From: an uncultured Bacillota bacterium | GTDB taxonomy: Bacteria > Bacillota > Clostridia > Christensenellales > UBA1242 | Direction: 5' to 3' | Length of the DNA stretch: 64,000 nucleotides | NCBI GenBank assembly: GCA_947053645.1 | Contig: CAMRTM010000001.1 | Location: 9,430 to 73,429, forward strand | Shown: piece by piece, positions 1-64,000 of the stretch | Layout of the letters: the number at the start of each line of letters is the position of its first letter | How positions within the stretch are numbered: position 1 is the stretch's first letter | Translations under genes and position numbers: made by a program | Notes under the pieces: model-generated | What the model was told of the DNA's origin: nothing | The model's input: only the letters and a program-made list of their open reading frames with translations | Database searches by the model: none

Positions 1-12
1 TAAAATTGAGTA

Positions 13-43
13 TTGACAAATCCCCCCCCCGCCATGCTATAAT
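13..43 (+). promoter_or_regulatory. Sigma-A-like promoter with a C9 tract in the spacer: TTGACA (13-18), 19-nt spacer, TGcTATAAT (35-43)
   Basis: Consensus -35 TTGACA and extended -10 TGCTATAAT read directly. The C9 run at 22-30 lies inside the spacer. An AAAGGAG RBS and the ATG at 71 follow. Confidence 0.7.
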
Positions 44-70
44 ATAGCTATAAAGAAAGGAGAAAGACAA

Positions 71-523
71 ATGACAGGGAAAGAAGCAGCTATTTTTGTT
101 AGCGGGGTTGTAATTTCATTTGGTGTACTTGGAGGCGGAACTGTTTGGCATCTCTTAAGCAACTTAACAATGCAAAATACTTTAATGTATTACATGAATT
201 CAGCAGAATACCGCCAAGCATGTAATACTGCAGAAGAAAAGTTAAAGACACTAGAAGATGCAATGACTTCAAACAGCGATGCTGAAAAAATTGCTGAACT
301 TGCCAAGCAGTACAACGATTTTAAAGCTAAGTATGAAAGTCGAGACTTTGTTATAGAAAACTTGAAGCAAAACGAACTTGGTAAGGTATACGCAAAAGCA
401 GAGAATGGATATATTGCATCCACGATGATGATGATAATGTCCGGTATGGCAGAAGGTGCATTTGTAATGCTACCACATGTATTCAATAGCAAAAAAGTTG
501 TAGAGGAAGACGACGAAATGTAA
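71..523 (+). CDS. Small membrane protein, hypothetical (150 aa)
   Basis: Good RBS (aaaggagaaagacaaATG). N-terminal TM helix (AAIFVSGVVISFGVLGGGTVWHLL), a second hydrophobic segment near the C-terminus, and an acidic tail. I recognise no family. Confidence 0.6.
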   Translation: MTGKEAAIFVSGVVISFGVLGGGTVWHLLSNLTMQNTLMYYMNSAEYRQACNTAEEKLKTLEDAMTSNSDAEKIAELAKQYNDFKAKYESRDFVIENLKQNELGKVYAKAENGYIASTMMMIMSGMAEGAFVMLPHVFNSKKVVEEDDEM

Positions 524-529
524 TAATAA

Positions 530-559
530 AACAAGTCATGAAAAGTGGCTTGTTTTTTT
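530..559 (+). terminator. Rho-independent terminator after the 150-aa ORF
   Basis: Hairpin acaagtc...ggcttgt followed by T7. Confidence 0.7.
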
Positions 560-687
560 AAAGTCATCTCTAATGTACATAAGATGAATTAAGTGGTACA
601 AAATAAGTGTATAAGATATGCCAAAAGAGGGGAATTTTGAAAAAAATAAAGATTTTTAAAATTTTTTGGAAAAATTTGGAATTCTAT

Positions 688-716
688 TTGACAACCTCCC
701 CCCCCCGTGCTATTTT
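688..716 (+). promoter_or_regulatory. Second promoter with a C9 tract in the spacer: TTGACA (688-693), 17-nt spacer, TGcTATTTT (708-716)
   Basis: Same architecture as the promoter at 13-43, and alignable with it (TTGACAA..TCCCCCCCCCG..TGCTAT). The C9 run is at 698-706. Confidence 0.65.
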
Positions 717-769
717 AGAACTATGGCTAAGGGTAGCCAAATGATTAAATAAATTAAAAGGAGGGTAAA

Positions 770-1468
770 ATGAAAAGTTTATTTAAATCAAAAAATTACA
801 TGATTGGAGCGATAGTAGCCGTATTGCTTCTAGTGCCTTGCATGTTTTTGCTTACTGCATGTGGCGGAAATACTGTAAAGGTGTCTACTTATGACGAACT
901 TGCAAATGCACTTGCTGGCAAGTGTGATACAATTGAAGTTACTGAAGATATTGATATGAAAGGACAATTAGAAGTGGGAAGAAAGGTTACTTTAAACCTT
1001 AATGGTAAAACACTTTCAAACTCAGCGGATATTTGGGATGACGGAGATAGCAAATCATGGTCATTAATTTCAGTTGGAGAGAATGGGCAACTTACAATCA
1101 AAGGTAATGGTAAAATGCTTGCAAAAGAAAATGATTGCTATGCATTTGATGTCCGTGACGGTGGCAAACTGACAATTGAAAACGGTGAATTTGTCGGCAA
1201 TATATCTGTAGTCTATGTGAACAAGGGTAGTGCTGAAATTAAAGGCGGAAAGTATTCGCTTGTACAACTTTCACCAGATGAGAGATTTACTTTAAACTGC
1301 CTTGACGCAAATTATAAAGAGGGTAGTGCTAAGATTGTTGTAACTGGCGGAGAGTTTAAAAACTTTAATCCAGCAGACTGCTTGGCAGAAGGCGAGGGGA
1401 CAAGTTTTGTTCCAGAAGGATACACTGCAAATCTTGTAGAAGGCTACTACAAAGTTGTAAAAGCTTAA
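770..1468 (+). CDS. Putative surface lipoprotein (232 aa)
   Basis: Signal peptide with lipobox LLTAC-GG. RBS aaaaggaggg. Repetitive G-x-L-T-I-x-N/G strands suggest a beta-helix-like fold. No named family recognised. Confidence 0.65.
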   Translation: MKSLFKSKNYMIGAIVAVLLLVPCMFLLTACGGNTVKVSTYDELANALAGKCDTIEVTEDIDMKGQLEVGRKVTLNLNGKTLSNSADIWDDGDSKSWSLISVGENGQLTIKGNGKMLAKENDCYAFDVRDGGKLTIENGEFVGNISVVYVNKGSAEIKGGKYSLVQLSPDERFTLNCLDANYKEGSAKIVVTGGEFKNFNPADCLAEGEGTSFVPEGYTANLVEGYYKVVKA

Positions 1469-1482
1469 AAAAATATACAATA

Positions 1483-1511
1483 AAACCTGCATTAAAGTGC
1501 AGGTTTTTTAT
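1483..1511 (+). terminator. Rho-independent terminator
   Basis: acctgc-attaaagt-gcaggt followed by a T-run. Confidence 0.8.
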
Positions 1512-1618
1512 ATTGCGTGTTTCTCTTTATTAAAAAAAATATTAAATTAATTAATATATAATTATTTGACAAAAGAGAAGCGAAAGGGGTATTATTAAGT
1601 ATATTTATAGGAGAAAAA

Positions 1619-2638
1619 ATGAAAGAGCAGTTGTTAAAAATTAAAGAAGACGCCCTTAAAGAATTAGGTGGGGTAAAAACCCTTAATGAACTTAATGAGT
1701 TAAGAGTAAAATATCTTGGAAAGGCAGGCGAACTTACCTTGATTTTGCGTGGTATGCGAGATGTTGCTCCAGAGCAGCGACCTATAATCGGCGCGCTTGT
1801 AAATGAAGTGCGTGAGACTTTGGAAAGTGCAATAAAAGAGCAGAATGACAAACTGGAACTTGAAGCACTTAATGCTCGCCTTGCAAGTGAAAGAGCAGAT
1901 ATAACTGAGCCAAGTAAAGGAAGTAAGAGGGGTGCGTTGCACCCAGTGACCCGCGTGCTTGATAAACTAATTTCCAGTTGTGTAGACATGGGGTTTAGTG
2001 TAGTGCAAGGTCCAGAAGTTGAAACTGATTATTACAACTTTGAAGCTATGAACATACCTAAAAATCATCCCGCAAGAGATATGCAGGACTCTTTCTATAT
2101 CACAGAGAATCTTCTTCTTAGAACTCACACTTCGCCAATGCAAGCGCGTGAACTTGAAGTAAGAAAGCCGCCATTTAAAATAGTTGTACCGGGGGCCACA
2201 TATAGAAACGATAGCGATTCGACTCATAGTCCAGTCTTCCACCAAATGGAAGGGCTTGTTGTTGACGAGCATGTTTCTATGGCCGACCTTAAGATTATGC
2301 TTAATGAACTTATGAAAAGACTTTTTGGCGAAAGCACAAAAACAAGGTTTAGACCTGCCTTCTTCCCATTTACAGAGCCAAGTATTGAACTTGATGTAAC
2401 TTGCCCAACCTGCCACGGCGAAGGTTGTCGCATCTGCAAGGGTACTGGCTGGCTTGAACTTTTAGGTGCGGGGGTGGTAAACCCTAAAGTGCTTGAAATG
2501 AGTGGGGTAGATAGTAAGAAATATAAAGGCTTTGCTTTCGGAATTGGAATAGAGCGTCTTGCAATGGTGCTTAATGGAGTGCCAGACCTAAGGACACTTT
2601 TCAAAAATGATATTAGATTTTTAAATCAGATGAGGTAA
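1619..2638 (+). CDS. pheS: Phenylalanine--tRNA ligase alpha subunit
   Basis: 339 aa. Class II aaRS motifs (FRPAFFPFTEPS, GFAFGIGIERLAM). Immediately followed by pheT. Confidence 0.97.
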   Translation: MKEQLLKIKEDALKELGGVKTLNELNELRVKYLGKAGELTLILRGMRDVAPEQRPIIGALVNEVRETLESAIKEQNDKLELEALNARLASERADITEPSKGSKRGALHPVTRVLDKLISSCVDMGFSVVQGPEVETDYYNFEAMNIPKNHPARDMQDSFYITENLLLRTHTSPMQARELEVRKPPFKIVVPGATYRNDSDSTHSPVFHQMEGLVVDEHVSMADLKIMLNELMKRLFGESTKTRFRPAFFPFTEPSIELDVTCPTCHGEGCRICKGTGWLELLGAGVVNPKVLEMSGVDSKKYKGFAFGIGIERLAMVLNGVPDLRTLFKNDIRFLNQMR

Positions 2639-2643
2639 GAAAA

Positions 2644-5034
2644 ATGAAAGTAACATACAATTGGCTAAAGGAATTTGTAGATATTGACATCTCAGCGGAA
2701 GAACTTGCGAAGCGTCTTACAAATGCCGGTATGGAGGTAGAAGAACTTGTTTATCAAAATGAGCATCTTCATCATGTTGTTGTCGGAAAGATTTTGAAAA
2801 TAGACCGCCATCCACAGGCTGATAAATTAGTTGTTTGTCAGGTTGATATTGGAAGCGAAGTGACCCAGATTGTTACTGCGGCAACAAATGTCTTTGAAGG
2901 TGCATTAGTGCCAGTAAGCCTTGCTGGTGCTGACTTATGCAATGGAATTAAAATAGAAAAGTCCAAACTAAGAGGTGTGGACTCTTTTGGTATGTTCTGT
3001 AGTGGCGAAGAACTGGGCATCGATGACAATTACATCGAAGGTGCAAGCGTCAATGGTATTTTAATTCTTCCAGAGGATTTTGTTGTTGGAACTGCAATTG
3101 ATAAGGCGCTTGACCTTGATGATGTTATCTTTGATATAGGCGTGACACCAAATAGGTCAGATTGTATGAGTGTGATTGGTATTGCGCGTGAAGTATGTGC
3201 AGTGCTTGGAAAGACAATGAAAGAGATAGACCTTTCGTATAAAGCGAATGGTGATGATGTAAACAACCATGTGACGGTTAATGTCCTTACTGATAATTGT
3301 CATAGATATATGGCAGGTTATATTCGTGATGTAAAAATCGAACGCTCGCCAATGTGGGTAAGGCGTAGACTTAATGCGGTAGGAATCAAGCCTATTAACA
3401 CGCTTGTCGATATTACAAATTATGTCCTTGTTGAAATGGGACAACCGCTTCATGCTTTTGACGGAGCGCTATTAGTAAATAATCATATAATTGTCCGTCA
3501 GGCTGAAAAGGGGGAGCGATTAGAGTGCTTAAACCATAATGAGTATTCGCTAGACTCTGAAGTAATGGTAATTGCTGATGAAGAAAAACCGGTAGTTATT
3601 GCTGGTGTGATTGGCGGAACGAACTCTTGTATTAATGAGAATACCTTCTGCTGTGTCCTCGAATCTGCTGTGTTTGACTTGAAAAGCATTAGACTTACAA
3701 GTAAGCGTTATGGTGTGCGTACGGACTCTTCCGCACGATACGAAAAAGGTGTAAATGTCGCTTCCGCTGAAGACGGCATAAAACGCGCGCTTCATCTTGT
3801 AGATAAAATGGGTTGTGGTACAATTTCAAAGGGGCTTATTGACCTTAAACAGAAAGAAAATGAAACTAGACGGTTAGAAGGTTCGATAAATGAGATTGAT
3901 AAAATTTTAGGTATAACGGTAGAACCTAAGATTATGAAACGCATTTTGGATGGGCTTTCTATAAAAACAGAAATTGAAGGCGATAAACTTATATGTGAAG
4001 TGCCTCCATATCGCGAGGATATTGAAAATAATAATGACCTTGCCGAAGAGATTATTCGTTTCTATGGCTATGATAAATATGATGAACTTGGACTTGCACT
4101 TTTTGCAAATGCAAGTGTAACGGAAGGGCGTGAACTTCCAAGGATGTCGCTTGAAAATAAAATGAAAAATGTACTTGTAGATAATGGATTCTATGAAACA
4201 TTGAATTTCTCGCTTTGCCCACCAGATGTTTGTGATAAACTTCTTATAAACGATTTACGCAAAGAGCATGTAACTATAACAAATCCTATTTCTGAGGATA
4301 TTTCCTGTCTTCGTACAAGTATGGCACATGCACTTCTTGTTGACCTTGAAACAAACCTTAAAGTCGGAAATGAAGATATTCGATTGTTTGAAATAGGCAG
4401 AACTTATCATCCAAAAGAACTTCCTGTTCGTCATCTTCCAATAGAGAAAAATAGATTATCCTTCCTTGTAAATGAAAAAGGCTTTGATTTTTTCCATATG
4501 AAAGGATTAGTTGAAAACTTACTTTTAATAACTTCTGTAGAATATAAACTTGTTCGCTCGAAAGAAAATTATCTTCATCCAAACATAAGTGCAGATATAA
4601 TTTGTGGCGAGAATACAGTAGGCTGTTTTGGTAAAATTCATCCGCAGGTCGCTAAAAACTATGATGTTGACGCAGATACTTATTACGGTGAACTTGATAT
4701 GGACTATCTATCTCAGTATCAAGAAAAGGGATATTGCGTGAAAGCGGTTTCTAAATTTCCGATTGTAGAGCGTGATATCGCGGTTGTTGTCGATGAAGAC
4801 AAAACTTGTGAAGAGATTTTAGGTGCGGTTAAGTCGGCGTGTGGCAACCTTTGCTATAGCGTGAACCTGTTTGATATTTATAGAAGTGCCACTCTGGGCG
4901 AGGGCAAAAAGAGTATGGCGATAAAAATAAGACTTTCAAGCACTGATCATACACTTAAAGATGATGAAGTGAATGGAGTGATCAATAAAGTACTTAAAGC
5001 CCTTCAGTTTAGATTTGGGGCGGTTTTAAGATGA
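2644..5034 (+). CDS. pheT: Phenylalanine--tRNA ligase beta subunit
   Basis: 796 aa. N-terminal tRNA-binding OB domain (MKVTYNWLKEF...), B3/4 and B5 regions, and a C-terminal FDX-ACB-like domain. Confidence 0.97.
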   Translation: MKVTYNWLKEFVDIDISAEELAKRLTNAGMEVEELVYQNEHLHHVVVGKILKIDRHPQADKLVVCQVDIGSEVTQIVTAATNVFEGALVPVSLAGADLCNGIKIEKSKLRGVDSFGMFCSGEELGIDDNYIEGASVNGILILPEDFVVGTAIDKALDLDDVIFDIGVTPNRSDCMSVIGIAREVCAVLGKTMKEIDLSYKANGDDVNNHVTVNVLTDNCHRYMAGYIRDVKIERSPMWVRRRLNAVGIKPINTLVDITNYVLVEMGQPLHAFDGALLVNNHIIVRQAEKGERLECLNHNEYSLDSEVMVIADEEKPVVIAGVIGGTNSCINENTFCCVLESAVFDLKSIRLTSKRYGVRTDSSARYEKGVNVASAEDGIKRALHLVDKMGCGTISKGLIDLKQKENETRRLEGSINEIDKILGITVEPKIMKRILDGLSIKTEIEGDKLICEVPPYREDIENNNDLAEEIIRFYGYDKYDELGLALFANASVTEGRELPRMSLENKMKNVLVDNGFYETLNFSLCPPDVCDKLLINDLRKEHVTITNPISEDISCLRTSMAHALLVDLETNLKVGNEDIRLFEIGRTYHPKELPVRHLPIEKNRLSFLVNEKGFDFFHMKGLVENLLLITSVEYKLVRSKENYLHPNISADIICGENTVGCFGKIHPQVAKNYDVDADTYYGELDMDYLSQYQEKGYCVKAVSKFPIVERDIAVVVDEDKTCEEILGAVKSACGNLCYSVNLFDIYRSATLGEGKKSMAIKIRLSSTDHTLKDDEVNGVINKVLKALQFRFGAVLR

Positions 5035-6140
5035 TATACTTAGATAACGCTGGCACTACGCCTATGTTTGAAGGCGCGGTGGAAGAGTATAAAAAATATG
5101 CCTGTGATGTCTTTTATAATCCTTCTGCTGGCTATGGCGAGGCTATAAAGGTGTCTAGTGAACTTGGGGCTGCAAGAAAAGTTCTTCTTGATAAACTTGG
5201 TGCTGTGAAGGGAGATGTAATCTTTACTAGTGGTGCGACTGAAAGCAATAATCTGGCTATTCAAGGCAGTGAGCGAAGCGGTAAATGGGAGTATGTTTTC
5301 TCAGCAGGTGAGCATCCAAGCGTAAATAGCACGGCAAATAATCTTTTACAAAAAGGTCATATTGTACACTTTGTACCGCTAGGAAAAGATGGGCAAATTG
5401 ATTATAATAAACTTGAAAAGGTGTTGAATGAAAAAACAAGGCTTATTTCTCTTATACATGTAAGCAATGAAACTGGGGCAATAAATGATATTAAGCGTGT
5501 ATCATCCATTCGTGATAGGCTTGCTCCAAAAGCATTGCTTCATGTTGACGGAGTGCAAGCGTTCTGCAAGATTCCCTTCAGTGTGGAAGATTTAGGTGCT
5601 GACCTTTATACAATTTCCGCACATAAATTTCATGGGCCAAAGGGAGTGGGTGCGTTGTATGTGAAAAACCGAAATGGTCTAAAAAATATTGTCTTTGGTG
5701 GTGGTCAGGAAAGCGGGCTTCGCTCTGGTACTGAGAATGTTGCTGGTATTATGGCGATGAAATGGGCTGTGCAGCACATTGATACAAAGGCGAATTTGGC
5801 AAAAGTACAGTCCCTTAAAAAAGCATTCTTAAACGAACTTGAAGGAGATTGCAGAATTAAGGCACTTGAATTTGGAAGTCCGTATATAATTAGTTTAAGT
5901 TTTATGGGTGTAAAGGGGGAAACTCTTATGCGCGCTGTGGAAAATGAAGTTATAATCGGAACGGGAAGTGCCTGCTCGACAAGGTATGCAGGTAATCGCA
6001 TCTTGGAGCAACTTATTCCGCACGACCTGATCACTTCTAGTGTTAGGGTAAGTTTTAATGCTTATCTTACCGAAGAAGATGTAGTAAGGGCGGGACAAGT
6101 GCTTAAATGTGCATTTAAGAATTTACTGGAGAAAGTGTAA
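5031..6140 (+). CDS. Cysteine desulfurase (class V aminotransferase, NifS/IscS-like)
   Basis: 369 aa. PLP-lysine motif SAHKFHGPKG and active-site loop GSACS. Start overlaps the pheT stop (ATGA). Paired with thiI as in Bacillus nifZ-thiI. Confidence 0.9.
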   Translation: MIYLDNAGTTPMFEGAVEEYKKYACDVFYNPSAGYGEAIKVSSELGAARKVLLDKLGAVKGDVIFTSGATESNNLAIQGSERSGKWEYVFSAGEHPSVNSTANNLLQKGHIVHFVPLGKDGQIDYNKLEKVLNEKTRLISLIHVSNETGAINDIKRVSSIRDRLAPKALLHVDGVQAFCKIPFSVEDLGADLYTISAHKFHGPKGVGALYVKNRNGLKNIVFGGGQESGLRSGTENVAGIMAMKWAVQHIDTKANLAKVQSLKKAFLNELEGDCRIKALEFGSPYIISLSFMGVKGETLMRAVENEVIIGTGSACSTRYAGNRILEQLIPHDLITSSVRVSFNAYLTEEDVVRAGQVLKCAFKNLLEKV

Positions 6141-7291
6141 TGAAAAGAGTACTTTTATTAAGATTTGGAGAACTTTACCTTAAAGGTAAAAATCGCAACA
6201 TTTTTGAAGGGAAACTTGTCGCCAATATTAAGCAAAGTTTAATATGCGAGGAGTATTCTTTTCATTCAACTTTTGGAAGATATGTTGTAAGTGACTATGC
6301 CGAAGAGCGTGAAAGCGAAATTATAAGAAAATTAAAATGCGTGTTTGGGCTTTATAGTCTTTCGCCTGCAACCGAGGTGGAGGCGACAAAAGATGCAATT
6401 GAAACCGAAGTGAGAAAGATAAGAATAGAGCCTAAATCTTTTAAAGTGAATGTAAAGCGTGCTGATAAAAACTTTCCCATTTCTTCCATGGAGTTTGCGT
6501 CATATTTAGGCGGTGTGATACTTGAAAATAATAAGTGTGAGGTTGACTTGTATCATCCACAGGTAGAAGTGAATGTCGACATCCGTATGAATGGCAAGGC
6601 TTATATTTATTTTGAAAAAATTATTTGCCAAGGTGGGTTACCACTTGGTACGGCTGGCAAGGGGCTGTTACTACTTTCTGGCGGAATTGATAGCCCAGTG
6701 GCAGGGTATTTGGTTGCAAAGCGTGGGCTTGAAATCGAGGCGCTTCATTTCCATTCCTATCCTTATACAAGTGAAAGGGCAAAAGAAAAAGTGATTGAAC
6801 TCGCAAAAAAGCTCACTGCTTATTGCGGAAAAGTAAAACTTCACACTATCTCATTTACTAAGGTGCAAGAGGAAATACATAAACATTGTGCACCAGAGTA
6901 TATGATTACAATCATGCGTAGAATTATGATGAGGATTGCAGAGAGGATTTGTAAGGCGAATAATCTTGGCGCAATTATCACTGGTGAAAGTCTTGGGCAG
7001 GTGGCAAGCCAGACCATGCAAAGTATGACTGTGACGGGAGGTGTGATTGAAACTCTTCCAGTATTCAGGCCTTGTATTGCAATGGATAAGGAAGAGATTA
7101 TGACGGTGTCAAGAAATATTGATACCTACGATATTTCAATTCTGCCTTATGAGGATTGTTGCACAGTATTCCTTCCAAAGTTTCCGGTCATCAAACCTAC
7201 AATAGAAAGGGCAGAAAGGGAAGAGCGAAAGCTTAACCTTGACGGGCTTATTGAAGAGGCAATGGCAACGGAAGAGATTTTGATTATATAA
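6140..7291 (+). CDS. thiI: tRNA 4-thiouridine synthase ThiI
   Basis: 383 aa. THUMP-type N-terminus and PP-loop LLLSGGIDSPVA. Confidence 0.93.
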   Translation: MKRVLLLRFGELYLKGKNRNIFEGKLVANIKQSLICEEYSFHSTFGRYVVSDYAEERESEIIRKLKCVFGLYSLSPATEVEATKDAIETEVRKIRIEPKSFKVNVKRADKNFPISSMEFASYLGGVILENNKCEVDLYHPQVEVNVDIRMNGKAYIYFEKIICQGGLPLGTAGKGLLLLSGGIDSPVAGYLVAKRGLEIEALHFHSYPYTSERAKEKVIELAKKLTAYCGKVKLHTISFTKVQEEIHKHCAPEYMITIMRRIMMRIAERICKANNLGAIITGESLGQVASQTMQSMTVTGGVIETLPVFRPCIAMDKEEIMTVSRNIDTYDISILPYEDCCTVFLPKFPVIKPTIERAEREERKLNLDGLIEEAMATEEILII

Positions 7292-7308
7292 AATTTAGAA
7301 AAATAAAA

Positions 7309-7336
7309 AGGGGACTATTTAAGTCCTCTTTTTTTA
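7309..7336 (+). terminator. Rho-independent terminator after thiI
   Basis: aggggact-attta-agtcctct followed by T6. Confidence 0.8.
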
Positions 7337-7409
7337 CATCACATCTTCTTCTCCTTACTTGATTTTTATTATAACAGAGCGGGGCAAAGTCAATACCCAA
7401 TTTTTATTT

Positions 7410-7590
7410 TTTATAAAATGCATAAGCAGTTATAATTATAAATTTCATTTTTATAAATTTGCATAAAATCAAATTTATATAAAAAATGTGTGAATAAATA
7501 TGCAAAAAACGCTTGCATAATTATAAAAGATGATGTATAATAATGAAAAATGCATGAATAAACATAAATTTATAATTATGCATAATGGCT
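7410..7590 (+). promoter_or_regulatory. argR promoter/operator region: TTGCAT-17-TATAAT (7513-7541) flanked by ARG-box-like sites and a TGCAT(A/G)A array
   Basis: TGTGAATAAATATGCAAA (7489-7506) matches the ARG box TNTGAATWWWWATTCANW with one mismatch. CATGAATAAACATAAATT (7553-7570) is a weaker box. TGCAT(A/G)A occurs at 7419, 7460, 7514, 7551 and 7579. Palindrome TTATGCATAA at 7576-7585. Confidence 0.55.
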
Positions 7591-7634
7591 ACAGGCCCCG
7601 AAAATAAAGGGATGTAGCGATTGGAGGAAGAAAA

Positions 7635-8087
7635 ATGGCAAGAAGCGCAAGACAGTCAAAAATCTTGGAACTTATCTCTACAAAAGAGATTGAAACCCAA
7701 GATGAACTGGCAAGAGAACTTAAAAATGCAAACTTTGACATTACTCAAGCCACTATTTCAAGAGATATTAAGGAACTTGGACTTACCAAGATACTTTCTA
7801 GTTCTGGTAAATATAAGTACTGTTTTGTTGGTGGTGAAGAGCAGGTAATCTCCAATAAGTACATAACGATTTTTAAAGAGGCAGTAATCTCTGTTAAGAG
7901 TGCGCTTAATATAGTTGTAGTAAAAACTATCAAAGGTCTTGGTGCTGGCATTTGCAGTTTTGTAGATAAACTTAATCTTATAAATCTTTTGGGTGCCACC
8001 TGTGGAGATGATACAGTAATGCTTGTTTTCCCAACTACAACAGAGGCAAGTGAAGTTGTTGTAACCCTTAATGATATTCTCGCGTAA
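7635..8087 (+). CDS. argR: Arginine repressor
   Basis: 150 aa. Winged-helix N-terminus (ATISRDIKELGL) and C-terminal oligomerisation/arginine site (GATCGDDTVMLV). argR-recN-spoIVB synteny as in Bacillus (ahrC). Confidence 0.93.
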   Translation: MARSARQSKILELISTKEIETQDELARELKNANFDITQATISRDIKELGLTKILSSSGKYKYCFVGGEEQVISNKYITIFKEAVISVKSALNIVVVKTIKGLGAGICSFVDKLNLINLLGATCGDDTVMLVFPTTTEASEVVVTLNDILA

Positions 8088-8096
8088 GGAGATAAA

Positions 8097-9767
8097 ATGC
8101 TACAGTTATTAAAGATAAAAAATGTTGCTTTAATAAAAGAGTTGGAAATTAATTTTCAACAAGGCTTTAATGTTCTGCTTGGCTCTACTGGTGCCGGCAA
8201 GAGCATTATTTTTGATGCCTTAAATTTTGTACTCGGCGGTAAGGCAGATAAGACTTTAATTCGTACTGGCGAAAGTATGATGAAAGTAGAGGCGGTTTTC
8301 TCATCTCTCAGCAGTGAGACATGTGCTTACTTTGTGGATGCTGGACTGCTTGAAGAAGGCGAAAATGAAATGCTGCTTTCTCGTTCTCTATCAGAGGACG
8401 GGAAAAGTGTGATTAGAATTAACGGCTCTCCAGCCACTGCACAAATGCTTAAAGAATGTGGAAGCGCTCTCGCTGATAGTTATTCTCAGCATGAGAGTAT
8501 ATCGCTACTTAAAAGTAAAAATCATCTTGCTATGCTCGATAAACTTGGCGGAAACAAAATGCAAGAGGTAAAAGATTATTTAATTAAAGAATATGAAGAG
8601 TATCAAAGCATACTTAAACAAATAGCCTCTTTAGGTGGAGATGAGTTCGAGCGTGAGAGAACAAAATCCCTTCTTGAATATCAAATTAAAGAGATTGAAA
8701 AAGCACAACTGTCTGTTGGCGAAGATGAAGATATAAAACAAAAGATTGCTCTTATGTCTAGTGCGGAAAAAATCTTTGATGCTGTTAAGACCTGTGAGGA
8801 ACTTTTGGAAGGAAGTGCTATGAGTGCCATTTCAAGTGTGCATGAGGCAGGGAACGCGTTATCGGCACTTTCAAATGTGGAAGAAATTGATAGATGTCGT
8901 GAAAGATTGAATAGTTGTAAGTATGAACTAGAAGATATCTCAGACACCCTTAAAGATATTCGCGAGCGTACCACCTTTGATCAGCGTGAACTTGATTGCT
9001 TGGATGCAAGACAGGATCTTATAAAACTCCTATGTAAAAAGTATGGTGGCAGTGTAGAGAGGGTTTTACAGTATAGTGAAAAAGCAAAGGCAAGTCTTGC
9101 GAACTTAGAAAATAGCGAGTTTGAACTTGAAAGATTAAATAAACTTAAATCTATGCAAGAAGATAAATGTAAAACGCTTTGTGAAAAACTGTCAGATTTC
9201 CGAAAGGAAATAGCCCATGATACCGAGAAAAAGTTGATGAGTGAACTTAAGCAACTTGGTATGAAAAATACTACATTTGTGATTGAATTTACAAGACTTG
9301 AAAATTTCACTGCAAATGGTTTTGACGGCGTGGAATTTGCCTTCTCTGCAAATATAGGACAGGAAGTAAAAGCACTCAGTAAAACTGCTTCTGGCGGAGA
9401 GATGAGCCGTGTCATGCTAGCATTTAAAACCATATTTGCAAGTGCAGGACTTGCACAGACCCTTATATTTGACGAAATTGATACTGGTATAAGCGGGGAA
9501 GTAGGATTTATAGTTGGCGAAAAATTATCATCGCTTGGCGAGCAAGTGCTTTGTATTACCCATCTTGCACAGGTGGCTTGTCAAGGCGACGCCTTCCTAT
9601 ATGTAAATAAATTTACTGATAATGGTGCAACTTTCACCGAGATAAAAGAACTAACTGGTGAAGATATCGATATTGCGCTTGCCAAACTTATTAGTGGCGA
9701 GGAAGTGACTGAGTCCGCACTTAGACATATTAAAGAAATGAGGACGGATAGGGCAAGTAAGAGGTAG
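8097..9767 (+). CDS. recN: DNA repair protein RecN
   Basis: 556 aa. Walker A GSTGAGKS, long coiled coil, signature ASGGEMSRVMLA, Walker B LIFDEIDTG. Confidence 0.95.
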   Translation: MLQLLKIKNVALIKELEINFQQGFNVLLGSTGAGKSIIFDALNFVLGGKADKTLIRTGESMMKVEAVFSSLSSETCAYFVDAGLLEEGENEMLLSRSLSEDGKSVIRINGSPATAQMLKECGSALADSYSQHESISLLKSKNHLAMLDKLGGNKMQEVKDYLIKEYEEYQSILKQIASLGGDEFERERTKSLLEYQIKEIEKAQLSVGEDEDIKQKIALMSSAEKIFDAVKTCEELLEGSAMSAISSVHEAGNALSALSNVEEIDRCRERLNSCKYELEDISDTLKDIRERTTFDQRELDCLDARQDLIKLLCKKYGGSVERVLQYSEKAKASLANLENSEFELERLNKLKSMQEDKCKTLCEKLSDFRKEIAHDTEKKLMSELKQLGMKNTTFVIEFTRLENFTANGFDGVEFAFSANIGQEVKALSKTASGGEMSRVMLAFKTIFASAGLAQTLIFDEIDTGISGEVGFIVGEKLSSLGEQVLCITHLAQVACQGDAFLYVNKFTDNGATFTEIKELTGEDIDIALAKLISGEEVTESALRHIKEMRTDRASKR

Positions 9768-9792
9768 ATTTACATATATTTTGACAAACAGG

Positions 9793-9828
9793 GTAGACTA
9801 ACCTAAAAAAGGCTAGTCTACTTTTTTT
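9793..9828 (+). terminator. Rho-independent terminator between recN and spoIVB
   Basis: gtagacta...tagtctac stem followed by T7. Confidence 0.8.
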
Positions 9829-9837
9829 GGAGGAAAT

Positions 9838-11046
9838 ATGAAGTGGCTGAAAAAAATTGTTGTTATAGTATATGTTTTGTCATTCTTTTCTTTAGCGCTC
9901 GTCAGCAATGTAAATTTTAAAGAAATTTTTTCATTGCCTGAGGATTTTATTGCAAGTTATAGCGATATTGATAATGTCAATGAGAACTCACTGCTTGGAG
10001 GTTTTGTAAAACTTTCGCTAGAGAAAAAGACCACTGATGTTGGTACAACTAAAGAGGATGAGGGGACAATTATAATCAAACTGTTTAATCTCATTCCTAT
10101 TAAAAAGGTGAGTGTTCAGATTCTGCCTGAGGATGAAGTTTATGTCGGCGGGGTACCTATAGGGCTTAGTATAAATTCTTCTGGTGCCATGGTTGTAAGT
10201 GACACTATGGTAGACACAAGTGAAGGCGAGGTGAAAACTCTTAAAAACTCATATTTTAAGTCGGGTGATATTTTAAAAGCAATAAACGGCAGGGAGATAA
10301 CAAGTGCTGATGATATTGCAGATATAATATCTGATGTAAATGATGATGAAGTAAATATTAAATATTTAAGAAAAAACCAAGAGAAAGAAACAAGGGTAAA
10401 ACTTCTTAAAAATGATGAAGGTAAATATAAGATTGGGCTTTGGGTACGCGATGATATATCAGGAATTGGCACCCTTACTTATGTAGATAAACAAAGCCAT
10501 AATTATGCCGCACTTGGACATCCAGTCACTGACTCCAGCGGTGGTAATATCATACCGGTGGCTGATGGCAAGGTATATTCTTGTTCGCTTATAGGTATTA
10601 ATAAGGGGGAAAGAAATGCCCCGGGAGAACTTAGATGTCTTTTCATGCAAAGTGATGAGAAGGGAACTATTAAAAAAAATACCAAGTTTGGTATATTTGG
10701 AAATCTTGAAGATATTGAAGATGTAGTAGATAAGAATCTTACCGCAAAACTAGGTGGTAGACTTGGCGTAAAAACAGGGAGCGCAAAGATAGTATCAAGT
10801 GTCAGTGGTATTCGTGAGGAATATGATATTGAAATAATAAAGGCAAGCTATCAGTCTAAATCAAGTGATAAGAGTATTGTATTCAGAGTGAAAGATAAAC
10901 GGTTGTTGGAATTAACTGGTGGCATCGTACAAGGAATGAGCGGTTCGCCAATAGTACAGAATGGAAAAATAATTGGCGCTGTGACCCATGTATTTTTACA
11001 AGATCCTACAAAAGGTTATGGGGTGTATGTGGATTGGATGAAATAG
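9838..11046 (+). CDS. spoIVB: SpoIVB peptidase (S55 sporulation signalling protease)
   Basis: 402 aa. N-terminal TM, PDZ-like region (GDILKAINGREI), C-terminal GIVQGMSGSPIVQNGKIIGAVTHVF matching the SpoIVB catalytic region. Synteny after recN. Confidence 0.92.
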   Translation: MKWLKKIVVIVYVLSFFSLALVSNVNFKEIFSLPEDFIASYSDIDNVNENSLLGGFVKLSLEKKTTDVGTTKEDEGTIIIKLFNLIPIKKVSVQILPEDEVYVGGVPIGLSINSSGAMVVSDTMVDTSEGEVKTLKNSYFKSGDILKAINGREITSADDIADIISDVNDDEVNIKYLRKNQEKETRVKLLKNDEGKYKIGLWVRDDISGIGTLTYVDKQSHNYAALGHPVTDSSGGNIIPVADGKVYSCSLIGINKGERNAPGELRCLFMQSDEKGTIKKNTKFGIFGNLEDIEDVVDKNLTAKLGGRLGVKTGSAKIVSSVSGIREEYDIEIIKASYQSKSSDKSIVFRVKDKRLLELTGGIVQGMSGSPIVQNGKIIGAVTHVFLQDPTKGYGVYVDWMK

Positions 11047-11093
11047 GAGTATAACTTTGGACTAATTAGTCTTGGTTTTAACTAGTGTAAATA

Positions 11094-11110
11094 AAAAGTG
11101 CCTAAGGCAT
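11094..11110 (-). repeat. Inverted solo copy of the tail module (TGCCTTAGGCACTTTTT on the minus strand)
   Basis: The 17-mer is identical to 32268-32284 but in the opposite orientation, in the convergent spacer after spoIVB. Confidence 0.7.
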
Positions 11111-11137
11111 AAAAAAAGAGGCGTCAGCCTCTTTTTA
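11111..11137. terminator. Bidirectional terminator between convergent spoIVB and the 125-aa ORF
   Basis: A7-gaggc-gtca-gcctc-T5. Confidence 0.75.
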
Positions 11138-11512
11138 TTCATCTTCTTCGCTTTCCTCAGTTATTTGCGGAACATGGCTTATTGATCCAAGATGTTCAAT
11201 TTCAGTTATCATTTCATTCAAGTGAGATATTAAACTTTCAATGTAATCGCATAGGCTTTCAGTACGATATTCGGATTTAGTACCGTAGTTCTCGCTTTTA
11301 GCATTTTTTGCGTAGTATCTTATATGTCTTAATTTTTTAAATTCATCTAATGTCATTTTATATTCTATCAGACAATCGTCCATTAATGTGCTAAGTCCTC
11401 TTTCATACAATCCATGTGGATTATTATTTTTTTGTGATTTAATAATATTATGCACCTGTTTTAAATCTTCTTCAATTCTATGATACCTATACATAAAATT
11501 TTCGCTTAACAT
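11135..11512 (-). CDS. Hypothetical protein (125 aa)
   Basis: RBS aggagg upstream of the ATG. Predicted helical, with an acidic C-terminus. No family recognised. Confidence 0.5.
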   Translation of the reverse strand: MLSENFMYRYHRIEEDLKQVHNIIKSQKNNNPHGLYERGLSTLMDDCLIEYKMTLDEFKKLRHIRYYAKNAKSENYGTKSEYRTESLCDYIESLISHLNEMITEIEHLGSISHVPQITEESEEDE

Positions 11513-11804
11513 ATATCCTCCTAATTATATTTAAACTATATCATATTTATGTTATATTGTCCAGGCGAAAATTTTGCTAAAAACAAAAAAGAAGTTTACT
11601 TCAATCTCTAAACCTCTTTTTCGCTAAATGTGAAGCATATCTCCTTCACACTATTATAATGTGCAGGGAGGGGAATATTATACAAAGATTTTTAAATTTT
11701 TTTATAAATCATTCCTCCTTATTTTCTTCCTAACGCAGCTTGCATTTTGAATCGCCTTTGCAGGACTTGTCCGAAACAGCGAGAAAAATGCAAGCAAGTG
11801 CCTT

Positions 11805-12842
11805 TTATTCCTCTCTTAACTTTACTTTGTCTGCAACGCTTTTTCTCATATCTTCATTTATTGCTGCGTAGTGTTTCTTTGTTGTATTCACATCTTTGTG
11901 ACCGAGTACATCGGCGACGATATAAATATCTTTAGTTTCTCTGTATAAATTTGTGCCATATGTGCTTCGTAGTTTGTGTGGAGAAATCTTTTTAAGCGGA
12001 GAGGCAATGCGTGCAAATTTCTTGACTAAATTTTCCACCGCGCGTACTGAAATTCTTTTATTTTGTAGAGATATAAACATTGCCTTTTCGTCTTTATCAA
12101 GTTCAAGGGTTGCGCGCTTTTCCAGCCATGTTTTAAGTGCCATTGCTACTTCGTGTGAAAAATATAACATGGATTGATTTCCACCTTTTCTTGTTACTAC
12201 AAATGCGTTTTGATTGAAGTCAAAACTTTCTACATTAAGCCCAACAAGTTCGCTGATACGAATACCTGTGCCAAGGAATAGGGTAATTATGGCATTGTCG
12301 CGTTCAAAGGTGTTTTTGTTGTAAGAAATTTGTTTTTGTGTAAACTCTGTGGGATTTTCAACCGCATTCATAAGTGCGGAAACTTCGTTCTGTTCAAGCC
12401 TTATAATCTCTTTGTTGTGTAGTTTAGGTGTTTCAATCTTGCTAGCAATGTTTGAAGATAATAAATCATGGTTAAAAAGATATTTAAATAGACTTCTTAG
12501 AGAGGCGAGTTTTCTTGCCTTGCCTTTTTCACTGTTTCTATAGGTTTTGCCGTCCTTTTCATAAATTGCTATATAAGACAAAAACTGCTCAATATGGCGA
12601 GATTTTAGTGTGTCTAAGTCCTGAGTGGTGATCTTTTCAGGTGGCTTTTTAAAAACAAATTCGCTTAAATAATCAAAAAATACAGCAAAGTCCATGGCGT
12701 AGTTGTATCTTGTGAGTGAACTTGTATTATTTTCCACGCCTACGAAAAAGTCATAACAAAACTCTGGAAGATTATCAAGGTATTTTCCAGTCTTAATTCT
12801 GTTTTGCATATCGCGTCTTTCATAGAAAGAAGGTTTTTCCAT
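11805..12842 (-). CDS. Tyrosine recombinase/integrase (XerC/XerD-like family)
   Basis: 345 aa. Catalytic signature GTGIRISEL (R), HKLRSTYGT (HxxR), LGHKDVNTTKKHY (H...Y). N-terminal SAM-like core-binding domain. Confidence 0.85.
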   Translation of the reverse strand: MEKPSFYERRDMQNRIKTGKYLDNLPEFCYDFFVGVENNTSSLTRYNYAMDFAVFFDYLSEFVFKKPPEKITTQDLDTLKSRHIEQFLSYIAIYEKDGKTYRNSEKGKARKLASLRSLFKYLFNHDLLSSNIASKIETPKLHNKEIIRLEQNEVSALMNAVENPTEFTQKQISYNKNTFERDNAIITLFLGTGIRISELVGLNVESFDFNQNAFVVTRKGGNQSMLYFSHEVAMALKTWLEKRATLELDKDEKAMFISLQNKRISVRAVENLVKKFARIASPLKKISPHKLRSTYGTNLYRETKDIYIVADVLGHKDVNTTKKHYAAINEDMRKSVADKVKLREE

Positions 12843-13013
12843 ATTTATATTATATCTTTTTTTTATTTTAAAGTAAAGTAAATTAGACTACTATATATTG
12901 TGGCTATTATGCACATACTAGCCACAATAACGCCAATATTTAGATAGTTTTGCTATAAAAATAGTTGCTTTTATTATATTTAATATTTATAATTACAAAT
13001 ATAAGGAGCAAAA

Positions 13014-14297
13014 ATGATTGACATAAACTTGATAAGAACAAATCCAGACCTCGTAAAAGAGAACATAAAGAAGAAATTTCAAGATCAAAAACTTCCTCTT
13101 GTAGATGAGGCAGCCTCTCTTGACAGCAAAATTCGTGCCTTAAAGCAGGAAGGCGATAATTTGCGTGCAAGCAGAAATACGCTTTCAAGCCAAATTGGTA
13201 TGCTTATGAAAGAGAAAAAACTTGAAGAAGCAAACGCTATTAAGGCTAAAGTGCTAAAAAATAACGAGAGAATTTCAGAGATTGAAACAGAAGAACAAGA
13301 ACTATCTGCTCAATTGCGTAAGATAATGCTAACAATCCCAAATCTCATTGATGCTAGTGTGCCTATTGGCAAGGATGATAGCGAAAATGTAGAGGTGGCA
13401 AGATTTGGCGAGGCAAATGTCCCAGAATATGAAATTCCATATCATGCTGATATTCTTGAAAATCTATCTGGTGCAGATTTTGAAAGTGCAAGAAGGACAA
13501 GTGGTACTGGATTTTATTATCTCATTGGCGATATTGCAAGGCTTCATTCGGCAATACTTGCATATGCGCGTGATTTTATGATAAACCATGGATTTACTTA
13601 TTGTATTCCGCCTTTTATGATTAGAAGCAGCGTAGTCACAGGTGTGATGAGTTTTGATGAAATGGAAAACATGATGTATAAAATTGAAGGGGAAGACTTG
13701 TATTTAATTGGTACTAGTGAACATTCTATGATTGGTAGATTTAAAGACACAACTTTAAAGGAAAACTCTTTACCACAATGTTTGACATCCTATTCTCCAT
13801 GCTTTAGAAAAGAAATTGGTGCTCATGGCATTGAAGAACGCGGAGTTTATCGCGTACATCAGTTTGAAAAACAGGAAATGATTGTTGTATGTAAGCCAGA
13901 AGAATCTATGGAGTGGTATGAGAAAATGTGGCGACTTTCTGTAGAATTATTTCGCAGTATGGATATTCCTGTACGCCAACTTGAATGTTGCAGTGGCGAC
14001 TTGGCAGATCTTAAGGTAAAATCTTGTGATATTGAAGCATGGAGTCCAAGACAGAAAAAATATTTCGAGGTTTGCTCTTGCTCTAATTTAGGCGATGCAC
14101 AGGCAAGACGACTAGGAATTAAATATAAGACCGATAAAGGCTTGTTATTAGCACATACGCTTAATAATACCGTTGTTGCACCTCCACGAATGCTTATTGC
14201 ATTTTTAGAGAACAATTATAATGAGGACGGTAGTATTCGTATCCCTAAAGCATTACAGCCATATATGGGCGGAAAAACCGTTATTACTAAAAATTAG
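13014..14297 (+). CDS. serS: Serine--tRNA ligase
   Basis: 427 aa. N-terminal coiled-coil arm and class II core (GTSEHSM, RVHQFEKQE, NNTVVAPPRMLIAFLEN). Confidence 0.96.
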   Translation: MIDINLIRTNPDLVKENIKKKFQDQKLPLVDEAASLDSKIRALKQEGDNLRASRNTLSSQIGMLMKEKKLEEANAIKAKVLKNNERISEIETEEQELSAQLRKIMLTIPNLIDASVPIGKDDSENVEVARFGEANVPEYEIPYHADILENLSGADFESARRTSGTGFYYLIGDIARLHSAILAYARDFMINHGFTYCIPPFMIRSSVVTGVMSFDEMENMMYKIEGEDLYLIGTSEHSMIGRFKDTTLKENSLPQCLTSYSPCFRKEIGAHGIEERGVYRVHQFEKQEMIVVCKPEESMEWYEKMWRLSVELFRSMDIPVRQLECCSGDLADLKVKSCDIEAWSPRQKKYFEVCSCSNLGDAQARRLGIKYKTDKGLLLAHTLNNTVVAPPRMLIAFLENNYNEDGSIRIPKALQPYMGGKTVITKN

Positions 14298-14305
14298 GAG
14301 AAAAA

Positions 14306-15265
14306 ATGAAGGCACAAATCAGTAAATCGCTTATAGAAAGTATCATAAGGAATCAAAATACGCAGTATATAGAATCTACCAATGAAAAAGTAAATTCACT
14401 TTTAAGTTACTGCGTGGATGAACTTTCTAAAAAAACGGCATTTATCAGTCTTGATAATGTCATTTTGCAACCTATGAATGAACTTATAACTGGTGCCTTT
14501 ACAGATAATTCAAGTTTTGTTTATTTTTTAGGTATTGATAATGCGCAACTAGAGATAAACACGCTTTCAGCCACACAATTTTGGAAGAAATTCAAAGAAA
14601 GAGTGATTTTCGCATGGCAAAATCGCAATTCTAAAAAGAAAAAGAAAAAAAAGAAGAAAGATAAGGTTGAAGATAAAAAGAAAACCACTGATTTTAATCC
14701 GGAAAAATATAATTTGTATACGCTTTGCGAAGATTTACAAAATACGCTGGCAAGCAATTTATGTGTAACATCTATAGTTTATAGAGAAAATAATCGTCTT
14801 AGAATAGTTGGGAAAGACGATTTTGGCTCTAGCGTGCAAATTATAATATATCCAGTGTTTACCGATGGCGAAATTTATAAGTATTTTGTAGATAGAAAGA
14901 AAGGTTTTATTAAAATTAATAATGATATGCGTGTAACAGCACTTGAAAGTAAGGTAAATTCAGTGGGTGAGTCATTTATTGATATAATAAAAGTGTTTAA
15001 TGTGCTTTATTACAATGCAAATCGAGTTTTACCAAATCAAATCTTTATTGAAAGTTTGTTATGTAATTGCCCAAATGAATTATTTAGTGATAATGTATAC
15101 GAATCATTTATCAAAGTGTTGAATTATTTAGCTATGGCTGATGTGAAGAATTTTAAAAGTATAGTAAATCCAGATAAAGATATATTTGTAGACCAGTTAT
15201 GTGGAAATAGCGCATATGGATATAAAAAGATGATTAATAAATTGTTAGATATAAAAAATGATTGA
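14306..15265 (+). CDS. Hypothetical protein with an internal poly-lysine tract; possibly a degenerate nucleotidyltransferase-like fold
   Basis: 319 aa. Starts 8 nt after the serS stop with its own RBS (aggagaaaaaATG). KKKKKKKKKDKVEDKKK is encoded by an A-rich run that includes A8 at 14645-14652. The pattern TGAF-x10-FLGIDN loosely resembles the hG[GS]-x(9-13)-DxD NTase motif, but the acidic residues are not conserved. Confidence 0.5.
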   Translation: MKAQISKSLIESIIRNQNTQYIESTNEKVNSLLSYCVDELSKKTAFISLDNVILQPMNELITGAFTDNSSFVYFLGIDNAQLEINTLSATQFWKKFKERVIFAWQNRNSKKKKKKKKKDKVEDKKKTTDFNPEKYNLYTLCEDLQNTLASNLCVTSIVYRENNRLRIVGKDDFGSSVQIIIYPVFTDGEIYKYFVDRKKGFIKINNDMRVTALESKVNSVGESFIDIIKVFNVLYYNANRVLPNQIFIESLLCNCPNELFSDNVYESFIKVLNYLAMADVKNFKSIVNPDKDIFVDQLCGNSAYGYKKMINKLLDIKND

Positions 15266-15330
15266 TAAGATGCAATTTTATGCAAAAATATTAATTATTA
15301 AAAAATAACAAAATAGTTTGGAAAATAAGA

Positions 15331-15405
15331 CTAGTATGCACCATTCTATGCGTAAAAGTTGTGTTTTACGCATAGATTATAAAAGTTGCATACTAGTGTT
15401 TTTTA
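15331..15405 (+). terminator. Long nested hairpin plus T-run (terminator of the serS/319-aa unit)
   Basis: Outer stem ctagtatgca (15331-15340) pairs with tgcatactag (15387-15396). Inner perfect 13-bp stem tctatgcgtaaaa (15345-15357) pairs with ttttacgcataga (15364-15376). Followed by tgttttttat. Confidence 0.7.
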
Positions 15406-15544
15406 TCCCCGCTTTGATAAATATGTGACCTTAAGACCACTTCTTTCCCTATCCTATTCCACTTTTTACCCCTACTCTATTTAAAATCCCCGTGATGACG
15501 AAAGTGAATAAAAAACAGCCAAGCGGCTGTTTTTTTTGTTTGCA

Positions 15545-16165
15545 CTACCCTATTTGTAGAACGAAAGAGTAGATATCAAGTTGCTTTTTAAGGGCTTTAT
15601 AGTCTGGACAGTGCGATTTTACTTCTTCCCAAAAGGCTTTGGAGTGATTTAGGTGGACGCCGTGACAAAGTTCATGGATTACTACATATTCTATTAGTTC
15701 TTTTGGCAGGATTACAAGTCGCCAATTTAATTTCATGTTGCCCTTTCTATCGTAACTACCCCACACATGACGGGAATTAGAAAGTTTAAAACTTTTATAT
15801 ATGAGTTGCGTTTTTGCGGAAATCTCTTTGGCAATGGTAGGCAAGTGTTTTTCTGCCTCTTTATGATAGAAATCTAAGAGTTTTCCATTTTTATTACCAT
15901 GCATTAGAAGGCTGAGGTCAATATCTTCAAATCTATATTTCTGCCCAAGCAGATAGATATAAGATTGAAAAGCAAACTCGTTACGGAAAGCATTGATTTT
16001 GTTCACCCGTTTTTGTTGCTTTTCAATCCAGTGTAACTTGGAGGTTATAAACTCCTCAATAACCGCATTAGAGGCCTTTAAAGGTGCTTTTACTATTATC
16101 TCCCCTTTGCCATTTACACGCATGGAGATTGTTTTTCGTTTTTCTCTTATAAGATTATATTCCAT
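15545..16165 (-). CDS. M48-like/DUF45 (YgjP-type) zinc metallopeptidase
   Basis: HELCHGVHLNHSKAFW motif typical of DUF45. I prefer the ATG at 16165 (MEYNLIREKRKTISMRV...) over the TTG at 16204 in the ORF track, because that TTG lies inside the upstream terminator. Confidence 0.75.
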   Translation of the reverse strand: MEYNLIREKRKTISMRVNGKGEIIVKAPLKASNAVIEEFITSKLHWIEKQQKRVNKINAFRNEFAFQSYIYLLGQKYRFEDIDLSLLMHGNKNGKLLDFYHKEAEKHLPTIAKEISAKTQLIYKSFKLSNSRHVWGSYDRKGNMKLNWRLVILPKELIEYVVIHELCHGVHLNHSKAFWEEVKSHCPDYKALKKQLDIYSFVLQIG

Positions 16166-16200
16166 ACTTATATTATAGCACGATTTATAAAAATACTGAA
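16166..16200 (-). promoter_or_regulatory. Extended -10 promoter TGcTATAAT (16172-16180) placed 6 nt before the ATG (leaderless geometry)
   Basis: The minus strand reads TTCAGT-17 nt-TATAAT-ataagt-ATG. There is no SD between the -10 and the start codon. Confidence 0.5.
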
Positions 16201-16228
16201 ACAAAAAAGTGGCAAAGCCACTAATTTG

Positions 16229-16894
16229 TTAACCTTCGTATTCCCCTTGATTTTCAAGTATTTTAATTCGTTTATCAAGCATCTCTATCATACCCTTTAT
16301 TCCTAGTTTGCTAGAACCGAGATATTTTTTATTGATGTAACCCTCTCTATTAAAGTAAGGTGCATTTGGGCATACATGTATAAAATCCCCATAAACCTTA
16401 TCAGCATTGTCTAAAACGTTTTTGCGAGCATTGTCATCCACAAAGTAAAGTGTTTTAACTTCATACTGGTGTTTTATTTTGTTGAGGTCATCAAGAATCT
16501 TTGTATTAGTAGGTCGATTTTCTTTAATCTTATTAAAAGAGTTTCCCCAATTATTCCAGCCAGTAAATTTACCTAATTTCCATGTTTGGTCTTCTGTCAT
16601 TATAAGGCTGCAGTCCTCAATGGAGAATTTCTCTTTATTATTTTCCCAAAATGTTATAGTAGACATCCAAGCAGAAGCGGGATAGATTTCATTGCTATCC
16701 ATGTTAGTATGGCTGCCATCCAAATAGAAGTGAATAATGTTTGTTACCTCGCCTTCAAGTTTTCCTATTTTGGCGATTTTTTCAAACATGGAATAGACAA
16801 TGGCGGTGTCATCTTCATCAATGCTCATGCATGAGCCAAAGTCGAATACTGTTTGAAGTTCTATCATCCATACATTTACTTGTTTCTTCCTCAT
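16229..16894 (-). CDS. Hypothetical protein (221 aa)
   Basis: The ATG at 16894 lies 8 nt downstream of AAAGGAGG. The GTG at 16903 in the ORF track overlaps the SD. No family recognised. Terminator agtggc-aaa-gccact at 16203-16222. Confidence 0.55.
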   Translation of the reverse strand: MRKKQVNVWMIELQTVFDFGSCMSIDEDDTAIVYSMFEKIAKIGKLEGEVTNIIHFYLDGSHTNMDSNEIYPASAWMSTITFWENNKEKFSIEDCSLIMTEDQTWKLGKFTGWNNWGNSFNKIKENRPTNTKILDDLNKIKHQYEVKTLYFVDDNARKNVLDNADKVYGDFIHVCPNAPYFNREGYINKKYLGSSKLGIKGMIEMLDKRIKILENQGEYEG

Positions 16895-17090
16895 ATAGCA
16901 CACCTCCTTTATGTTTTCAGTATATCATAGATATTTTGTTTGTCAAGGGTGAAATGTTTTTATGCCGCTATTATGCAATGCATATTAGCACAAGATATGG
17001 CAAAATTTTTGCATAATAGTGCCAATTTGTTTGACGAAGTCACTATTTTTATATATAATTTATTTATAAATATATATTAACGAGGGAAAT

Positions 17091-18788
17091 ATGGATATTT
17101 ACGCAAAAGGTCAACTTTCTTTCTTGATTTTAAACTGTCTTTTAGAGAGAGATTTTTATGGGCTTGATATTATCACTGAAATAAGAGAGCGTACGAATGG
17201 AAAAATAGACTTAAAGAAGCCTAGCGTTTATTCAAACCTTACAAGAATGGAAAAGCAAGGGCTTGTTTCTTCATATCTGCAATCAAGCGATCTTGGCCCA
17301 AACAGACGCTATTACTCTATTACTGAAAGAGGAAGAAAAACGCACCAAGAGTTGAAAGAAGAGTTTGAACGCAACCATTTTGATGTATTTAGAGATTTTG
17401 GTGAGGCTGAAGATGAGCCGATAGCACAACCTATCCTATCGCAAGAGCAACCAGCCTCAGTCCTTTCTCCTATGCAAGAAGATATGGAGGAAGATGAAGA
17501 AGAAATGGATGGCTTCTTTGATTTTTCTTCGCTTGATTCCCCTAAGCCAAGTGAGCCTAAACAATCAGTTTTTGTACAAGAAGAAGTTAAAGAAGACCCT
17601 GTGATAGTAGATTCTGTAATTGAAGAAGCACTTTTAGTAACCGAGCCTGTGAAAGAGCCAGAGCCAGTCCAAGAGGTTATTTCTACACCAGCAACAGAGG
17701 AGGAGTCAGTGCCATATATTTCCCCTCTTAAAGCACAAGCACAGGAAACAAAACAAACAAGTTTTGATGACCCAGATTACAATAAACGCATTTATGATAT
17801 AACTAAAGATTTTAACAAGTATCGTAGAAAGAGAAGTTTTGCGGAAGATCAATTGGCTTTTGATGTAAAGGATACCGATTTTTCTCTTCAAGACTCAGAG
17901 GCTAAGAGACAAGAAAAAATAGAAGTTTTCAAGTCTGCCCTTCTTGAAAGTAAGGGGCGTTTTGGTGAGAGAATGGCAGAGGAAGAATTTAAAAAACCAG
18001 CCACTCCAGCATATACAAGGCCTATGCCAGTGCCTACTCCTATGGCACAAGAGGAAAAGGAAGAAGAAAAGCAAGATGATGGTGTGTTTATAACAAATCG
18101 AGTTGAACGCGAAAATGTTATGCGTACCCGCAAGATTGAACCTCCTAGGCTTAAGATAGTAAATGAAAATCCACCTCTCCCAGCACCTAAGCGTGATGCA
18201 AGTATAGATCCTTCTCACAAGGAAATCATTTCACAATTATATTCAAAGAGCAAAGGTTCAGATACCGTGCAAGAGGAATTAGATATTGGCTTATACGATT
18301 ATGACGATCTTTCAGATTACTATAATGCAAGCAATATTTCATTTAAAACATATGAGCAGAATAAAGCGAAAACAAAGCATAATACAAACAAACTTAACAT
18401 GATTGCCTCTGCTATCACATTTACTCTACTATGTATTTTCTCTAGCGTGTTATTTGCTGTACTCTACACACAAGGTTTGACTAATCCTAATACAAGTTTT
18501 CTTTACATAATTATTCCAGGTGCGTATTTCATTGATGTTTGTGCAAAACTATCCGCACTTAAAAATACAAGTTGGGAGCCTAAGCCTATGCTGCCTCAAT
18601 GGTTTATGTGGCTTATGACATTACTAACTTGCGGAGTTGTTGTCGGACTTAATTTCTTATTTGGAATGAATATTGAATCCTTATCTTTATATTACACTAC
18701 CCTCATTCTTCCAATTGTTTCAATTATAGCTGTGCTTCCATTTAGATATTATGTAAAGCGTAATCTTTTTATAAGAAAGTGGAAATAG
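17091..18788 (+). CDS. PadR-family winged-helix domain fused to an acidic/proline-rich linker and a C-terminal multi-pass membrane domain
   Basis: 565 aa. The N-terminus (LILNCLLERDFYGLDIITEI...SVYSNLTRMEKQGLVSS) is PadR-like. About 330 aa are low-complexity and E/P/K-rich. The C-terminus has about 4 predicted TM helices. Confidence 0.7.
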   Translation: MDIYAKGQLSFLILNCLLERDFYGLDIITEIRERTNGKIDLKKPSVYSNLTRMEKQGLVSSYLQSSDLGPNRRYYSITERGRKTHQELKEEFERNHFDVFRDFGEAEDEPIAQPILSQEQPASVLSPMQEDMEEDEEEMDGFFDFSSLDSPKPSEPKQSVFVQEEVKEDPVIVDSVIEEALLVTEPVKEPEPVQEVISTPATEEESVPYISPLKAQAQETKQTSFDDPDYNKRIYDITKDFNKYRRKRSFAEDQLAFDVKDTDFSLQDSEAKRQEKIEVFKSALLESKGRFGERMAEEEFKKPATPAYTRPMPVPTPMAQEEKEEEKQDDGVFITNRVERENVMRTRKIEPPRLKIVNENPPLPAPKRDASIDPSHKEIISQLYSKSKGSDTVQEELDIGLYDYDDLSDYYNASNISFKTYEQNKAKTKHNTNKLNMIASAITFTLLCIFSSVLFAVLYTQGLTNPNTSFLYIIIPGAYFIDVCAKLSALKNTSWEPKPMLPQWFMWLMTLLTCGVVVGLNFLFGMNIESLSLYYTTLILPIVSIIAVLPFRYYVKRNLFIRKWK

Positions 18789-18816
18789 AAAAAAGCAAGT
18801 TATACTTGCTTTTTTC
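18789..18816. terminator. Bidirectional terminator at the convergence point of + and - strand gene blocks
   Basis: A6-agcaagt-tat-acttgct-T6. The stop codon of the minus-strand gene (18800-18802) lies partly in the loop. Confidence 0.8.
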
Positions 18817-19420
18817 TATTTATTAATTTTCTATTAATTGCTTTTATAAGACTTATTGATAAATCTATAGTAAGGAATACAACGACTATTGCTATTGAAA
18901 ATATAAGTATATACCCGATTGAATTTGAAAGCACAGTACATAGTAGTGTCACAATACTACAAGAGATAAAACCACCTATCGCAATCGAAAGAAGTGACCA
19001 GTGTAACTTTAGATTAGAAAGTCCAGCTATAAAACTGCCCGCCCAGATACCAGTCAAAGGAAGAGGCAAAGCGACAAATGTAGTAAGAAAAAGGTATTTT
19101 TTAAAGGTGCTTTCCTGTTTTTCAAGTAATGTAGATTTGACGCTATACCTACTTTTAAGAACGCCAGTTAAAAAGCCAGTGGTATGGCGTTTTATTTTTC
19201 TTGCGAGAAACATAATCAATATACTTGGAAGAATGCTGCCAACAAATCCAAAAAGTAGTGCTTGCCACGGTGGAAGAGCAGTCCCACCCCATAAACTTGT
19301 ATTCATAGCAAAAGGTATTGCGATTTTACTTTCAAGCGTGGGAATCATTGCAAGTAAGATTACAGCAAGCCAAATACAGGACGAAAAATTTTCAGCAAAG
19401 ATTTTAATTACATTATCCAT
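18800..19420 (-). CDS. Membrane protein, small multidrug export-like family (COG2426-like)
   Basis: 206 aa. ESKIAIPFA and LPLPLTGIWAGSFIAGL resemble the conserved motifs of that family (E-x-x-x-AIP, PLP-x-TG-x-W-x-G). Confidence 0.45.
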   Translation of the reverse strand: MDNVIKIFAENFSSCIWLAVILLAMIPTLESKIAIPFAMNTSLWGGTALPPWQALLFGFVGSILPSILIMFLARKIKRHTTGFLTGVLKSRYSVKSTLLEKQESTFKKYLFLTTFVALPLPLTGIWAGSFIAGLSNLKLHWSLLSIAIGGFISCSIVTLLCTVLSNSIGYILIFSIAIVVVFLTIDLSISLIKAINRKLINRKKQV

Positions 19421-19496
19421 ATTACTATATTATTCTTACGAATTAGCGAATATGAAAAAAAAGTGGCTCGGCCACTTTTTTTATAATCAATAATTG

Positions 19497-19715
19497 TCAC
19501 TTCTTCTTCCTAAATAAGAATATTACACACAATGCAAATGGAATGGCACACACCCCTATTATTAGCGGAGTTAAAGGAATAAGTAATCCCCTTAAAGCAA
19601 ATACATCCACCCCACAGGCGTCAAGAATAGGAATATATGCAAAACTAACGCCAATGAGAGATAACGATAAACCCATTAGAACTATCTTCCAAAATAATTT
19701 CATAAGATTCTCCAC
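19497..19715 (-). CDS. Small membrane protein (72 aa)
   Basis: Two hydrophobic helices and a basic C-terminus (RKKK). Followed by terminator agtggc-tcg-gccact at about 19458-19486. Confidence 0.45.
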   Translation of the reverse strand: MENLMKLFWKIVLMGLSLSLIGVSFAYIPILDACGVDVFALRGLLIPLTPLIIGVCAIPFALCVIFLFRKKK

Positions 19716-19741
19716 ATTTATCTAGCGAGTGCATAATGCAC

Positions 19742-21328
19742 TTATTTTGCTATATCGCTGAATCTAGATTCGCGGATTACATTTACCTTGATTTGTCCTG
19801 GGTATTGCATCTCATTTTCAATTCTCTTTGCAATATCTTTTGCAAGGAACATTGCGTCATTATCACTGATTTCTTCAGGTTTAACGATAATACGCACCTC
19901 TCTTCCTGCTTGAATTGCGTAAGATTTGTCAACGCCTTTGAAACTGTTTGAAATCTCTTCAAGTTGTTGTAGGCGTTTGATATAGTTTTCAAAACTTTCT
20001 CTTCTTGCACCAGGTCGTGAACTTGAAATAGCGTCTGCGACTTGTACTATGATTGCTTCTATACTATGGAATGGAACATTACCATGGTGAGCTTCAATAC
20101 AGTGAATAACCTCTGGGCTTTCCTTGTATTTCTTTGCAAGATCTACACCAATAGTAACATGAGTGCCCTCTACCTCGTGATCAAGAGCTTTACCAATATC
20201 GTGGAGGAAGCCACCTCTTTTTGCGATAGTTGCATTTGCACCAATTTCACTTGCTATCATTCCAGCAAGGAGTGCGGTTTCAATACTGTGTTTTAAGCAG
20301 TTTTGACCATAACTTGTCCTATATTTAAGTCTTCCCATAACTTTAACAAGTTCCGGATGAAGATTGTAAATCGCAACTTCATTGCAAGCGTTATCTCCGG
20401 CTTCTTTGATAGTCTTTTCAACTTCCTTAGTTGCCTTATCAACAACCTCTTCTACGCGTGTTGGATGAATTCTGCCATCTACAATAAGTTTTTCAAGAGA
20501 AAGTCTTGCAATTTCTCTTCTGATAGGGTCAAAACTTGAAATAGTGATTGCTTCTGGTGTATCGTCAACTATAAGTTCAACCCCGGTTACACTTTCAATA
20601 GAGCGGATATTCCTTCCCTCTCTACCAATAATTCTACCCTTCATTTCGTCATTTGGAAGTGCTACTGTTGTAACAGTCATTTCGCTTGAAAGGTCGGTGG
20701 CACATTTTTGAATGGCGCCCATAACTATTTCTTTAGCACTATTTTCTGCGTTTTCTCTTGCTTCATCCTCTATTTGTTTAACAAGAATGCCAGCGTCTTT
20801 CTTTGCCTCTTCAGTGATTGATGAAATGAGAACATCCTTGGCCTCTTTCTTGCTCATGCCAGAAATCTTTTCAAGTTTTTCAAGCATTTCTTCTTTGATT
20901 TTGTTGTGTTCTTCAATTTGATTTGCGATTTTTACCCTTTCGTTTTCAAGAGAATTACGCTCTTTATCAATTTGTTCAAGTTTAGTATCAACAGATGTCT
21001 CTTTCTTAGATACATACTCTTCTCTTTGCGATAAACGCTCTTCCATCTTTTGAATTTCATTGCGTCTTTCTTTTGCCTCAATATTGGCATCGTCTTTAAT
21101 CTTTTGTGCTTCTTCTTTTGCTTCTAGAATGCTTTCCTTTTTGATAGTCTTAGCTTCTGCATATGCCTCTTCAATAATCTTAACTGCATTAGATTTGCTT
21201 TTTCCAATTTTCTTTGTTGCAATAAGTTTATATAATAATATGCCCGCACCCACACCTACTATGGCGCAAGCAATTCCTATAACGGCGGCAATAGCAGGAG
21301 CAACACTACATAACATACTTATGCTCAT
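19742..21328 (-). CDS. rny: Ribonuclease Y
   Basis: 528 aa. N-terminal TM, coiled coil, KH domain (GREGRNIRSIESVTGV), HD domain (GFLHDIGK). Confidence 0.96.
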   Translation of the reverse strand: MSISMLCSVAPAIAAVIGIACAIVGVGAGILLYKLIATKKIGKSKSNAVKIIEEAYAEAKTIKKESILEAKEEAQKIKDDANIEAKERRNEIQKMEERLSQREEYVSKKETSVDTKLEQIDKERNSLENERVKIANQIEEHNKIKEEMLEKLEKISGMSKKEAKDVLISSITEEAKKDAGILVKQIEDEARENAENSAKEIVMGAIQKCATDLSSEMTVTTVALPNDEMKGRIIGREGRNIRSIESVTGVELIVDDTPEAITISSFDPIRREIARLSLEKLIVDGRIHPTRVEEVVDKATKEVEKTIKEAGDNACNEVAIYNLHPELVKVMGRLKYRTSYGQNCLKHSIETALLAGMIASEIGANATIAKRGGFLHDIGKALDHEVEGTHVTIGVDLAKKYKESPEVIHCIEAHHGNVPFHSIEAIIVQVADAISSSRPGARRESFENYIKRLQQLEEISNSFKGVDKSYAIQAGREVRIIVKPEEISDNDAMFLAKDIAKRIENEMQYPGQIKVNVIRESRFSDIAK

Positions 21329-21438
21329 ACTTTTCCCCTTTTAATAGTAGATAAAACTACTACTTTGATTATACACTAATTTCAATTTTTAAGTCAAATG
21401 AATTATATATATTACAATAAAAAAAGTGGCACTGCCAC

Positions 21439-21792
21439 TTATTCGCTTTCGCTAGTACTTTTTGCAAGATAGTTTGGTGTTTTATACGCCTTAGTTTCTG
21501 GATTAAAGTAAATAGACTTTTGATTTTGTAATTTTACATCTGCCCAGTTTTCTTCATTAAGTCCAGAAGCGTAAACAAATCTTTTATCACAAAGTTCCCA
21601 AGTAATAACATTGAAAAAGGTCCAGCCATCACTTATTTTTACGATAGCCCAGCCAGATTCATTTGGTGTGTATGCTTCTTCAAAAAGCTTTGGTATTTCC
21701 TCTCCTGTAATTTTGTTATAAAAAGAAAAAGTTTCCTCTTCTTCTACGCAACCCTAACCTGCTTTATTTGGGTAATAATATATTTTCTTCAT
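21439..21792 (-). pseudogene. Small ORF (117 codons) interrupted by an in-frame TAG at codon 13
   Basis: Strong SD (AAAGGAG, 7 nt) before the ATG at 21792. Reads MKKIYYYPNKAG-TAG(21756-21754)-GCVEEEETFSFYNK...STSESE-TAA. An intrinsic terminator (agtggc-a-gtgccact plus T7 on the minus strand) lies directly after the stop at 21418-21440. Confidence 0.6.
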
Positions 21793-21866
21793 GTTTTTAC
21801 TCCTTTAAATGACCTTATTGTATCATAGAAATTTGGCACTGTCAATATAAAAAATAAAAGATAGTA

Positions 21867-23066
<1,200 letters not shown>

Positions 23067-24113
23067 TTACTCTTTGTTTATGTAGAAATTACTATCTCCA
23101 AAACTGAAAAAACGATATTTCTCTTTTACAGCGGTATTATATATTTCCATAGTTTTTTCATACCCTAGAAATGCAGCGACTAACATTATTAAAGTGCTTT
23201 CTGGCAAGTGGAAATTGGTTATCAGCCCATCTACCACCTTAAATTTGTAACCGGGGTAGATAAATATTTTTGTGTCTGTCTTTTGCGGATGGATGTTGCC
23301 TTGTTCATCCGCCGTACTTTCAAGAACTCGCACAGAGGTTGTGCCTACCGCAATAATGCGTCGCCCCTCTTTCTTGGCTTGATTAAGGATTTTTGCATTG
23401 TCCTCACTCATTTCTATGTACTCACTGTGCATATCGTGGTTTAATATGTTGTCCTCTTTGACTGGACGGAAGGTGCCGAGTCCAACATGAAGGAGAACTT
23501 CTACTATATTCACCCCTTTTTCTTTGATTTTTTCAAGTAGGGCTGGTGTGAAATGCAGCCCAGCAGTTGGCGCAGCGGAAGAGCCTTCAATTTTAGAGTA
23601 TACAGTTTGATAACGTTCCTTATCTTTTAATTTTTCATGAATATACGGTGGAAGTGGCATGGTGCCAACCTCACTTAATCTATGTTCAAATACGCCCTCA
23701 AAGTCAAATTCTATTAAACAACTGCCATAATCATATTTTTCAAGTATGGTACAACTAAGCCCCTCACTGAATGTGATTTTTGTCCCCTCTTTAAGTCTTT
23801 TAAAAGGTTTAGCAATTACTTCCCACTTTTTTAAATCCAATCTTTTTTGTAGTAAGATTTCAATTTTTGCACCAGTGTCTTTATAGCCATAAAGCCTTGC
23901 TGGAAGTACCCGTGTGTTATTTATTACAAGTACATCCCCTTCTTTAAGGTAATTTACAATATCATAGAAATGCCTGTGCTCTATTTTGTCATTTTGTTTA
24001 TGATAAACGAGGAGCCTAGAATGGTCTCTTGGCTCTATTGGCGTCTGTGCGATGAGTTCCTCTGGCAAATCGTAATAGTAGGAACTTTTTAATAGTAAAT
24101 CTTTATTCGTCAT
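23067..24113 (-). CDS. queA: S-adenosylmethionine:tRNA ribosyltransferase-isomerase
   Basis: 348 aa. TAGLHFT and GTTSVRVLES motifs. Confidence 0.95.
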   Translation of the reverse strand: MTNKDLLLKSSYYYDLPEELIAQTPIEPRDHSRLLVYHKQNDKIEHRHFYDIVNYLKEGDVLVINNTRVLPARLYGYKDTGAKIEILLQKRLDLKKWEVIAKPFKRLKEGTKITFSEGLSCTILEKYDYGSCLIEFDFEGVFEHRLSEVGTMPLPPYIHEKLKDKERYQTVYSKIEGSSAAPTAGLHFTPALLEKIKEKGVNIVEVLLHVGLGTFRPVKEDNILNHDMHSEYIEMSEDNAKILNQAKKEGRRIIAVGTTSVRVLESTADEQGNIHPQKTDTKIFIYPGYKFKVVDGLITNFHLPESTLIMLVAAFLGYEKTMEIYNTAVKEKYRFFSFGDSNFYINKE

Positions 24114-24594
24114 AACAATTTAATAGTTTATGTAAATCCCCTTCAATTAATTTTTTGTCTTTAGAAGTTTCAAAAGAAAAACCAAAAGATTTTTCTTTTG
24201 AATTTAACATGTTTGTTAATATTTCATTTAAAGGGCTGTTTGCAAAATAAAAATCAATTAAGCAATCTTTGCCTCCATATATTGATAAATTGTTATTTTT
24301 AAACAAACTGATTAATTTTTCTATGTCAAAATTCTTTAATCTATTTCGTTTTATAAAAAATTCAAAATAATATGGCTTATCAAACATGTTAATATTTAAA
24401 TCTATCTTGTTATTTATTTCTATTACAGGAATAGGAAAGTAATTGCAAATCCAATTTCCGTTTTGTTTCTCCCAATTTTTATTTCCAAAAGTTATGTTTG
24501 TGTTGTAGTCATTTGAGAGGAAAGAAGAAATTTCCTCTGCTTTATTACAAATCTCTTTATAAGTTTTGTTTAATAAATTCTTAGAAATATTCAA
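24103..24594 (-). CDS. Hypothetical protein (163 aa), very AT-rich, inserted between ruvB and queA
   Basis: Starts 1 nt after the ruvB stop and overlaps the queA start by 11 nt. N/K/I/F-rich composition. No family recognised. Confidence 0.55.
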   Translation of the reverse strand: MNISKNLLNKTYKEICNKAEEISSFLSNDYNTNITFGNKNWEKQNGNWICNYFPIPVIEINNKIDLNINMFDKPYYFEFFIKRNRLKNFDIEKLISLFKNNNLSIYGGKDCLIDFYFANSPLNEILTNMLNSKEKSFGFSFETSKDKKLIEGDLHKLLNCYDE

Positions 24595-24595
24595 A

Positions 24596-25624
24596 TTAGC
24601 CTCCTACAAACTCCTTTCCTAAATGCTTGTATGCTGGCTCTAGTGCTACCCTTCCGCGTGGAGTGCGAGAAATAAAGCCAAGTTGAAGAAGATATGGCTC
24701 ATATACATCTTCAATTGTGGTTGCATCCTCACTGATTGTTGCGGCAAGAGTGTCAAGTCCCACCGGCCCTCCACCAAATTTATCGATTATTGAAAGAAGA
24801 ATCTTTCTATCTATGAGGTCAAGTCCAAGTTCGTCAATTTCCATAATCTTCAAGGTTTTTTCGGCAATTTCAAGCGTTACCTTGCCCTGCCCTTGTATTT
24901 CAGCATAGTCACGCACGCGTTTTAATAATCTGTTGGCTATACGCGGTGTTCCGCGTGAGCGTTTTGCAATTTCCATACTTGCCTCTGGTGCAATCTCTAC
25001 GCCAAGAATTTTTGCTGAACGATCGATAATTACCTTTAAGTCGTCTGCTGAATAGAGTTCAAGTCTGCTTATAATTCCAAATCTATCACGAAGTGGATTT
25101 GTCAGCATGCCTGCCCTTGTGGTTGCACCGATAAGAGTGAACGGTTTTATTTTCAATCTCATATTTCGTGCAGAAGGACCTTTGCCGACTATAAAGTCAA
25201 GTGCAAAATCTTCCATGGCTGGATATAAGATTTCTTCCACCGACTTGTTCAATCTATGGATTTCGTCTATGAAAAGGACATCATTTTGATTTAAGTTTGT
25301 GAGGATTGCGGCAAGGTCTGCGGCATGTTCTATTGCTGGGCCAGAAGTCACCTTAAATTGTGAGCCAAGTTCATTGGCGATAATATGTGAAAGTGTTGTT
25401 TTTCCAAGTCCTGGAGGGCCATATAAAAGTACATGGTCAAGGCTTTCTTTTCGTGATTTCGCTGCTTTAATATAAACAGATAAACTTTCCTTTACCTTAC
25501 TTTGACCAATATATTCATCAAAACTGGTTGGACGAAGTGAGTTTTCGATTTCAGCATCGGTAAGATTTTTTGTGCTTGTTATAAATCTGCTGTCGGCTAC
25601 TTGATCTTTGTTGCTTTCTATCAT
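24596..25624 (-). CDS. ruvB: Holliday junction helicase RuvB
   Basis: 342 aa. Walker [10 protein letters not shown] and Walker B DEIHRL. Confidence 0.97.
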
Positions 25625-26208
25625 GATCTATACCCCCTTAAAGCTTTAGATATTATTTCCTCAGCGGTTGCGTTTTCGCTAGCGTTTGCACGCGCAAGCA
25701 TATAGGCTTCATTCTTGCTTATTCCAAGAGAAATTAAAGTTTGTGTTGCAAGTTCCACCGCACTTTCGTCAAAACTATTGTCATAAGTCGTTTCAGTTTG
25801 AAGCGCAATATCAATCTTGTCTTTTAGTTCAAGGCAGACTCTTTCTGCTGTTTTTTTACCAAGTCCTTTGATAGTAGAAAGAAGTTTAACATCTTCTTTT
25901 TTAATTGCCATTGTTAAATCGTTAATGTTAAGTCCAGATAAAATTGAAATAGCAAGTTTTGGGCCAACACCACTGACGGTTATAAGTTTTAAAAATAGTT
26001 CCTTTTCTTCTTGTGTGGAAAAGCCAAATAGAAATACACCATCCTCTCTTACTGCCATATAAGAAAGGACTTTGCAGTTGTCTCCTACATGAGGAAGGCT
26101 TGTTAGCGTATTATTTGAAACAGCTAGTTCATACCCTACACCTCCTACATCAAGGATTAAACTTCCCTCTCGTTTTTCTTCAATTATACCTCTTAAAAAT
26201 GAAATCAT
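25621..26208 (-). CDS. ruvA: Holliday junction DNA-binding protein RuvA
   Basis: 195 aa. OB N-terminus and HhH motifs ([19 protein letters not shown]). Confidence 0.95.
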
Positions 26209-26216
26209 AAAATCTC

Positions 26217-26708
26217 CTATCTTGCTTGATTGTTATTAAGTGAACTGCTTGTTTGGCTGTGGCATATTGCAACTGCAAGTGCATCTGCAGCGTCATCTGG
26301 TTTGGGAATGGCGTTTAATCCCAGTATTGCTTTAACCATGTATTGCACCTGTGCCTTTTCCGCTCTACCATGTCCAGTCAAAGCCTGCTTTATTTGAAGT
26401 GGTGTATATTCGTAAATTTTTCCGCAAAATTTTTGGCAGGCAAGCATAATAACCCCTCTTGCCTGTGCAACTTGGATGACAGTTTTTTGATTTTTGAAAT
26501 AGAATAGTTCCTCTATTGCAACTACCTCAGGACGATATTTATCAAATAAAAATTTAAGGTTTTCCTCTATCTCTTGCAACCTTACTGGAAAACTATCTTC
26601 TTTTGCGGTTGTAATAGCCCCGTAATCCAATACCATATTTGGAATTTCAGTATCTATAACGCCATAACCTATAATCCCATATCCTGGGTCTATTCCGAGT
26701 ATTACCAT
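26217..26708 (-). CDS. ruvC: Crossover junction endodeoxyribonuclease RuvC
   Basis: 163 aa. ILGIDPGYG and DAADALAVAICH. Confidence 0.95.
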   Translation of the reverse strand: MVILGIDPGYGIIGYGVIDTEIPNMVLDYGAITTAKEDSFPVRLQEIEENLKFLFDKYRPEVVAIEELFYFKNQKTVIQVAQARGVIMLACQKFCGKIYEYTPLQIKQALTGHGRAEKAQVQYMVKAILGLNAIPKPDDAADALAVAICHSQTSSSLNNNQAR

Positions 26709-26787
26709 AAATTAAGTTTACAATAAATCTACAAATAATGTCAAATAAAAAAGAGAGCATTATACTCTCTAATACTATTTGTAAAGT

Positions 26788-27519
26788 TTACTCTTCATCA
26801 GGAAGATTGACATTGTGGTATACTTCTTGAACATCGTCAAGATCTTCAAGAGTATCTATCATTCGATTAAATGAAACAAGTTTTTCAGGTGTCAAATCTA
26901 CATAATTGTCAGGAACCATTGTAACTTCACTTGATTCTATGCTATAACCCGCCTTTGTAAGTGCTTCAGCAACTCGTGTGCAATCGTTTGGCTCAGTGAT
27001 AATTTCAAGTGAATCGTCATACTCTACAACATCTTTTGCACCCGCATCAAGAGCCTCTAGCATAATTTCATCAGCATTAACTCCCTCATTGGAAACTGAA
27101 ATAACACCTTTTCTTTGGAAAAGATAGGAAACACAGCCATTCGCACCAAGACTGCCTCCAAATTTATCAAAGGCATGACGAACATCGCCAGCAGTTCTAT
27201 TTTTATTATCTGTAAGGCATTCTACAATAACTGCAGAGCCGCCAGCACCATATCCTTCATAGGTGCAGTTTTCATAGTTTACACCACTAAGTTCGCCTGC
27301 TGCCTTCTTTATACTACGCTCGATTGAATCGTTAGGCATATTATTTTGTTTTGCTTTTGCAATAACATCACGAAGGCGTGGATTTGATACTGGGTCAGAG
27401 CCACCTTGTTTTACGACTACCGCAATCTCTCTGCCTATCTTTGTGAAAATTTTTCCTCTTGCGGCATCACTTTTGCCTTTTCTTGCTTGAATATTATGCC
27501 ATTTTGAATGTCCTGACAT
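26788..27519 (-). CDS. YebC/PmpR family DNA-binding regulator
   Basis: 243 aa. N-terminus [15 protein letters not shown] is characteristic. Confidence 0.93.
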
Positions 27520-27559
27520 ATTGTCCTCCTATTTGTTATTAAGTTATCATGTTTGCATA

Positions 27560-28288
27560 TTATTTGTCAAACAAATCTTTAGCAATTTGGTACATGATTA
27601 TTGATCCGCTTACTGCGACATTTAAGCTTTCTACCCCAACTGTCATTGGAATAGAAACTGCATACCTACATATTTTTGATATTTCCTTGCTGATTCCATT
27701 TCCTTCGTTGCCAACAACTACACCCAATGGTTGAGCAAATGAAGTCTTGAATATATTTTCTCCTTGCATATCTGCTTTTAACATACATAACTGCCATTTT
27801 GAAACAAGTTCGATAAATTTTTCACGGGACAATTCATAGATTTTCTCGTCAAAAATTGTCCCTACGCTACTTCGCACTAGTTTTGGGTTTGTAACCGATA
27901 CAGAGTCTAGCATAAATATGCTTTTAAAGCCACACGCACAAGCCGTCCTTATTAGAGTGCCGGCATTGCCCGGGTCTTGAATTCCATCAAGTACTAGGAA
28001 GTTGGTTGTAGGCTTAACTACTGCATCTTGTATGTATTCTGCAATGCATACTACTCCCTGTGGTGTTTTAGTATCAGCTAACATTTTTATTGTCGTACTG
28101 TCAGTCTTATAAACTGGATACTTTTCACCATAAATATTTAGACTTTCATCCTCTACTAAGATATATAATGGTTTTAGTCCTTTTGCAAGGGCGTCCTTTA
28201 TAATTTTTCGATTATCCAAAAAAAGGAGACTAGTCTCTTTCTTTAATTTCTTTAGATTTTTGATTAAAGAATTAGTCGCCTTTTCCAT
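27560..28288 (-). CDS. TrmH/SpoU-family RNA 2'-O-methyltransferase
   Basis: 242 aa. VVGNEGNGIS and IPM..VESLNV motifs. Position downstream of rplT matches Bacillus ysgA. Confidence 0.85.
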   Translation of the reverse strand: MEKATNSLIKNLKKLKKETSLLFLDNRKIIKDALAKGLKPLYILVEDESLNIYGEKYPVYKTDSTTIKMLADTKTPQGVVCIAEYIQDAVVKPTTNFLVLDGIQDPGNAGTLIRTACACGFKSIFMLDSVSVTNPKLVRSSVGTIFDEKIYELSREKFIELVSKWQLCMLKADMQGENIFKTSFAQPLGVVVGNEGNGISKEISKICRYAVSIPMTVGVESLNVAVSGSIIMYQIAKDLFDK

Positions 28289-28311
28289 GGAAACTCCTTT
28301 TTTGTGTGTTT

Positions 28312-28498
28312 AGATTTCTCCGCTCCGCTGCCGCTACGGTCGAAATGACATAATGGTAAATGCACTACGGTCGAAATGACATAATGGTAAATGCACTACG
28401 GTCGAAATGACATAATGGTAAATGCACTACGGTTGAAATGACAATAAGGTGTGCGTTTCAGTCGAAATGACAAAGGATTGAAAAGTGTACAAATGACA
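28312..28498 (+). repeat. Repeat locus A: box AGATTTCTCCGCT followed by six copies of the core GGTCGAAATGACA (three perfect, 31-bp period)
   Basis: Box at 28312-28324. Cores at 28338, 28369 and 28400 are perfect. Cores at 28431 (GGTTGAAATGACA), 28460 (AGTCGAAATGACA) and 28487 (GTACAAATGACA) are variants. Unit: CTACGGTCGAAATGACATAATGGTAAATGCA. Confidence 0.95.
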
Positions 28499-28519
28499 AT
28501 AGTCGTCAAGTGTAGGTTT

Positions 28520-28861
28520 TTACTTAACCTGTGATACAAGGGCTGAGAATGCCTCTGGCTCTCTAACAGCCATGTCTGCAAGTACCTTTCTATTTAAAGT
28601 GATATTGTGGCTTTTAAGTCCTGCAATGAATTTAGAATAAGAAATTCCGTTTAAGCGGCATGCAGCATTGATTCTTGTAATCCATAATGCTCTGAAATCT
28701 CTCTTCTTTTGCTTACGGCCGATATAAGCATATTGTCCAGATTTCATTACCTGCTCTCTTGCTGTTCTATATAATTTTGATTTTGCTCCGCGGTAGCCTT
28801 TTGCACTCTTAAGAATGGAACGGCGTTTCTTTACTGCGTTTACTCCTCTTTTAATTCTCAT
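28520..28861 (-). CDS. rplT: 50S ribosomal protein L20
   Basis: 113 aa. [14 protein letters not shown]... Confidence 0.97.
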
Positions 28862-28873
28862 GTTCTTTCCTCC

Positions 28874-29068
28874 TTATTTGCACAAAAGGGACTTGATATT
28901 GTCAGCATTCTTTCCTGCAATGTATGAACCCTTTCTTAATTTTCTTTTTCTTGATTTTGCTTTGAATGTTTGGAAGTGACCTTTATTTGGTCTTGCAAAT
29001 TTTACTTTCCCGTTTGCAGTTACGCGGAAACGCTTTTTTGCACCACTGTGTGTTTTTTGTTTTGGCAT
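28874..29068 (-). CDS. rpmI: 50S ribosomal protein L35
   Basis: 64 aa. MPKQKTHSGAKKRF... Confidence 0.97.
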   Translation of the reverse strand: MPKQKTHSGAKKRFRVTANGKVKFARPNKGHFQTFKAKSRKRKLRKGSYIAGKNADNIKSLLCK

Positions 29069-29081
29069 TGTATTTCTCCTT

Positions 29082-29594
29082 TTAGTTTTTCTTTGGGGTT
29101 ATTACAACAAATGCATTTCGACCCGCTATTTCAGGCTCTTTTTCAATAAATCCGCATTCGCTTACTCTTGACACGAAATCTTTGATAATTTCTATCGCTC
29201 TTGAAGCGTAGGCTTGTTGACGACCCTTCATTTTTAGTGTCACTTTTACCTTATTACCACCCTGCAAGAATTTGCAAGCATTTTTAACACGGTATGCGAT
29301 ATCGTATTCTTCAATAGTCATGGAAAGTTGTACTTCCTTTGTTTCCACTACCTTTTGAGATTTGCGAATTTCCTTATCCTTCTTGATGGCATCATATTTG
29401 AATTTGCCATAATTTAGGATTTTGCATACTGGTGGCTTTGAGGCACCTGACATCATAACAAGGTCTAAGTCCTTGCTTTGTGCGAGCGAGAGTGCTTCGC
29501 TTGTTGGCATTATACCAAGTTGCTCTCCATTTTCGCCAATGAGTCGAACTTCGTTGGATTTGATTTGTTCATTGATTAAAAGTTCCTTAAAAAT
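29082..29594 (-). CDS. infC: Translation initiation factor IF-3, probable AUU start
   Basis: The frame is open upstream of the ATG at 29510 in the ORF track and encodes the conserved IF-3 N-terminus: (I)FKELLINEQIKSNEVRLIGENGEQLGIM. An ATT at 29594-29592 follows AAAGGGG by about 9 nt. No ATG, GTG or TTG lies in that stretch. Confidence 0.85.
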   Translation of the reverse strand: MFKELLINEQIKSNEVRLIGENGEQLGIMPTSEALSLAQSKDLDLVMMSGASKPPVCKILNYGKFKYDAIKKDKEIRKSQKVVETKEVQLSMTIEEYDIAYRVKNACKFLQGGNKVKVTLKMKGRQQAYASRAIEIIKDFVSRVSECGFIEKEPEIAGRNAFVVITPKKN

Positions 29595-29753
29595 TGTTGT
29601 ATTCCCCTTTTACAAAAAATTTGGTGGAAGCAAAATATTTCCACCAAACAAAATTTATTCTTTACTTGCACCTAAGCAAGGTAAGATTTCAATTAAGTTA
29701 TTACCAAGTCAAATCAATTTTCAACTGGTGAGAAGTGGAAACTTCTACTTTCA
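29595..29753 (-). ncRNA. infC-rpmI-rplT leader with attenuator terminator (candidate L20 leader)
   Basis: On the minus strand, stem ttggtggaa (29639-29647 pairs with 29621-29629) is followed by attttttg, just upstream of the infC start. Additional hairpins at about 29665-29681 and 29731-29746. Confidence 0.55.
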
Positions 29754-29760
29754 TGCTTAG

Positions 29761-29789
29761 ATTTTAGCATATACTTACATACTTGTCAA
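29761..29789 (-). promoter_or_regulatory. infC operon promoter TTGACA-17-TGcTAAAAT
   Basis: The minus strand reads cagTTGACAagtatgtaagtatatgcTAAAATc. Confidence 0.7.
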
Positions 29790-29798
29790 CTGTTTTTG

Positions 29799-31511
29799 CT
29801 ATCTTTCTAAAAATTTATTTGTTGTTTTTACCTCTTCCATAAACATATTCATTTTACTGAGAGGGTCTTGAGAATATCTTCTGCGCAAATCAATATCAGT
29901 TGCTGAAGTTTCTCCATAGACATTTATAAGTGCATTGTACCAATCGTCTTCTGTCTGATTTTTTATAGCGTCATTGAAGGTTTCAATTTGGGATGCAAGT
30001 AAATCAAGGATACCTTTTATATCTCTATCATCAAACTGCGAACATATTCTATATAGATAGTTGTAGTCATAAGGATTTATATTTTTATCCCCTTCTTGAA
30101 TTTGATTGATATATTTTTCTACCGCTGTATATACTTGTGCAACAATCTCTTCATCATGAGTTAAATCGTAATTAAGCATATGTTGCAAGTAGGCAAATTT
30201 TTTGTCAGAGAAGAATTGTATTACTAGGTTACGATATTCTTCTTCTCCTACAAAGTTTGTTTCTGACCATTTGATATTTTTAAAGGTATTTTCAGTCACA
30301 TTATTACTTGCAAGACGAGAAAGTATATCATCCTTTTTGAATATTGTATTTTCTAGTGTATCACCGTTATTAACATTCGCCCAAGCAGTATTTTGCTTGT
30401 TTCTTAAGCATGATTCTATCATTGTTATGCCTTCACTATAACCAAGTTTAATAAATTCATTAAATACAATAGTTATTTCTTGAAGGTTGGCATTTGCACA
30501 AAAGATGGGAAGTGCTTCTTTGCTTACACTATACAATAAATTCATTGCGAGTTGATAATCCTGCGATTTTTGCATTATCATATCAGTATCATCCTGTGTA
30601 TACAGTATATACAACGCCTCATCGCGTTTACTGCGATTAGCATATTCATTCATTAAATTGTAAAGAGCCGTTATTTTATCAATATTAAATTCCATTGATT
30701 TTATGTAATTTGTTTTTGCATTCAATATAGCATTTTCTGATGTATTGTCAACTTGAAGAAAATCATCTAATTGTGTGAGTAGCAATTTTACTTTATTTTG
30801 TTCTCCCCTTTCTTTAAATATTTGAACTATGTTTTCCATCATTGTTTTTAAGAATATGTAGGAGTATTTTCTTGCTTCTTGTTCATATGGGTAAGTATAA
30901 TAAATCGAAAGAACCATTTCCTCTTTATTTTCTGTTTTTCGAAAAAGTTTTAATGTTTTATCTCGTAATTTTAATTTGAATGCATCGTTAGTATTCTGGT
31001 TAGTATTTTGGAAAGCATTTGCCAATCGTATTGAAGATATGCCAGATTTGCTGATACCTTCTTTTTTAATGCGTTGCAAATAATGTGTGTATTCATGCCC
31101 TAATGATAGTATTGAAAAGAAAAGACAAACTAAACTATTTTTTAATTTATCATTGCCTATTAAGCAATAAGTTTTGATTTTATTTAAATTAAAAAATATT
31201 TTAAATTTTTCTTTATTGCCGACAGAATATTTATTCAATGTAGCATATGAATTAATAGTGTTGTCAATAATTACAGGTAAATATTCTGTTTTGAAACTGA
31301 GATATGGATTATTATTTATAAGGCTATCAAGAAATGCCTGTGTTTCTTTATCTGAAATTTCAGTGTCTGATAAAACAAGGTTTATATAGTTTACAAAGAC
31401 TTCCTCTTGCTTCATATTATTTAGATTTACGAGAGGATTTGGTCTTTTTACTTTTAATCCTAATTTTTGTTGTATTTCTTTTTCTTGTTCTTTTAATTGA
31501 CTATAATTCAT
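29799..31511 (-). CDS. Hypothetical 570-aa protein with an HExxH motif (putative zinc metallopeptidase-like domain)
   Basis: LGHEYTHYLQR, and about 60 aa downstream YPYEQEARKYS (a possible third-ligand or ImmA/IrrE-like E-x-EA pattern). The rest is helical and N/K-rich. No family recognised. Confidence 0.55.
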   Translation of the reverse strand: MNYSQLKEQEKEIQQKLGLKVKRPNPLVNLNNMKQEEVFVNYINLVLSDTEISDKETQAFLDSLINNNPYLSFKTEYLPVIIDNTINSYATLNKYSVGNKEKFKIFFNLNKIKTYCLIGNDKLKNSLVCLFFSILSLGHEYTHYLQRIKKEGISKSGISSIRLANAFQNTNQNTNDAFKLKLRDKTLKLFRKTENKEEMVLSIYYTYPYEQEARKYSYIFLKTMMENIVQIFKERGEQNKVKLLLTQLDDFLQVDNTSENAILNAKTNYIKSMEFNIDKITALYNLMNEYANRSKRDEALYILYTQDDTDMIMQKSQDYQLAMNLLYSVSKEALPIFCANANLQEITIVFNEFIKLGYSEGITMIESCLRNKQNTAWANVNNGDTLENTIFKKDDILSRLASNNVTENTFKNIKWSETNFVGEEEYRNLVIQFFSDKKFAYLQHMLNYDLTHDEEIVAQVYTAVEKYINQIQEGDKNINPYDYNYLYRICSQFDDRDIKGILDLLASQIETFNDAIKNQTEDDWYNALINVYGETSATDIDLRRRYSQDPLSKMNMFMEEVKTTNKFLER

Positions 31512-31559
31512 ATCTGCCCTTTACTTAAAAGTATAGCATGGGAAAGTCTATAAGTCAAT

Positions 31560-32129
31560 TTACTTTTTATCTCTAAATAAAGTCTTTTCGAGAAGTTTAC
31601 CTAGTCTTAGTATTATTTCATTGGATTTTGTAAGAGCGTGCGTTTTCATTAGCGCTTTGAAAAAAATTGTAGTGCCAGCAATGACTGCACTTACCGATAC
31701 TGAGATTAATATTATAAGTGAAGGCGAGGTTATTTTTTGGCAAAGTGCTACTACGACGCAGGCACCGCCCGCTCCACAAAGTGTGGAACAGATATCGCCT
31801 ACAACATCGGCACAAAATGAGCAGACCTTTTCACAATTTTTGCATAGTCTAAGTCCTACCCTTGCTCCTTTAATATTTTCTTTATTCCATTTTAAAAACT
31901 GTTCTTCATCTGCGCTTGCCACTGCTATGCCAAACATATCAAAGACAACGCTTATTGCTATGAAAAGTATAATGCATAATATTGCCATGACCGCACCAAT
32001 ACTGGACAGCACAGTTTGACTTAAAAAGCCAAAGATTAGAGAAAGGCTCATTGACAAAAACAGAACCTTTACTGCCCATCTTCGATTATGTGATGTGGAT
32101 TGCGAAACTACTTTTCCGTATTTTTTCAT
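31560..32129 (-). CDS. Membrane protein (189 aa), DUF21/CNNM-like four-TM domain only
   Basis: Four hydrophobic helices. The pattern of the helix 2-3 linker (ASADEEQFLKWNKENIKGARVGLRL) loosely resembles CorB/CNNM transmembrane domains. Cys-rich TM3. Confidence 0.35.
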   Translation of the reverse strand: MKKYGKVVSQSTSHNRRWAVKVLFLSMSLSLIFGFLSQTVLSSIGAVMAILCIILFIAISVVFDMFGIAVASADEEQFLKWNKENIKGARVGLRLCKNCEKVCSFCADVVGDICSTLCGAGGACVVVALCQKITSPSLIILISVSVSAVIAGTTIFFKALMKTHALTKSNEIILRLGKLLEKTLFRDKK

Positions 32130-32223
32130 GTTATTATTATATTTTAAAGGCTGTTTTTCTATGAGTAAAAATCTTTTCTCCTTAAGTTTATTGTACCTTA
32201 AATTTATATAATGTCAAGAGTAA

Positions 32224-32326
32224 GGATTTCTCTGCTACGCCCTATCGGGCAATGGTCGAAATGACAGTGCCTTAGGCACTTTTTTATGCTTTGCTAGATT
32301 CTTGTTCCACTCAGAATGACATAGGG
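32224..32326 (+). repeat. Repeat locus B: box variant GGATTTCTCTGCT, one core, a terminator-like tail, and a degenerate second unit
   Basis: Core GGTCGAAATGACA at 32254-32266. Tail AGTGCC-TTA-GGCACT plus T5 at 32266-32285. Degenerate unit AGATTCTTGTTCCACTCAGAATGACATAGGG at 32297-32326. Confidence 0.9.
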
Positions 32327-32533
32327 TTACTCTTCTGGGATTTCAGTCAACTTATCTAGTTCTTCCTTTATGATTGTAAGTTTTCCTTTCGCTTTATTCA
32401 AATGCTCATAGCATATCTTTGCAAGACGCTGGCCTTCTTCAAAAAGTACTACCGCTTCGCTCATTGGCAGATTGCCATTTTCCAGTTTATTTATTATCTC
32501 TTCTAATTGTTTACTTGCTTCTTCGTAACTCAT
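32327..32533 (-). CDS. xseB: Exodeoxyribonuclease VII small subunit
   Basis: 68 aa. Helical hairpin. Overlaps the xseA stop. Confidence 0.9.
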   Translation of the reverse strand: MSYEEASKQLEEIINKLENGNLPMSEAVVLFEEGQRLAKICYEHLNKAKGKLTIIKEELDKLTEIPEE

Positions 32534-33642
32534 TTTTCCTCCTTTATTGGCTGAGCAGATATCTTTCCGTCTGTAAATATTATTTCTAATTTTTCATTAT
32601 AATCTAGCATTGATTTACTTGATAGCGATTTTCCTTTTTGTTCTACTTTTGCATAACCCTTCTTTAAAAGTGCGGTTGGGTTTAGTTTTGTAAGTGCATT
32701 CTCATTAAGTCCCATTTCGTAACTCTTCTGATTCAAGTAGCCATTCATTGTATTTACAAGATTATTTTTTAGGTAATAGATATTATCCTTTGTTAGAATG
32801 TAATTTCTTCCTGCATTATTAAATCTTGAAATTAATCGTATAAAATCTGCTTTTTGACCTGAAAGTTGTGGGGTAAGTAATTCCGCAGCAGCAGATGGTG
32901 TTGGCGCACGAAGGTCGCTTACAAAGTCTATAATGGTGAAGTCTGTTTCATGTCCTACTGCTGATACTATTGGCTTTTGGCAATTATAGGTCGCCCTTGC
33001 CACTATTTCTGTGTTATAGGCTGATAAATCCTCTAAACTGCCACCACCTCTTGCAACAACAATTACATCGACATCTGCAAATCTATCCATAACTTCGATT
33101 GCGTGGGCAATTTCTATTTCTGCCTCCCTCCCTTGAACCTTACTTGGATACAAGACGATATCTACACTTGGATTTCTTCTCCATGAAACATTTTTGATAT
33201 CTTGGATTACTGCTCCGTCCTTGGAGGTGATTACACCTATTCTTTTTATATTTTCAGGTATGGCTAATTTATGAGTATTATTAAATAGTCCTTCCCCTTC
33301 TAATTTCTCTTTTAAACGCAAGAACTCTTCAAATAGTTTCCCCGCACCTATTTCTTCTACCCTATTAACATTAAAGGATAATTTTCCGCCTTTGATATAA
33401 AAATTAGGTGACCCTGTTACTACTATCTGTTTCCCTTCCTTTATTTGGTCGGAAAAGGCAGGATAAAAGCAGACGCATGGCAGCGTTGCATTTTCGTCTT
33501 TAAGTGAAAAGTATGTAATTTGTCTTGCATTTGATACTCCAAAAACTTCCCCGACAATTGATATATTGTGGAGAAGTTCTTCAGCGTCAAATATTTTCTT
33601 GATATACCCATTGAACTGGGTTACTGTGATGGTTTCTAGCAT
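32530..33642 (-). CDS. xseA: Exodeoxyribonuclease VII large subunit
   Basis: 370 aa. N-terminal OB fold, RIGVITS..GA and VARGGGS motifs. Confidence 0.93.
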   Translation of the reverse strand: MLETITVTQFNGYIKKIFDAEELLHNISIVGEVFGVSNARQITYFSLKDENATLPCVCFYPAFSDQIKEGKQIVVTGSPNFYIKGGKLSFNVNRVEEIGAGKLFEEFLRLKEKLEGEGLFNNTHKLAIPENIKRIGVITSKDGAVIQDIKNVSWRRNPSVDIVLYPSKVQGREAEIEIAHAIEVMDRFADVDVIVVARGGGSLEDLSAYNTEIVARATYNCQKPIVSAVGHETDFTIIDFVSDLRAPTPSAAAELLTPQLSGQKADFIRLISRFNNAGRNYILTKDNIYYLKNNLVNTMNGYLNQKSYEMGLNENALTKLNPTALLKKGYAKVEQKGKSLSSKSMLDYNEKLEIIFTDGKISAQPIKEEK

Positions 33643-34016
33643 TACTCACCTTTAACTATTGTAGCAAGCACACCATTTATAAATTTTGCACTCTTTTCGG
33701 TTGAATACTTTTTCGCAAGTTCTAGTGCCTCATTGATGGCTACCTGCGGTGGCGTCTGCAAATATTTTATTTCAGTAAGTGCCTCATACATCACTGCTAA
33801 ATCTGCCTTATACACCCTTTCATACTCGTAGCCTATTAGGTGCTTTGCGATAGTTTCTTTTAAAGTGTCTTTATTCTCTTCATAGTTTTCCATTATCTCT
33901 TTAGCAAAAGTCACATCCCCTTCCTTTAAAGACGATGTGAAATTTTCTATTTCTTGCTTTGTAAAAAAACTTGCGAATATATACTGGAAGGCACTCTCTC
34001 TACAATCTCTTCTCAT
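33642..34016 (-). CDS. nusB: Transcription antitermination factor NusB
   Basis: 124 aa. NusB-like helical protein in conserved asp23-nusB-xseA synteny. Confidence 0.88.
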
Positions 34017-34390
34017 TGTCCATCCTCTCCGTCATCTTTATCGCACACAACATCAATTACATGAACATTGATTTTCCCTGGCTTGATGCCTACCATAGAG
34101 TTTAAACTATTCTTAACATTTTCTTGAACTCTATACGCTATATCAGGTACACTATAGCCGTTTCGTACCTTCATATATATATCTACTTTAAGTGTATTAT
34201 TATTTTCAAACTTGATAGTAACTCCCTCTGTCTTATTTTTAAAGGGTCTTTTTATAAGTGGTAGATAACTATTTGTTAAACTATCTACTCCACTTATCTC
34301 TTTCGCTGCTAAGTTTATAATAGACAAAAGGATATCTCTATCGATATCTACTTTGCCTTTATTTGTAACTCCTGTTTGCTTATTTTTCAT
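34013..34390 (-). CDS. Asp23/Gls24 family envelope stress protein (YqhY-like)
   Basis: 125 aa. The pattern [12 protein letters not shown]...V.V.V...G..V is typical of Asp23. Position between spoIIIAH and nusB as in Bacillus. Confidence 0.85.
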
Positions 34391-34441
34391 TTCGCTACCT
34401 CTTCTATCGGTAGTATATCATATTTATTTGCTCTTTGGCAA

Positions 34442-34912
34442 TTATTCTACTGGTATTACTTTAATATTTTTAATACTTGTTCCAAGTTGTCCTTGTATTA
34501 CTGCAACTATTTTCGCGACCTCTTGTTCATTAAGTTTCGCCGCCTTAACCACTGCATTTACATTCTTTTCTGATATTGTTACTACGCAGTCTTCAAATCC
34601 TTTCGCTTTGATTAGTCCCTCTACTACAAGTTCCTTATCCATTTGTCTTACTAGATTGAGCCTTGCATCCTCTGCTTTTGCTATTGCTTCCTTTGTTGAT
34701 GTTGGGCTTGCGATTATTGCATCGTAGTATAACATCTCTTGGTCGCGTGTGGACTCTCTATCACTTCTATATGCTGAAAAGTAACTTGATGTCGTTGTTG
34801 TGGATGGTGGATTTGCGTTCACGCTATTATTTAACGCGATGTTTAAATAACCTGTTACTCCTAGAAGCAATACCATTACTGATAAGATTATTATCTTTGT
34901 TCTTTTTTTCAT
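34442..34912 (-). CDS. spoIIIAH: Stage III sporulation protein AH
   Basis: 156 aa. N-terminal TM. Last gene of the eight-gene spoIIIA operon by order and size. Confidence 0.8.
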   Translation of the reverse strand: MKKRTKIIILSVMVLLLGVTGYLNIALNNSVNANPPSTTTTSSYFSAYRSDRESTRDQEMLYYDAIIASPTSTKEAIAKAEDARLNLVRQMDKELVVEGLIKAKGFEDCVVTISEKNVNAVVKAAKLNEQEVAKIVAVIQGQLGTSIKNIKVIPVE

Positions 34913-34924
34913 TTTACTCTCCTT

Positions 34925-35458
34925 TTAATTCCCTGTTAGGATTGTTATATTTTGATTTGGCACATTTACTACCGTTTGCAATGCTGTGAGCAAGTTCATC
35001 TTGACACTTACATTCTCAGCCCCGCTTGACGTTACCACTATGCCTTTTATCGTTGGGTATATCTCCTTTTCAAGTACCGGTTTTCCATCCACCATTATTA
35101 GTTGGCTGGTTGTAACCTTTCCACCATCTGCACTTGTTTTTGTTTCCTCTTTTGATGCGTAAACATATTCAAATCCGCTATCAAGTGTAATTACCACATT
35201 AACTTGTCCCGCCCCTCTTACGCTTGCTAGTACACTTTCCAATTTATTCTCGAGGTAGTCCACATATTCCACACTTGATGAAAAGTTTTGTTGATTTTCT
35301 GTCGAATCTTGACTCTCTGTTTTCTTTCCGCCTCCTAGCGTGGATAGATATATCGCTATGATTATTATTGCAAAGCCTACAGTTAGATATATCTCTATAT
35401 GTTTTATCTTTTTTAGCCTTTCCCAAACCTTCCCCATCTTCTCTCCTATACTACTCAT
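34925..35458 (-). CDS. spoIIIAG: Stage III sporulation protein AG
   Basis: 177 aa. N-terminal TM plus a C-terminal beta-rich domain. Operon position. Confidence 0.8.
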   Translation of the reverse strand: MSSIGEKMGKVWERLKKIKHIEIYLTVGFAIIIIAIYLSTLGGGKKTESQDSTENQQNFSSSVEYVDYLENKLESVLASVRGAGQVNVVITLDSGFEYVYASKEETKTSADGGKVTTSQLIMVDGKPVLEKEIYPTIKGIVVTSSGAENVSVKMNLLTALQTVVNVPNQNITILTGN

Positions 35459-35951
35459 TGAATAAGACTTGTCCCTCCTTTATTTGAATTCTGTTTTGAA
35501 TTATGTTTACAATATCATATCTGATACCTACTATATCTTTATGAGCCGCATTTCCTTTTATGACTATTTTACTTATATCGACATATATCGACTTGATTTC
35601 TATTTGACTTGCAAAGATATCTGCATTTATTGATACCACTACTTCGCCATATCCTTTCTCTTCGATATCTCTTTCTAGTTCCTCTTTAGTCTTCATGATT
35701 TTATCAAGGTTTATCTGGTACAAGTAATCCTCTTGAAGAACTATCTCTTGACTATTGAATACATTTGATAAATCGAGTTTTATATTCAATAGTTTTGGAA
35801 TCGGCATGATTATCACTAGTACAATTATGAAAGAAAATATTCCTTTTATATATCTATTTATCTGTCCATTTGGCATGATGAGTTCTACTATTGCACTTAG
35901 TAGTATCACGCCTGCTATTGACATTATCCAACTTGAAATTGTGCCTATCAT
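35451..35951 (-). CDS. spoIIIAF: Stage III sporulation protein AF
   Basis: 166 aa. Two N-terminal TM helices. Operon position. Confidence 0.8.
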   Translation of the reverse strand: MIGTISSWIMSIAGVILLSAIVELIMPNGQINRYIKGIFSFIIVLVIIMPIPKLLNIKLDLSNVFNSQEIVLQEDYLYQINLDKIMKTKEELERDIEEKGYGEVVVSINADIFASQIEIKSIYVDISKIVIKGNAAHKDIVGIRYDIVNIIQNRIQIKEGQVLFNE

Positions 35952-35960
35952 TCACACCTC

Positions 35961-37199
35961 CTACACTATATTTGCCGAGCACATGATTAGTCCCAGCAGG
36001 ATGAAATATATGAAGACTACCCCTATTAATAAACTGATAAGCAGTGTCATACTTTTCGCAAGTGAAGAGGCAAAATTTGCTATTTGACTATTGCCAAGTG
36101 GTTCTACTATGCCGGCAATTAGTTTAAGCGAGAGCATAAATAAAATTAGTTCTAGTAATGGTGACACCACAGTGGCTATAAGTAACAATAGTCCACCTGC
36201 GCCTACTGCATTTTTTATGAGATTTGAACTTGCTAGAATTAATCCAAATCCGTCTGAAATGTATGAACCTAGTATTGGTACATACGATTTTATTGCGTAT
36301 TTTGCTGTCCTTATGCTTATGCCATCGACTGAACCTGCAGTAATACCTTGAATTGATAAAAAAGCAGAAAATATCGTGAAAATTAACCCTGTTAGCCATT
36401 TATAAGTGCTATTCCAAAAGGATGTAAACTTATTTAATTTTAAGTTTGTTGATAGATTTGATACCACACTAAATACTGTAGAGAAGATAAATATAGGAAG
36501 CAAAATATAGGTAAATATATTAAGTATTGCCCCACTTAAAAGTGCCATGGCTGGTTGATATACACTTACCGATACCGTTCCACCTATTGCAGTCATTAGC
36601 GTTAAGAGTATTGGAAAAATAGCATCCATTTGCCCTTTGATATTTAATATAGTTCCACTTGCAAGTTTGACCATATGTGTAGTCATTGTAAGCAGTATAA
36701 CTATAGTCATTCCATAAGTAACAAAATGTATAAGATTCGATATCGACTTACCATTGGTATTTGGTCTTAGCCCCTGTAGCATTCCACCAAAAATTGCTAT
36801 TGCTATTACGAGGGATATTATAGGTAAAAATTTCAGTAGATTATCAAAGACAAGGGAAAGAAGTGCTTCCCAAATACTTTTACTGTTATCCGCAAATTTA
36901 CCTGTGATAATTGATGTGATTTTATCTAGAAAACTACTGCTTCCAAAGATTTCTCCCTCTTTTCCTGTAAGAGAAGAAATAAGATCCTCTAAACTAGAAA
37001 AATCAAGTTTGCCTAGTTGGTCAAAGATTGTATCTTCAAATTCCTGTTCAATCTCACTCTTTCCATCATCTGTGACTGCTTGTGCAACGGGGCTTGTCAG
37101 CGGAATAACAAGAAAGATTAATAATATAACTATAAGTATTCGTTTGAGATTACCTTTCTTTTTATTATTGTTTGGGCATTTATATCCTAGTTTTCTCAT
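35961..37199 (-). CDS. spoIIIAE: Stage III sporulation protein AE
   Basis: 412 aa polytopic membrane protein with a signal peptide. Operon position. Confidence 0.88.
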   Translation of the reverse strand: MRKLGYKCPNNNKKKGNLKRILIVILLIFLVIPLTSPVAQAVTDDGKSEIEQEFEDTIFDQLGKLDFSSLEDLISSLTGKEGEIFGSSSFLDKITSIITGKFADNSKSIWEALLSLVFDNLLKFLPIISLVIAIAIFGGMLQGLRPNTNGKSISNLIHFVTYGMTIVILLTMTTHMVKLASGTILNIKGQMDAIFPILLTLMTAIGGTVSVSVYQPAMALLSGAILNIFTYILLPIFIFSTVFSVVSNLSTNLKLNKFTSFWNSTYKWLTGLIFTIFSAFLSIQGITAGSVDGISIRTAKYAIKSYVPILGSYISDGFGLILASSNLIKNAVGAGGLLLLIATVVSPLLELILFMLSLKLIAGIVEPLGNSQIANFASSLAKSMTLLISLLIGVVFIYFILLGLIMCSANIV

Positions 37200-37585
37200 G
37201 GCAATAGTTCCATGATAATTTGAAGTATGCTTGTCACAATTGGCATTGCCATGACAAGGATGATTATTTTTCCGCCCAATAGAACTTTATCACCCAAACT
37301 GGAATTGCCAGTATCTGCACATATGCCGGCTGTAAATTCAATTAAATAACCTATGCCTACAATTTTTATAAGAAGAGAGTATAAATTTCCAGATATTCCT
37401 GTTGTATTAATAATTAACTTTAGTGCGTCAAATACAGATGAAAGGTAGTTTACAAGCATGGCAAGAATTATAACCCCGCTGGCAAGGGCTATAAGCACCG
37501 CGTAATCGCTTCTTACTGGTTTTACTATTATAGTTGCTATGCAGCCAACTAGTGCTACCGCCACTATCTTATAAACTAAGTCCAT
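37196..37585 (-). CDS. spoIIIAD: Stage III sporulation protein AD
   Basis: 129 aa. Four TM helices. Operon position. Confidence 0.85.
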   Translation of the reverse strand: MDLVYKIVAVALVGCIATIIVKPVRSDYAVLIALASGVIILAMLVNYLSSVFDALKLIINTTGISGNLYSLLIKIVGIGYLIEFTAGICADTGNSSLGDKVLLGGKIIILVMAMPIVTSILQIIMELLP

Positions 37586-37594
37586 ATTTCCCCT

Positions 37595-37789
37595 TTAAAA
37601 ACTAAATAGCGTTTTTATCGCTGTAAATAGATCTCCTATCATTCCGAGTATCATTAGTAGTACTATTATTAACCCTGCTAAAGTGGACAAAGTGGCTATT
37701 TCATCCTTGCCTGTCTGTTTCAAAATTTGCCCTACTATCGCTGTCAAAATCCCTATTGCAGCAATTTTAAATATTATATCTACACCCAT
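37595..37789 (-). CDS. spoIIIAC: Stage III sporulation protein AC
   Basis: 64 aa. Two TM helices. Operon position. Confidence 0.85.
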   Translation of the reverse strand: MGVDIIFKIAAIGILTAIVGQILKQTGKDEIATLSTLAGLIIVLLMILGMIGDLFTAIKTLFSF

Positions 37790-37799
37790 TTTCCCCTCC

Positions 37800-38294
37800 T
37801 TAGCAAAGCAAGATTACTATCATAAGTCCGGCGACAACGCCGAGTTTTATTGATAGAGTTCCATATTTTTTATTTTCTGTGGTTGCAAGGGAGGAAAGTT
37901 CTTCAAAGCGTTTTTCATAATTTTTAAGTTCTTTACTTTGATTATCTAAATCGCTTCGTCCAAGTGATTTAAAGAAAACAAAGATCATATCCTTTTCATT
38001 TTGCTTTAAAAAATTAATGTTTTTAAACAGATTGCCTTCTTCTAGGCTTTTGTTATTTTCAAGATACTCTAAAAAATTTTTATCAAGTCCTTGCAGGTTG
38101 CGTTTTGTTTTATCATCAAAATTTAAAAATAAATTTTTTAGTCTTTCTCGTGAGTAATTTATCTCGACATCTAATTTTTGGCAGAGCAAAACTAGAGAGC
38201 GAAAAAAGTTATATCGTTTTCGATATTTAAGTGAAAAGATATATCCAATGAAAACACATACTAAAAACAGTAAAGCAATTATTATCCAGTTCAT
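37800..38294 (-). CDS. spoIIIAB: Stage III sporulation protein AB
   Basis: 164 aa. TM helices at the N- and C-termini. Operon position. Confidence 0.82.
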   Translation of the reverse strand: MNWIIIALLFLVCVFIGYIFSLKYRKRYNFFRSLVLLCQKLDVEINYSRERLKNLFLNFDDKTKRNLQGLDKNFLEYLENNKSLEEGNLFKNINFLKQNEKDMIFVFFKSLGRSDLDNQSKELKNYEKRFEELSSLATTENKKYGTLSIKLGVVAGLMIVILLC

Positions 38295-38303
38295 ATTCTC
38301 CTC

Positions 38304-39212
38304 CTAATATCTTCCTAGGCGTGAAAAATTTTCGTTGTAAACACCTTCTATTGTACCTGCACCCTTTCTCATAGAAAGCAAAACATACCGTTTGAATATT
38401 TTTTCATCAATTAACTTTTTAAAGGAAGGTTTTTTAAGAAAACTTTCAATGCTATCGCAGTGCGCAGATGCAAGAATATTAACACCGCAGTTGGCACAAT
38501 ATCTTACAGCCTCTACATCCTCTTCATCGCCAAGTTCGTCAGTGACTATTAAATTAGGCGAGAGCGCGCGGATTCCATTTTCAAAACCCACCTTTTTACG
38601 AGCAAAAGAAATTTTATCAGAATAATTTCCTAAACTTTTGCCGTTATTAATATCAAATTCTCCTCGCTCATCAAGCACAAGTACATTAAAAGCATAGTTG
38701 CGTTCGCTGAGTTGACAGATGAAATCTCTTAAAAAAGTCGTTTTTCCAGCACCCGGAGGTGATAAGACAAGAGTGTTTAAAAGAGTATCTTCTTCAAGTA
38801 TCATTGGAAATACTGGAAGAGAACAATTTTTTACTTCATGCGGAATACGGATGTTTATACTATTGAAATTAGTCATTGTTTTGATATGTCCATTTTCTTC
38901 AATCATATCTCCGCCAATCCCTATTCTTACACCTTCATTCGTTACTATAAAGCCTTTCTTTATCTGTTCATTGACTGAATATATGGAACATTCACTGGCT
39001 CTGAATATGATATCTTCAAGCATGATTTTACTCGCACTCATCGCCTCTTTAAGATTGCCAGTTGTCCCCCTTTCACTTAGAAAAAATCTTTGCAATCCTA
39101 TTGCAAGTACTATAGGCTTGTCCGCACGCATCCTTATTTCATTGATAGCATTGAAACTTATTCTTTCACTTATGATTTCGTAGATATTGTCTGGCAGGAT
39201 GTTTTTAAGCAT
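38304..39212 (-). CDS. spoIIIAA: Stage III sporulation protein AA (secretion-type ATPase)
   Basis: 302 aa. Walker A SPPGAGKTT and Walker B IVTDELG. Confidence 0.92.
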   Translation of the reverse strand: MLKNILPDNIYEIISERISFNAINEIRMRADKPIVLAIGLQRFFLSERGTTGNLKEAMSASKIMLEDIIFRASECSIYSVNEQIKKGFIVTNEGVRIGIGGDMIEENGHIKTMTNFNSINIRIPHEVKNCSLPVFPMILEEDTLLNTLVLSPPGAGKTTFLRDFICQLSERNYAFNVLVLDERGEFDINNGKSLGNYSDKISFARKKVGFENGIRALSPNLIVTDELGDEEDVEAVRYCANCGVNILASAHCDSIESFLKKPSFKKLIDEKIFKRYVLLSMRKGAGTIEGVYNENFSRLGRY

Positions 39213-39246
39213 AGTTCCTCCTCTCTTTTAAACTATGCTTGAAGGC

Positions 39247-39278
39247 AATAAAAAAGAAACTTGCGAAAGTGCAAGTTT
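39247..39278 (-). terminator. Terminator-like hairpin immediately upstream of spoIIIAA
   Basis: aaacttgc-gaaagt-gcaagttt (39257-39278). On the minus strand it is followed by cttttttatt. Confidence 0.6.
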
Positions 39279-39327
39279 TGTCGATTTGTCGCTTCAATTA
39301 AAAAATGTTTGAACTAAAAATGCATAA

Positions 39328-39350
39328 TAAAAAAAAGCACGGATGTGCTT
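39328..39350 (-). terminator. efp terminator
   Basis: agcac-ggat-gtgct with a T-run on the minus strand, directly after the efp stop. Confidence 0.8.
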
Positions 39351-39351
39351 T

Positions 39352-39912
39352 TTATTTTACTCTTTCCATATATGAGCCGTCGCGTGTATCTACACGGATT
39401 TTGTCGCCTATGTTTACAAATAGTGGAACTTGAATAACATAGCCTGTTTCAAGTTTCGCTGGTTTTGTTGTGGATTTCGATGTATCGCCTTGGATTCCTG
39501 GTTCACAATCAACAACTTCAAGTTCTACAAATGTTGGTGCGTATACTGCAAATGGATTACCCTTATAGAAGTACATTGTGCAATTTGTATTTTCTTTAAC
39601 ATAATTGAGTGCTTCTTCTGCTGATTCACGGTTAAGTGGGATTTGGTCATAAGTTTCTGCATCCATGAAGTAGTAGATGTCCGCGTCGTTATAAAGGTAG
39701 GTCATTTCCTTCTTTGCAATGACTGCTATTTGGAATTTATCACTTGGATTGAATGTATCTTCCTTTACCTGTCCTGTCATTACATTTTTAATTTTTGCTC
39801 TTACAAATGGTGAGCCTTTGCCTGGTTTTACATGAAGGAAATCGACTACTGAGTATACTGCATTGTCCATTTCAAATGTCACGCCTTTTCTAAAATCACC
39901 TGCTGTTACCAT
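39352..39912 (-). CDS. efp: Elongation factor P
   Basis: 186 aa. [20 protein letters not shown] loop. Confidence 0.97.
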
Positions 39913-39968
39913 ATTTTTTCTCCTTAAATTAGTTTCTTTTCTATTCTAGCACATATGTCCTATTTTGT

Positions 39969-40823
39969 CTAGTGATTATCGTAATATTTTTTCATAATAC
40001 TTGCATCTCTTGGTTGCATCCCTGCTGATTCGCTTATTATGCGTGGTGTGAGATTATATTCTTTTATCACTTCTATCATTGGCTCATAATTCGGACCATA
40101 TATTTCATCTTCAAAATTCAAGTGTCGGATTTCACCTTTCTCTCCATATTCTATTTTTGAAAAGTGAATATGGCAATTATTTATTCTCTCCATTCCTAAT
40201 TTTTCTATTGCGTAATCAAAGACTCTTTTATAATCTTCCTTATTTTTAAGACCGCCATGGGTAAGTGCATTTATGTGTCCAAAGTCAAAGGTGGGTACTA
40301 GGTGTGAATTTGTCAAGCACAAATCTACCACTTCTGTGTAGGTGCCTATTTGTGCAGGTTTGCCCATGGTTTCAGGGCAAAGCCAAATATCTGTCAAAAG
40401 CCCCTCTTCCTCCATTTTGGAAAAACACTCTATAAACCTAGATTTAATTAGATTAATACATTCATCGCGTTCTTTTCCGCCACAAAAGCCAGAGTGAAAA
40501 ACTAAATGGTCGGCATAATCAAAGGCTTTAAGAAATTTTATTCCTGTCCTAATATATCCTTCACTTTTTGCATACATATCTGGATCTGGGTTGGCAAAGT
40601 TTATAAAATATGGAGCATGTACGCTGACTAAAATATCATTTTCTCTGAACTTTTTACCTACCGCTTGTGCTGTGTCAGTTTTCATTCGATAGCCATGGCC
40701 GAAAGAATATTCGAATGCATTAAGTCCCCTTGCTTTAAGCCAGTCAGGAACTTCAAATATCGATGCTTTACCTTCATTTTCAAATTCTATTCCACAGCCG
40801 GATGGCCCGAAACGAGTTATCAT
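39969..40823 (-). CDS. Endonuclease IV-like TIM-barrel protein (AP endonuclease family 2)
   Basis: 284 aa. The ordered motifs VHAPYFINFA, VFHSG, CPETMGK, FDFGHINA and HIHFS parallel the metal-binding strands of Nfo-type enzymes. Confidence 0.55.
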   Translation of the reverse strand: MITRFGPSGCGIEFENEGKASIFEVPDWLKARGLNAFEYSFGHGYRMKTDTAQAVGKKFRENDILVSVHAPYFINFANPDPDMYAKSEGYIRTGIKFLKAFDYADHLVFHSGFCGGKERDECINLIKSRFIECFSKMEEEGLLTDIWLCPETMGKPAQIGTYTEVVDLCLTNSHLVPTFDFGHINALTHGGLKNKEDYKRVFDYAIEKLGMERINNCHIHFSKIEYGEKGEIRHLNFEDEIYGPNYEPMIEVIKEYNLTPRIISESAGMQPRDASIMKKYYDNH

Positions 40824-40834
40824 ATATCCTCCGT

Positions 40835-41689
40835 TTAAATAAGTCTTAATTTAAATTTAATTATTTTTGATTTAACTTCTATAACACCTAAAAATTGTTT
40901 GTCATTATAAGCCCTATATTCGCCATCTTGCATTTCTTTTGTAAGCCAAACTCCATTCAGCAAAAGGCTTGTTTCTTTTTGGCTAAAATTTACTTTTTCC
41001 ATATCAAAGACGGTGTCTAGGGGTATGATTTTATAATTGCCACTTTTTATTGACTGTATTGAAAAACTATTTTTTAAATCAAAAACTCCACATCTTGTGC
41101 GTTGTATGCGAGACATCACACCGTATGTAGAAAGTGCATTTGCAATATCACGACACAATGACCGAATATATGTTCCACTTGAACAATGTATTAAAAAACG
41201 AAAGGTATTAGTGTCTAGCCAATTTAATATTTTTAAATCGTAAATTTCTATTTCTTTGGGCTTTAGATTGACTTCTTCCCCTGCTCTTGCAAGGTCATAT
41301 GCTTTTTGTCCATTTATTTTCTTTGCTGAATAGGCTGGTGGCATTTGCGGATATCTTCCTATAAATTGTTCAAGCACACCCTCGATATCTTTTAGTGTGA
41401 TAATCTTATCATCTTGTGCGATTATTTTACCCTCTAAGTCTAGAGTGTCAGTGGTAACACCAAATTTAAAGTCGGCATTATACTCTTTATCTTTACTTAG
41501 AAAGTAGTCAAAGAGTTTGGTGCCTTTGCCTAGCGTGACTGGTAGCAAGCCTTCTCCTTCAACATCTAGTGTGCCTAGATGCCCAGCTTTTGAGGCACCT
41601 ACAGCCTTCTTTACTATATTAACCGCTGTATTGGAGCTTATACCACGCGGTTTATCGAGAAGCAATATTCCATTGATTTCATTTTTCAT
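40835..41689 (-). CDS. truB: tRNA pseudouridine(55) synthase
   Basis: 284 aa. GILLLDKPRGISS and GHLGTLD. Confidence 0.95.
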   Translation of the reverse strand: MKNEINGILLLDKPRGISSNTAVNIVKKAVGASKAGHLGTLDVEGEGLLPVTLGKGTKLFDYFLSKDKEYNADFKFGVTTDTLDLEGKIIAQDDKIITLKDIEGVLEQFIGRYPQMPPAYSAKKINGQKAYDLARAGEEVNLKPKEIEIYDLKILNWLDTNTFRFLIHCSSGTYIRSLCRDIANALSTYGVMSRIQRTRCGVFDLKNSFSIQSIKSGNYKIIPLDTVFDMEKVNFSQKETSLLLNGVWLTKEMQDGEYRAYNDKQFLGVIEVKSKIIKFKLRLI

Positions 41690-42668
41690 CGGTCTTCCTA
41701 CTTTTTAAATATTTCCTGATTTCCTTTATAACTAATTTCTCTGCCTCTTCTATAGTTTTTGCATTAATAACACAGCCTGCCGCACCCTCATGCCCTCCAC
41801 CGCCTAGGCTTTGTGCAATACCATTGGCAGCATAACCTAGCCTACTTCGCATAGAGCAATTGTATTCATTATCTCCCATTTCAATTATACAACACGACAT
41901 ATTTATTCCTTGTATTGAAATAAGTTTACTACTAAAGCCATCGCAGTCAATTTTCTCTGCCTTGGCCTTTTTTAAATCGGCCTGTGTGATTGTAACTAAT
42001 CCTATTTCTTTATCTATCTTTTTAAATTTTTCATAAAAGATTTTTGTGATATTTACTTCGGATTGTGGTTTCTGGCGATTTATAATATCATTTACTTTAT
42101 TGATATCTGCGCCAAGTAAGTTTAATTCATAGGCTGCAAAAAATGAATTTGGTGTTGTGTTTAGATTTGTGAAACTGTTAGTATCTGTTAATAACCCTGT
42201 ATACAATATCGTCGCAAGTAATGGAGTAATCTCACTTTTGATTGCTTTAAGTACTTTAAAAACAAGTTCGCAACATGAAGAGGAATTTGAATCTACATAT
42301 TGTAACAAACCAATATTTTCACCACAACTAGGATGATGGTCAATTTTGATTGTATTTGGATGATTTTTTACACCCTCCCCATAAATGCCTAGGCGTTCGG
42401 TATTTGGAGTGTCTACAGTAATCAACAGGTCATAGTCACAAGGATTAAAGTTGTCGATTTGTACAAGTGATTCATCTAGAATGGCTTTTTCTTTATCGTT
42501 AAATTTACGGTGGGTAAACATTTGTACCTTTTTATTTTTTTTTATCCCATAATAAAGTCCATACATACTGCATAGTGCATCAAAATCAGGTCTTATATGA
42601 CAAAATAGAGCAATACTTTTTGCCCCATTGATTTTGCCCTTTATTTGTTTATAAAGTTTATTCATCAT
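41679..42668 (-). CDS. nrnA: DHH-family phosphoesterase (NrnA-like oligoribonuclease/pAp phosphatase)
   Basis: 329 aa. DHH motif (IKIDHHPS) and DHHA1 GGGGH motif. Confidence 0.85.
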   Translation of the reverse strand: MMNKLYKQIKGKINGAKSIALFCHIRPDFDALCSMYGLYYGIKKNKKVQMFTHRKFNDKEKAILDESLVQIDNFNPCDYDLLITVDTPNTERLGIYGEGVKNHPNTIKIDHHPSCGENIGLLQYVDSNSSSCCELVFKVLKAIKSEITPLLATILYTGLLTDTNSFTNLNTTPNSFFAAYELNLLGADINKVNDIINRQKPQSEVNITKIFYEKFKKIDKEIGLVTITQADLKKAKAEKIDCDGFSSKLISIQGINMSCCIIEMGDNEYNCSMRSRLGYAANGIAQSLGGGGHEGAAGCVINAKTIEEAEKLVIKEIRKYLKSRKTDEK

Positions 42669-43032
42669 CTTCTCCTCTATCTTCGGGTATATTTAAGGTC
42701 TTTAATATCTCATTAACCCTTCTTGATGCCTCCATTCCTTTATCAAACTCGAATATGAGTTCTGGTATATATGGCATCTTTACCATTCCTGCGAGTTGCT
42801 TCTTGATAAAGCCAGAAGATTTTTTTAATATATTTAATGATGTTTCTACAGCCGTTTTATTATCTGTGTCCATTCCTATCTTCACTTTACAATACTTAAA
42901 ATCTGGAGTAACCTTTACTTCACTTACATACAGCATAGTGTTAAGGCGAGGGTCATTCAGTTTATATTGTAAGATTTCAGATATACATCTTTGAAGTTCG
43001 CTATTTGCGCGCTCGATACGATTTGATGGCAT
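42658..43032 (-). CDS. rbfA: Ribosome-binding factor A
   Basis: 124 aa. KH-like RbfA pattern (RLNTMLYVSEVKVTPDFKYCKV). Synteny after infB. Confidence 0.92.
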   Translation of the reverse strand: MPSNRIERANSELQRCISEILQYKLNDPRLNTMLYVSEVKVTPDFKYCKVKIGMDTDNKTAVETSLNILKKSSGFIKKQLAGMVKMPYIPELIFEFDKGMEASRRVNEILKTLNIPEDRGEDDE

Positions 43033-43096
43033 GATGCCACCTCCTTTTTTATTTTTTCGATAATTAATTTCGAATGTTCAAATAATAAGGTTAGAA

Positions 43097-43229
43097 AGAT
43101 TTCTCCGCTCCACTGCGTTCCGGTCGAAATGACAAAATGAGAGAAAATGGTCTTCAATCAAAATTACAAGGTTTAGTAAGATTTCTCCGCTACGGTCGAA
43201 ATGACAGGAAGGGTTCGGTCGAAATGACA
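43097..43229 (+). repeat. Repeat locus C: two box-plus-core units and one extra core between infB and rbfA
   Basis: Boxes AGATTTCTCCGCT at 43097-43109 and 43179-43191. Perfect cores at 43122-43134, 43194-43206 and 43217-43229. Confidence 0.95.
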
Positions 43230-43253
43230 AGAAGAGTTTGTATGAATGTGTCA

Positions 43254-45740
43254 TTAAGTGCGCTTAACAACTTCTTTCACATAGAAATTGATTATATCAT
43301 CTTCTTTGAAGTCTATATTATCACGAAGTTTGATTCCACATTCGTAACCTTTTGCTACCTCTGCTTTTTCATCTTTTACAATCTTAAGTGATTCTACGAT
43401 GCTATCGCCGATTTCTTCATCTCCTCGCATGATTCTTGCAACCGCTCCGCGTGTAACCTTTCCGTCTTTTACATAACAGCCTGCAACTTTACCCGCAGTT
43501 GAAAGTTTGAATACCACCCTTATTTCAGCGTTACCAATATACTTTTCTTCATACTTAACGCTGAGCATGCCTGTGATTGCGTTTGTGATATCATCGACAA
43601 CTTCGTAAATGATTTTATATTGTTTGATTTCTACTTTTTGATTTTCAGCAAGTGCTTTTGCCTTTGGCACTGGTTTTTGGTTAAAGCATATGATAATTGC
43701 TCCTGTGGTGTTTGCAAGGATTACATCAGACTCTGTTACTGCACCTGCACCACTATGAACTACATTTACCTTCGCTTCTTCGTTCTGAATTGCCATGAGT
43801 GCACCCTTAAGTGCCTCTACTGATCCAATGGTATCTGCTTTAATAATAATATTTAAATTCTTTAGGCTACCCTCATGAACTTTATTCATAAAGTTATCAA
43901 GAGTAACGCCTGAACTATGGAGGGATCGCTCTGTTTTGATTTTATCAATACGCTCTTGAATTACCTGTTTCGATAGGCTTTCTTCAACTGCATAAACTTG
44001 ATCACCAGAAAGTGGAACATCATTAAAGCCTAATATCTGTACTGGAGTTGATGGTCCTGCACTCTTAACGCTTTTTCCGCCGTCGGTAAACATTGCTCTA
44101 ACCTTACCATAGGTTATACCTGACATGATTGAATCACCTACTTTAAGTGTACCGTTTTGAACAAGTACGGAAGCAACTGGCCCGCGATTCTTATCAAGTT
44201 CTGCTTCAATAACAACGCCTGTTGCCATTTTATTAGGATTTGCCTTAAGTTCTTGCATTTCGCTTACGAGAAGTATCATCTTCTTAAGTTCATCAAGTCC
44301 CATTCCTGTCTTAGCAGAGATTGGAACGATAACTGCATCGCCACCCCACTCTTCTGGAAGAACATCATGCTCGGCAAGTTGTTGTTTAATTCTATCTGGG
44401 TTTGCCTCTGGCTTATCCATTTTATTGATTGCGACAATCATTGGAACATTTGCTGCTTTTATGTGATTTATAGCCTCCACTGTTTGTGGCATTATTCCAT
44501 CATCAGCTGCAACTACTAAGATTGCTATATCTGTCGCTTTAGCACCTCTTGCGCGCATTGCTGTGAATGCTGCGTGTCCCGGAGTGTCTATAAATGTAAT
44601 CTTTTCGCCATTGAAACTAATTTGATATGCACCGATACTTTGTGTAATACCACCTGCTTCCCCTGCAACTACATTCGTCTTTCTGAAAGAGTCGAGAAGT
44701 GAGGTTTTACCATGGTCGACATGTCCCATCACAGCCACCACTGGAGGGCGTTTAACAAGATTTTCCTCTGTATCAGTTTCGTTTGCTGACTCCATGAGTT
44801 TTTGTTCAAAAGTCTTATCAAGTTTAAGTTCAAGAGAAATTTCGAAGTCACTGGCTACGAGTTCTGCTGTTTCATAATCAATAGTACTATTAATAGTCGC
44901 CATGATGCCGAGCATCATTAATTTCTTAACTATTTCTACTACTGGTTTACCTATCTTTTCACTGAAATCTTTGACAGTGATTTCTCTTGATGTGAGAACA
45001 GCATGTTTAATTGCTGGAGCAATTATTGTCACTGTTTCTTTTTTCTTCTTTATGCTCTTTCTTGAACCGAAAGATACTTCTTGAATGCCATCCTCATCTT
45101 CAATAAGAATATTATTGCGTCTATTATCGCCAAGTTTTCTATTGGTTGTTTTCTTCTCGTCATATGAAGAATTGTGCTTTTGTGCAAATTTGGCTTTCTG
45201 TTGGAAGTTTCTATCATTCTTAACTTCAAGTTCCGGAGCGTCATTGAAGGATTTAAAATTGTTTACCTTTGTAGATACAAAATTATTTGAACCAACCTTC
45301 TTTTGTTTATTGAAATTTGGGTTGAATGGGGCTTTTCCATTTGGATTAAATGGTTTGGAGTTTGGATTATTTGGTCGTTTGAAATCCCCCCTATTTTGTC
45401 CATTATAATTATTTTGACCAAATGGGCGTTGTGGACGCTGGCTATTATCAAACTTTCTGAAATTATTTTGTGAGGCTTTTTGTCCATCGACAAATGCAGG
45501 CTTTGGCTGTGCTTTTTCGACAGGTGCGGCTGGAGTTATCTTAATCTCTTCCACTACCTTTTCTTCTTCTACCTTTTCCAATGCCTTTTGTTCGATTACT
45601 TTTTTCTGTGATTGCAGAGTTTTTGTTAGTGTTTCCAGATCGCTTTTTGCTGTTCTAACATTGCGTAAAAGTTCGAGCAATGCCCCGTCTTTCTGCAATT
45701 CATGTATTGTCCTTAAGTTGTTTAATGTTTGATTTGCCAA
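43254..45740 (-). CDS. infB: Translation initiation factor IF-2
   Basis: 828 aa. G domain [21 protein letters not shown]. Low-complexity N/P/K-rich N-terminal region. Confidence 0.97.
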
Positions 45741-45752
45741 ATTTTTGCTCCT

Positions 45753-46037
45753 TTATTCTTCCACCATTTTTTCTATGATTTCACTTAGGTTTTTATTCTT
45801 TATTCCTATTATCTTTGTATTGGAGTGATTTAATAATTCTCCTAAATCTTCTATCATCAATACTTTATATTTTTCTTTTAATTTTTCTGCGAGTTTGAGG
45901 GTATTTTTTCCTGCATTCCTATCACAAAGAATGAGGTAAATTTTCTTGGTGTAATCTTCAAGTGTTTCACCACCATAGATTATATATCCTGCCTGCTGTA
46001 TAATACCAAAATAATTCTTAATCTTTATTCTGTCCAA
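45753..46037 (-). CDS. L7Ae-family RNA-binding protein (YlxQ-like)
   Basis: 94 aa. Position between ylxR and infB as in Bacillus. Confidence 0.8.
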   Translation of the reverse strand: MDRIKIKNYFGIIQQAGYIIYGGETLEDYTKKIYLILCDRNAGKNTLKLAEKLKEKYKVLMIEDLGELLNHSNTKIIGIKNKNLSEIIEKMVEE

Positions 46038-46281
46038 ATATTTCCTCCTGTAGGCGTATAATGATTTCTTCTGGTATATTTATCTTAAATGCCCTATTTA
46101 GTGCATGTTGTTTTTTTAACTTTTCAAAGCACTTTTTATCTCGGCATACATAGGCTCCTCTGCCGTTCATTTTTCCCGTAGGGTCGATGAAAATCTGCCC
46201 ATCCTTCATTTTTACTATGCGTACAAGTTCGTTTTTTTCCTTACCTTCCCTACAGGCTACGCACATCCTTATTCTTTCCAT
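46018..46281 (-). CDS. YlxR family RNA-binding protein (DUF448)
   Basis: MERIRMCVACREGKEKNELVRIV...GRGAYVC is the YlxR signature. The ATG at 46281 lies 2 nt after the nusA stop. The ORF-track start at 46365 would overlap nusA. Confidence 0.88.
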   Translation of the reverse strand: MERIRMCVACREGKEKNELVRIVKMKDGQIFIDPTGKMNGRGAYVCRDKKCFEKLKKQHALNRAFKINIPEEIIIRLQEEIFGQNKD

Positions 46282-46282
46282 C

Positions 46283-47434
46283 TTAGTCCTCATCAAGTGG
46301 TTCGAGTTCGTCAAGGTCGTCAAGGTTTTGGAATGAGTCTTCATCACTAAGTTCTGTGAGTTCATACACTGGCTCTGCCTTCTCTACCGTTTGTTGCACA
46401 CTGCTTTCTGGCTTAACTTCTATCTTCCATCCTGTCAATCTTGCTGCAAGGCGTACATTTTGACCGCTTTTTCCGATAGCAAGAGAAAGTTTATCATCTG
46501 GAACTATTACTCTTGATGCGTTAAGGCTTTCGTTTGTTTCGACACTTATTACTTTTGCTGGACTTAATGCCCTTGCAATATATTCAAGTGGATCATCACT
46601 ATATTCTATAAGGTCAATCTTTTCGCCATTGAGTTCGGCAACTATTGTATCGATGCGTTGACCTCTAAATCCTACACATGTTCCGACAGCGTCTAGGTTT
46701 GCTTTCTCAGTGTAAATTGCCACTTTAGTTCTATTACCTGCATCACGAGCTATATTCTTGATTATAACATCGCCATTTGCAACTTCTGGTATTTCAAGTT
46801 CAAATAGTTTTCTTACGAAACCTATATTACTTCTTGTAACTTGAATTTGTGGGCCTTTGAAGGAATCTTTAATCTTCTTTACATAAACTTTAATTCTATC
46901 GCCAACATTAAATTTTTCGCCCGGAATTTGATCTGATGGCAACATTACTCCCTCTGTATGTGAGCCGGAAATTTGAACATAGATTGTGCCGTTGTCTATT
47001 CTTTTTACTATTGTTGTAAGAAGTTCATCCTCTTTCTCTGAAAGTTCGGAAACTGCGATTTGTCTTTCCATTTCTTTAATCTTTTGCATTACCACTTGTT
47101 TTGCTGTCTGTGCGGCAATACGGCCAAAGTCTTTGGTGGACTCTTCTTGACTAACTTCATCCCCTACCTTATACGATTTCTTAATAAGTCGTGCTTCTTC
47201 AAGTGAAATCTCTTTATCAGGGTCAGTCACTTCTTCTACAACTGTTTTATATGAATATACTTTAATTGTGCATTTCTCTGGATTCAATTTTACTAATGCA
47301 CTTTTAGCCTCGCCATACATCTTTTTATAAGCAGAGGCGAGTGCTGTTTCAAGTGTTTCTATAAATGTTTCCTTATTAATCTTTTTTTCTGCTTCTAAGT
47401 CATCTAATGCTTGAAAGAAATCTTTGTTTATCAT
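46283..47434 (-). CDS. nusA: Transcription termination/antitermination factor NusA
   Basis: 383 aa. N-terminal domain, S1, two KH domains, acidic tail. Confidence 0.97.
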   Translation of the reverse strand: MINKDFFQALDDLEAEKKINKETFIETLETALASAYKKMYGEAKSALVKLNPEKCTIKVYSYKTVVEEVTDPDKEISLEEARLIKKSYKVGDEVSQEESTKDFGRIAAQTAKQVVMQKIKEMERQIAVSELSEKEDELLTTIVKRIDNGTIYVQISGSHTEGVMLPSDQIPGEKFNVGDRIKVYVKKIKDSFKGPQIQVTRSNIGFVRKLFELEIPEVANGDVIIKNIARDAGNRTKVAIYTEKANLDAVGTCVGFRGQRIDTIVAELNGEKIDLIEYSDDPLEYIARALSPAKVISVETNESLNASRVIVPDDKLSLAIGKSGQNVRLAARLTGWKIEVKPESSVQQTVEKAEPVYELTELSDEDSFQNLDDLDELEPLDED

Positions 47435-47444
47435 TTTTTTCTCC

Positions 47445-47906
47445 TTAAAATTTTATTATTGGCACTATGTGTGCTATTTTTTCACGACTGAAGGTTATAT
47501 TTTGTCCATTCTGGGAAATCGTCAACTCTGTTTCGGTGAAAGACTCTAAATTTCCTTTGAACACCTTTTTTCCATCTACTTTTGAAAAGAGTGTAAGTTC
47601 TATCTCTTTACCTAGATTTCGATTGAAGTCCCTTGTGGTTTTAAGCGGTCTATCAAGCCCCTGCGAACTCACAATCAAAATGTAAGGCTGGTCATCAGTA
47701 GGATTCAGCTCGTCAAGTACTGGATCAATCCTTTTACTAACCTTTTCGCAATCGTCTAGTGTTATTCCATTATCGCTATCAATATAGAATATTAGATTCA
47801 TGCCATCTGATTGTTTGATGTATTCAACATCCACAACTTCGTAGCCCATTTCCTCTACAAGCGGTGCTACCTTCTCTAGACATAGTGTCTTGGTCTTCCC
47901 TGCCAA
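47445..47906 (-). CDS. rimP: Ribosome maturation factor RimP
   Basis: 153 aa. Conserved rimP-nusA pairing. Confidence 0.92.
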   Translation of the reverse strand: MAGKTKTLCLEKVAPLVEEMGYEVVDVEYIKQSDGMNLIFYIDSDNGITLDDCEKVSKRIDPVLDELNPTDDQPYILIVSSQGLDRPLKTTRDFNRNLGKEIELTLFSKVDGKKVFKGNLESFTETELTISQNGQNITFSREKIAHIVPIIKF

Positions 47907-48029
47907 AATTTTCCTCCTTTACTACTAACGCAGGGAGTGAACATTTCTGCTCACTCCCCGCTCATCTAGTCATGTTTATTATATCAGATATTTCCCATAA
48001 TTGCAATAAAAATTATCAAAAATTACAAA

Positions 48030-49565
48030 TTATTTTACTTTACTTAGTTCAAGCAGTACCTGTGCGGTAGCATATGCGTCATTATACGCCCTATGAGCGT
48101 CAGTTAAGGTAAGTCCAAGTGCATTTACAAGAGTTCCAAGTTTATAGTTTGGCACTCTTAATGACGATTGTCTTGCAATAATCAGAGTATCAATCACAGT
48201 ATTATCAAACTTTAAGCCACATTTTGCTCCCGCTTTTTTAACAAAGTTCATATCAAAGCCTATTACATTATGACCGCTTAAAATACATCCCCTTGTATAA
48301 TCGTAGAAATCTGCAATTACATCTTCAACTCTTGGTGCATGCGCTACCATTTCATTTGTTATACCAGTAAGTCGAGTTACCTCTTCAGGTATCTCTTCCT
48401 TAGGTTTTACAAAACTTGCAAACCTCTCTTTTATCTGTCCGTTTACAATTTTTACTGCTCCTATTTCGGTTATTTCGCAGTTTTCTGGATTTAAGCCTGT
48501 GGTTTCAAGGTCGAATACAACAATCGTATTTGATAATATAAAATCGTTATATTTTGGCTTATCTTCAAACAAGTTTGCTTGGGCTGGCATTGGTATTGGC
48601 TCAGGAAAAACTACCTGATTATGTTTATATGTACTTTGAACTTGTGTATCTATTTGCACTTTTGGTGCTGGACTGGCATAGGAAAGTTTTCGTATTTTAT
48701 AATTTAATCCTCCGCCTAAACCTTTTATAACATCGCCGAGTCCTAGTACCATCATTCCATCTGCAAGCGCCTCCATTTTTTTGAGGTTGCTTTTTGGACA
48801 AAAATAGATGCATTCTATCTTTTTGTCATCTTCTAGTATGAATGATATTAAAGATCCTTCCTCCCCTTTGCGTTTTCCGCTTTTACGAGTAAAGGTCTTT
48901 TTAACATAATTTGAAATTGTTCCTGCAAGTATGACGGAATTTTTTGGTTTTGTAATAAACTCGATATATTCTGGTTTTGGTGGTATATCATTCCCTATTA
49001 TCTTTTTGATTACACGCACATCATAGCGTTTGGTACCTGTTGCTTGTGGGACAAAGACATCTTCATAGTCTATTTCAGTTGGAAGAGTGTCTTCACTTTC
49101 AAGAAAGTTTATTTTGAAATTGGCAATAAAGCGTTTTGCAAGATAGTCGTGTAATTTATTCGTAAGTAGTCTTGTATCAAGTAGTGATAATACATCTTGA
49201 TTTAAACTTATATCAAGAGTTTGATTAAAACCATCACTTGAAATGACGATATTCTCTTCTAATATATATTGGGCTATTCCCTTATGTTCTGATTCGAAAA
49301 AGTTTTTTATCTCTTTATTTATTAGTGCACTATCTAAAAAACTTTTCTTGAGTTTTAATCTGACCTTTGCTTCCAAAGATAAAAACTCTCTGATGAAGGC
49401 GGTTAGAGTTTCTCGACTTTCTTTATCAAGTTCCTCCTCATTATACGGATAAAGGAAGGTTATGTTGCAGACATTGAGTCCTCTATCATACACCACATCA
49501 AAGAGTTTTAAGTTTGCATATTTTTCTCCAAACTGTGTGTTTAGAGCGTTCATTAGTTTTTCCAT
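48030..49565 (-). CDS. PolC-like N-terminal/OB domains fused to a DEDDh 3'-5' exonuclease; no PHP or polymerase domains
   Basis: 511 aa. ExoI VVFDLETTGL, ExoII GHNVIGFDMNFV, ExoIII HRAYNDAYATAQV at the C-terminus, and the protein ends 12 aa later. The upstream region resembles PolC N-terminal and OB segments. Sits at the polC position (rseP ... rimP). Confidence 0.7.
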   Translation of the reverse strand: MEKLMNALNTQFGEKYANLKLFDVVYDRGLNVCNITFLYPYNEEELDKESRETLTAFIREFLSLEAKVRLKLKKSFLDSALINKEIKNFFESEHKGIAQYILEENIVISSDGFNQTLDISLNQDVLSLLDTRLLTNKLHDYLAKRFIANFKINFLESEDTLPTEIDYEDVFVPQATGTKRYDVRVIKKIIGNDIPPKPEYIEFITKPKNSVILAGTISNYVKKTFTRKSGKRKGEEGSLISFILEDDKKIECIYFCPKSNLKKMEALADGMMVLGLGDVIKGLGGGLNYKIRKLSYASPAPKVQIDTQVQSTYKHNQVVFPEPIPMPAQANLFEDKPKYNDFILSNTIVVFDLETTGLNPENCEITEIGAVKIVNGQIKERFASFVKPKEEIPEEVTRLTGITNEMVAHAPRVEDVIADFYDYTRGCILSGHNVIGFDMNFVKKAGAKCGLKFDNTVIDTLIIARQSSLRVPNYKLGTLVNALGLTLTDAHRAYNDAYATAQVLLELSKVK

Positions 49566-49574
49566 AGTGTTAGT

Positions 49575-50834
49575 TTACAACACAAAGTGCAGGATGTCAA
49601 TTAAAATTACAAGTCCGAACAAGACCATTAATCCTATTGAATGAATCATATTCTCCACTTCCCGTTTGATAGGCTTTCCTCGTATCCATTCGATTAGTGT
49701 GAATATAACATGAGCCCCGTCCAGTGCTGGAATTGGCAGTATATTAAATACCGCTAGGTTTGCCGAGAATAATGGTATGAGTACAAGCAGATTTGCCATG
49801 CTTTGTTGGGTAACTGATGCGATTGTTGCAATGGTTGTGATTGGTCCACCGATATCTTTAATAGGTATCTGGAATGTTATCAGCATCCACAGACTCTTCA
49901 GTACCACCCATGCAAGCCCAAATGCAAATGGCACACATCTTGCAAGTGCCTCTACGAAAGTATGGCGATATGGCTCATAGTGTAGATAATTTAGCGTCAT
50001 ATTCCCCGCTTCATCTGTGGTTACATATCCACCGAGAGAATATGCTGTCTTCGTCTTTTGAATTTTATTTCCGCTTTCATCAACTTTATCATTGCCATTC
50101 TTATCTGTTTCATAGACTGGTTTATTATCTTTGTCAAATAACAAATATGTGACCTTAACAAAATATAGTTCACTTTCCATCATTTGTCCATCCCTTCGGA
50201 TTTGCATTTTTATCGCTGGATAGTCTTTAAAAGTCTTATCTTTATTTTCCTCTGCTTTGAGCCACGCCTCCATTTTTTCAACCTCTCTATCAACTAGGTC
50301 AGGGAAGGTGTAACTATAGGCAAAATCTATTTTAGTACCCTCTACATAAAATATGACATCGCCCTCCTTTAAAGTATTGACTTCTGGATCGTAAAGCGCG
50401 CTATGTTCATATTCAACAACATTGCCTAAGGTGGTTACATTATTGTACTGAGGAATATCGTAACCTACACTTACAAGCAAGATGAATGAAAAAATTATTG
50501 CTGTAAGAAAATTGAAGGTTACACCAGCAAGAAAAACTATAATTCTTTTCCATGGTTTTTGATTGGTAAATGCCTCTTTCCCTTCTAATTTATTACCATC
50601 TTTATCTGTGCCATCTTCCCCTGCAAATGCACAGTATCCGCCAAGTGGAAAAATGCGAAGTGAAATTTTCTCTCCTCTTTTATTGGTACGAGAAAAGATG
50701 GCTTTACCAAAGCCTATTGAAAATTCTTCAATTTTAAATTTTAATATTCTACCTGCTATATAATGGCCTAGTTCATGCACTAGCACCATAAATAAAAGTA
50801 CTACAACTGCAAGCAATACATATAAAACTATCAT
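49575..50834 (-). CDS. rseP: RIP metalloprotease RseP (site-2 protease)
   Basis: 419 aa. HELGHY and NILPIPALDG motifs. Confidence 0.93.
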   Translation of the reverse strand: MIVLYVLLAVVVLLFMVLVHELGHYIAGRILKFKIEEFSIGFGKAIFSRTNKRGEKISLRIFPLGGYCAFAGEDGTDKDGNKLEGKEAFTNQKPWKRIIVFLAGVTFNFLTAIIFSFILLVSVGYDIPQYNNVTTLGNVVEYEHSALYDPEVNTLKEGDVIFYVEGTKIDFAYSYTFPDLVDREVEKMEAWLKAEENKDKTFKDYPAIKMQIRRDGQMMESELYFVKVTYLLFDKDNKPVYETDKNGNDKVDESGNKIQKTKTAYSLGGYVTTDEAGNMTLNYLHYEPYRHTFVEALARCVPFAFGLAWVVLKSLWMLITFQIPIKDIGGPITTIATIASVTQQSMANLLVLIPLFSANLAVFNILPIPALDGAHVIFTLIEWIRGKPIKREVENMIHSIGLMVLFGLVILIDILHFVL

Positions 50835-50843
50835 TTACCCTCG

Positions 50844-51815
50844 CTAAATTACAGCAAGCATTATTACAAAGAAAATAAGTAAAAATGCTGGTAGTAAAAT
50901 ATATGAATCAAATCTATCTAAAATACCACCATGTCCTGCAAGAAGTTTTCCGCTATCTTTTACTCCTGCTTTGCGTTTAAGGAAGGATTCAAACAAATCC
51001 CCCATTTGGCAGAGGACTGAGCCTATAACAGAAATTATTACAATATGCCAGATTTTTAAACCTGCGTTTGCAAACGCGGTGTTAATTGGACCAATGGCAT
51101 TTAATATGAGAAAGGTACAAATTGAAAGTAGCACGCACCATACTATACCACCGACCGAGCCAGAAATTGTTTTATTTGGGCTGACTTTTGGCATTAATTT
51201 TTTGCCACCAATTAGTGACCCTGTAAGATAAGCAAAAGTATCTGTAAATACTGGTATTAGAATTGTAAATAAAAGTGCGGTGAGTGAAAGATATCCCCCA
51301 AATTTCCCTACACTTGGTAAAGTAGATGAAAGAGAGTCTATATGGTTAAGTACTGTCATAAGTGACAACAAAAATGCTGGATATATGAAGGCCACTGCTG
51401 TGTTAAATGCCTTATTGAAAGCATATTTTGTGGTTGTCATAGACCTATCCATTTTTCTGATTTTCATTTCATTGAAAAGTTTTCTTCGACTGAGCACGCC
51501 TATTAAGAATATAATTCCAAAAGTTATTATCATAATTGCCACATCTATTACAAGTGTAAAAGAAAGGCCTATTGTGCTGTCGAAAGCAAGTCCAAGTAAA
51601 TTTGATAGCATTAGCAGTGCTGGAAATGCAGCAGCAAGATAGGTGTAATTATATTTGCCCATCTTCGTAAATAGTTTTGCTGTTTCGTATGCTGCCATAA
51701 CACTGACAAAAAGTATTGCTGCGTCAAAGAAATAACTTGACACTAGTATCTTTAATACAAATGCCAACACTATGACAATTCCTATCTCTATTGAAGTTAA
51801 AATTCTCTTTTTCAT
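50844..51815 (-). CDS. cdsA: Phosphatidate cytidylyltransferase
   Basis: 323 aa. Signature SFLKRKAGVKDSGKLLAGHGGILDRFDS. Confidence 0.93.
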   Translation of the reverse strand: MKKRILTSIEIGIVIVLAFVLKILVSSYFFDAAILFVSVMAAYETAKLFTKMGKYNYTYLAAAFPALLMLSNLLGLAFDSTIGLSFTLVIDVAIMIITFGIIFLIGVLSRRKLFNEMKIRKMDRSMTTTKYAFNKAFNTAVAFIYPAFLLSLMTVLNHIDSLSSTLPSVGKFGGYLSLTALLFTILIPVFTDTFAYLTGSLIGGKKLMPKVSPNKTISGSVGGIVWCVLLSICTFLILNAIGPINTAFANAGLKIWHIVIISVIGSVLCQMGDLFESFLKRKAGVKDSGKLLAGHGGILDRFDSYILLPAFLLIFFVIMLAVI

Positions 51816-52513
51816 TTAATGCCTCCATATCTACGATTTCGCTTTGAATATACTTTAAGTGCTTTTCGCAGATGTCTTTCGTTAAAGTTTGGCCAAAGTA
51901 CCTTAGGAAAATACAATTCACTGTATGCCATTTGATACAACATGAAATTTGATATACGCTCCTCTCCACTCGTCCTTATGACGAAGTCTGGCTCGGGAAG
52001 TTCACCCGTATACAAATTTTCAAGTATATCCTGTTCAGTAACTTTTGTGGCGCCTTTATCAATTAAATTATTTACCGCCCTTACTATATCTGCCCTTCCA
52101 CCATAGTTTAGAGCAAGATTAACTATAAGTTTATCATTGTTTTTAGTGTCTTCTTTGGTCTTATCAAGTTCTTTCTTTAAGTCTTCTGGAAAAGGCGATA
52201 GTTCTCCTATTGTAGTTATCCTCACCCCTCTTTCTTTGAAATTATTACGCTTAGAATGAAGAAAATCACGGGTTAAATTGAATATTCCATTTACTTCTTC
52301 CTCACTGCGTTTCCAATTTTCGGTGGAAAAAGCAAAGAAGGACACTACCTTTACCCCAAACTTTATAAGTGCGTTTATGGTACGGTCTACTGCGTTTATT
52401 CCTTCCTTATGTCCCATATTTCTGGAAAGCCCTTGCAAAGTAGCCCACCTGCCATTTCCATCCATTATTATTCCAATATGTTTAGGTATATTTTTAATTT
52501 TATTTTTGAACAT
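51812..52513 (-). CDS. uppS: Isoprenyl transferase (undecaprenyl diphosphate synthase)
   Basis: 233 aa. GIIMDGNGRWA and the ELYF..LWP motif. Confidence 0.95.
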   Translation of the reverse strand: MFKNKIKNIPKHIGIIMDGNGRWATLQGLSRNMGHKEGINAVDRTINALIKFGVKVVSFFAFSTENWKRSEEEVNGIFNLTRDFLHSKRNNFKERGVRITTIGELSPFPEDLKKELDKTKEDTKNNDKLIVNLALNYGGRADIVRAVNNLIDKGATKVTEQDILENLYTGELPEPDFVIRTSGEERISNFMLYQMAYSELYFPKVLWPNFNERHLRKALKVYSKRNRRYGGIK

Positions 52514-52552
52514 GAGAAAATCCTTTTGAAGAAATTAGCCCGAAAACATGTC

Positions 52553-53119
52553 TTAAACTTCCATGATTTCCTTTTCTTTTGCCCTGCACGCGTCTTCTAC
52601 TTTCTCATTATATTTATCAATGAGTTTTTGTACTTCTTTCTCCGCTGATGCTTGCTGGTCTTCTGATATGCTTCCTTCCTTTTCAAGGTCTTTTAGCATT
52701 TCCATAGCATCTCGGCGTGCCCCTCTTATGGCTACCTTTGTGTCTTCACTTATTTTTTTGACAGTCTTAACGATATCTCGTCTTCTTTCCTCAGTAAGCA
52801 TTGGAAATACAAGGCGAATTACTTTACCATCATCATTTGGAGTAATTCCAAGGTCTGCCGCTGCGATTGCTTTTATAACATTTTTAACCTGTGTTTGATC
52901 CCACACTTGTACGCATAGCATTCTTGCTTCTGGCACCGTGATACTTGCCATCTGATTGAGTGGAGTTGGCTGGCCATAGTAGTCAATATACACCTTATCT
53001 AGTACATGTGGGTTTGCTCTGCCTGCCCTTATCACTAAGTATTCATTTATTTGATGTTGGCATGCCTTTTCTAGTTCCTCTTGGCAAGAGAGTAGTATCT
53101 CGTCAATTTCATTTTCCAT
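52553..53119 (-). CDS. frr: Ribosome recycling factor
   Basis: 188 aa. Typical Frr sequence throughout. Confidence 0.96.
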   Translation of the reverse strand: MENEIDEILLSCQEELEKACQHQINEYLVIRAGRANPHVLDKVYIDYYGQPTPLNQMASITVPEARMLCVQVWDQTQVKNVIKAIAAADLGITPNDDGKVIRLVFPMLTEERRRDIVKTVKKISEDTKVAIRGARRDAMEMLKDLEKEGSISEDQQASAEKEVQKLIDKYNEKVEDACRAKEKEIMEV

Positions 53120-53267
53120 TTGTTTTTCTCCTTGGAATAAATTTTACATTAATTCATGGATTTTTGCAAATGATTTTTAGGCTTTATATAAGAATTATGC
53201 CTGCCCTATCTTTTTATATAACCTTTTTGATATTTTTAGACAAAAAAGTGACCTAAAGGGTCACTTT

Positions 53268-56189
53268 TTATACGCTTTCTTCTTCACTAACAGAATATAC
53301 AATTTGGAGATAGAAATCAATAAATTTTTCTACTTCTTCCTTATTTGAGAATAATAGGCTGGATGGAGATTTATAACCGAGTTCTTTTGATTTTTTTGTT
53401 TGGAATACGGGTGTTAAATTTCCTGCTACTTTATCTGTGTGCGCTTTTAGATTGTTATAAACATCTCCAAATTTATTAATAAGGTATTTATCTACCCCTG
53501 CTCTTACGCATGCATCTTCAATAATGGCCGCTATCATTGTGTCATCTTCTAGTGATGAATTTTTACCAAATTCTAAATGCTTTGTTTCAACTTCAACTTC
53601 AAAATCACCAAGTAAATTTGTCATTTTCTTTTTACTTGAATGTATATCGTTTTTAAGATTCTTATATGTGTCGACTTGTACAAGTCCGCGTTTTTGAAGA
53701 AGATCAAAAATTGCTTTCATAAGTGGTAAAATGTAAATATAAAGTGCAAAACCTGTATATGTTGTGACATCAGGAATATGATTGATTTCATTTCGTATTT
53801 CTTTGAGAAGGGCTTTCTGCTCTTTTGGAATAATGTCATCGAGCAAAACATCAATATTTTCAACAACATTATTTTGTAATAAAAATTCTAGTTTATCTAT
53901 TGGTTTTTCTACAGTTTTTATCTGTTCTTCTTCATTTTCAGTTGTACTATTTGCTACTCTAATTTTTAAGTTCTCTTTTTCTGCTTGGCTTAGATCCTTT
54001 GTTGCCTCTTCAAATTTTTTCTCTACATCAGCAATAGAATAAAATGCTACTGCCTCTTTATTAACCGCTTGTACATATTCATCATAGTTATTAATAAGTT
54101 CATTTGATTGTATAATCGCTGGATAACTTGTGGAAACAAGAGGATTGAAGATACGCAATTCTCTTTTATTACCACTATTTATAAGTAAGGAGGAAGCCTT
54201 TTTTAACAAATCATGCTGATTATCAGACACCTCTATTAGATCTGTAATTCCAATTAAAATATTTTCAAGATTTGTCTTATTATCAAACTCTACTGCATTA
54301 AGATTTTGTAACCATGTTGGAGAAGTTTTTCCAGTATCCTTTTCGTAGATTAATGTGATTATTTTATCGCGAAGTTTTCTTATTGTATTGTAAACATCAT
54401 CCATAGGTTTATCATATGCTAAATATGCCTTAAATGAAGTTGTGATATTCTTTAGTGAAGGTGCCTTATAATAATATCCATTTTTGATAAAACCATCAAT
54501 TAGTGGTAGAAAATATGCATTGAAAGCTTTGTCTAGCGACATCTCCTCTACTTTTGGGAATTTTAGACTCTTTCTTCTTAACTCTTGCTTTTCTTCAAGA
54601 GTAAGTTCCTGTTTTTGTGGTTGTTCAGGCATTACCACTAAAGTCTTTGATGTGTTTTTTGCCTTTGAACCAGATTTTACTTTTTGTGCTTTCTTATTCT
54701 CTCTTCTCATTTCGCGAAGGGCTTTGAGATTTTCCTCTTCCTGTCTTCTTCTCTCATCTTCAAGGCGAGCCTCTTCTTTTCTTCTATTCTCTTCTAGTTC
54801 TTTGATTTTGGCAAGGTTTTTAACAGTAAGTCCAAAACTCGTTTTATTCAGTCTATTTTTAAGTTTTGCATACTCTTCATCGGTGAGTGAAATATCAGGA
54901 AGTTTTTTAACTGTAATTTCTTTCTTTTTGCTTCGTTCAAAACTATGTTCATTATCGTTTGGAGTTTCAGTGCCTCTTTGCTCTTGCTGTGCTTTGGCAA
55001 GGAATGGATATGGATTGCGAACAAAGTAATCGCGAAGTGGGAGTTTGCTTGTCCTCTCCTCTTTGACAAGTGTGGCAAGCATAAATTCAAGCATACTTGG
55101 ATCAGAGGATATTACAGACATATTTTGCATACATGTTACTGTATTATCAATCCCTAAGTAATGTTCCAAAACCTCACTTATAATACTAAGATTTTCAACA
55201 TTAACCTTTTCTATCTGCGTCAAGTGATTTATATCTAATGTAAATTTATCACTAAGTGCCACTGCAAAACTATGAGGATTTTTCTCCGTTTTTGTTCTTT
55301 CAGCATACGGCTTTTTGGTTATCAATTTTTCAATTTCTTCTGTTAAATATTTGTTGACTGTTGTGACATTGTTGGACTTTACTAAAAGTAAAGAAGGAGA
55401 TGCTTTTATTCGCATTAGTAGTTTACTATCCATCTCATAGCCGTTGCATAGTTTTAACATATCTATTGCGTCTTCTATATCTTTAGGTTTTGCAAGCAAT
55501 ATACTTGGAACACTTTTTATTATCTCGCGAGGTTCATACACAAAAGAATTTGTCTTTTTATCATACAAAATATCATTAAGTACATTCAAAATCTCTTGTA
55601 TTGATTGTGAATTTAAGTTGTATGCAACTGATGCACATTTTTCAAGTATATCTTTTGTTTCCTCTTGTGAAAATAATTCGCGAGGTTGTCCCTTAGGAGC
55701 ATAATATTTTTCAAGCATTAATGCTTCAAGTGAGGTTTGGAATTTTGCCAAATTTGCTCCTTGTATATTTGTTTTGATTGCAAGTTTGAATGGGTCTATT
55801 TTAAGTGCCTTTGCCTCACGAAGTACATCAATAAATTCATCCTTGACAGCATTATTTTCTTTTGCAAATATTTCAATTGTATTATCAACTACTCCTCTTG
55901 CATAATCGCGTCTTTCCTCTCTATTTAATCCACTTATATCATTTTTAACAAATGCTTCATAGATGTCTTGCAAAGTTGCTACAAGTTTTTCATCGGTTTT
56001 TTCACATATATTCTCTATGTACAATTCAATCTCGTCTTCATCAAAGCAAAAATGAGTTGAAAAAATCTTTCTTATTTCTTCAGCTGCCTTCTTAAATTTT
56101 TCATTAGTAAAAAGAAGGTCCTTTACCGCGTTTTTCTCCTCTTCTGTCAAATTCTTTATTGATGTTAAAGTTCTTTTCACTCTTGCCAT
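53268..56189 (-). CDS. Large hypothetical protein (973 aa), helical with a central charged coiled coil
   Basis: Uninterrupted ORF with SD (ggaggaaaaATG), its own consensus promoter and its own terminator. Central EENRRKEEARLEDERRRQEEENLKALREMRRENKK. The N-terminal half contains repeated h-P-S-h-L-L segments (SVPSILLAKPKDI, ASPSLLLVKSNNV, SSDPSMLEFML). Confidence 0.7.
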   Translation of the reverse strand: MARVKRTLTSIKNLTEEEKNAVKDLLFTNEKFKKAAEEIRKIFSTHFCFDEDEIELYIENICEKTDEKLVATLQDIYEAFVKNDISGLNREERRDYARGVVDNTIEIFAKENNAVKDEFIDVLREAKALKIDPFKLAIKTNIQGANLAKFQTSLEALMLEKYYAPKGQPRELFSQEETKDILEKCASVAYNLNSQSIQEILNVLNDILYDKKTNSFVYEPREIIKSVPSILLAKPKDIEDAIDMLKLCNGYEMDSKLLMRIKASPSLLLVKSNNVTTVNKYLTEEIEKLITKKPYAERTKTEKNPHSFAVALSDKFTLDINHLTQIEKVNVENLSIISEVLEHYLGIDNTVTCMQNMSVISSDPSMLEFMLATLVKEERTSKLPLRDYFVRNPYPFLAKAQQEQRGTETPNDNEHSFERSKKKEITVKKLPDISLTDEEYAKLKNRLNKTSFGLTVKNLAKIKELEENRRKEEARLEDERRRQEEENLKALREMRRENKKAQKVKSGSKAKNTSKTLVVMPEQPQKQELTLEEKQELRRKSLKFPKVEEMSLDKAFNAYFLPLIDGFIKNGYYYKAPSLKNITTSFKAYLAYDKPMDDVYNTIRKLRDKIITLIYEKDTGKTSPTWLQNLNAVEFDNKTNLENILIGITDLIEVSDNQHDLLKKASSLLINSGNKRELRIFNPLVSTSYPAIIQSNELINNYDEYVQAVNKEAVAFYSIADVEKKFEEATKDLSQAEKENLKIRVANSTTENEEEQIKTVEKPIDKLEFLLQNNVVENIDVLLDDIIPKEQKALLKEIRNEINHIPDVTTYTGFALYIYILPLMKAIFDLLQKRGLVQVDTYKNLKNDIHSSKKKMTNLLGDFEVEVETKHLEFGKNSSLEDDTMIAAIIEDACVRAGVDKYLINKFGDVYNNLKAHTDKVAGNLTPVFQTKKSKELGYKSPSSLLFSNKEEVEKFIDFYLQIVYSVSEEESV

Positions 56190-56212
56190 TTTTCCTCCAG
56201 TATTATGTATAT

Positions 56213-56241
56213 ATTATACTTTACAAATTACCTATTGTCAA
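56213..56241 (-). promoter_or_regulatory. Perfect consensus sigma-A promoter TTGACA-17-TATAAT for the 973-aa ORF
   Basis: The minus strand reads agtaTTGACAataggtaatttgtaaagTATAATatatac. Preceded by the tsf terminator gcggc-cat-gccgc (about 56243-56270). Confidence 0.8.
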
Positions 56242-56274
56242 TACTAAAAAAAGCGGCCATGCCGCTTTTTTAAA

Positions 56275-56931
56275 TTAATTTTTTCCGTTCATCTGTTTTG
56301 CAACTTCCTCAGCTAGGTCATCATGTCTTTTTTCAAGACCTTCACCTAACTCCCATCTTACGAAACGGCGAATTGAAATTTTTTCGCCAGTTTTAAGAGT
56401 CATTTCATTAATGTACTGAGTGATTGTCATACTAGAATCTTTGACATATGTTTGATCCATAAGGCAAACTTCTTGGTAATATTTATTTACCCTTCCCTCT
56501 ACCATTTTGTCTACGATTTGGGCTGGTTTACCTTCATTGATTGCTTGAGCACGAAGTACCTCTTTTTCAGCGTTTAGCGCCTCAGTTGGAACCTCTTCGC
56601 GTCTTACATACTTTGGATTTGCTGCTGCAATTTGCATTGTAATGTTTTTACCAATTTCTTGGAAAAGATCAGTCTTTGCTACGAAATCTGTTTCACAGTT
56701 GATTTCGCACAAAACTCCTATTCTTCCACCCATATGAAGATATGAGAAGATTGCACCTTCAGCGGCAATTCTGCTTTGTTTCTTTGCTGCTGCGGCTATT
56801 CCTTTTTCTCTAAGCCATAGTGCTGCTTTTTCAAAGTCGCCATCACATTCGGTGAGTGCCTTTTTGCAGTCCATCATTCCTGCATTTGTTCTAGCACGAA
56901 GTTCGGCAACATCTTTTGCTGTAAATGCCAT
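56275..56931 (-). CDS. tsf: Elongation factor Ts (short form)
   Basis: 218 aa. N-terminal UBA-like [23 protein letters not shown]. Confidence 0.96.
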
Positions 56932-56933
56932 AT

Positions 56934-57812
56934 TTATTCTCCTTTATCAGCGGCTTCCGCTTTCTCTTCTTTTACTTCTTTTTTCTTTGGAGCAGGTTTC
57001 TTTCTTGCTGGTTTTTTATTTCGGTTTTCCTCTCCTGCCTCTGCCATTTCAATGTTTGGCTTCATCTCTGTGAGTGCTTTTTCAAGGTCGATAGCCTCTT
57101 CTTCGGCTGATTCTTCCTTCTTCATTGATACGCCCTCTCTTGCCTCGATAACTGCGTCTGCAAGCGCCCCTGCAATGAGTTTTACAGAACGAAGAGCATC
57201 GTCATTTCCTGGAATCACATAGTCAATTCCGTCTGGATTACCGTTTGTGTCTACAAGCCCTACCATTGGTATTCCAAGATTTACACATTCTTTCACGCAG
57301 ATATGTTCCATAGTTGGATCAACTACGAATACAACGCCTGGAAGTTCACGCATCTCCTTGATACCACCAAGGTTCTTCTCGAGTTTATCTCTCTCTGCCT
57401 TGAGTAGTGTAACCTCTTTCTTTGGAAGAAGATCAAATTCCCCTACCTTTTCCATTTGATTGAGTTTGTTAAGTCTTTCGATTCTTGTCTTGATTGTCTT
57501 AAAGTTTGTAAGACATCCTCCAAGCCATCGAGTGTTCACATAGTACATTCCGCATCTCTCTGCTTCCTCTTTGATTGCTTCCTGTGCTTGTTTCTTTGTG
57601 CCTACGAAAAGCACACTTTTTCCGCTTGCAACAACATCTCTTACAAACATGTAAGCCTTGTCTACAAGTACAGATGTGTCTTCTAGATTGATGATATGAA
57701 TATCATTTCTTGCAGTAAAAATGTATTTTTTCATCTTTGGGTTCCATTTCCTTGTTTGGTGACCAAAATGAACGCCGGCTTCTAGAAGTTGTTTCATTGA
57801 AATTACTGACAT
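56934..57812 (-). CDS. rpsB: 30S ribosomal protein S2 with a K/E-rich C-terminal extension
   Basis: [27 protein letters not shown] after SD AAAGGAGG. The ORF-track start at 57887 adds 25 non-conserved residues and has no SD. The last 55 aa or so are an E/K/A/P-rich tail. Confidence 0.93.
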
Positions 57813-57873
57813 TATTTTTTCCTCCTTTTTGTTTTTGTCCTTCCCCATAGTTTTAACTCTTAAAGCCACCCCA

Positions 57874-57892
57874 AGTGCCTCAGGCACTTTTT
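57874..57892 (+). repeat. Solo copy of the tail hairpin module AGTGCC-TCA-GGCACT-TTTT
   Basis: Same stem as 32266-32285. Terminator polarity is on the + strand although the flanking genes are on the - strand. Confidence 0.75.
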
Positions 57893-58045
57893 AGACATTA
57901 ATGAATTTTGTTTGAATATCAATGTCCGTCTTAGGCAACAACTTTAAAATCTTCTATGAGTGCAAATTGTCCAATGACAAGTGTAACTATATCATATCAT
58001 GATTAAAAAAGCAAGTAATTTGTCAATAAGTTTTTTATTTTTAAT

Positions 58046-58263
58046 AGATTTCTCCGCTCCGCCTACGGCTTCGGTCGAAATGACATAGGGAAATGGGCTT
58101 CGGTCGAAATGACATAGGGAAATGGGCTTCGGTCGAAATGACAGTGACTGAGGCACTTTTAATGAAATACAGATTGTTAGAAAGTGCGGCGGATCGCCTA
58201 GATCCCTCCGCTACAGTCGGGATGACATAAAGGGATTGGTCGGGATGACTGTGCCTAAGTCAC
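58046..58263 (+). repeat. Repeat locus D: box plus three perfect cores (29-bp period), an imperfect tail, then a diverged ATCCC/GGGAT variant unit with two variant cores and a tail
   Basis: Box at 58046-58058. Cores at 58073, 58102 and 58131. Tail AGTGACTGAGGCACTTTT at 58143-58160. Variant AGATCCCTCCGCTACAGTCGGGATGACA at 58200-58227. GGTCGGGATGACT at 58238-58250. Tail GTGCCTAAGTCAC at 58251-58263. Confidence 0.95.
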
Positions 58264-58332
58264 TCTTATGTAATAGAGATGATTATCAGTGCGGTGATTA
58301 AGTTACAAAAAAAGAGAGGTTCTCCCCCTCTT

Positions 58333-58701
58333 TTAGTCTTCGTTTTCGTTTGTTAGTATTTTTAGTTTTTCTATTATATTATTGTAAAGTGAAATTTGCG
58401 ATTCTGCCATAAACTTTGTATATACCGTAAGTTTCTCTATCTCTTCTTGTACTTGTGGAAGATATGTGGGAAAAGTGCCAGCACACAAAGAAGCAATTTT
58501 TAAAAGTCTTAATCTATGAGTAATATTCTCTTCACTAAGTTCATCCTTTTTATCGTAAAACTCTTGGCTTAGTTCATGAACAAATTTTATAACTCTTTCA
58601 ATATAATCTATCTTATCTTTTTTATCCTGTCTATAAAATCTATCAAACTCTCTTATTAATGATTTATATTCGTAATTTAACATATGTTTCTCCTTTTGCA
58701 C
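58333..58701 (-). CDS. Hypothetical helical protein (122 aa)
   Basis: ORF with RBS (caaaaggagaaacatATG). No family recognised. Confidence 0.5.
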   Translation of the reverse strand: MQKEKHMLNYEYKSLIREFDRFYRQDKKDKIDYIERVIKFVHELSQEFYDKKDELSEENITHRLRLLKIASLCAGTFPTYLPQVQEEIEKLTVYTKFMAESQISLYNNIIEKLKILTNENED

Positions 58702-58757
58702 ATAGGCAGTATAACACAGTTAATCTGATTTGTAAAGAGGTAAATTAAAAAAGTGAC

Positions 58758-59822
58758 TTATGCCACTTTCTTTTTATTTTTTCTTGGACGATATGCTATT
58801 GCCCATAATCCCGGAGTAATGAATACAGATGAATAGAAACCTGCAAGTATACCAATAAGGATTGGTACTGCAAACTCTCTAATATCATTTACACCGATTA
58901 TTGCAACCATTGCAATTGTAAGAACTGTTGTAAGGGTCGTGAGAATTGACCTTGACATAGTTTGACGCACAGAGGCATTTGCAAGTTCACTATTTGAAAC
59001 TTTTTCAAACTTACCATTTTTTGTATTCTCTCTAATTCTATCAAAAATGATAATTGTATTATTGATAGAGTAACCAAGGATGGTAACAAGTGCTGCAACA
59101 AAAGAAGAATTTATTGTGATTCTAAATATAAGTACAAGACTTGTCATGATAAGTAGGTCATGGAACAAGGCAAGTATTGCTGCAAGTCCACTTGTAATTT
59201 CAAATCTAAAGGCTACATAAATTAGAATTAACACAATTGCAACTAGCATAGCGATAAAGGCGTTCATAAGAAGTTCCCCGCTTGCCGTTGCCATAACCAC
59301 CTCTGGTGCTGAAATTGCATTGGAGTAATGTTCTGTAACAGATTCATCCTCATAACCGAAAAGTTGTTGAAGTTTTTCTCTTACTAATCTGTTTGTTTCT
59401 GCAACTTCACTGCCTGAAGCACCATTAATATTCTGATATCTTACTTCCACTGCAAGACCGCCATTTATTACTCCTTCTACATCCATTGTAGTAGAGCGGA
59501 AAGAACTTATTGACAGTCCTTCCCCTTTAAGCACTTCATTTATCATGTCGCGCATTTTATTATAGTCTTGACTGCTTTTATCAATTTTATACTGAGTTGC
59601 GTCCTCTATCACACCTTCACTATTAGCATAGACTTTAATTACTGTACCACCTGTGAAGTCTAGTCCTAAGTTAAAGCCCACTGTAAAGAGCAAAACTATT
59701 CCGACTATTACAATTAAAATTGGGGCTATTATAAACCATTTAAGATTTTTACAGTAATTAAACTTAGAATTTAAAATCATTCTATCCATAGAGAATTTAT
59801 TATAAAGTTTATTCTTACTCAT
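58758..59822 (-). CDS. secF: Protein translocase subunit SecF
   Basis: The ATG at 59822 follows GGAGG by 8 nt and overlaps the secD stop. SecF TM topology and the LFHDLLIM motif region. Confidence 0.93.
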   Translation of the reverse strand: MSKNKLYNKFSMDRMILNSKFNYCKNLKWFIIAPILIVIVGIVLLFTVGFNLGLDFTGGTVIKVYANSEGVIEDATQYKIDKSSQDYNKMRDMINEVLKGEGLSISSFRSTTMDVEGVINGGLAVEVRYQNINGASGSEVAETNRLVREKLQQLFGYEDESVTEHYSNAISAPEVVMATASGELLMNAFIAMLVAIVLILIYVAFRFEITSGLAAILALFHDLLIMTSLVLIFRITINSSFVAALVTILGYSINNTIIIFDRIRENTKNGKFEKVSNSELANASVRQTMSRSILTTLTTVLTIAMVAIIGVNDIREFAVPILIGILAGFYSSVFITPGLWAIAYRPRKNKKKVA

Positions 59823-61206
59823 GGCTCTCACCTCCATCTACTACGATTTCAGTTTGAGGCTGATTATCCTTTTCCACTTCCTCTTCCTCTACGATTTCTA
59901 CGACATCTGCTTCACGATATAATCTTGCTTTTTCTGGTTTTGTAGTATTTATTGGAAGGTATGATTTTACAAGGAATCTTGTAACAACAAGTGTGGTAAA
60001 CATTGAAAGCACAATACCTAGTAAGAGTGTGATTGCAAAACCCTTAATGGCTGCTGTTCCTAAAATATACAATATTATAGATGTGATTATGGTTGTAATA
60101 TTTGAGTCAAAGATTGGCCAGAAGGCTTTTTTAAATCCACCCTTTACAGCAAGATGCATCTTTCTGCCAGACGCATACTCTTCTTTTATTCTTTCAAAAA
60201 TAATTACATTGCCGTCCACTGCCATACCAAGACTTAATATTATACCCGCTATACCTGGGAGTGTGAGTTGTACAAATGGTATTGCTTGAAGGAAGAACAA
60301 CATTAATATAAGATATATAACAAGTGCGAAGTCAGCAAGTAGACCAAAATCACCATATCTCCACCACATGATTCCCATTACAAGCAGAAGTGCTACCGCA
60401 CCAGCAATGATGCCATACAACAAAGCATCTTTACCAAGAGTTGCTGAAATTACACTATTTTCAAATAATGTGAGTTTAACATTGAAGGTACCGCTCATGA
60501 TGTTAAAAGCATATTCTTTTGCACTATCATAACTATTTAAGCCTTCACCAGAAATAAAGGTTGAACCGCCTGTGATTGCTTCATTACAAGTTAAAGTCCC
60601 CCAAGGCTCTCCACTTACGGAACCTAGATAAACATATATATATTTATCTTCACTCTTTGAAGAGACTTTTGTAGTAAGTTCACTGAACGCCTTTTTACCT
60701 TCATCATTAAAGTTTATAACAACGCCATATTGACTACTTTCATTATTATAACTTACATAAACATTTGTAACCTGTGAGCCATCTATCCACACTTTAGGTG
60801 TGACTGTGTTTGAAGCACGCTCCTCCGTCATATACAAGGTTTGAGGATTTTCTAGGAATGAAAATATTTCATCAGTATCGTCAGCATCTGGAACCTCTAT
60901 TCTTATTCTTCCACTGCCCTGTCTTGTAACTGTAGCTTCGCTATATCCCTCGCTATAAAGTACCGCTTGTAATCTTGTTATAGTCGCATCTATCGCATTA
61001 TTCATATCAGTGCCTGCTGGGGCTTCGCAATCATATACAACAGAAAGACCACCAGACAAATCTAAGCCCAGTGATATTGCATTAGCAAAGCCATTGTATC
61101 TATAATTAGTAAACGGAATGTCAAAACTTCCCACTGATAAAAAGATACCGATGGCTACAATTATTGATAAAAAAACAAATCTGCGTATTGCGCGTTTTTT
61201 TGACAT
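59815..61206 (-). CDS. secD: Protein translocase subunit SecD
   Basis: The ATG at 61206 (MSKKRAIRRF...) follows AAAGGGGA. Periplasmic P1 domain and C-terminal six-TM bundle. Confidence 0.93.
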   Translation of the reverse strand: MSKKRAIRRFVFLSIIVAIGIFLSVGSFDIPFTNYRYNGFANAISLGLDLSGGLSVVYDCEAPAGTDMNNAIDATITRLQAVLYSEGYSEATVTRQGSGRIRIEVPDADDTDEIFSFLENPQTLYMTEERASNTVTPKVWIDGSQVTNVYVSYNNESSQYGVVINFNDEGKKAFSELTTKVSSKSEDKYIYVYLGSVSGEPWGTLTCNEAITGGSTFISGEGLNSYDSAKEYAFNIMSGTFNVKLTLFENSVISATLGKDALLYGIIAGAVALLLVMGIMWWRYGDFGLLADFALVIYLILMLFFLQAIPFVQLTLPGIAGIILSLGMAVDGNVIIFERIKEEYASGRKMHLAVKGGFKKAFWPIFDSNITTIITSIILYILGTAAIKGFAITLLLGIVLSMFTTLVVTRFLVKSYLPINTTKPEKARLYREADVVEIVEEEEVEKDNQPQTEIVVDGGESHE

Positions 61207-61313
61207 TAAAATCCCCTTTCTTCTTGCTGGTAAATTCAAATTTCCTTTTTGGATTTAATTATTACCTTTTAAGTATAAAAGAATAAGGGGCTTGTGTCAA
61301 ATGTTTTTTTTGA

Positions 61314-61733
61314 TTATACAGAACTTTTTTTAATATTTACGCAAATTATTCCACAGATTGCACCCATGATTCCACCAAATAGCATATCATTGAGAAGTGT
61401 TCTATCAAACACAAATCTTCCATCTAGAACGCTGAACACAGTAAATGCTATCATTGTGAATAGTATGCCTATGAGCAATCCGCTTACAAGTCCCATCTCT
61501 TTTTCTTTTTTAAGCCCGATAAATACTCCTAAGAATATACTTGCTCCTTTGATAACTTGATTTACTGGGTTGATTACACTGTCGGATATATTTGTAAACT
61601 TTAATATAAAAGCAAATATCAGTATTCCAACTAGGCTTACACATAAAGCTGTAAGACACCCTTTCACAATCGACATGAGCAAGGTTTTTTTATTAGGATT
61701 TTCTTCTTTTATTCTTCTGGCTTTCAGTTTCAT
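61314..61733 (-). CDS. Small four-TM membrane protein (possibly YrzE/TIGR04086-like)
   Basis: 139 aa. Glycine-rich TM helices. Located between yajC and secD. Confidence 0.4.
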   Translation of the reverse strand: MKLKARRIKEENPNKKTLLMSIVKGCLTALCVSLVGILIFAFILKFTNISDSVINPVNQVIKGASIFLGVFIGLKKEKEMGLVSGLLIGILFTMIAFTVFSVLDGRFVFDRTLLNDMLFGGIMGAICGIICVNIKKSSV

Positions 61734-61878
61734 TTTTGACTCCTTTTTTCGCTTTTATACGATAAAATATGTTTACAAAAAGAGTTATAGAACAAAAGTT
61801 TTGAAATCAATACCTTACCCTTTGCAACATCTAGTTTGGTATAGGCAGTGTAAAAAAAAGAGGCATCGCCTCTTTTAA

Positions 61879-62370
61879 TTATTTGCTTTCTTTTTTAGTC
61901 TTGCGTGGCTTTTTACCAGTAAGTTGTGCCTCTAAGTCGGCTGTTGTATCAGTTTCAACTGGAGTTTCAATCTTCTCCTCTACTACAGTTTCCTTAACTT
62001 CTTGGGTTTTTACCTTACTTGATTTTTTATCCGCAGGTTTCTCCGCTTCTACTGTTGCAGGTTTTTCTGTTTCTTTAACTGGCTCATCTCTAAACACATT
62101 GTAGATTGCATATGCGTCTACAGAGATGTAACCTTTATTCTTGCCAGATCCTGTTTCTATAGTCACTATCTTTTTATCGCCTTCCATTTGAAGATCGACT
62201 ATAGTGCCATATACACCACTGGTTGTCAAAACCTTATCTCCACGCTTAAGTGAATTGGTTTGTTCCTGCATCTTTTGATTTTCTTTCTTATTCCTACTGC
62301 TTACAAGTATTGGATACGCAATTACTAGCAAGAGTATGAATACAATTAAAATAATTTGAGTTATATCCAT
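61879..62370 (-). CDS. yajC: Preprotein translocase subunit YajC with a long charged C-terminal extension
   Basis: N-terminal TM plus LKRGDKVLTTSGVYGTIVDL core. About 70 extra E/K/T-rich residues. Confidence 0.9.
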   Translation of the reverse strand: MDITQIILIVFILLLVIAYPILVSSRNKKENQKMQEQTNSLKRGDKVLTTSGVYGTIVDLQMEGDKKIVTIETGSGKNKGYISVDAYAIYNVFRDEPVKETEKPATVEAEKPADKKSSKVKTQEVKETVVEEKIETPVETDTTADLEAQLTGKKPRKTKKESK

Positions 62371-62389
62371 TTTTTACCCCCTATCAAAC

Positions 62390-62470
62390 TTATTTTTTCA
62401 TCAGGACAAAGATGAAGAAAAATGTTACAAATACCATAAATACCACTAGCATTATTCCATCAAATGTCAT
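62390..62470 (-). CDS. Candidate 26-aa hydrophobic micropeptide
   Basis: TAAGGAGGaaacATG, then MTFDGIMLVVFMVFVTFFFIFVLMKK-TAA. Lies between thrS and yajC. Too short to appear in the ORF track. Confidence 0.45.
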   Translation of the reverse strand: MTFDGIMLVVFMVFVTFFFIFVLMKK

Positions 62471-62521
62471 GTTTCCTCCTTATATTATCATACATTTCCC
62501 TTTAATCAAAACGATTTTTAC

Positions 62522-64000
62522 CTAAATCTTTTTATTTTTAACTTCACTTAATAATCTCTCGACAAAATTCGCTAAAGTTAGTCCGCTTTGATTCTCGTAA
62601 CCTCGTCCGCGTATTGATATCGTTTTATTTTCCTCTTCTTCATCCCCAACTATAATTAAATATGGTATTTTCATAGCCATAGCTTCACGAATCTTATAGC
62701 CTATCTTTTCATTTCTATAATCACCTTCAACTCTTAGGTTGTGCTTTCTTAACTCGCAAACTATTCCTTTTGCATATTCATTATTTCTCTCTGTAAGTGA
62801 AAGCACCCTTATCTGTTCTGGAGCAAGCCAAAGAGGAAATGCACCTGCAAAATGTTCAATAAGGATTCCAATAAATCTATCTATTGAACCATATATTACT
62901 CTATGAATCATTATTGGGCGGTGCTTTTCGCCGTCTTCACCTGTGTACTCTAATTCAAAGCGTTGTGGAAGTTGGAAATCAAGTTGGATTGTTCCGCACT
63001 GCCATGTTCTACCTAAAGCGTCCTTAAGGTGGAAATCTATTTTAGGCCCATAAAAGGCTCCGTCGCCTTCATTTACTACATAATCTCTTCCTAGTTCATC
63101 GAGTGCCTCTATTAGAGCGTTTGTCGCGTTTTCCCAATCTTCATCACTTCCCATGCTATTTTCTGGGCGTGTGGAAAGTTCAATTTCATACGAAAAATTA
63201 AACAGCGTATATACTTCATCAATAAGTGCTACCACATCTTTTATTTCATCTTTTATCTGCTTTGGCGTCATAAATATATGGGCATCATCTTGCGTAAAAC
63301 ATCTTACTCTCATAAGTCCGCCTAGTTCCCCTGATTTCTCATGGCGATGAACAAGTCCTAGTTCCCCTAGTCTAAGCGGCAAATCACGATAGGAATGTGG
63401 AGCGTTTTTATATACTAGTACTCCGCCCGGGCAATTCATTGGTTTAATTGCATAGTCGGTGTCATCTATCTTTGTTGTGTACATATTATCTTTATAATGG
63501 TCCCAATGCCCTGAGGTTTCCCATAGGTGCTTTGACAGCATGATTGGAGTCATAACCTCTTTGTACCCTGCTTTACGATGAATATCATGCCAGTAGTCTA
63601 TCAGTTCATTCCTTATTACCATTCCATTTGGCAAATAGAATGGAAAACCCATTCCTTCAGGTGAAAGCATAAATAAACCTAGTTCTTTACCTAGTTTCCT
63701 ATTATCTCTCTTTTTTGCCTCTTCTAACATCTTTAAATATTCTGCTAGGTCTTTCTTTGTCTTAAACGCATAGACATATACACGCTGGAGCATTTTATTC
63801 TTCTCACTGCCACGCCAATATGCACCATTTACGCTATGAATTTTAAAGCCATATGCTTGCAATTTATTGGTACTTTCTACATGAGGTCCTCGGCACAAAT
63901 CTACAAAATCGTCGCCGGTATAATACAGCGAAACTTCTTCGTTATCTGGAAGATCGCGTATTATCTCTTCCTTATATTCATTTCCAGCAAAAAGTTGTAA
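62522..64000 (-). CDS. thrS: Threonine--tRNA ligase (5' end beyond the window)
   Basis: Class II core (HRHEKSGELGGLMRVRCFTQDDAHIF) and anticodon-binding domain. The frame stays open upstream of the ATG at 63898 in the ORF track, through to the window edge. Confidence 0.95.
   Translation of the reverse strand, partial: LQLFAGNEYKEEIIRDLPDNEEVSLYYTGDDFVDLCRGPHVESTNKLQAYGFKIHSVNGAYWRGSEKNKMLQRVYVYAFKTKKDLAEYLKMLEEAKKRDNRKLGKELGLFMLSPEGMGFPFYLPNGMVIRNELIDYWHDIHRKAGYKEVMTPIMLSKHLWETSGHWDHYKDNMYTTKIDDTDYAIKPMNCPGGVLVYKNAPHSYRDLPLRLGELGLVHRHEKSGELGGLMRVRCFTQDDAHIFMTPKQIKDEIKDVVALIDEVYTLFNFSYEIELSTRPENSMGSDEDWENATNALIEALDELGRDYVVNEGDGAFYGPKIDFHLKDALGRTWQCGTIQLDFQLPQRFELEYTGEDGEKHRPIMIHRVIYGSIDRFIGILIEHFAGAFPLWLAPEQIRVLSLTERNNEYAKGIVCELRKHNLRVEGDYRNEKIGYKIREAMAMKIPYLIIVGDEEEENKTISIRGRGYENQSGLTLANFVERLLSEVKNKKI

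Follow-up and report, generated by a model that had tools for sequence, protein, structure and literature searches.

The two predicted promoters and the genes behind them

The window, by which we mean the whole 64-kb stretch of DNA that was analysed, is chromosomal and carries the housekeeping genes pheST, thiI, argR, recN, serS, rny, tgt, infB and thrS together with an iscS-like gene. It also encodes SpoIVB, and therefore a spore-forming member of the Clostridia is indicated; a YpeB gene adjoins a related locus, and the two genes would place the lineage among uncultured low-GC Clostridia. No RNA family of Rfam was matched in the window, and neither mutS nor mutL was seen within its 64 kb. Near its start lie two predicted promoters, each with a run of nine C between -35 and -10 and each followed by a gene. 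The features, all on the forward strand, are as follows.

13-18, forward strand: -35 hexamer of site 1, TTGACA (consensus), read from the sequence; kept in the ortholog at locus L240
22-30, forward strand: C9 homopolymer of site 1, within the 19-nt spacer (19-37); L240 has C9 at the equivalent place
35-43, forward strand: extended -10 of site 1, TGcTATAAT; its counterpart in L240 is TGgTATAAT
57-62, forward strand: Shine-Dalgarno sequence of site 1, AAGGAG, 8 nt before the ATG; kept in L240
71-523, forward strand: gene for a small membrane protein of 150 aa, with an N-terminal transmembrane helix, a coiled-coil-like middle and a hydrophobic C-terminal segment
524-560, forward strand: intrinsic terminator, a hairpin and U-run that end the 150-aa cassette (-13.7 kcal/mol, z = -6.0)
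688-693, forward strand: -35 hexamer of site 2, TTGACA, invariant in L001-L004, L124 and L125
698-706, forward strand: C9 homopolymer of site 2, within the 17-nt spacer (694-710), read from the sequence
708-716, forward strand: extended -10 of site 2, TGcTATTTT (TATTTT at 711-716), from the sequence and a promoter scanner
760-764, forward strand: Shine-Dalgarno sequence of site 2, GGAGG, read from the sequence
770-1468, forward strand: lipoprotein gene (232 aa, lipobox LTAC), the product of which has a putative pectate-lyase-like adhesive domain (PF20585)

At site 1 the order of elements is TTGACA-aat-C9-gccaTGc-TATAAT, with TGc at 35-37, TATAAT at 38-43 and a spacer of exactly 19 nt. The original prediction had named these two promoter elements, nine C between them and a 19-nt spacer, and the sequence agrees with it letter for letter. 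The tract lies wholly between -35 and -10, and thus where its length sets the spacer, as had been proposed. The membrane protein said to lie downstream is also there, as an open reading frame with a ribosome-binding site and an N-terminal transmembrane helix. Judged by position only, this ribosome-binding site and the ATG at 71 come 27 nt after the -10. The promoter scanner overlooked site 1 because only spacers of 16-18 nt were allowed.

A second C9 promoter, absent from the original prediction, lies 675 bp downstream of the first. This site 2 has the order TTGACA-acct-C9-gTGc-TATTTT and is listed by the scanner at 688-716 with a spacer of 17 and a TG; its ribosome-binding site and start codon come 53 nt after the -10, again by position only. 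At both sites, -35 and -10 were assigned from the consensus alone. The leader of site 2 (window 724-739) can form a small hairpin (GGCTAagggTAGCC), the stem of which is partly kept in the sister species; its folding is not statistically significant (z = -1.6).

The window has a GC content of 35.6%, and its two C9 tracts are the sole C or G runs of at least 7 in it; G runs of 6 or more are absent from the 64 kb. Under an i.i.d. model with the composition of the window, about 0.02 runs of at least 9 would be expected in 64 kb. This bears out the earlier claim that a run of nine C is improbable by chance in such AT-rich DNA, and both C9 runs are found in TTGACA/-10 spacers. The composite TTGACA-N4-C8 was observed twice, compared with 0.00 occurrences in 100 dinucleotide-preserving shuffles. 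Both long C runs of the 64 kb are in promoter spacers, and both precede envelope-protein genes. The two C9 promoters lie within 700 bp of each other in the window, and this genome thus holds several loci of the kind, as a phasome does.

The genomic slot and an ortholog of site 1

The 150-aa protein is a strain-specific near-orphan. It had no match but itself among 5.8 billion proteins, and when 1.84 billion cluster representatives were searched exhaustively with HMMER, one real, remote relative emerged, P0122. A further protein search for relatives of site 1 returned P0122 alone again. Exact-protein look-ups for the window's 150-aa protein, PheS and ArgR gave no matches, and few strains of the window species can be compared because of this. 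The target of site 2 is of the surface type, a lipoprotein with a PF20585 adhesive domain, and the genes behind both sites are thus accessory or surface-type. The PF20585 match of this 232-aa lipoprotein scored 24.8 bits against a cutoff of 24.3, and at least 455 relatives of the family occur in gut metagenomes.

Four assemblies of the same species (L001-L004, about 99% identical) contain site 2 and the lipoprotein gene and lack the 150-aa cassette. Of these, L001 goes back to run SRR35209590 and L003/L004 to ERZ12802915/16. Their homology to the window begins at about position 560, and a pseudouridine synthase gene lies upstream there instead. Between pheS and the pseudouridine synthase gene lies an island of variable content (1-770 in the window, about 1900-3000 in L001/L002 and 2225-3009 in L240). 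It holds the cassette and the lipoprotein gene in the window, the lipoprotein gene only in L001-L004, and in L240 a 141-aa homolog alone, turned the other way. On its left side the 150-aa cassette extends beyond the window.

The 141-aa homolog on L240 is P0122, which shares 33% (BLASTP) or 36% (phmmer) identity with the 150-aa protein. L240, from run SRR15322609, belongs to a sister species, the PheS of which is 92.9% identical to that of the window. The P0122 gene occupies this same slot, flanked by pheS and the pseudouridine synthase gene, with its orientation reversed and no lipoprotein gene beside it. Its promoter reads gggtaTTGACA-at-C9-actaTGgTATAAT and has an 18-nt spacer. Compared with window 1-70, promoter and leader are about 83% identical, whereas nucleotide identity of the coding sequences is 49%; the gene thus diverges rapidly behind a conserved C9 promoter. 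The spacers of 19 and 18 nt differ because of a flanking A, the tract length being equal.

Tract length at site 2 and in the lipoprotein family

The original prediction had turned on tract length, to be compared among related genomes, and the outcome differs between the two sites. At site 1 both known copies have a C9 tract, the comparison covering L240 plus one similar place. At site 2 it was found as C8, C9 and C10, as follows.

Window: C9, spacer 17
L001: C10, with acct changed to act, hence spacer still 17
L002 (JGI contig Ga0081461_1001386, an exact match to site 2): C9
L003: C9
L004: C8, at about 2.6x coverage
Sister species L124/L125: C9, spacer 16; lipoprotein 93% identical, DNA upstream of the -35 fully diverged

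A scan of a metagenome contig collection with the DNA of site 2 gave 0 matches; the collection is one without the sample of L002.

The lipoprotein family was used to draw 80 metagenome loci, blind to the presence of a tract. An ortholog promoter of the form TTGACA-t-G9-aatttgaTATCAT (27x) was also found as G10 and as an interrupted G5AG4 allele. Other close relatives of the lipoprotein have TTGACA-tt-G8, TTGACA-aatt-C10 (73x) or TTGACA-aatcca-C9, and identical-protein look-ups added G9 five times, G8 once, a G8 at 58x and C9 twice, the last with flanks identical to those of the C10 allele. Site 2 and its gene family are therefore polymorphic in tract length (C8-C10 and G8-G10) between identical flanks. 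The occurrence of both C and G tracts in one gene family speaks against a binding motif specific to one strand or to C. Distant paralogs of the lipoprotein have ordinary promoters. In MAG L027, the lipoprotein gene has a G8 promoter and the adjoining 302-aa gene a C8 promoter; the ortholog of this neighbor in L234/L235 has C9, and L027 and L234 have two adjacent tract-promoter genes each. In some related genomes (L126-L131 and L134-L135) an ABC transporter is followed by two copies of the lipoprotein gene in tandem, each of 240 aa and with ordinary, tract-free promoters.

For two pairs of contigs the tract was the sole difference, with 0 SNPs in 941 bp (L003/L004) and 0 SNPs in 1717 bp (L228/L232); contigs at about 2x coverage are included, and given this coverage homopolymer miscalls are possible in these pairs. 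The A7-8 runs of the same region also vary between strains, so that the C tract need not be a specially mutable one. Contig L227 starts exactly at the G tract of a lipoprotein promoter, as it would if the assembly had broken at a homopolymer that was heterogeneous or difficult to read. The first 40 nt of L051 (1-40) consist of poly-C junk that is probably a sequencing artefact.

A wider class of promoters with spacer tracts

We asked of 373 kb gathered through the lipoprotein family, again blind to tracts, how often C or G runs fall in promoter-like spacers, defined by a -35 with at most one mismatch to TTGACA, a -10 of the form TAnnnT and 15-21 nt between them. Runs of at least 8 did so in 10 of 11 distinct contexts, and runs of 6-7 in 0 of 33. 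Among the unselected tracts there were pure runs of 8 or more and no runs of 7. Long C/G runs in these genomes occur almost solely in this class of promoters.

A scan of species-representative genomes with the pattern TTGACA-N3-4-C8-N1-7-TGnTAT gave at least 119 loci; the scan is biased by its pattern and is no census. The matches listed concentrate in MAGs of uncultured low-GC gut Clostridia, Eubacteriales and Christensenellaceae, some of which have several loci, and further matches listed are from Mucispirillum (many per genome), Treponema, Saccharibacteria and Fretibacterium. Related MAGs with several loci each include CATLAM01 (L009, L058 and L069) and Lapin-012 bin35 (L053 and L109, of which L109 has two). 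In 85% of the low-GC matches listed, a ribosome-binding site and a start codon follow the -10 within 60 nt, compared with 8% at random positions. The tract is C9 in 48 of the 66 low-GC matches listed, and the spacers of these matches are bimodal, at 15-16 and 19-20 nt with few at 17. The 19-20-nt class resembles site 1; an example is L010, with TTGACA-ttta-C9-gccaTGtTATAAT.

Downstream genes of the matches listed are mostly uncharacterised accessory genes, many of them with signal peptides or lipoboxes; some encode BspA-LRR, choline-binding or WG repeats, or glycosyltransferases. Analysis of 48 genes behind such promoters with Pfam and PADLOC gave no unifying function, and no conserved sequence was found around the tract beyond the -35 and the -10. 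A phage origin was considered and rejected, the motif being rare in viral contigs (4 matches).

Several lineages showed patterns of their own. In Mucispirillum, including M. schaedleri, there are many stereotyped copies of cTTGACA-tt-C9-aTGaTATAAT, with a 15-nt spacer and mostly before lipoprotein or signal-peptide genes (L005, L016, L020, L028, L034, L044, L050, L052, L065, L067, L089, L092, L096, L101, L114 and L123). The Mucispirillum matches listed have this 15-nt form or a close variant with 15-16 nt, with the sole exception of L005 (20 nt). Cultured carriers of such promoters are Anaerocaecibacter muris CLA-AA-M11, with a C12 spacer tract (L087), and M. schaedleri, with C9 (L020). The scan also recovered Treponema loci with the layout of T. 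pallidum tp0126. In Treponema brennaborense (L097 and L100), three paralogous TTGACActa-C9-gTGcTATAAA promoters lie on one scaffold before signal-peptide genes, and they match the poly-G promoters known in T. pallidum. L026 and L056, both from one Bipolaricaulota MAG, share a 148-bp promoter segment at 96.6% identity; its tract is C9 on one contig and C12 on its counterpart.

Discussion

We interpret 13-43 as a sigma-A promoter with a hypermutable C9 spacer tract that acts as a slippage-driven expression switch, and we put the probability of this reading at roughly 0.65. The sigma-A (sigma-70-type) promoter would drive the strain-specific small membrane protein. Slipped-strand mispairing at replication would add or remove one C, and the distance between -35 and -10 would shift in 1-bp steps, altering promoter strength in a heritable yet reversible manner, as a phase switch or a rheostat. 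Since the optimum of tp0126 in T. pallidum is a 17-nt spacer, site 1 at C9 (19 nt) would probably be weak or OFF and stronger at C8 or C7, and site 2 at C9 (17 nt) would probably be ON. From the sequence we infer that the promoters are active, that slippage takes place within a clone, and which way and how strongly expression would respond. The finding of one family with C or G tracts of 8-10 in a conserved -35/-10 frame fits slippage-prone contingency promoters and not a sequence-specific binding site. The phase-variable switch originally predicted thus gains from the architecture, its non-randomness and conservation, and the existence of a class with C/G tracts of 8-10; at site 1 itself, C9 stands in both copies.

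Two features of the wider class count against such a switch. One is the strong dominance of C9 among the low-GC matches listed; a modal length of 9 is no objection in itself, because the proven tracts of T. pallidum and C. jejuni centre on G9 or G9-G10. The other, which bears on a simple switch, is that many pattern-selected matches have spacers of 15, 16 or 20 nt at C9. Bimodal spacers are not predicted by a model in which 17 nt is ON and one step away is OFF, which leaves some probability to a static role for the tract. With an extended -10 (TGn), the spacing to the -35 may be less important.

Some other explanations can be dealt with briefly. A C run could lie next to promoter-like hexamers by chance and have no function. 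TTGACA- and TATAAT-like hexamers abound in AT-rich intergenic DNA, and according to the scanner promoter-like sites in 1-3000 are fewer than in shuffles. However, two composites were observed for 0.00 expected, the architecture is kept in orthologs and in a sister species and recurs in many genomes with genes directly downstream, and 10 of 11 long runs are within spacers; chance is effectively refuted by these observations. The same can be said of a homopolymer that arose in sequencing or assembly. The obvious poly-C junk at some contig ends (the start of L051) and the contig L227, which ends right at the tract, are what such an artefact would leave, but the tracts stand in unique flanks in independent ENA, JGI, Logan and NCBI assemblies at up to 73x, and this explanation, too, is effectively refuted. 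It is also barely credible that the promoter is an invertible switch flipped by a recombinase, as in Clostridioides difficile, with the C tract incidental. Inversion is the sole mechanism of phase variation listed for Clostridia in a 2025 review (PMC11868660), a tyrosine recombinase gene lies at 11805-12842, and L240 carries the 150-aa cassette the other way round. Yet no near-perfect inverted repeats bracket 1-70 or 680-720, the recombinase is 11 kb off and looks Xer-like, and all assemblies compared show one promoter orientation. Inverted repeats that were considered as candidates are imperfect (73-93%) and mostly inside coding sequence, with none around either promoter.

A more serious alternative, although we regard it as rather unlikely, is that the tract is a static block of about 9 bp of G:C that serves promoter geometry or the binding of a regulator, and that differences in its length reflect slow evolutionary tuning. 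Among the matches listed, C9 is the prevailing tract whatever the locus, the species or even the phylum; it is kept in the ortholog of site 1 despite 33% protein identity, and also in species pairs that are 90-94% identical. The Mucispirillum matches are stereotyped as TTGACA-tt-C9-aTGaTATAAT with 15 nt, and spacers of the 15/16 and 19/20 classes do not readily pass for states one slip from ON. On the other side, a single family has C or G tracts of 8, 9 and 10 and an interrupted allele, with identical flanks and good coverage. Only the -35 and the -10 are conserved around the tract, the unrelated phyla speak against a lineage-specific factor, and proven phase-variable tracts share the G9 mode. 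Furthermore, the presence of runs of 8 or more without runs of 7, and of 0 runs of 6-7 in spacers, fits selection for mutability. We consider improbable the bolder proposal that the C/G block is, instead of or besides a length-variable switch, a fixed core-promoter element of about 9 bp, convergent in gut Clostridia, Mucispirillum, Treponema and Saccharibacteria. Such an element might act via A-philic G:C-tract geometry or an unknown factor; if real, it would account for both the sharp C9 mode and the 15/16 and 19/20 classes and would be a new kind of core-promoter element.

The mechanism behind the slippage-driven switch that we favor is already known. Homopolymer spacer switching is textbook knowledge for Neisseria, Haemophilus, Mycoplasma and T. 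pallidum. In 1995 Citti and Wise reportedly described vlp lipoprotein promoters of Mycoplasma hyorhinis with poly-A in the -35/-10 spacer. Similar to the promoters studied here, those of vlp belong to a Bacillota-related lineage and combine a conserved promoter and leader with divergent surface lipoproteins at several loci per genome. In contrast, their tract is poly-A of about 17 and not C/G of 8-10, and mycoplasmas are wall-less and non-sporulating and have reduced genomes.

Among the systems with G tracts, the closest is that of T. pallidum, where tp0126 and tprE/G/J/L have, as here, a G/C homopolymer of about 8-10 in the promoters of surface proteins. The tp0126 tract lies between -35 and -10 with an optimum at the 17-nt spacer, and in T. 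pallidum populations G9 is in the majority, with G8 and G10 in the minority (PMC7864442). Within one isolate, tprL tracts range between 7 and 11 G, the vast majority being G9 (PMC7864442). T. pallidum is, however, a spirochaete, and its heterogeneity within isolates and dependence of reporters on tract length are experimental, whereas the case made here is from sequence alone. The porA gene of Neisseria meningitidis has poly-G between -35 and -10, and its transcription depends on spacer length (PMC7864442). N. meningitidis is a Gram-negative pathogen for which switching rates have been measured, whereas the promoters described here have a perfect -35 and an extended -10.

C. jejuni has many poly-G loci per genome, a minority of them intergenic, and its tracts are held at G9-G10 by a bias towards insertion at G8 and towards deletion at G11 or longer (PMC8355987). 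The regime of tract lengths is the same as here; in contrast, most C. jejuni tracts are in coding sequence and act by frameshift, and C. jejuni has no functional mismatch repair. The invertible promoters of C. difficile (cwpV, flgB, pdcB and cmrRST) confer phase variation on surface or signalling genes (PMC11868660). Here the likeness is to phase variation in spore-forming Clostridia, and the difference is that these promoters depend on site-specific inversion between inverted repeats, which are absent from the present loci.

Phase variation in gut commensals, and in Clostridia especially, has so far been attributed almost wholly to invertible promoters. In the literature searched, homopolymer spacer switches were not found described for Clostridia or Mucispirillum, an absence there and not a proof, and the 2025 review gives only invertase-based switching for Clostridia (PMC11868660). 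The earlier statement that such a switch is undescribed in spore-forming Firmicutes therefore holds for the searchable literature. The feature itself is real, and it belongs to a wider class that seems to be undescribed. Our analyses suggest that uncultured spore-forming gut Clostridia keep slippage-prone promoters before fast-evolving surface proteins, and Mucispirillum appears to do likewise, independently. If true, this would add a second, recombinase-independent layer of bet-hedging in gut Firmicutes. It would also provide a predictor of variable surface antigens or adhesins for use on MAGs (TTGACA, 1-6 nt, a C/G tract of 8-10 and (TGn)TATAAT), and the homopolymer lengths in consensus MAGs could then mask functional heterogeneity.

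Two further observations were made. Around 16-19 kb of the window (region about 11800-20000), GC skew and gene orientation both flip sign, and the Xer-like tyrosine recombinase gene at 11805-12842 encodes a Phage_integrase domain and an N-terminal SAM-like domain; the window may span a replication terminus. Separately, at L044 (about 6283) and L045 (about 5710, reverse strand) a G8 run forms or abuts the Shine-Dalgarno sequence directly before a start codon (ttaGGGGGGGGtatATG and aaatttGGGGGGGGagtaaaaATG). These G8 tracts may represent a slippage switch at the level of translation, and L045 has both a C9 spacer tract and a G8 tract at its ribosome-binding site.

Follow-up and report, generated by a model that had tools for sequence, protein, structure and literature searches.

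Introduction

Transcription of porA in Neisseria meningitidis is set by the length of a poly-G tract in its promoter. The Vlp surface lipoproteins of Mycoplasma hyorhinis are transcribed from one promoter per gene, each with a poly-A run in the spacer, and a spacer of 17 nt corresponds to the ON state. A passage in PMC3960869, citing Sarkari et al. 1994, describes a similar arrangement for N. meningitidis opc, where the length of a poly-C run in the promoter sets the transcription level. According to excerpts of PMC4746626 and PMC9187656, slippage in G or C runs also controls surface structures in Cutibacterium acnes and in the pilus genes of Bifidobacterium breve. A recent review that cites the Vlp system gives, for Clostridia, inversion-based phase variation only (PMC11868660), and literature searches of partial coverage did not turn up any account of promoters in Clostridia or Christensenellales that vary in phase through repeats.

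We analyzed a predicted promoter, P2, at positions 688-716 of a 64-kb stretch of DNA from an uncultured gut bacterium of the Clostridia (the window, to which all coordinates without a contig name refer). Like opc and porA, P2 has a C or G homopolymer between the recognition elements of a promoter for a predicted surface protein, and the tract lengths in the P2 family (7-14) fall in the same range. The neisserial genes differ in that they belong to a Gram-negative pathogen, encode outer-membrane proteins and have had their switching and expression measured, whereas P2 is a prediction from sequence, its host is an uncultured, probably spore-forming member of the Clostridia from the gut, and its product is a lipoprotein.

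P2 shares with the Vlp system a low-GC, Bacillota-related lineage, a lipoprotein product that is predicted to be on the surface and a homopolymeric tract that separates the -35 from the -10 box. Adjacent vlp genes can switch independently, and the same is proposed for P2 and the neighboring promoter P1. However, the Vlp system has poly-A tracts, tandem arrays of paralogs and in-frame coding repeats that cause size variation, in contrast to poly-C or poly-G tracts, unrelated adjacent genes and no coding repeats in the case of P2. We therefore rejected P2 as a Vlp-type system. C. acnes and B. breve are host-associated Gram-positives like the P2 host, but they are high-GC Actinobacteria, and the B. 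breve tract, as described in the excerpts, is intragenic and acts by frameshift. The outcome proposed for P2 resembles the stochastic ON/OFF control of surface or signaling genes in gut anaerobes by invertible promoters, as in gut Bacteroidales and Clostridioides difficile (PMC11868660), but these promoters depend on a site-specific recombinase that acts on inverted repeats, and there are none at P2.

A C9 tract in the spacer of a predicted sigma-A-type promoter

The original prediction had placed a promoter with a 17-nt spacer at 688-716, and the sequence bears this out directly. On the plus strand, the -35 hexamer TTGACA (688-693) is followed by a spacer of 17 nt, made up of ACCT (694-697), a run of nine cytosines (698-706), which is the proposed slippage site, and GTGC (707-710). 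The -10 box TATTTT (711-716) is of the extended type, with TG at 708-709 followed by a C, and this element (708-716) is unchanged in L001-L004, L105 and L106. Both boxes were also recovered by a scan for promoter consensus sequences, according to which 688-716 is the sole sigma-70-like site on the plus strand of the intergenic region 524-769 (10 of 12 consensus matches, TG present). The promoter lies 53 nt upstream of the open reading frame 770-1468, whose ATG at 770 is preceded by a ribosome-binding site, AAGGAGGG, at 758-765. As far as the sequence goes, the data support the prediction of a sigma-A-type promoter that has the tract in its spacer and drives a gene for a lipobox protein.

Close to the predicted 5' end of the transcript there is a weak 6-bp hairpin (TGGCTA-AGGG-TAGCCA, 724-739, plus strand; -7.2 kcal/mol, z = -1.8). 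Its counterpart in L105 is shifted and has an intact stem, which is again weak evidence. A GAGAGTGAA-like motif recurs about 5-15 nt past the -10 box in the 5' untranslated regions of several related loci (L006, L007, L014, L015, L017 and L107); P2 of the window does not have this motif and has the small hairpin instead. No Rfam family reached threshold anywhere in the 64-kb window, so that no riboswitch or leader accounts for the 5' untranslated region of P2. In the same Rfam comparison, no T-box leader was found before pheST (1510-1618), serS (13014-14297) or thrS (62522-63898), which is unusual for Bacillota.

C and G runs of this kind are rare in the window, as the original prediction had also noted. 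Apart from the C9 tracts at 698-706 and 22-30, the latter belonging to P1, the window contains no C or G run of 7 nt or more. Next in length comes a C6 (45386-45391), which was considered as a possible third cassette and rejected, since it falls within infB, encoded on the opposite strand. At a GC content of 35.6%, base composition predicts 0.016 C9 or G9 runs in 64 kb, as compared with the two observed, both in spacers between -35 and -10 boxes. The search pattern suggested with the prediction (TTGACA, C-run, TAT) matched the window twice, and 100 dinucleotide-preserving shuffles gave no match.

The downstream gene encodes a predicted beta-helix lipoprotein

The gene at 770-1468 (plus strand) encodes a lipoprotein of 232 amino acids. 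Its N-terminus, MKSLFKSKNYMIGAIVAVLLLVPCMFLLTA/CGG, consists of a basic start, a hydrophobic core and the lipobox LTAC (LTA/C31), as read from the translation and the alignment of homologs, and Cys31 of the lipobox is invariant in 29 homologs. A terminator scan placed an intrinsic terminator downstream of the gene, at 1482-1507 on the plus strand.

For the mature protein, a right-handed beta-helix is predicted, based on an AlphaFold model (pLDDT 89) that is all-beta and of the right-handed-helix type. The match to PF20585, a pectate-lyase-like adhesive domain, is marginal (24.8 bits at a cut-off of 24.3) and covers residues 35-129 only. A structure search with the model against the PDB gave no significant match (best E = 0.05); the top, weak neighbors (E of at least 0.05) were pectate lyases, the SRRP adhesin of Lactobacillus reuteri and autotransporter passengers. 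Judging from the model, the function may be like that of beta-helix adhesins or glycan-binding proteins. Signal peptide, lipobox and beta-helix model together predict that the protein is exposed on the cell surface.

Hundreds of unnamed metagenome proteins belong to the same family, and the nearest relatives in genome databases come from metagenome-assembled genomes (MAGs) labeled as uncultured Clostridia, Christensenellales, Ca. Onthoplasma and Ca. Caccovivens. The gene at 770-1468 contains no tandem repeats and has no paralog in the 64-kb window. Elsewhere in the window, a SpoIIIAE homolog (35961-37199, minus strand, E = 2.5e-64) points to a member of the Clostridia that forms endospores or has endospore-forming ancestors. 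Two large open reading frames on the minus strand (53268-56189, 973 amino acids, and 29799-31511, 570 amino acids) have no Pfam match at E <= 1e-5. The cumulative GC skew peaks at about 16000-19500, and gene orientation changes from plus to minus at about 18.8 kb; this region could be replication terminus-like.

Tract promoters in the lipoprotein family and in metagenomes

In order to survey the family, GTDB species representatives were scanned, and 80 loci with a total of 485 kb were fetched. Nearly all C or G runs of at least 7 nt in these 485 kb are located about 40-60 nt upstream of the ATG of a lipoprotein gene, between boxes of near-consensus sequence. A spacer tract of 7-14 nt directly upstream of the gene was found in 13 of about 35 loci of close orthologs, all from MAGs of uncultured Clostridia or Christensenellales. 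The remaining close orthologs have ordinary promoters instead, with spacers of 17 ± 1 nt and no tract.

The tracts are C10 in L007, C9 in L017 and in L019, C12 and C14 in two tandem modules of L006, and C7 to C10 in the L015 group. Poly-G on the coding strand takes the place of poly-C in L014/L064, L022 and L024 (G8 in each case; in L024 an extra A restores the 17-nt spacer). In L026 there is a G10 near the gene, but the assignment of the promoter and of the start codon is doubtful at this locus. Contigs encoding P0082 had G9 in five of six cases, and contigs encoding P0139 had G8 in all four. The species with P0003 and P0051 were fetched for tract polymorphism, turned out to be tract-less and were hence taken as controls; the length of their promoters is constant over 10 and 10 contigs, respectively.

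Some of the loci have further peculiarities. The two modules of L006 (2747-2945), TTGACA-TACA-C12 and TTTACA-AA-C14, are 122 bp apart, belong to a single lipoprotein gene and have spacers of 19 and 20 nt. Strains of the P0003 species have either a single lipoprotein gene or two in tandem, with an identical tract-less promoter (L085 1501-3117 versus L089 1501-2223). L014 contains, at 3855-4810 on the minus strand, a second tract promoter (TTGACA-ACT-C8-ATTGA-TATAAT, 16-nt spacer) together with the gene behind it, for a protein of 302 amino acids. This protein has no signal peptide, so that tract promoters in this group are not limited to envelope proteins.

We also scanned metagenomes with the pattern TTGACA-N0-6-C9-N3-9-TATAAT, and at least 120 stretches matched. 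Among the matches listed, spacers peak at 16-17 nt, and many pairs have identical flanks and differ only in tract length (for example L134/L153, L161/L174, L164/L208 and L139/L154). Again among the matches listed, 52% of the downstream open reading frames have a hydrophobic or lipobox N-terminus, versus 19% of the background (odds ratio 4.6, p = 3.5e-10), as judged by a crude classifier, with some alleles being non-independent and with a background that consists of the open reading frames of the same contigs, spurious ones included. A scan with the flanks of P2 itself (TTGACAA-N6-20-GTGCTATTTTAGAACTATGGCTA) gave no match in the metagenomes. Four high-GC metagenome contigs (L141, L145, L156 and L186) have C10- or C11-spacer promoters with identical flanks before NusG-like genes (MSGLRCWYAVYTKPNAEYRVARLL...), and the tract length varies by contig.

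Tract length varies among otherwise identical alleles

The original prediction had named the lack of tract-length polymorphism as a finding that would speak against a switch, and such polymorphism is present at P2 itself. Five alleles (the window and four contigs) encode an identical lipoprotein, and their tracts are C8, C9 or C10. The window, L002 and L003 have ACCT-C9. L001 has ACT-C10, so that its spacer is still 17 nt long; two substitutions would explain this allele equally well. L004 has ACCT-C8, on a contig with a coverage of 2.6x, which makes this length less reliable, since a homopolymer miscall is possible. Over about 230 nt of intergenic DNA, length differences between the five alleles are confined to the C-run and to one A7/A8 run.

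More distant alleles were found in L105 and L106, which encode a protein with 93% identity and have AGT-C9 in a spacer of 16 nt. Upstream of the -35 box, these sequences have diverged almost completely from the window, whereas the DNA from the -35 box to the ATG is conserved, including the C9. This pattern of conservation argues for selection on the core promoter.

The evidence for length variation is strongest in the L015 group. Over 1,113 nt, the tract is the sole difference between L245 (C10), L015 (C9) and L251 (C8). An alignment of 15 copies of this cassette has 96 columns with substitutions and only three sites with insertions or deletions, namely the tract, one base of an A-run and one other base. 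Together with the contigs found by exact match to the proteins P0126 and P0127, there are 26 alleles, with spacers of 15-19 nt, which fall into three flank haplotypes: AAT- (C8, C9, C10 and C8T), AATT- (C8, C9 and C10) and AATCCA- (C7, C8 and C9). Contigs for P0126 have AAT-C9 (five contigs and L016), AATT-C10 (four contigs, for two of which the coverage is given, as 13x and 20x), AATT-C9 (L015) and AATT-C8 (L251, 2.9x). Those for P0127 have AATCCA-C9 (five), AATCCA-C7 (two), AATCCA-C8 (one), AAT-C9 and AAT-C8, and the AATCCA haplotype is also present in L204 (C9) and L025 (C7). Among otherwise identical alleles, length variation is thus nearly all concentrated in the tract.

The 1,113-bp cassette is made up of the lipoprotein gene, its terminator and about 300 nt of upstream DNA, in which the C-tract promoter lies. 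It is found with at least 98.9% identity in three contexts (L245 1702-2814, L247 1701-2814 and L242 1703-2814). Two of them adjoin uvrB, and the genomes concerned share only 88% identity in an alignment of 3.2 kb that includes the cassette. In the third, the cassette replaces the middle of a trpS-like gene (L245, L249, L251, L015, L258 and L259). The near-identity of the cassette in three contexts suggests recent horizontal spread of a ready-made unit; no mobility gene and no terminal repeats are visible at the cassette.

A second tract promoter of the same design

P1, the other C9 promoter of the window, is also on the plus strand. It comprises the -35 hexamer TTGACA (13-18), a spacer of 19 nt (AAT-C9-GCCATGC, with the tract at 22-30) and an extended -10 element (35-43) with TG at 35-36, a C and TATAAT at 38-43. 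The gene behind it (71-523, plus strand) encodes a small membrane protein of 150 amino acids with an N-terminal transmembrane segment, and a hairpin followed by a T-run (524-560, plus strand), identified in a repeat scan, is its likely terminator. The protein is a strain-specific orphan according to translation and searches. An exact-protein look-up found nothing, and a homology search of 5.8 billion sequences returned the protein of the window alone, with no close relative. It is missing from the four contigs with an identical lipoprotein (L001-L004), where the gene next upstream encodes a pseudouridine synthase and has the opposite orientation. P1 and the 150-aa gene are therefore a strain-specific addition. 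This also weakens the suggestion, made with the original prediction, of a contingency locus that may extend beyond the window on this side.

An exhaustive HMMER search with the 150-aa protein found one real relative, P0122, with 36% identity. Its gene (L239 2501-2926) encodes a lipobox, IAGC, and lies behind a C9 promoter that is orthologous to P1. This promoter reads TATTGACA-AT-C9-ACTATGG-TATAAT and has a spacer of 18 nt, as compared with 19 nt in P1. The promoter with its -35 hexamer, the untranslated region, the ribosome-binding site and the hairpin terminator are all conserved between L239 and the window. The equivalent rluD/pheS slot of L239 holds the P0122 gene, inverted relative to the 150-aa gene of the window, and has no lipoprotein gene. 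Judging by the gene contents compared here, this slot is occupied variably by genes for small envelope proteins.

The original prediction had taken P1 and P2 for copies of a duplicated promoter module. The data do not support this: their common part is limited to TTGACAA, T-C9-G and TGCTAT (18 nt at 83%), and these shared stretches are the consensus boxes and the tract. Moreover, the two promoters have separate orthologs elsewhere, P1 in L239 and P2 in L105/L106, which points to two old, independent promoters of one design. P1 and P2 are probably not the result of a duplication.

Alternative explanations

Length variation in the tract is observed, its effect on expression is inferred, and spacers of 16-18 nt may all function. 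The tract might thus be a neutral mutational hotspot, a chance homopolymer that drifts in a tolerant spacer without any effect on expression or fitness. However, the tract recurs at the same promoter position in lineages that are only about 50% identical, and it does so on both strands. The window has just two such runs, against 0.016 expected, and both are in spacers. At P2 the tract was kept while the upstream DNA diverged, and envelope-protein targets are enriched among the matches listed from the metagenome scan. Taken together, these observations make a neutral hotspot unlikely, even though it is the most serious of the competing explanations.

Alternatively, the tract could be a fixed structural or regulatory element of the spacer, a stiff G:C block or the site of a factor, with a length of about 9 under selection and with length differences that are incidental. 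C9 is the modal length, and the tract is conserved between the window and the species of L105. In addition, C9 has been kept in both P1 orthologs even though the proteins are only 36% identical, and it is identical, with a spacer of 19 nt, in seven of seven contigs of the P0071 species. The P0071 contigs show that consensus lengths can be stable, and that not all tract promoters are optimally spaced. On the other hand, either poly-C or poly-G is found on the same coding strand, which argues against a strand- or sequence-specific site, and lengths span 7 to 14. The occurrence of both strand orientations over this range of lengths suggests that it is the homopolymer itself that is selected. Three lengths are found on each of the three otherwise identical haplotypes of the cassette. 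Finally, flank changes offset the changes in the tract in L001 (ACT-C10) and L024 (G8 and an extra A), which suggests that it is the length of the whole spacer, and not the tract as such, on which selection acts. We consider a fixed element improbable.

Homopolymers are also subject to sequencing and assembly errors, and a real but invariant tract could appear variable for this reason. Deviant alleles are indeed on contigs of very low coverage, namely L004 (C8, 2.6x), L111 (G8, 2.1x) and L251 (C8, 2.9x). However, AATT-C10 was found in four independent contigs, including the two at 13x and 20x, as opposed to AAT-C9 in seven others. AATCCA-C9 and AATCCA-C7 were found five times and twice, respectively, in P0127 contigs of different samples, and once more each in L204 and L025. 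Moreover, particular lengths go together with particular flank haplotypes and with species, as in the case of G8 and G9. Errors are therefore very improbable as the general explanation.

Lastly, the phase variation that has so far been described in Clostridia and gut Bacteroidales takes the form of invertible promoters (PMC11868660), but inversion of P2, with the C-run being irrelevant, was rejected with near certainty, because there are no convincing inverted repeats in the region around the promoter (about 600-770), none of any quality flank 688-716, and the orientation of the promoter is the same in seven of seven alleles.

Discussion

At the level of sequence, P2 has the features expected for repeat-mediated phase variation of a promoter spacer. 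Slippage is associated with uninterrupted homopolymers or short repeats of about 7 units or more, and the C9 runs at 698-706 and 22-30 are of this kind. The repeat lies between the predicted -35 and -10 boxes of P2, and the same arrangement is apparent in 13 orthologous loci. Its length is polymorphic among identical or near-identical alleles, both at the P2 locus and in the 1,113-nt cassette.

We consider it likely, though by no means certain, that the C9 run is prone to slippage, that the promoter around it, of the sigma-A type (TTGACA-N17-TGcTATTTT), transcribes the gene for a surface-anchored beta-helix lipoprotein, and that this promoter acts as a switch or rheostat. Replication would occasionally add or drop a C, and the distance and angle between the -35 and -10 boxes would be altered as a result. 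A spacer of 17 nt would be near-optimal, spacers of 16 or 18 nt would be weaker, and those of 19-20 nt would be low or off. Descendants of a cell would then differ, heritably and reversibly, in the amount of lipoprotein, and the outcome could be an on/off switch or a graded "dimmer" of lipoprotein transcription. P1 of the neighboring 150-aa membrane-protein gene would be an independent promoter of the same design, at present with a 19-nt spacer. On this view, the length of the spacer would control transcription, and switching would be frequent in a clone and of adaptive value, in the evasion of phage, immunity or competitors. No mismatch-repair gene was found among the ten largest open reading frames of the window.

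Since the mechanism itself is textbook, the findings are of value in that they extend it to another lineage and in that the comparative evidence is unusually clean. New are the lineage, the clarity of the comparative signal, and a cassette of promoter, gene and terminator that is apparently shared horizontally. Catalogs of phase variation in gut anaerobes have so far consisted almost wholly of DNA inversions, in Bacteroidales and C. difficile.

There is also a broader reading, which we offer tentatively and would rate at slightly below an even chance. Repeat-based promoter switching may be a lineage-wide and overlooked source of surface variation in uncultured gut Clostridia (Christensenellales-like organisms such as Ca. 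Onthoplasma, Ca. Caccovivens and relatives). It would be carried on a self-contained 1.1-kb unit that comprises a C-tract promoter, the gene for a beta-helix lipoprotein and a terminator and that moves between species and chromosomal sites, and promoters with spacer tracts of C9 or longer would be common in environmental and gut metagenomes, with a preference for envelope proteins. If spacer homopolymers do switch surface lipoproteins in abundant uncultured Clostridia, strain-level metagenomics misses a layer of phenotypic heterogeneity that is relevant to interactions with phages, the immune system and glycans. Tract length would then be a simple readout of this heterogeneity, extractable from reads, and the mobile cassette would suggest that such switches spread horizontally as ready-made units.

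Follow-up and report, generated by a model that had tools for sequence, protein, structure and literature searches.

A one-armed hairpin-repeat array between rplT and an RNA methylase gene in a Christensenellales genome: a probable local amplification within an NTS/SRM-type repeat family

The array described here occupies most of the 231-bp spacer between rplT and a SpoU/TrmH-family RNA methylase gene in an uncultured bacterium of the Christensenellales (genome G000, an 874-kb MAG of 19 contigs, rated 95% complete). The window, that is, the whole stretch of DNA that was analysed, comprises 64,000 nucleotides of contig C1. The genes around the array are all on the minus strand, with infC, rpmI and rplT upstream and the methylase gene followed by a YebC-family gene downstream. 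In window coordinates, the features of the locus are:

27560–28288, minus strand: gene for the SpoU/TrmH-family RNA methylase, downstream of the array (Pfam PF00588, E 2.6e-31)
28312–28323, minus strand: single 3' stem arm of the complete hairpin; reads GCGGAGAAATCT and pairs with the nearest core in the ssDNA fold (-6.1 kcal/mol)
28324–28337, minus strand: loop or variable insert of the complete hairpin (ssDNA fold)
28338–28350, minus strand: core 1, a TGTC tag plus the 5' stem arm, TGTCATTTCGACC, which completes the hairpin (motif search, ssDNA fold)
28351–28443, minus strand: three more 31-bp units, made up of one orphan 5' half and an 18-nt filler each (Tandem Repeats Finder, motif search)
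28369, 28400 and 28431, minus strand: cores of those three units, the last with 1 mismatch (motif search)
28444–28498, minus strand: two distal, decaying units with cores at 28460–28472 (1 mismatch) and 28486–28498 (3 mismatches)
28520–28861, minus strand: rplT, encoding ribosomal protein L20, upstream of the array (Pfam PF00453, E 1.8e-47)

Tandem Repeats Finder (TRF) reported a repeat at 28334–28443 with a period of 31, 3.5 copies and 98% matches. The 13-nt core, GGTCGAAATGACA on the plus strand, was found without mismatch at 28338, 28369 and 28400 and with one mismatch at each of 28431 and 28460; a degenerate sixth copy lies at 28486–28498. The resulting core-to-core spacings are 31, 31, 31, 29 and 26 bp. 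The 31-bp array proposed by an earlier, sequence-only reading of this DNA, including its degenerate units at 29 and 26 bp, is thus real. The same reading held that the array fills the whole spacer. Most of the spacer is indeed filled, the element covering 187 of the 231 bases, and this figure includes the arm at 28312–28323, which had been left outside the array. That arm, AGATTTCTCCGC, is complementary to part of the core. Read in the gene sense (minus strand), the array consists of TGTCATTTCGACC plus filler, repeated five to six times, then a loop and then one GCGGAGAAATCT. Here, TGTCATTTCGACC is the core on the gene-sense strand and corresponds to a TGTC tag and the 5' arm of a hairpin stem; the 3' arm, GCGGAGAAATCT, occurs once. 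No other array of the family in this genome is as long. A CRISPR array was rejected, since the repeats of the array are separated by identical fillers and not by unique spacers. The end of the hairpin (the 28312–28323 arm) lies about 12 nt ahead of the ribosome-binding site of the methylase gene. No terminator was predicted in the spacer. A search of the whole window against Rfam gave no match at the gathering thresholds, and at locus D (see below) a search at E ≤ 10 gave chance-level matches only.

The core recurs within the window. When up to two mismatches were allowed, 12 copies were found, all on the plus strand; 1.3 were expected, and none of 100 shuffles contained 12 or more. The other loci of the family in the window are:

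32222–32323, minus strand: second family locus, with one complete ATTTC-type hairpin, a terminator-like palindrome module and one ATTCT-type hairpin
43097–43229, minus strand: third family locus, with two arms and three cores
58046–58263, minus strand: fourth family locus (locus D), with an arm and three cores at a 29-bp period, followed by a palindrome module and an ATCCC-type arm with two GGGAT cores

The 29-bp period noted earlier for locus D was recovered by TRF (58067–58143, 2.7 copies, 100% matches), together with sub-periods of 13 and 16 nt. An arm-motif match at 62036 was rejected as a chance match in coding sequence.

The palindrome module is a second palindromic sequence, GTGCCTTAGGCAC followed by a T-run, of which we found the compensatory variants CCGCCTTAGGCGG and GTGGCTTAGCCAC. 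It is present at 32267–32285 and 58144–58165 of the window and also at C1:139.7 kb, C1:161.4 kb and C7:42 kb. The module is placed between an ATTTC-type element and the next ATCCC- or ATTCT-type element, often joined by ACGCT[TA]CGCT, and on the strand opposite to that of most genes it looks like an intrinsic terminator. Two further observations were made outside the window. At C1:83651–84060, on the plus strand, there is an RNase P RNA-like sequence (gaggaaagtccg..., identified by eye only) that has its own terminator and is directly followed by a family element. A gene fragment is duplicated at C8:31132–33071 and C1:161087–162023, with an in-frame stop in one copy; it sits between long arrays that include the ATAC/GTAT subtype.

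Genome-wide, there are 77 cores with at most one mismatch. Intergenic 5' halves (105) outnumber intergenic 3' halves (56), and together they are distributed over about 46 loci. The recurring build is an arm, a variable loop and a core, followed by zero to five more units of filler plus core: arms with one core were found 35 times, arms with two cores 19 times and arms with three to five cores 8 times. The TGTC-ATTTC...GAAAT-CT frame of the rplT-spacer array is seen family-wide, and the core is, as had been proposed, the conserved and selected part. The fillers had been described as differing between loci. They are not unrelated, being purine-rich on the plus strand, turning up at more than one locus (for example, t[ag]gg[ag]aaatgggcttc) and resembling decayed cores. 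Core spacing varies from 21 to 35 bp with modes at 23–25 and 29–33, and there is therefore no common helical phasing.

The core is one half of a hairpin and not a free-standing duplex site, because arms and cores co-vary. Five matched arm/core subtypes were found (ATTTC/GAAAT, ATCCC/GGGAT, ATCCT/AGGAT, ATTCT/AGAAT and ATAC/GTAT). Using a pair count that did not presuppose pairing, we obtained 59 complementary arm–core pairs versus 19.1 after permuting the stems among loci (maximum 29 in 500 permutations), and the covariation extends across TTC/GAA, CCC/GGG, CCT/AGG and TCT/AGA stems. The stem consists of 5 bp, an internal loop and then 3–4 bp. The terminal loop may hold a nested hairpin; in other family copies, the loop position measures from 3 to about 25 nt and often contains a nested GC hairpin. 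When the array was folded as ssDNA, the arm paired only with the adjacent core, through ATTTC/GAAAT and CCG/CGG, and the remainder was unstructured. The fold energies of the array, calculated for RNA and for DNA, were no better than those of shuffles, and the evidence for the hairpin is therefore the covariation.

The distribution of the family among relatives is patchy. In a genus sample of 121 genomes, only five carried more than two copies: G000 (72), G115 (148), G056 (26), G095 (15) and G135 (6). G115 is a syntenic sister species, co-linear with G000 at approximately 81% nucleotide identity. Eleven orthologous spacers nevertheless differ between the two, with 0–9 cores in G115 versus 0–6 in G000, and several are full in one species and nearly empty in the other. 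The orthologous rplT–methylase spacer contains one element in G056 and none in G095 and G001, with unchanged gene order. We regard the family as dynamic; a conserved control site it is not. A non-coding block of approximately 200 nt was found in both species (C1:73750–73960, just past the end of the window, and G115 L246:1900–2120). This conserved block, in a spacer with differing repeat content, may be a structured RNA or a leader.

The exact arm-plus-core pair was also found in at least 120 metagenome contigs, ranging from 30 to 70% G+C, and in 6 viral contigs. These share 25 specified bases, a 12-nt arm and a 13-nt core. A search of metagenome contigs for an exact 28-mer from the rplT end gave no match. 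In one viral contig (L042), the canonical NTS and the ATTTC type are both present. For sequences from presumably very distant hosts, these loci (metagenome, L046–L165; viral, L040–L045) exhibit unusual conservation at the nucleotide level.

A class of hairpin repeats, termed NTS/SRM, has as its partner Ssn, a single-domain GIY-YIG nuclease of about 94 aa (Chenal et al., Nat Commun 2025, PMC11893778). Ssn binds the hairpin solely as ssDNA, with cleavage a few nucleotides to its 5' side; SsnA shows no binding to RNA, the ssn gene typically has repeats on its flanks, and the partner proteins were assigned to CDD family cd10448 (PMC11893778). The NTS of Neisseria is CGTCATTCCCGCGMAVGCGGGAATCYRG (PMC11893778). 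The gene-sense element described here, TGTC-ATTTCGACC-loop-GCGGAGAAAT-CT, has the frame of the Neisseria NTS, CGTCATTCCCGCG..GCGGGAATC.

We searched for genes of this kind in the relatives. G115 encodes a 93-aa protein that consists of a GIY-YIG domain only (PF01541, 62 bits; L030:1447–1725, minus strand), and its gene has ATTTC-type repeats identical to those of the rplT-spacer array on both flanks. The 96-aa homologue in G135 is flanked by ATTCT/ATCCT subtypes, and, among the metagenome contigs with the exact arm-plus-core pair, three (L087, L113 and L149) have the same small gene beside the hairpin, with repeats on both of its flanks. In the proteins of the G115 type (93–96 aa), the catalytic Tyr/Tyr/Glu residues are at the positions reported for SsnA, shifted by one. 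Comparison of the G115 nuclease with solved structures and NCBIfam models yielded no informative match. A profile built from five such proteins retrieved 590 relatives, of which the best 80 come from many phyla and are 52–67% identical. Among these best 80 of 590, GTC-AT-stem hairpins were present within 700 nt at 79 loci, amounting to 340 hairpins in total versus approximately 29 in shuffles. At the locus of a Caldilineaceae homologue (L212), TGTCATTCCCGCGAACGCGGGAATCCA is found on both flanks, which is the NTS consensus with T as the first base. In contigs of gammaproteobacteria, alphaproteobacteria and Anaerolineae, and also in L111, one-armed arrays of like build lie next to ssn homologues.

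Within the genus sample, the gene was present in G086, G115 and G135 only. In G000, which is 95% complete, PF01541 matched UvrC only, and neither the protein nor the family profile, used as queries, retrieved anything at E ≤ 10. In the G000 region that is syntenic to the G115 cassette (C9:31964–32181), the two neighbouring genes join cleanly and no remnant of a repeat is left. At this site, then, no assembly gap conceals the ssn gene; it could lie elsewhere, in the missing 5%. As to the two species as a filled and an empty site, the cassette in G115 (C11:7725–8365; L248) measures about 700 bp, is built of repeats, the ssn-like gene and repeats, and is positioned exactly between two genes that abut in G000. 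No obvious target duplication is visible.

The arrays are polar. The TGTC-sense strand is the leading strand, as judged by GC skew, in 40 of 44 single-orientation loci (binomial p = 1.7e-8), and the same holds for 52 of the 53 5' halves in 40 kb of G115. Of the 20 loci with at least one opposed neighbouring gene, 18 are oriented with the leading strand. Both neighbours are opposed at three loci only, so that the effects of replication and transcription are not firmly separable. A leading-strand orientation bias is known for IS200/IS605. Strand polarity is not a general property of the class: on a complete Dehalococcoidia chromosome with the gene, the repeats form inverted pairs, with 37 on the plus and 34 on the minus strand. 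A separate observation concerns the window at about 14600–16600 (C1, approximately 24–26 kb). There, the GC skew changes from about +0.2 to -0.1 and gene orientation from plus to minus, such that the genes are convergent, and the region resembles a replication terminus. On the side of C1 with positive skew, there are no family elements.

Cores also decay with distance from the hairpin. Family-wide, the mean number of mismatches by rank from the hairpin was 0.15, 0.96, 1.70 and 1.89 (first versus last, Wilcoxon p = 1e-6). Cores of rank 1 are constrained by pairing, and the informative rise is that from rank 2 onward. This outward rise suggests that new units arise beside the hairpin and that older ones decay outward. 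The progressively degenerate units noted earlier at the rplT spacer are an instance of this family-wide gradient.

The repeat is real and belongs, as an ordinary member, to a known class; its host lineage is new and its array architecture is under-described. We consider it probable (roughly 75%) that it arose by local tandem amplification within one copy of a dispersed hairpin-repeat family of the NTS/SRM kind, the partner of which is, elsewhere, Ssn. The assignment of the family to this kind was made because the frame matches and because Ssn-like genes are linked to the repeats in relatives and across phyla. A protein partner for the family, as anticipated by the sequence-only reading, probably exists.

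Could the array instead act at the RNA level, as a stabiliser, a processing site or a translational modulator by the ribosome-binding site of the rplT–methylase mRNA? Both flanking genes run in the direction of the tagged strand here and in 24 of 44 loci, the spacer lacks a predicted terminator and the hairpin ends just before the ribosome-binding site. Moreover, many REPs are transcribed, as argued by Di Nocera et al. (PMC3733652). We consider such a role unlikely, however, given that there was no Rfam match, that the folds were no better than those of shuffles and that the orientation agrees with the leading strand, and not with the neighbouring genes, in 18 of the 20 loci with an opposed neighbour. 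In addition, the content of the spacers is not conserved between syntenic species, and SsnA is without RNA binding (PMC11893778).

It is quite improbable that the assembly of a short-read MAG gave a false copy number (three identical units), and this concern would apply to the count and not to the identity of the element. The MAG is in 19 contigs, and some contigs do end near family elements (for example, C1:188238–188341 of 188,455 bases and C7:942–1045), but the identical block measures only about 110 bp, and arrays of like build are present in independent assemblies from other taxa.

The sequence-only reading had interpreted the repeats as an iteron-like protein-binding array with every core on one face of the duplex. 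Such an array would bind a regulator or initiator and so control rplT or the methylase gene. The invariant core and the locally regular period of 31 or 29 bp, approximately three helical turns, agree with this. Yet we regard it as very improbable. The spacing of 21–35 bp does not place the cores on one face of the duplex, the family occupies 46 dispersed intergenic loci and not one control region, and the core co-varies with a complementary arm, as expected of half a hairpin. No replication gene is nearby. The element is missing from the orthologous spacer in G095 and G001, where gene order is unchanged, which argues against a regulatory array, and the partner of the class binds single-stranded DNA hairpins (PMC11893778) and not duplex iterons. 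A false lead is thereby removed: the iteron or regulator reading at rplT is not supported. The chance that the repeats are classical REP/BIME sequences mobilised by a RAYT (an IS200/IS605-type tyrosine transposase) is close to negligible, since, despite the small extragenic palindromes in mosaic clusters and the leading-strand bias like that of IS200/IS605, the five carrier genomes contained no Y1 transposase (PF01797) in a search in which control genomes gave matches, and the tag is TGTC and not GTAG (PMC3733652).

Beyond local amplification within an NTS/SRM-type family, there is a further reading, tentative and of low probability. The one-way arrays may be the footprint of Ssn-type repeat multiplication, by cut-and-repair or template switching on ssDNA at the replication fork. 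We suggest this because the extra 5' halves are on the side that Ssn cuts, because they decay with distance and because of the leading-strand bias; with the tagged strand on the leading strand, the tagged sequence is in the lagging-strand template. In the more probable reading, that of local amplification, the last 5' half is the one able to pair with the single 3' arm and give a tagged hairpin, the other cores being orphan 5' halves. With it we infer that the hairpin would form in ssDNA and be bound, and cut just 5' of the tag, by a putative Ssn partner, where present, and that new half-units would be added by slippage or repair at the hairpin-proximal border. Older units would then be pushed outward and decay. 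G000, which yielded no ssn gene, probably carries the array as a passenger that plays no dedicated part in regulating rplT or the methylase gene, and any effect on their transcript would be incidental. The less probable fork-linked multiplication on ssDNA would be analogous to that of IS200/IS605. If the footprint reading is true, the clean empty site in G000 versus the cassette in G115 would be direct evidence of cassette movement.

These results place a small-genome lineage of the Christensenellales among the carriers of Ssn-type hairpin repeats. They also show that a cosmopolitan subtype, with 25 specified bases and found in at least 120 metagenome contigs of 30–70% G+C, escapes the published SRM search string. 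In G000, the string had 1 match versus a mean of 0.8 in 20 dinucleotide shuffles, and no family copy matched. The polar half-site arrays, the decay gradient and the filled and empty cassette site are testable clues to how such repeats spread.

How does the array compare with known systems? It shares with the iterons of plasmids and origins the direct repeats of a short conserved core at a roughly regular period. It differs from them in having no fixed phasing and no replication gene, in being present at dozens of dispersed loci and in that its core is half a hairpin. Pneumococcal BOX elements and the BIMEs of E. coli are, like the family described here, modular mosaics in which complementary end modules enclose internal units in varying number. 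The family has no sequence relation to BOX or BIME, and its units are half-hairpins whereas theirs are whole modules.

The CGTC/TGTC-tagged REPs, including Neisseria dRS3 (Di Nocera, De Gregorio and Rocco 2013, PMC3733652), are alike in their terminal unpaired TGTC tag, in a stem whose first pairs are A-T and T-A and in the short tail behind it, as well as in their extragenic location and in having no dedicated transposase. The described CGTC families have perfect stems of 8–9 bp and loops of 4–5 nt, and they form mostly head-to-head dimers, with negligible head-to-tail dimers and rare clusters (PMC3733652). The copies described here differ in being head-to-tail, clustered and polar, with bulged stems and longer loops.

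Compared with the NTS/SRM repeats of PMC11893778, the present family has a bulged stem, a loop that can hold a nested hairpin and one-way arrays with extra 5' halves, and no ssn gene was found in G000. The host is a small-genome member of the Bacillota, whereas the examples in PMC11893778 are mostly Gram-negative. The two have in common a GTC tag directly 5' of the palindrome, an AT-initiated stem with a C directly 3' of it and a high-copy intergenic distribution. They also share, in relatives and elsewhere though not in G000, a single-domain GIY-YIG gene for a protein of about 94 aa that lies between the repeats.

Follow-up and report, generated by a model that had tools for sequence, protein, structure and literature searches.

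Short units made of a box and a core recur along the 64-kb stretch of DNA analysed here (the window), and one of them, at positions 58200–58227, departs from the canonical sequence in both of its arms. Does this copy indicate that box and core pair with each other and, if they do, what reads the resulting structure, and as which nucleic acid?

A compensated unit within four repeat blocks

Read on the + strand, the unit under study is AG-ATCCC-TCCGCTACAGTC-GGGAT-GACA, and the canonical unit at 43179–43206, which is of the same length, is AG-ATTTC-TCCGCTACGGTC-GAAAT-GACA. The two differ at five positions, four of which make up two compensated pairs. The initial annotation had described two T-to-C changes in the 5′ arm, each compensated by an A-to-G change of its partner in the 3′ arm, in units of equal length and with the arms at 58202–58206 and 58219–58223; both unit sequences bear this out, coordinates included. 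Also correct is its remark that the next core carries GGGAT, as 58238–58249 reads GGTCGGGATGAC. The fifth difference, a G-to-A change at 58215, is private to this unit and weakens the inner CCG/CGG stem. By our own arithmetic, if one arm has two changes and three further random substitutions fall on the remaining 26 positions, the complementary base would arise at both partner positions with a probability of ∼0.001. On the − strand the unit reads TGTC-ATCCC-GACTGTAGCGGA-GGGAT-CT and thus consists of a TGTC tag, a 5-bp outer stem opening with AT, and a C after the stem. For comparison, the gene-strand reading of a unit is TGTC-ATTTC-GA-CCG-TAG-CGG-A-GAAAT-CT.

The window holds four repeat blocks (28312–28472, 32224–32321, 43097–43229 and 58046–58264), situated in spacers between − strand genes: at rplT/SpoU methylase, at xseA, at infB/rbfA and upstream of rpsB. 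A block contains one full unit or two, behind which the 3′ half is usually repeated one to four more times. Every copy in the window has the same orientation, and the copies are arranged head-to-tail with no inverted partner. A generic pattern, AG-arm(5)-loop(6-45)-complement(arm)-GACA, has seven matches in the window, all of them on the + strand; 20 shuffles, with both strands taken together, gave 0–4 matches each (mean ∼1). The core motif occurs 15 times where 3.0 are expected, and the box motif nine times where 1.6 are expected. The generic scan also yielded a third compensated arm type, ATTCT/AGAAT, at 32296–32321. The features of the four blocks are as follows.

58200–58227, − strand: unit under study, arms ATCCC/GGGAT
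58238–58250, − strand: extra half-site (tag and 5′ arm on the − strand, AGTCATCCCGACC) with the GGGAT arm of the adjoining unit
58250–58264, no strand: decayed accompanying hairpin module TGTGCCTAAGTCACT, intact as GTGCCTGAGGCAC in a 99%-identical strain (locus L258)
58046–58085, − strand: full unit, arms ATTTC/GAAAT, with a nested loop hairpin
58102–58143, − strand: two more tandem half-sites, GGTCGAAATGACA at 58102 and 58131, period 29
58143–58157, no strand: accompanying hairpin module AGTGACTGAGGCACT, adjoining the outermost tag
43097–43134, − strand: full unit in the infB-rbfA spacer, with a loop 10 nt longer than that in L258
43179–43206, − strand: canonical minimal unit, arms ATTTC/GAAAT
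43217–43229, − strand: extra half-site GGTCGAAATGACA
32224–32266, − strand: full unit with the diverged box GGATTTCTCTGCT and a CCC/GGG loop hairpin, just upstream of the promoter-like site of the next gene
32266–32280, no strand: accompanying hairpin module AGTGCCTTAGGCACT
32296–32321, − strand: third arm type, AG-ATTCT-TGTTCCACTC-AGAAT-GACA
28312–28350, − strand: full unit with ATTTC/GAAAT arms; the SpoU-type methylase start codon is 24 nt away
28369–28472, − strand: four more half-sites, those at 28369, 28400 and 28431 with a 31-nt period; the one at 28431 reads GGTTGAAATGAC and the one at 28460 reads AGTCGAAATGAC

The accompanying module, AGTGCCTNAGGCACT, is a second small hairpin with four copies in the window (32266–32280, 57874–57888, 58143–58157 and 58250–58264), where 0.18 are expected by chance. 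Three of the copies adjoin the outermost tag of a repeat block, and the lone copy (57874–57888) lies at the 5′ end of rpsB and is kept in a relative (locus L247). In the same relative ∼130 nt upstream of rpsB are near-identical (window 57888–58020, − strand, aligned with L247 9870–10000), and the sequence farther upstream is unalignable. Judged from this alignment, the stretch may be a conserved rpsB leader; it has no Rfam match. A 42-nt repeat that has no relation to the box/core family occurs elsewhere in the window, at 12888–12929 and 23017–23058; its two copies are 81% identical and contain the inverted repeat ATTGTGGCTA...TAGCCACAAT.

Box and core form a maintained stem

The initial annotation had argued that complementarity of the arms is kept beyond sequence alone and had pointed to covariation in a larger set of copies as the means of deciding the matter. 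We therefore scanned a genome collection, requiring box and core and allowing any pyrimidine/purine at the inner three arm positions. The scan gave at least 119 loci, holding 133 units among the matches listed, from Clostridia, Planctomycetota, Acidobacteriota, Chloroflexota, Bacteroidota, candidate-phyla-radiation groups, Proteobacteria, Cloacimonadota, Omnitrophota and others. Among these listed matches the inner triplets are perfectly complementary in 129 of the 133 units, with one mismatch in each of the other four, and the triplets are distributed over TTC/GAA (47), CCC/GGG (43), CTC/GAG (22), TCC/GGA (15) and CCT/AGG (2). It should be noted that the collection scans themselves prescribed the tag and the C (as AGAT), so that the conservation of these bases in the scanned collections is not an independent test.

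Two less constrained samples give the same picture. An anchor-only harvest within the genome-scan loci recovered 131 further matches, where ∼18 are expected by chance; 85 of them are fully complementary, and they represent 15 triplet types, including transversions. In an independent metagenome sample scanned with completely free triplets, 117 of 129 units are complementary. Over 116 units of the anchor harvest the outer helix is 91% paired, and its covariation of 0.316 (0.162 in shuffles) was reached by none of 500 shuffles and exceeds all slid controls. Mixed units, ATCCC...GAAAT or ATTTC...GGGAT, which the initial annotation had named as evidence against pairing, do not occur once among the units listed from the genome and metagenome collections. 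Several arm types occur within one short locus in 68 of 229 loci. Box and core thus form a maintained stem, and the claim of pairing is upheld by the genome, metagenome and anchor-only data alike.

The stem comprises 5 bp, an internal loop and 3 bp. The shortest units measure 27 nt, their inner stems separated by a 3-nt loop, and the longest, with nested loop hairpins, about 70 nt. The inner CCG/CGG helix in a fixed register is only 40% paired across the wider superfamily and is not kept. The natural covariation suggests that the tag, the AT pairs and the C after the stem have to keep their identity and that the inner three pairs need only pair. In one further locus (L392, 1270–1310 and 1795–1830) an Ssn-like gene of the kind described below lies between variant hairpins, AG-ACCCT-...-AGGGT-GACA; here even the second stem pair, as a rule T-A, has undergone a compensated change.

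Folding had also been proposed as a check. The 5-bp outer stem is present in the RNA minimum-free-energy fold of most units, but by its folding energy a single unit is only weakly stable and has no advantage over shuffles, so that covariation carries the case for the stem.

Turnover of the blocks among close relatives

We compared the blocks of the window with those of relatives, among them a 99%-identical strain (a JGI contig, loci L121 and L258). At the site orthologous to 58200–58227 this strain carries TGTCATCCCGACCGTAGCGGAGGGATCT, with the same ATCCC/GGGAT arms and an intact inner stem. Across phyla, ATCCC/GGGAT is the second commonest subtype of the family. Because of this frequency, the presence of the subtype in the 99%-identical strain and the adjoining GGGAT half-site, a recent double substitution in place is not established, and the sequence comparisons suggest that 58200–58227 is better viewed as a member of a pre-existing subtype than as the product of a recent local double mutation.

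The block in L258 has one 29-nt half-site fewer than that in the window, and the L258 counterpart of unit 43097 has a loop that is 10 nt shorter. Since half-site number and loop length differ between strains that are 99% identical, the blocks are unstable. A relative with a 98%-identical S2 protein is without the entire 255-nt block upstream of rpsB, relatives whose RbfA proteins are 86% and 78% identical are without the infB-rbfA block, and some relatives carry units in the efp–spoIIIAA spacer, which is free of them in the window. The blocks are quickly gained, lost and resized. A higher mutability of the blocks was considered and rejected, as the excess differences are not significant at a background divergence of ∼1%.

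Between efp and spoIIIAA the 99%-identical strain (L121, 13710–14344) has ∼635 extra bases relative to window positions 39284–39325. This insert contains a 162-residue ORF that matches no Pfam family, a repeat of the efp terminator and a complete hairpin unit. All that the window has here is a possible relic, TGAAGCGACAAATC at about 39283–39296.

Tagged hairpin repeats, Ssn-like nucleases and alternative readings

Two published systems resemble the units. CGTC-tagged palindromic repeats carry a (C/T)GTC tag, have AT at stem positions one and two, and end in a tail that stays unpaired; the class includes Neisseria dRS3 and Rickettsia RPE-4/RPE-6, and no tyrosine transposase was found linked to it (Di Nocera et al., BMC Genomics 2013, PMC3733652). 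The second system consists of the NTS/SRM hairpins and Ssn, a single-domain GIY-YIG nuclease of ∼94 residues (CDD cd10448; Chenal et al., Nat Commun 2025, PMC11893778). Ssn binds these hairpins only when they are single-stranded DNA, and only on the strand that carries the tag; neither RNA nor duplex DNA serves as a substrate, and SsnA does not bind RNA. Judged from the described substrate lengths, the cut apparently falls ∼3 nt away from the tag, on its 5′ side. Cutting depends chiefly on the bases that precede the stem, and binding on the C that follows it; the loop can be dispensed with, the two halves act in trans, and ssn genes are typically flanked by their own hairpins (PMC11893778). 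In what follows we take from this work the restriction to single-stranded DNA, the binding and cutting of one strand, the dispensable loop and the action of halves in trans.

The units of the window and NTS/SRM alike have a (C/T)GTC tag on the 5′ side of a hairpin. In both, AT opens the stem, a C directly follows it, the loop can vary, and many copies are dispersed through intergenic DNA. An SRM contains a hairpin-capable inverted repeat of 20–50 nt, which the minimum-free-energy folds and the covariation reveal here as well. It also has an unpaired HGTC 5′ of the stem and a C 3′ of it; most window units read TGTC-AT...AT-CT, and the unit at 32224 ends in CC. The range of unit lengths, 27 to about 70 nt, fits the published dispensability of the loop. 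In contrast to NTS/SRM, the stem is interrupted (5 + 3 bp), the loop base TCCGCT...CGGTC is conserved, the inner three pairs vary freely, half-sites form tandem arrays, and the host belongs to a spore-forming Clostridia lineage. The published SRM search string, HGTCWYN(0-2)YYVSBRHN(0-5)WNVSBRGN(0-2)RNCYNB, matches none of the seven window units and one of 414 harvested units, although this string is operational, was built from 29 genomes and is no biochemical definition.

Likeness to the CGTC repeats (PMC3733652) extends to the tag, for which TGTC is allowed, to AT as first and second stem pairs, to a short unpaired tail, to occurrence in several phyla with no adjoining transposase gene, and to inverted dimers, the usual arrangement of CGTC repeats, which in other genomes involve 42 of the 133 units among the matches listed and which occur nowhere in the window. 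The CGTC repeats have a contiguous stem of 8–9 bp, loops of 4–5 nt and a CCA tail, whereas the stem here is 5 + 3 bp and the tail is CT. Furthermore, Firmicutes are not among the five phyla listed for them, and the head-to-tail arrangement of the window copies is one that was termed negligible (PMC3733652).

Ssn-like ORFs were searched for by motif scan and tblastn over all fetched loci, the metagenome loci among these having been selected by hairpin alone. In seven of 120 metagenome loci an Ssn-like GIY-YIG ORF directly adjoins hairpins with the loop motif of the window, and in two of them (L282 and L315) a hairpin lies on both sides of the gene with the tags outward, a further likeness to NTS/SRM. 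The encoded proteins are single-domain and 86–124 aa long; their likeness to Ssn is judged here from size and from the Pfam GIY-YIG match (E-values of 1e-12 and 2e-17). In a check that started from the protein, two homologues were picked out of more than 7,600 relatives. Each of the two genes lies between tagged hairpins of the same superfamily, whose loops have other sequences. Around one gene the two hairpins can carry different inner triplets (L315 and L333), which suggests that in this subfamily the inner three pairs need only pair. For N. meningitidis SsnA, a swap of the stem sequence that keeps the hairpin abolishes activity (PMC11893778), so that free variation of the arms requires a more tolerant enzyme or several enzymes. 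ORF clustering over the at least 119 genome loci returned no recurrent transposase and only ECF sigma factors and spurious ORFs running through the repeat; the GIY-YIG gene is the only recurrent neighbour found. By tblastn, the 64-kb window and the other loci fetched from close relatives contain no GIY-YIG gene, and the partner enzyme is hence unproven for this organism. Approximate GIY-YIG queries gave no tblastn match, whereas real Ssn-like ORFs used as queries did.

We consider it probable that the box/core units are CGTC/TGTC-tagged hairpin repeats, the class named NTS or Ssn-related motifs in 2025, that are read as single-stranded DNA by an Ssn nuclease. From our side, this reading draws on the covariation, the shared skeleton, the hairpins with the loop motif that adjoin Ssn-like genes elsewhere and the gain, loss and change in copy number among relatives. 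On the − strand a unit would present TGTC, a stem starting with AT, a variable loop, the complementary arm ending in AT, and then C; whenever this strand becomes single-stranded, it would fold into a hairpin. A small single-domain GIY-YIG nuclease would recognise both this fold and the bases at its foot, an unpaired GTC ahead of the stem and a C behind it, and would cut a few bases 5′ of the tag. As the stem must form, only copies with complementary arms would stay recognisable, and arm variants would come as matched pairs. In this Clostridia lineage an Ssn enzyme presumably acts on the copies, and the tandem half-sites may arise by slippage and give the one 3′ arm a choice of partners. Selection may act on recognition by the nuclease or on spread of the repeat, instead of on a host function. 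Since both the class of hairpin repeats and its enzyme family have been described, the finding of a maintained stem is sound but largely explained.

The stem could instead be selected as RNA, the units being cis-acting hairpins (stabiliser, processing site or attenuator, as for classical REPs) in the mRNAs of the flanking genes. We regard this as unlikely, with the copy inside the infB-rbfA operon as a possible case. The TGTC strand is the sense strand of co-directional genes for all units in the window and in the relatives, one block lies within the nusA-infB-rbfA operon, RNA roles have been proposed for REPs (PMC3733652), and the outer stem appears in most RNA folds, as described above. However, gene direction and replication direction coincide in the window and are confounded; its orientation equally puts the cleavable strand on the lagging-strand template. 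A crude orientation count relative to flanking ORFs, taken over the at least 119 loci of many phyla, gave 18 sense, 12 antisense and 20 mixed, with no clear bias. Mismatches of the wobble (G-U) type in the anchor-harvest and metagenome units show no strand asymmetry (10 versus 9) and so lend no support to a single functional strand. Close relatives with intact operons do without whole blocks. Two units, at 32224 and 58046, have a terminator-like site on one side and the next gene's promoter-like site on the other and may therefore be poorly transcribed. Rfam gave no match over the whole window at the gathering score, and a search of the locus at E-values up to 10 returned only chance-level matches, none of them on the units. 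Lastly, SsnA does not bind RNA, and the published biochemistry of the family points, by analogy, to single-stranded DNA rather than RNA (PMC11893778).

Two observations belong beside these. The GC skew of the window changes from positive to negative at about 16000–20000, and after 27 kb the repeat copies and the listed genes are all on one strand; the switch is consistent with a point at which replication forks, or gene directions, meet. A + strand small-RNA gene, suggested by a terminator-like hairpin and T-run after the unit at 32266, was rejected, as the other loci are without a proper T-run or a consistent promoter.

Equally improbable in our view is a non-autonomous element of the REP/REPIN type that is spread by a tyrosine HUH transposase (RAYT/IS200-like) or another enzyme, with GIY-YIG genes as occasional neighbours. 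The GTAG-tagged REPs and REPINs with their RAYT (TnpA-REP) enzymes are also short extragenic hairpins, palindromic with an unpaired tetranucleotide at the stem foot, read as single-stranded DNA and found as inverted doublets, and a gene flanked by its own repeats resembles a REPtron. Among the matches listed, 42 of the 133 genome units have an inverted partner with the tags outward, as opposed to five in the other arrangement. Target-site duplications are absent (for k = 2–9 around 74 dimers, identical flanks are at or near chance), and presence or absence varies among relatives, as would be expected of such an element. However, the tag of that system is GTAG/GTGG and its enzyme an HUH tyrosine enzyme, no RAYT is linked to the CGTC/TGTC class (PMC3733652), and the recurrent gene in our loci is the GIY-YIG gene and no transposase. 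The subterminal hairpins of IS200/IS605 are likewise recognised as single-stranded DNA, produce no target-site duplication and have an orientation tied to the lagging-strand template, but they bound a tnpA/tnpB element, whereas the copies here are solitary, 27–70 nt long and without cargo.

A miniature inverted-repeat element moved by a DDE transposase, with TGTCAT...ATGACA as terminal inverted repeats and 5′-TG...CA-3′ ends, is very improbable. The tags-outward dimers do resemble a short element with inverted termini, but the 74 dimers are free of the 2–9 bp duplications of such an element. Moreover, the halves carry different arm triplets, each internally complementary, in 23 of 42 dimers (genome units among the matches listed), and single units and head-to-tail arrays are common, being the rule in the window. 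Coincidence or local gene conversion, which would make the compensated copy uninformative on pairing, can be dismissed: only one such copy had originally been cited, and conversion between neighbours seems real (the loop of unit 43097 in L258 is identical to that of unit 43179), but the large samples refute it, with hundreds of independent copies in many phyla that remain complementary through at least 15 arm types.

Returning to the nuclease reading, there is a bolder form of it, which we think unlikely. The units would then make up a very widespread and distinct subfamily of Ssn motifs, in which the nuclease reads the inner three pairs by shape alone; in this Clostridia lineage copies would be kept in translation-factor operons, always with the cleavable strand as both lagging-strand template and sense strand, and tandem half-sites that share a 3′ arm would be programmed sites for single-strand nicking or control of recombination. 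If true, reading by shape alone would account for the coexistence of at least 15 arm types, also of different types around one ssn gene. New in any case is a subfamily with the TCCGCT...CGGTC loop base and a short interrupted stem in Clostridia and at least 10 other phyla. As the published motif search misses this subfamily, counts of Ssn-related motifs are underestimates. The map of positions that need identity and positions that need only pair, obtained from natural covariation, is useful for the design of programmable Ssn cutters of single-stranded DNA.

A scan of viral contigs with the 14-base core was swamped by chance matches and exposed one contig with three arm types; the box-core pattern with free arms has matches in only 11 of 2.9 million viral contigs. 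The exposed contig is phage-like (L071, IMGVR_UViG_3300032046_000440), with the three arm types at 11600–11900, and also holds two unrelated tandem arrays, one of an 18-nt GATGCTCATGATTAACGG-like unit and one of a 13-nt A-rich unit.

A literature search with the core sequence and with spurious peptide strings returned primers only, and a second search by sequence string led to the Ssn description. In three loci (L336, 33–400; L153; L209) ORFs continue across the hairpin, and their C-terminal peptides are, for example, DPSASVGMT or IPPLRYAPVGMT; the repeats thus create spurious C-terminal tails and spurious short ORFs in annotations.
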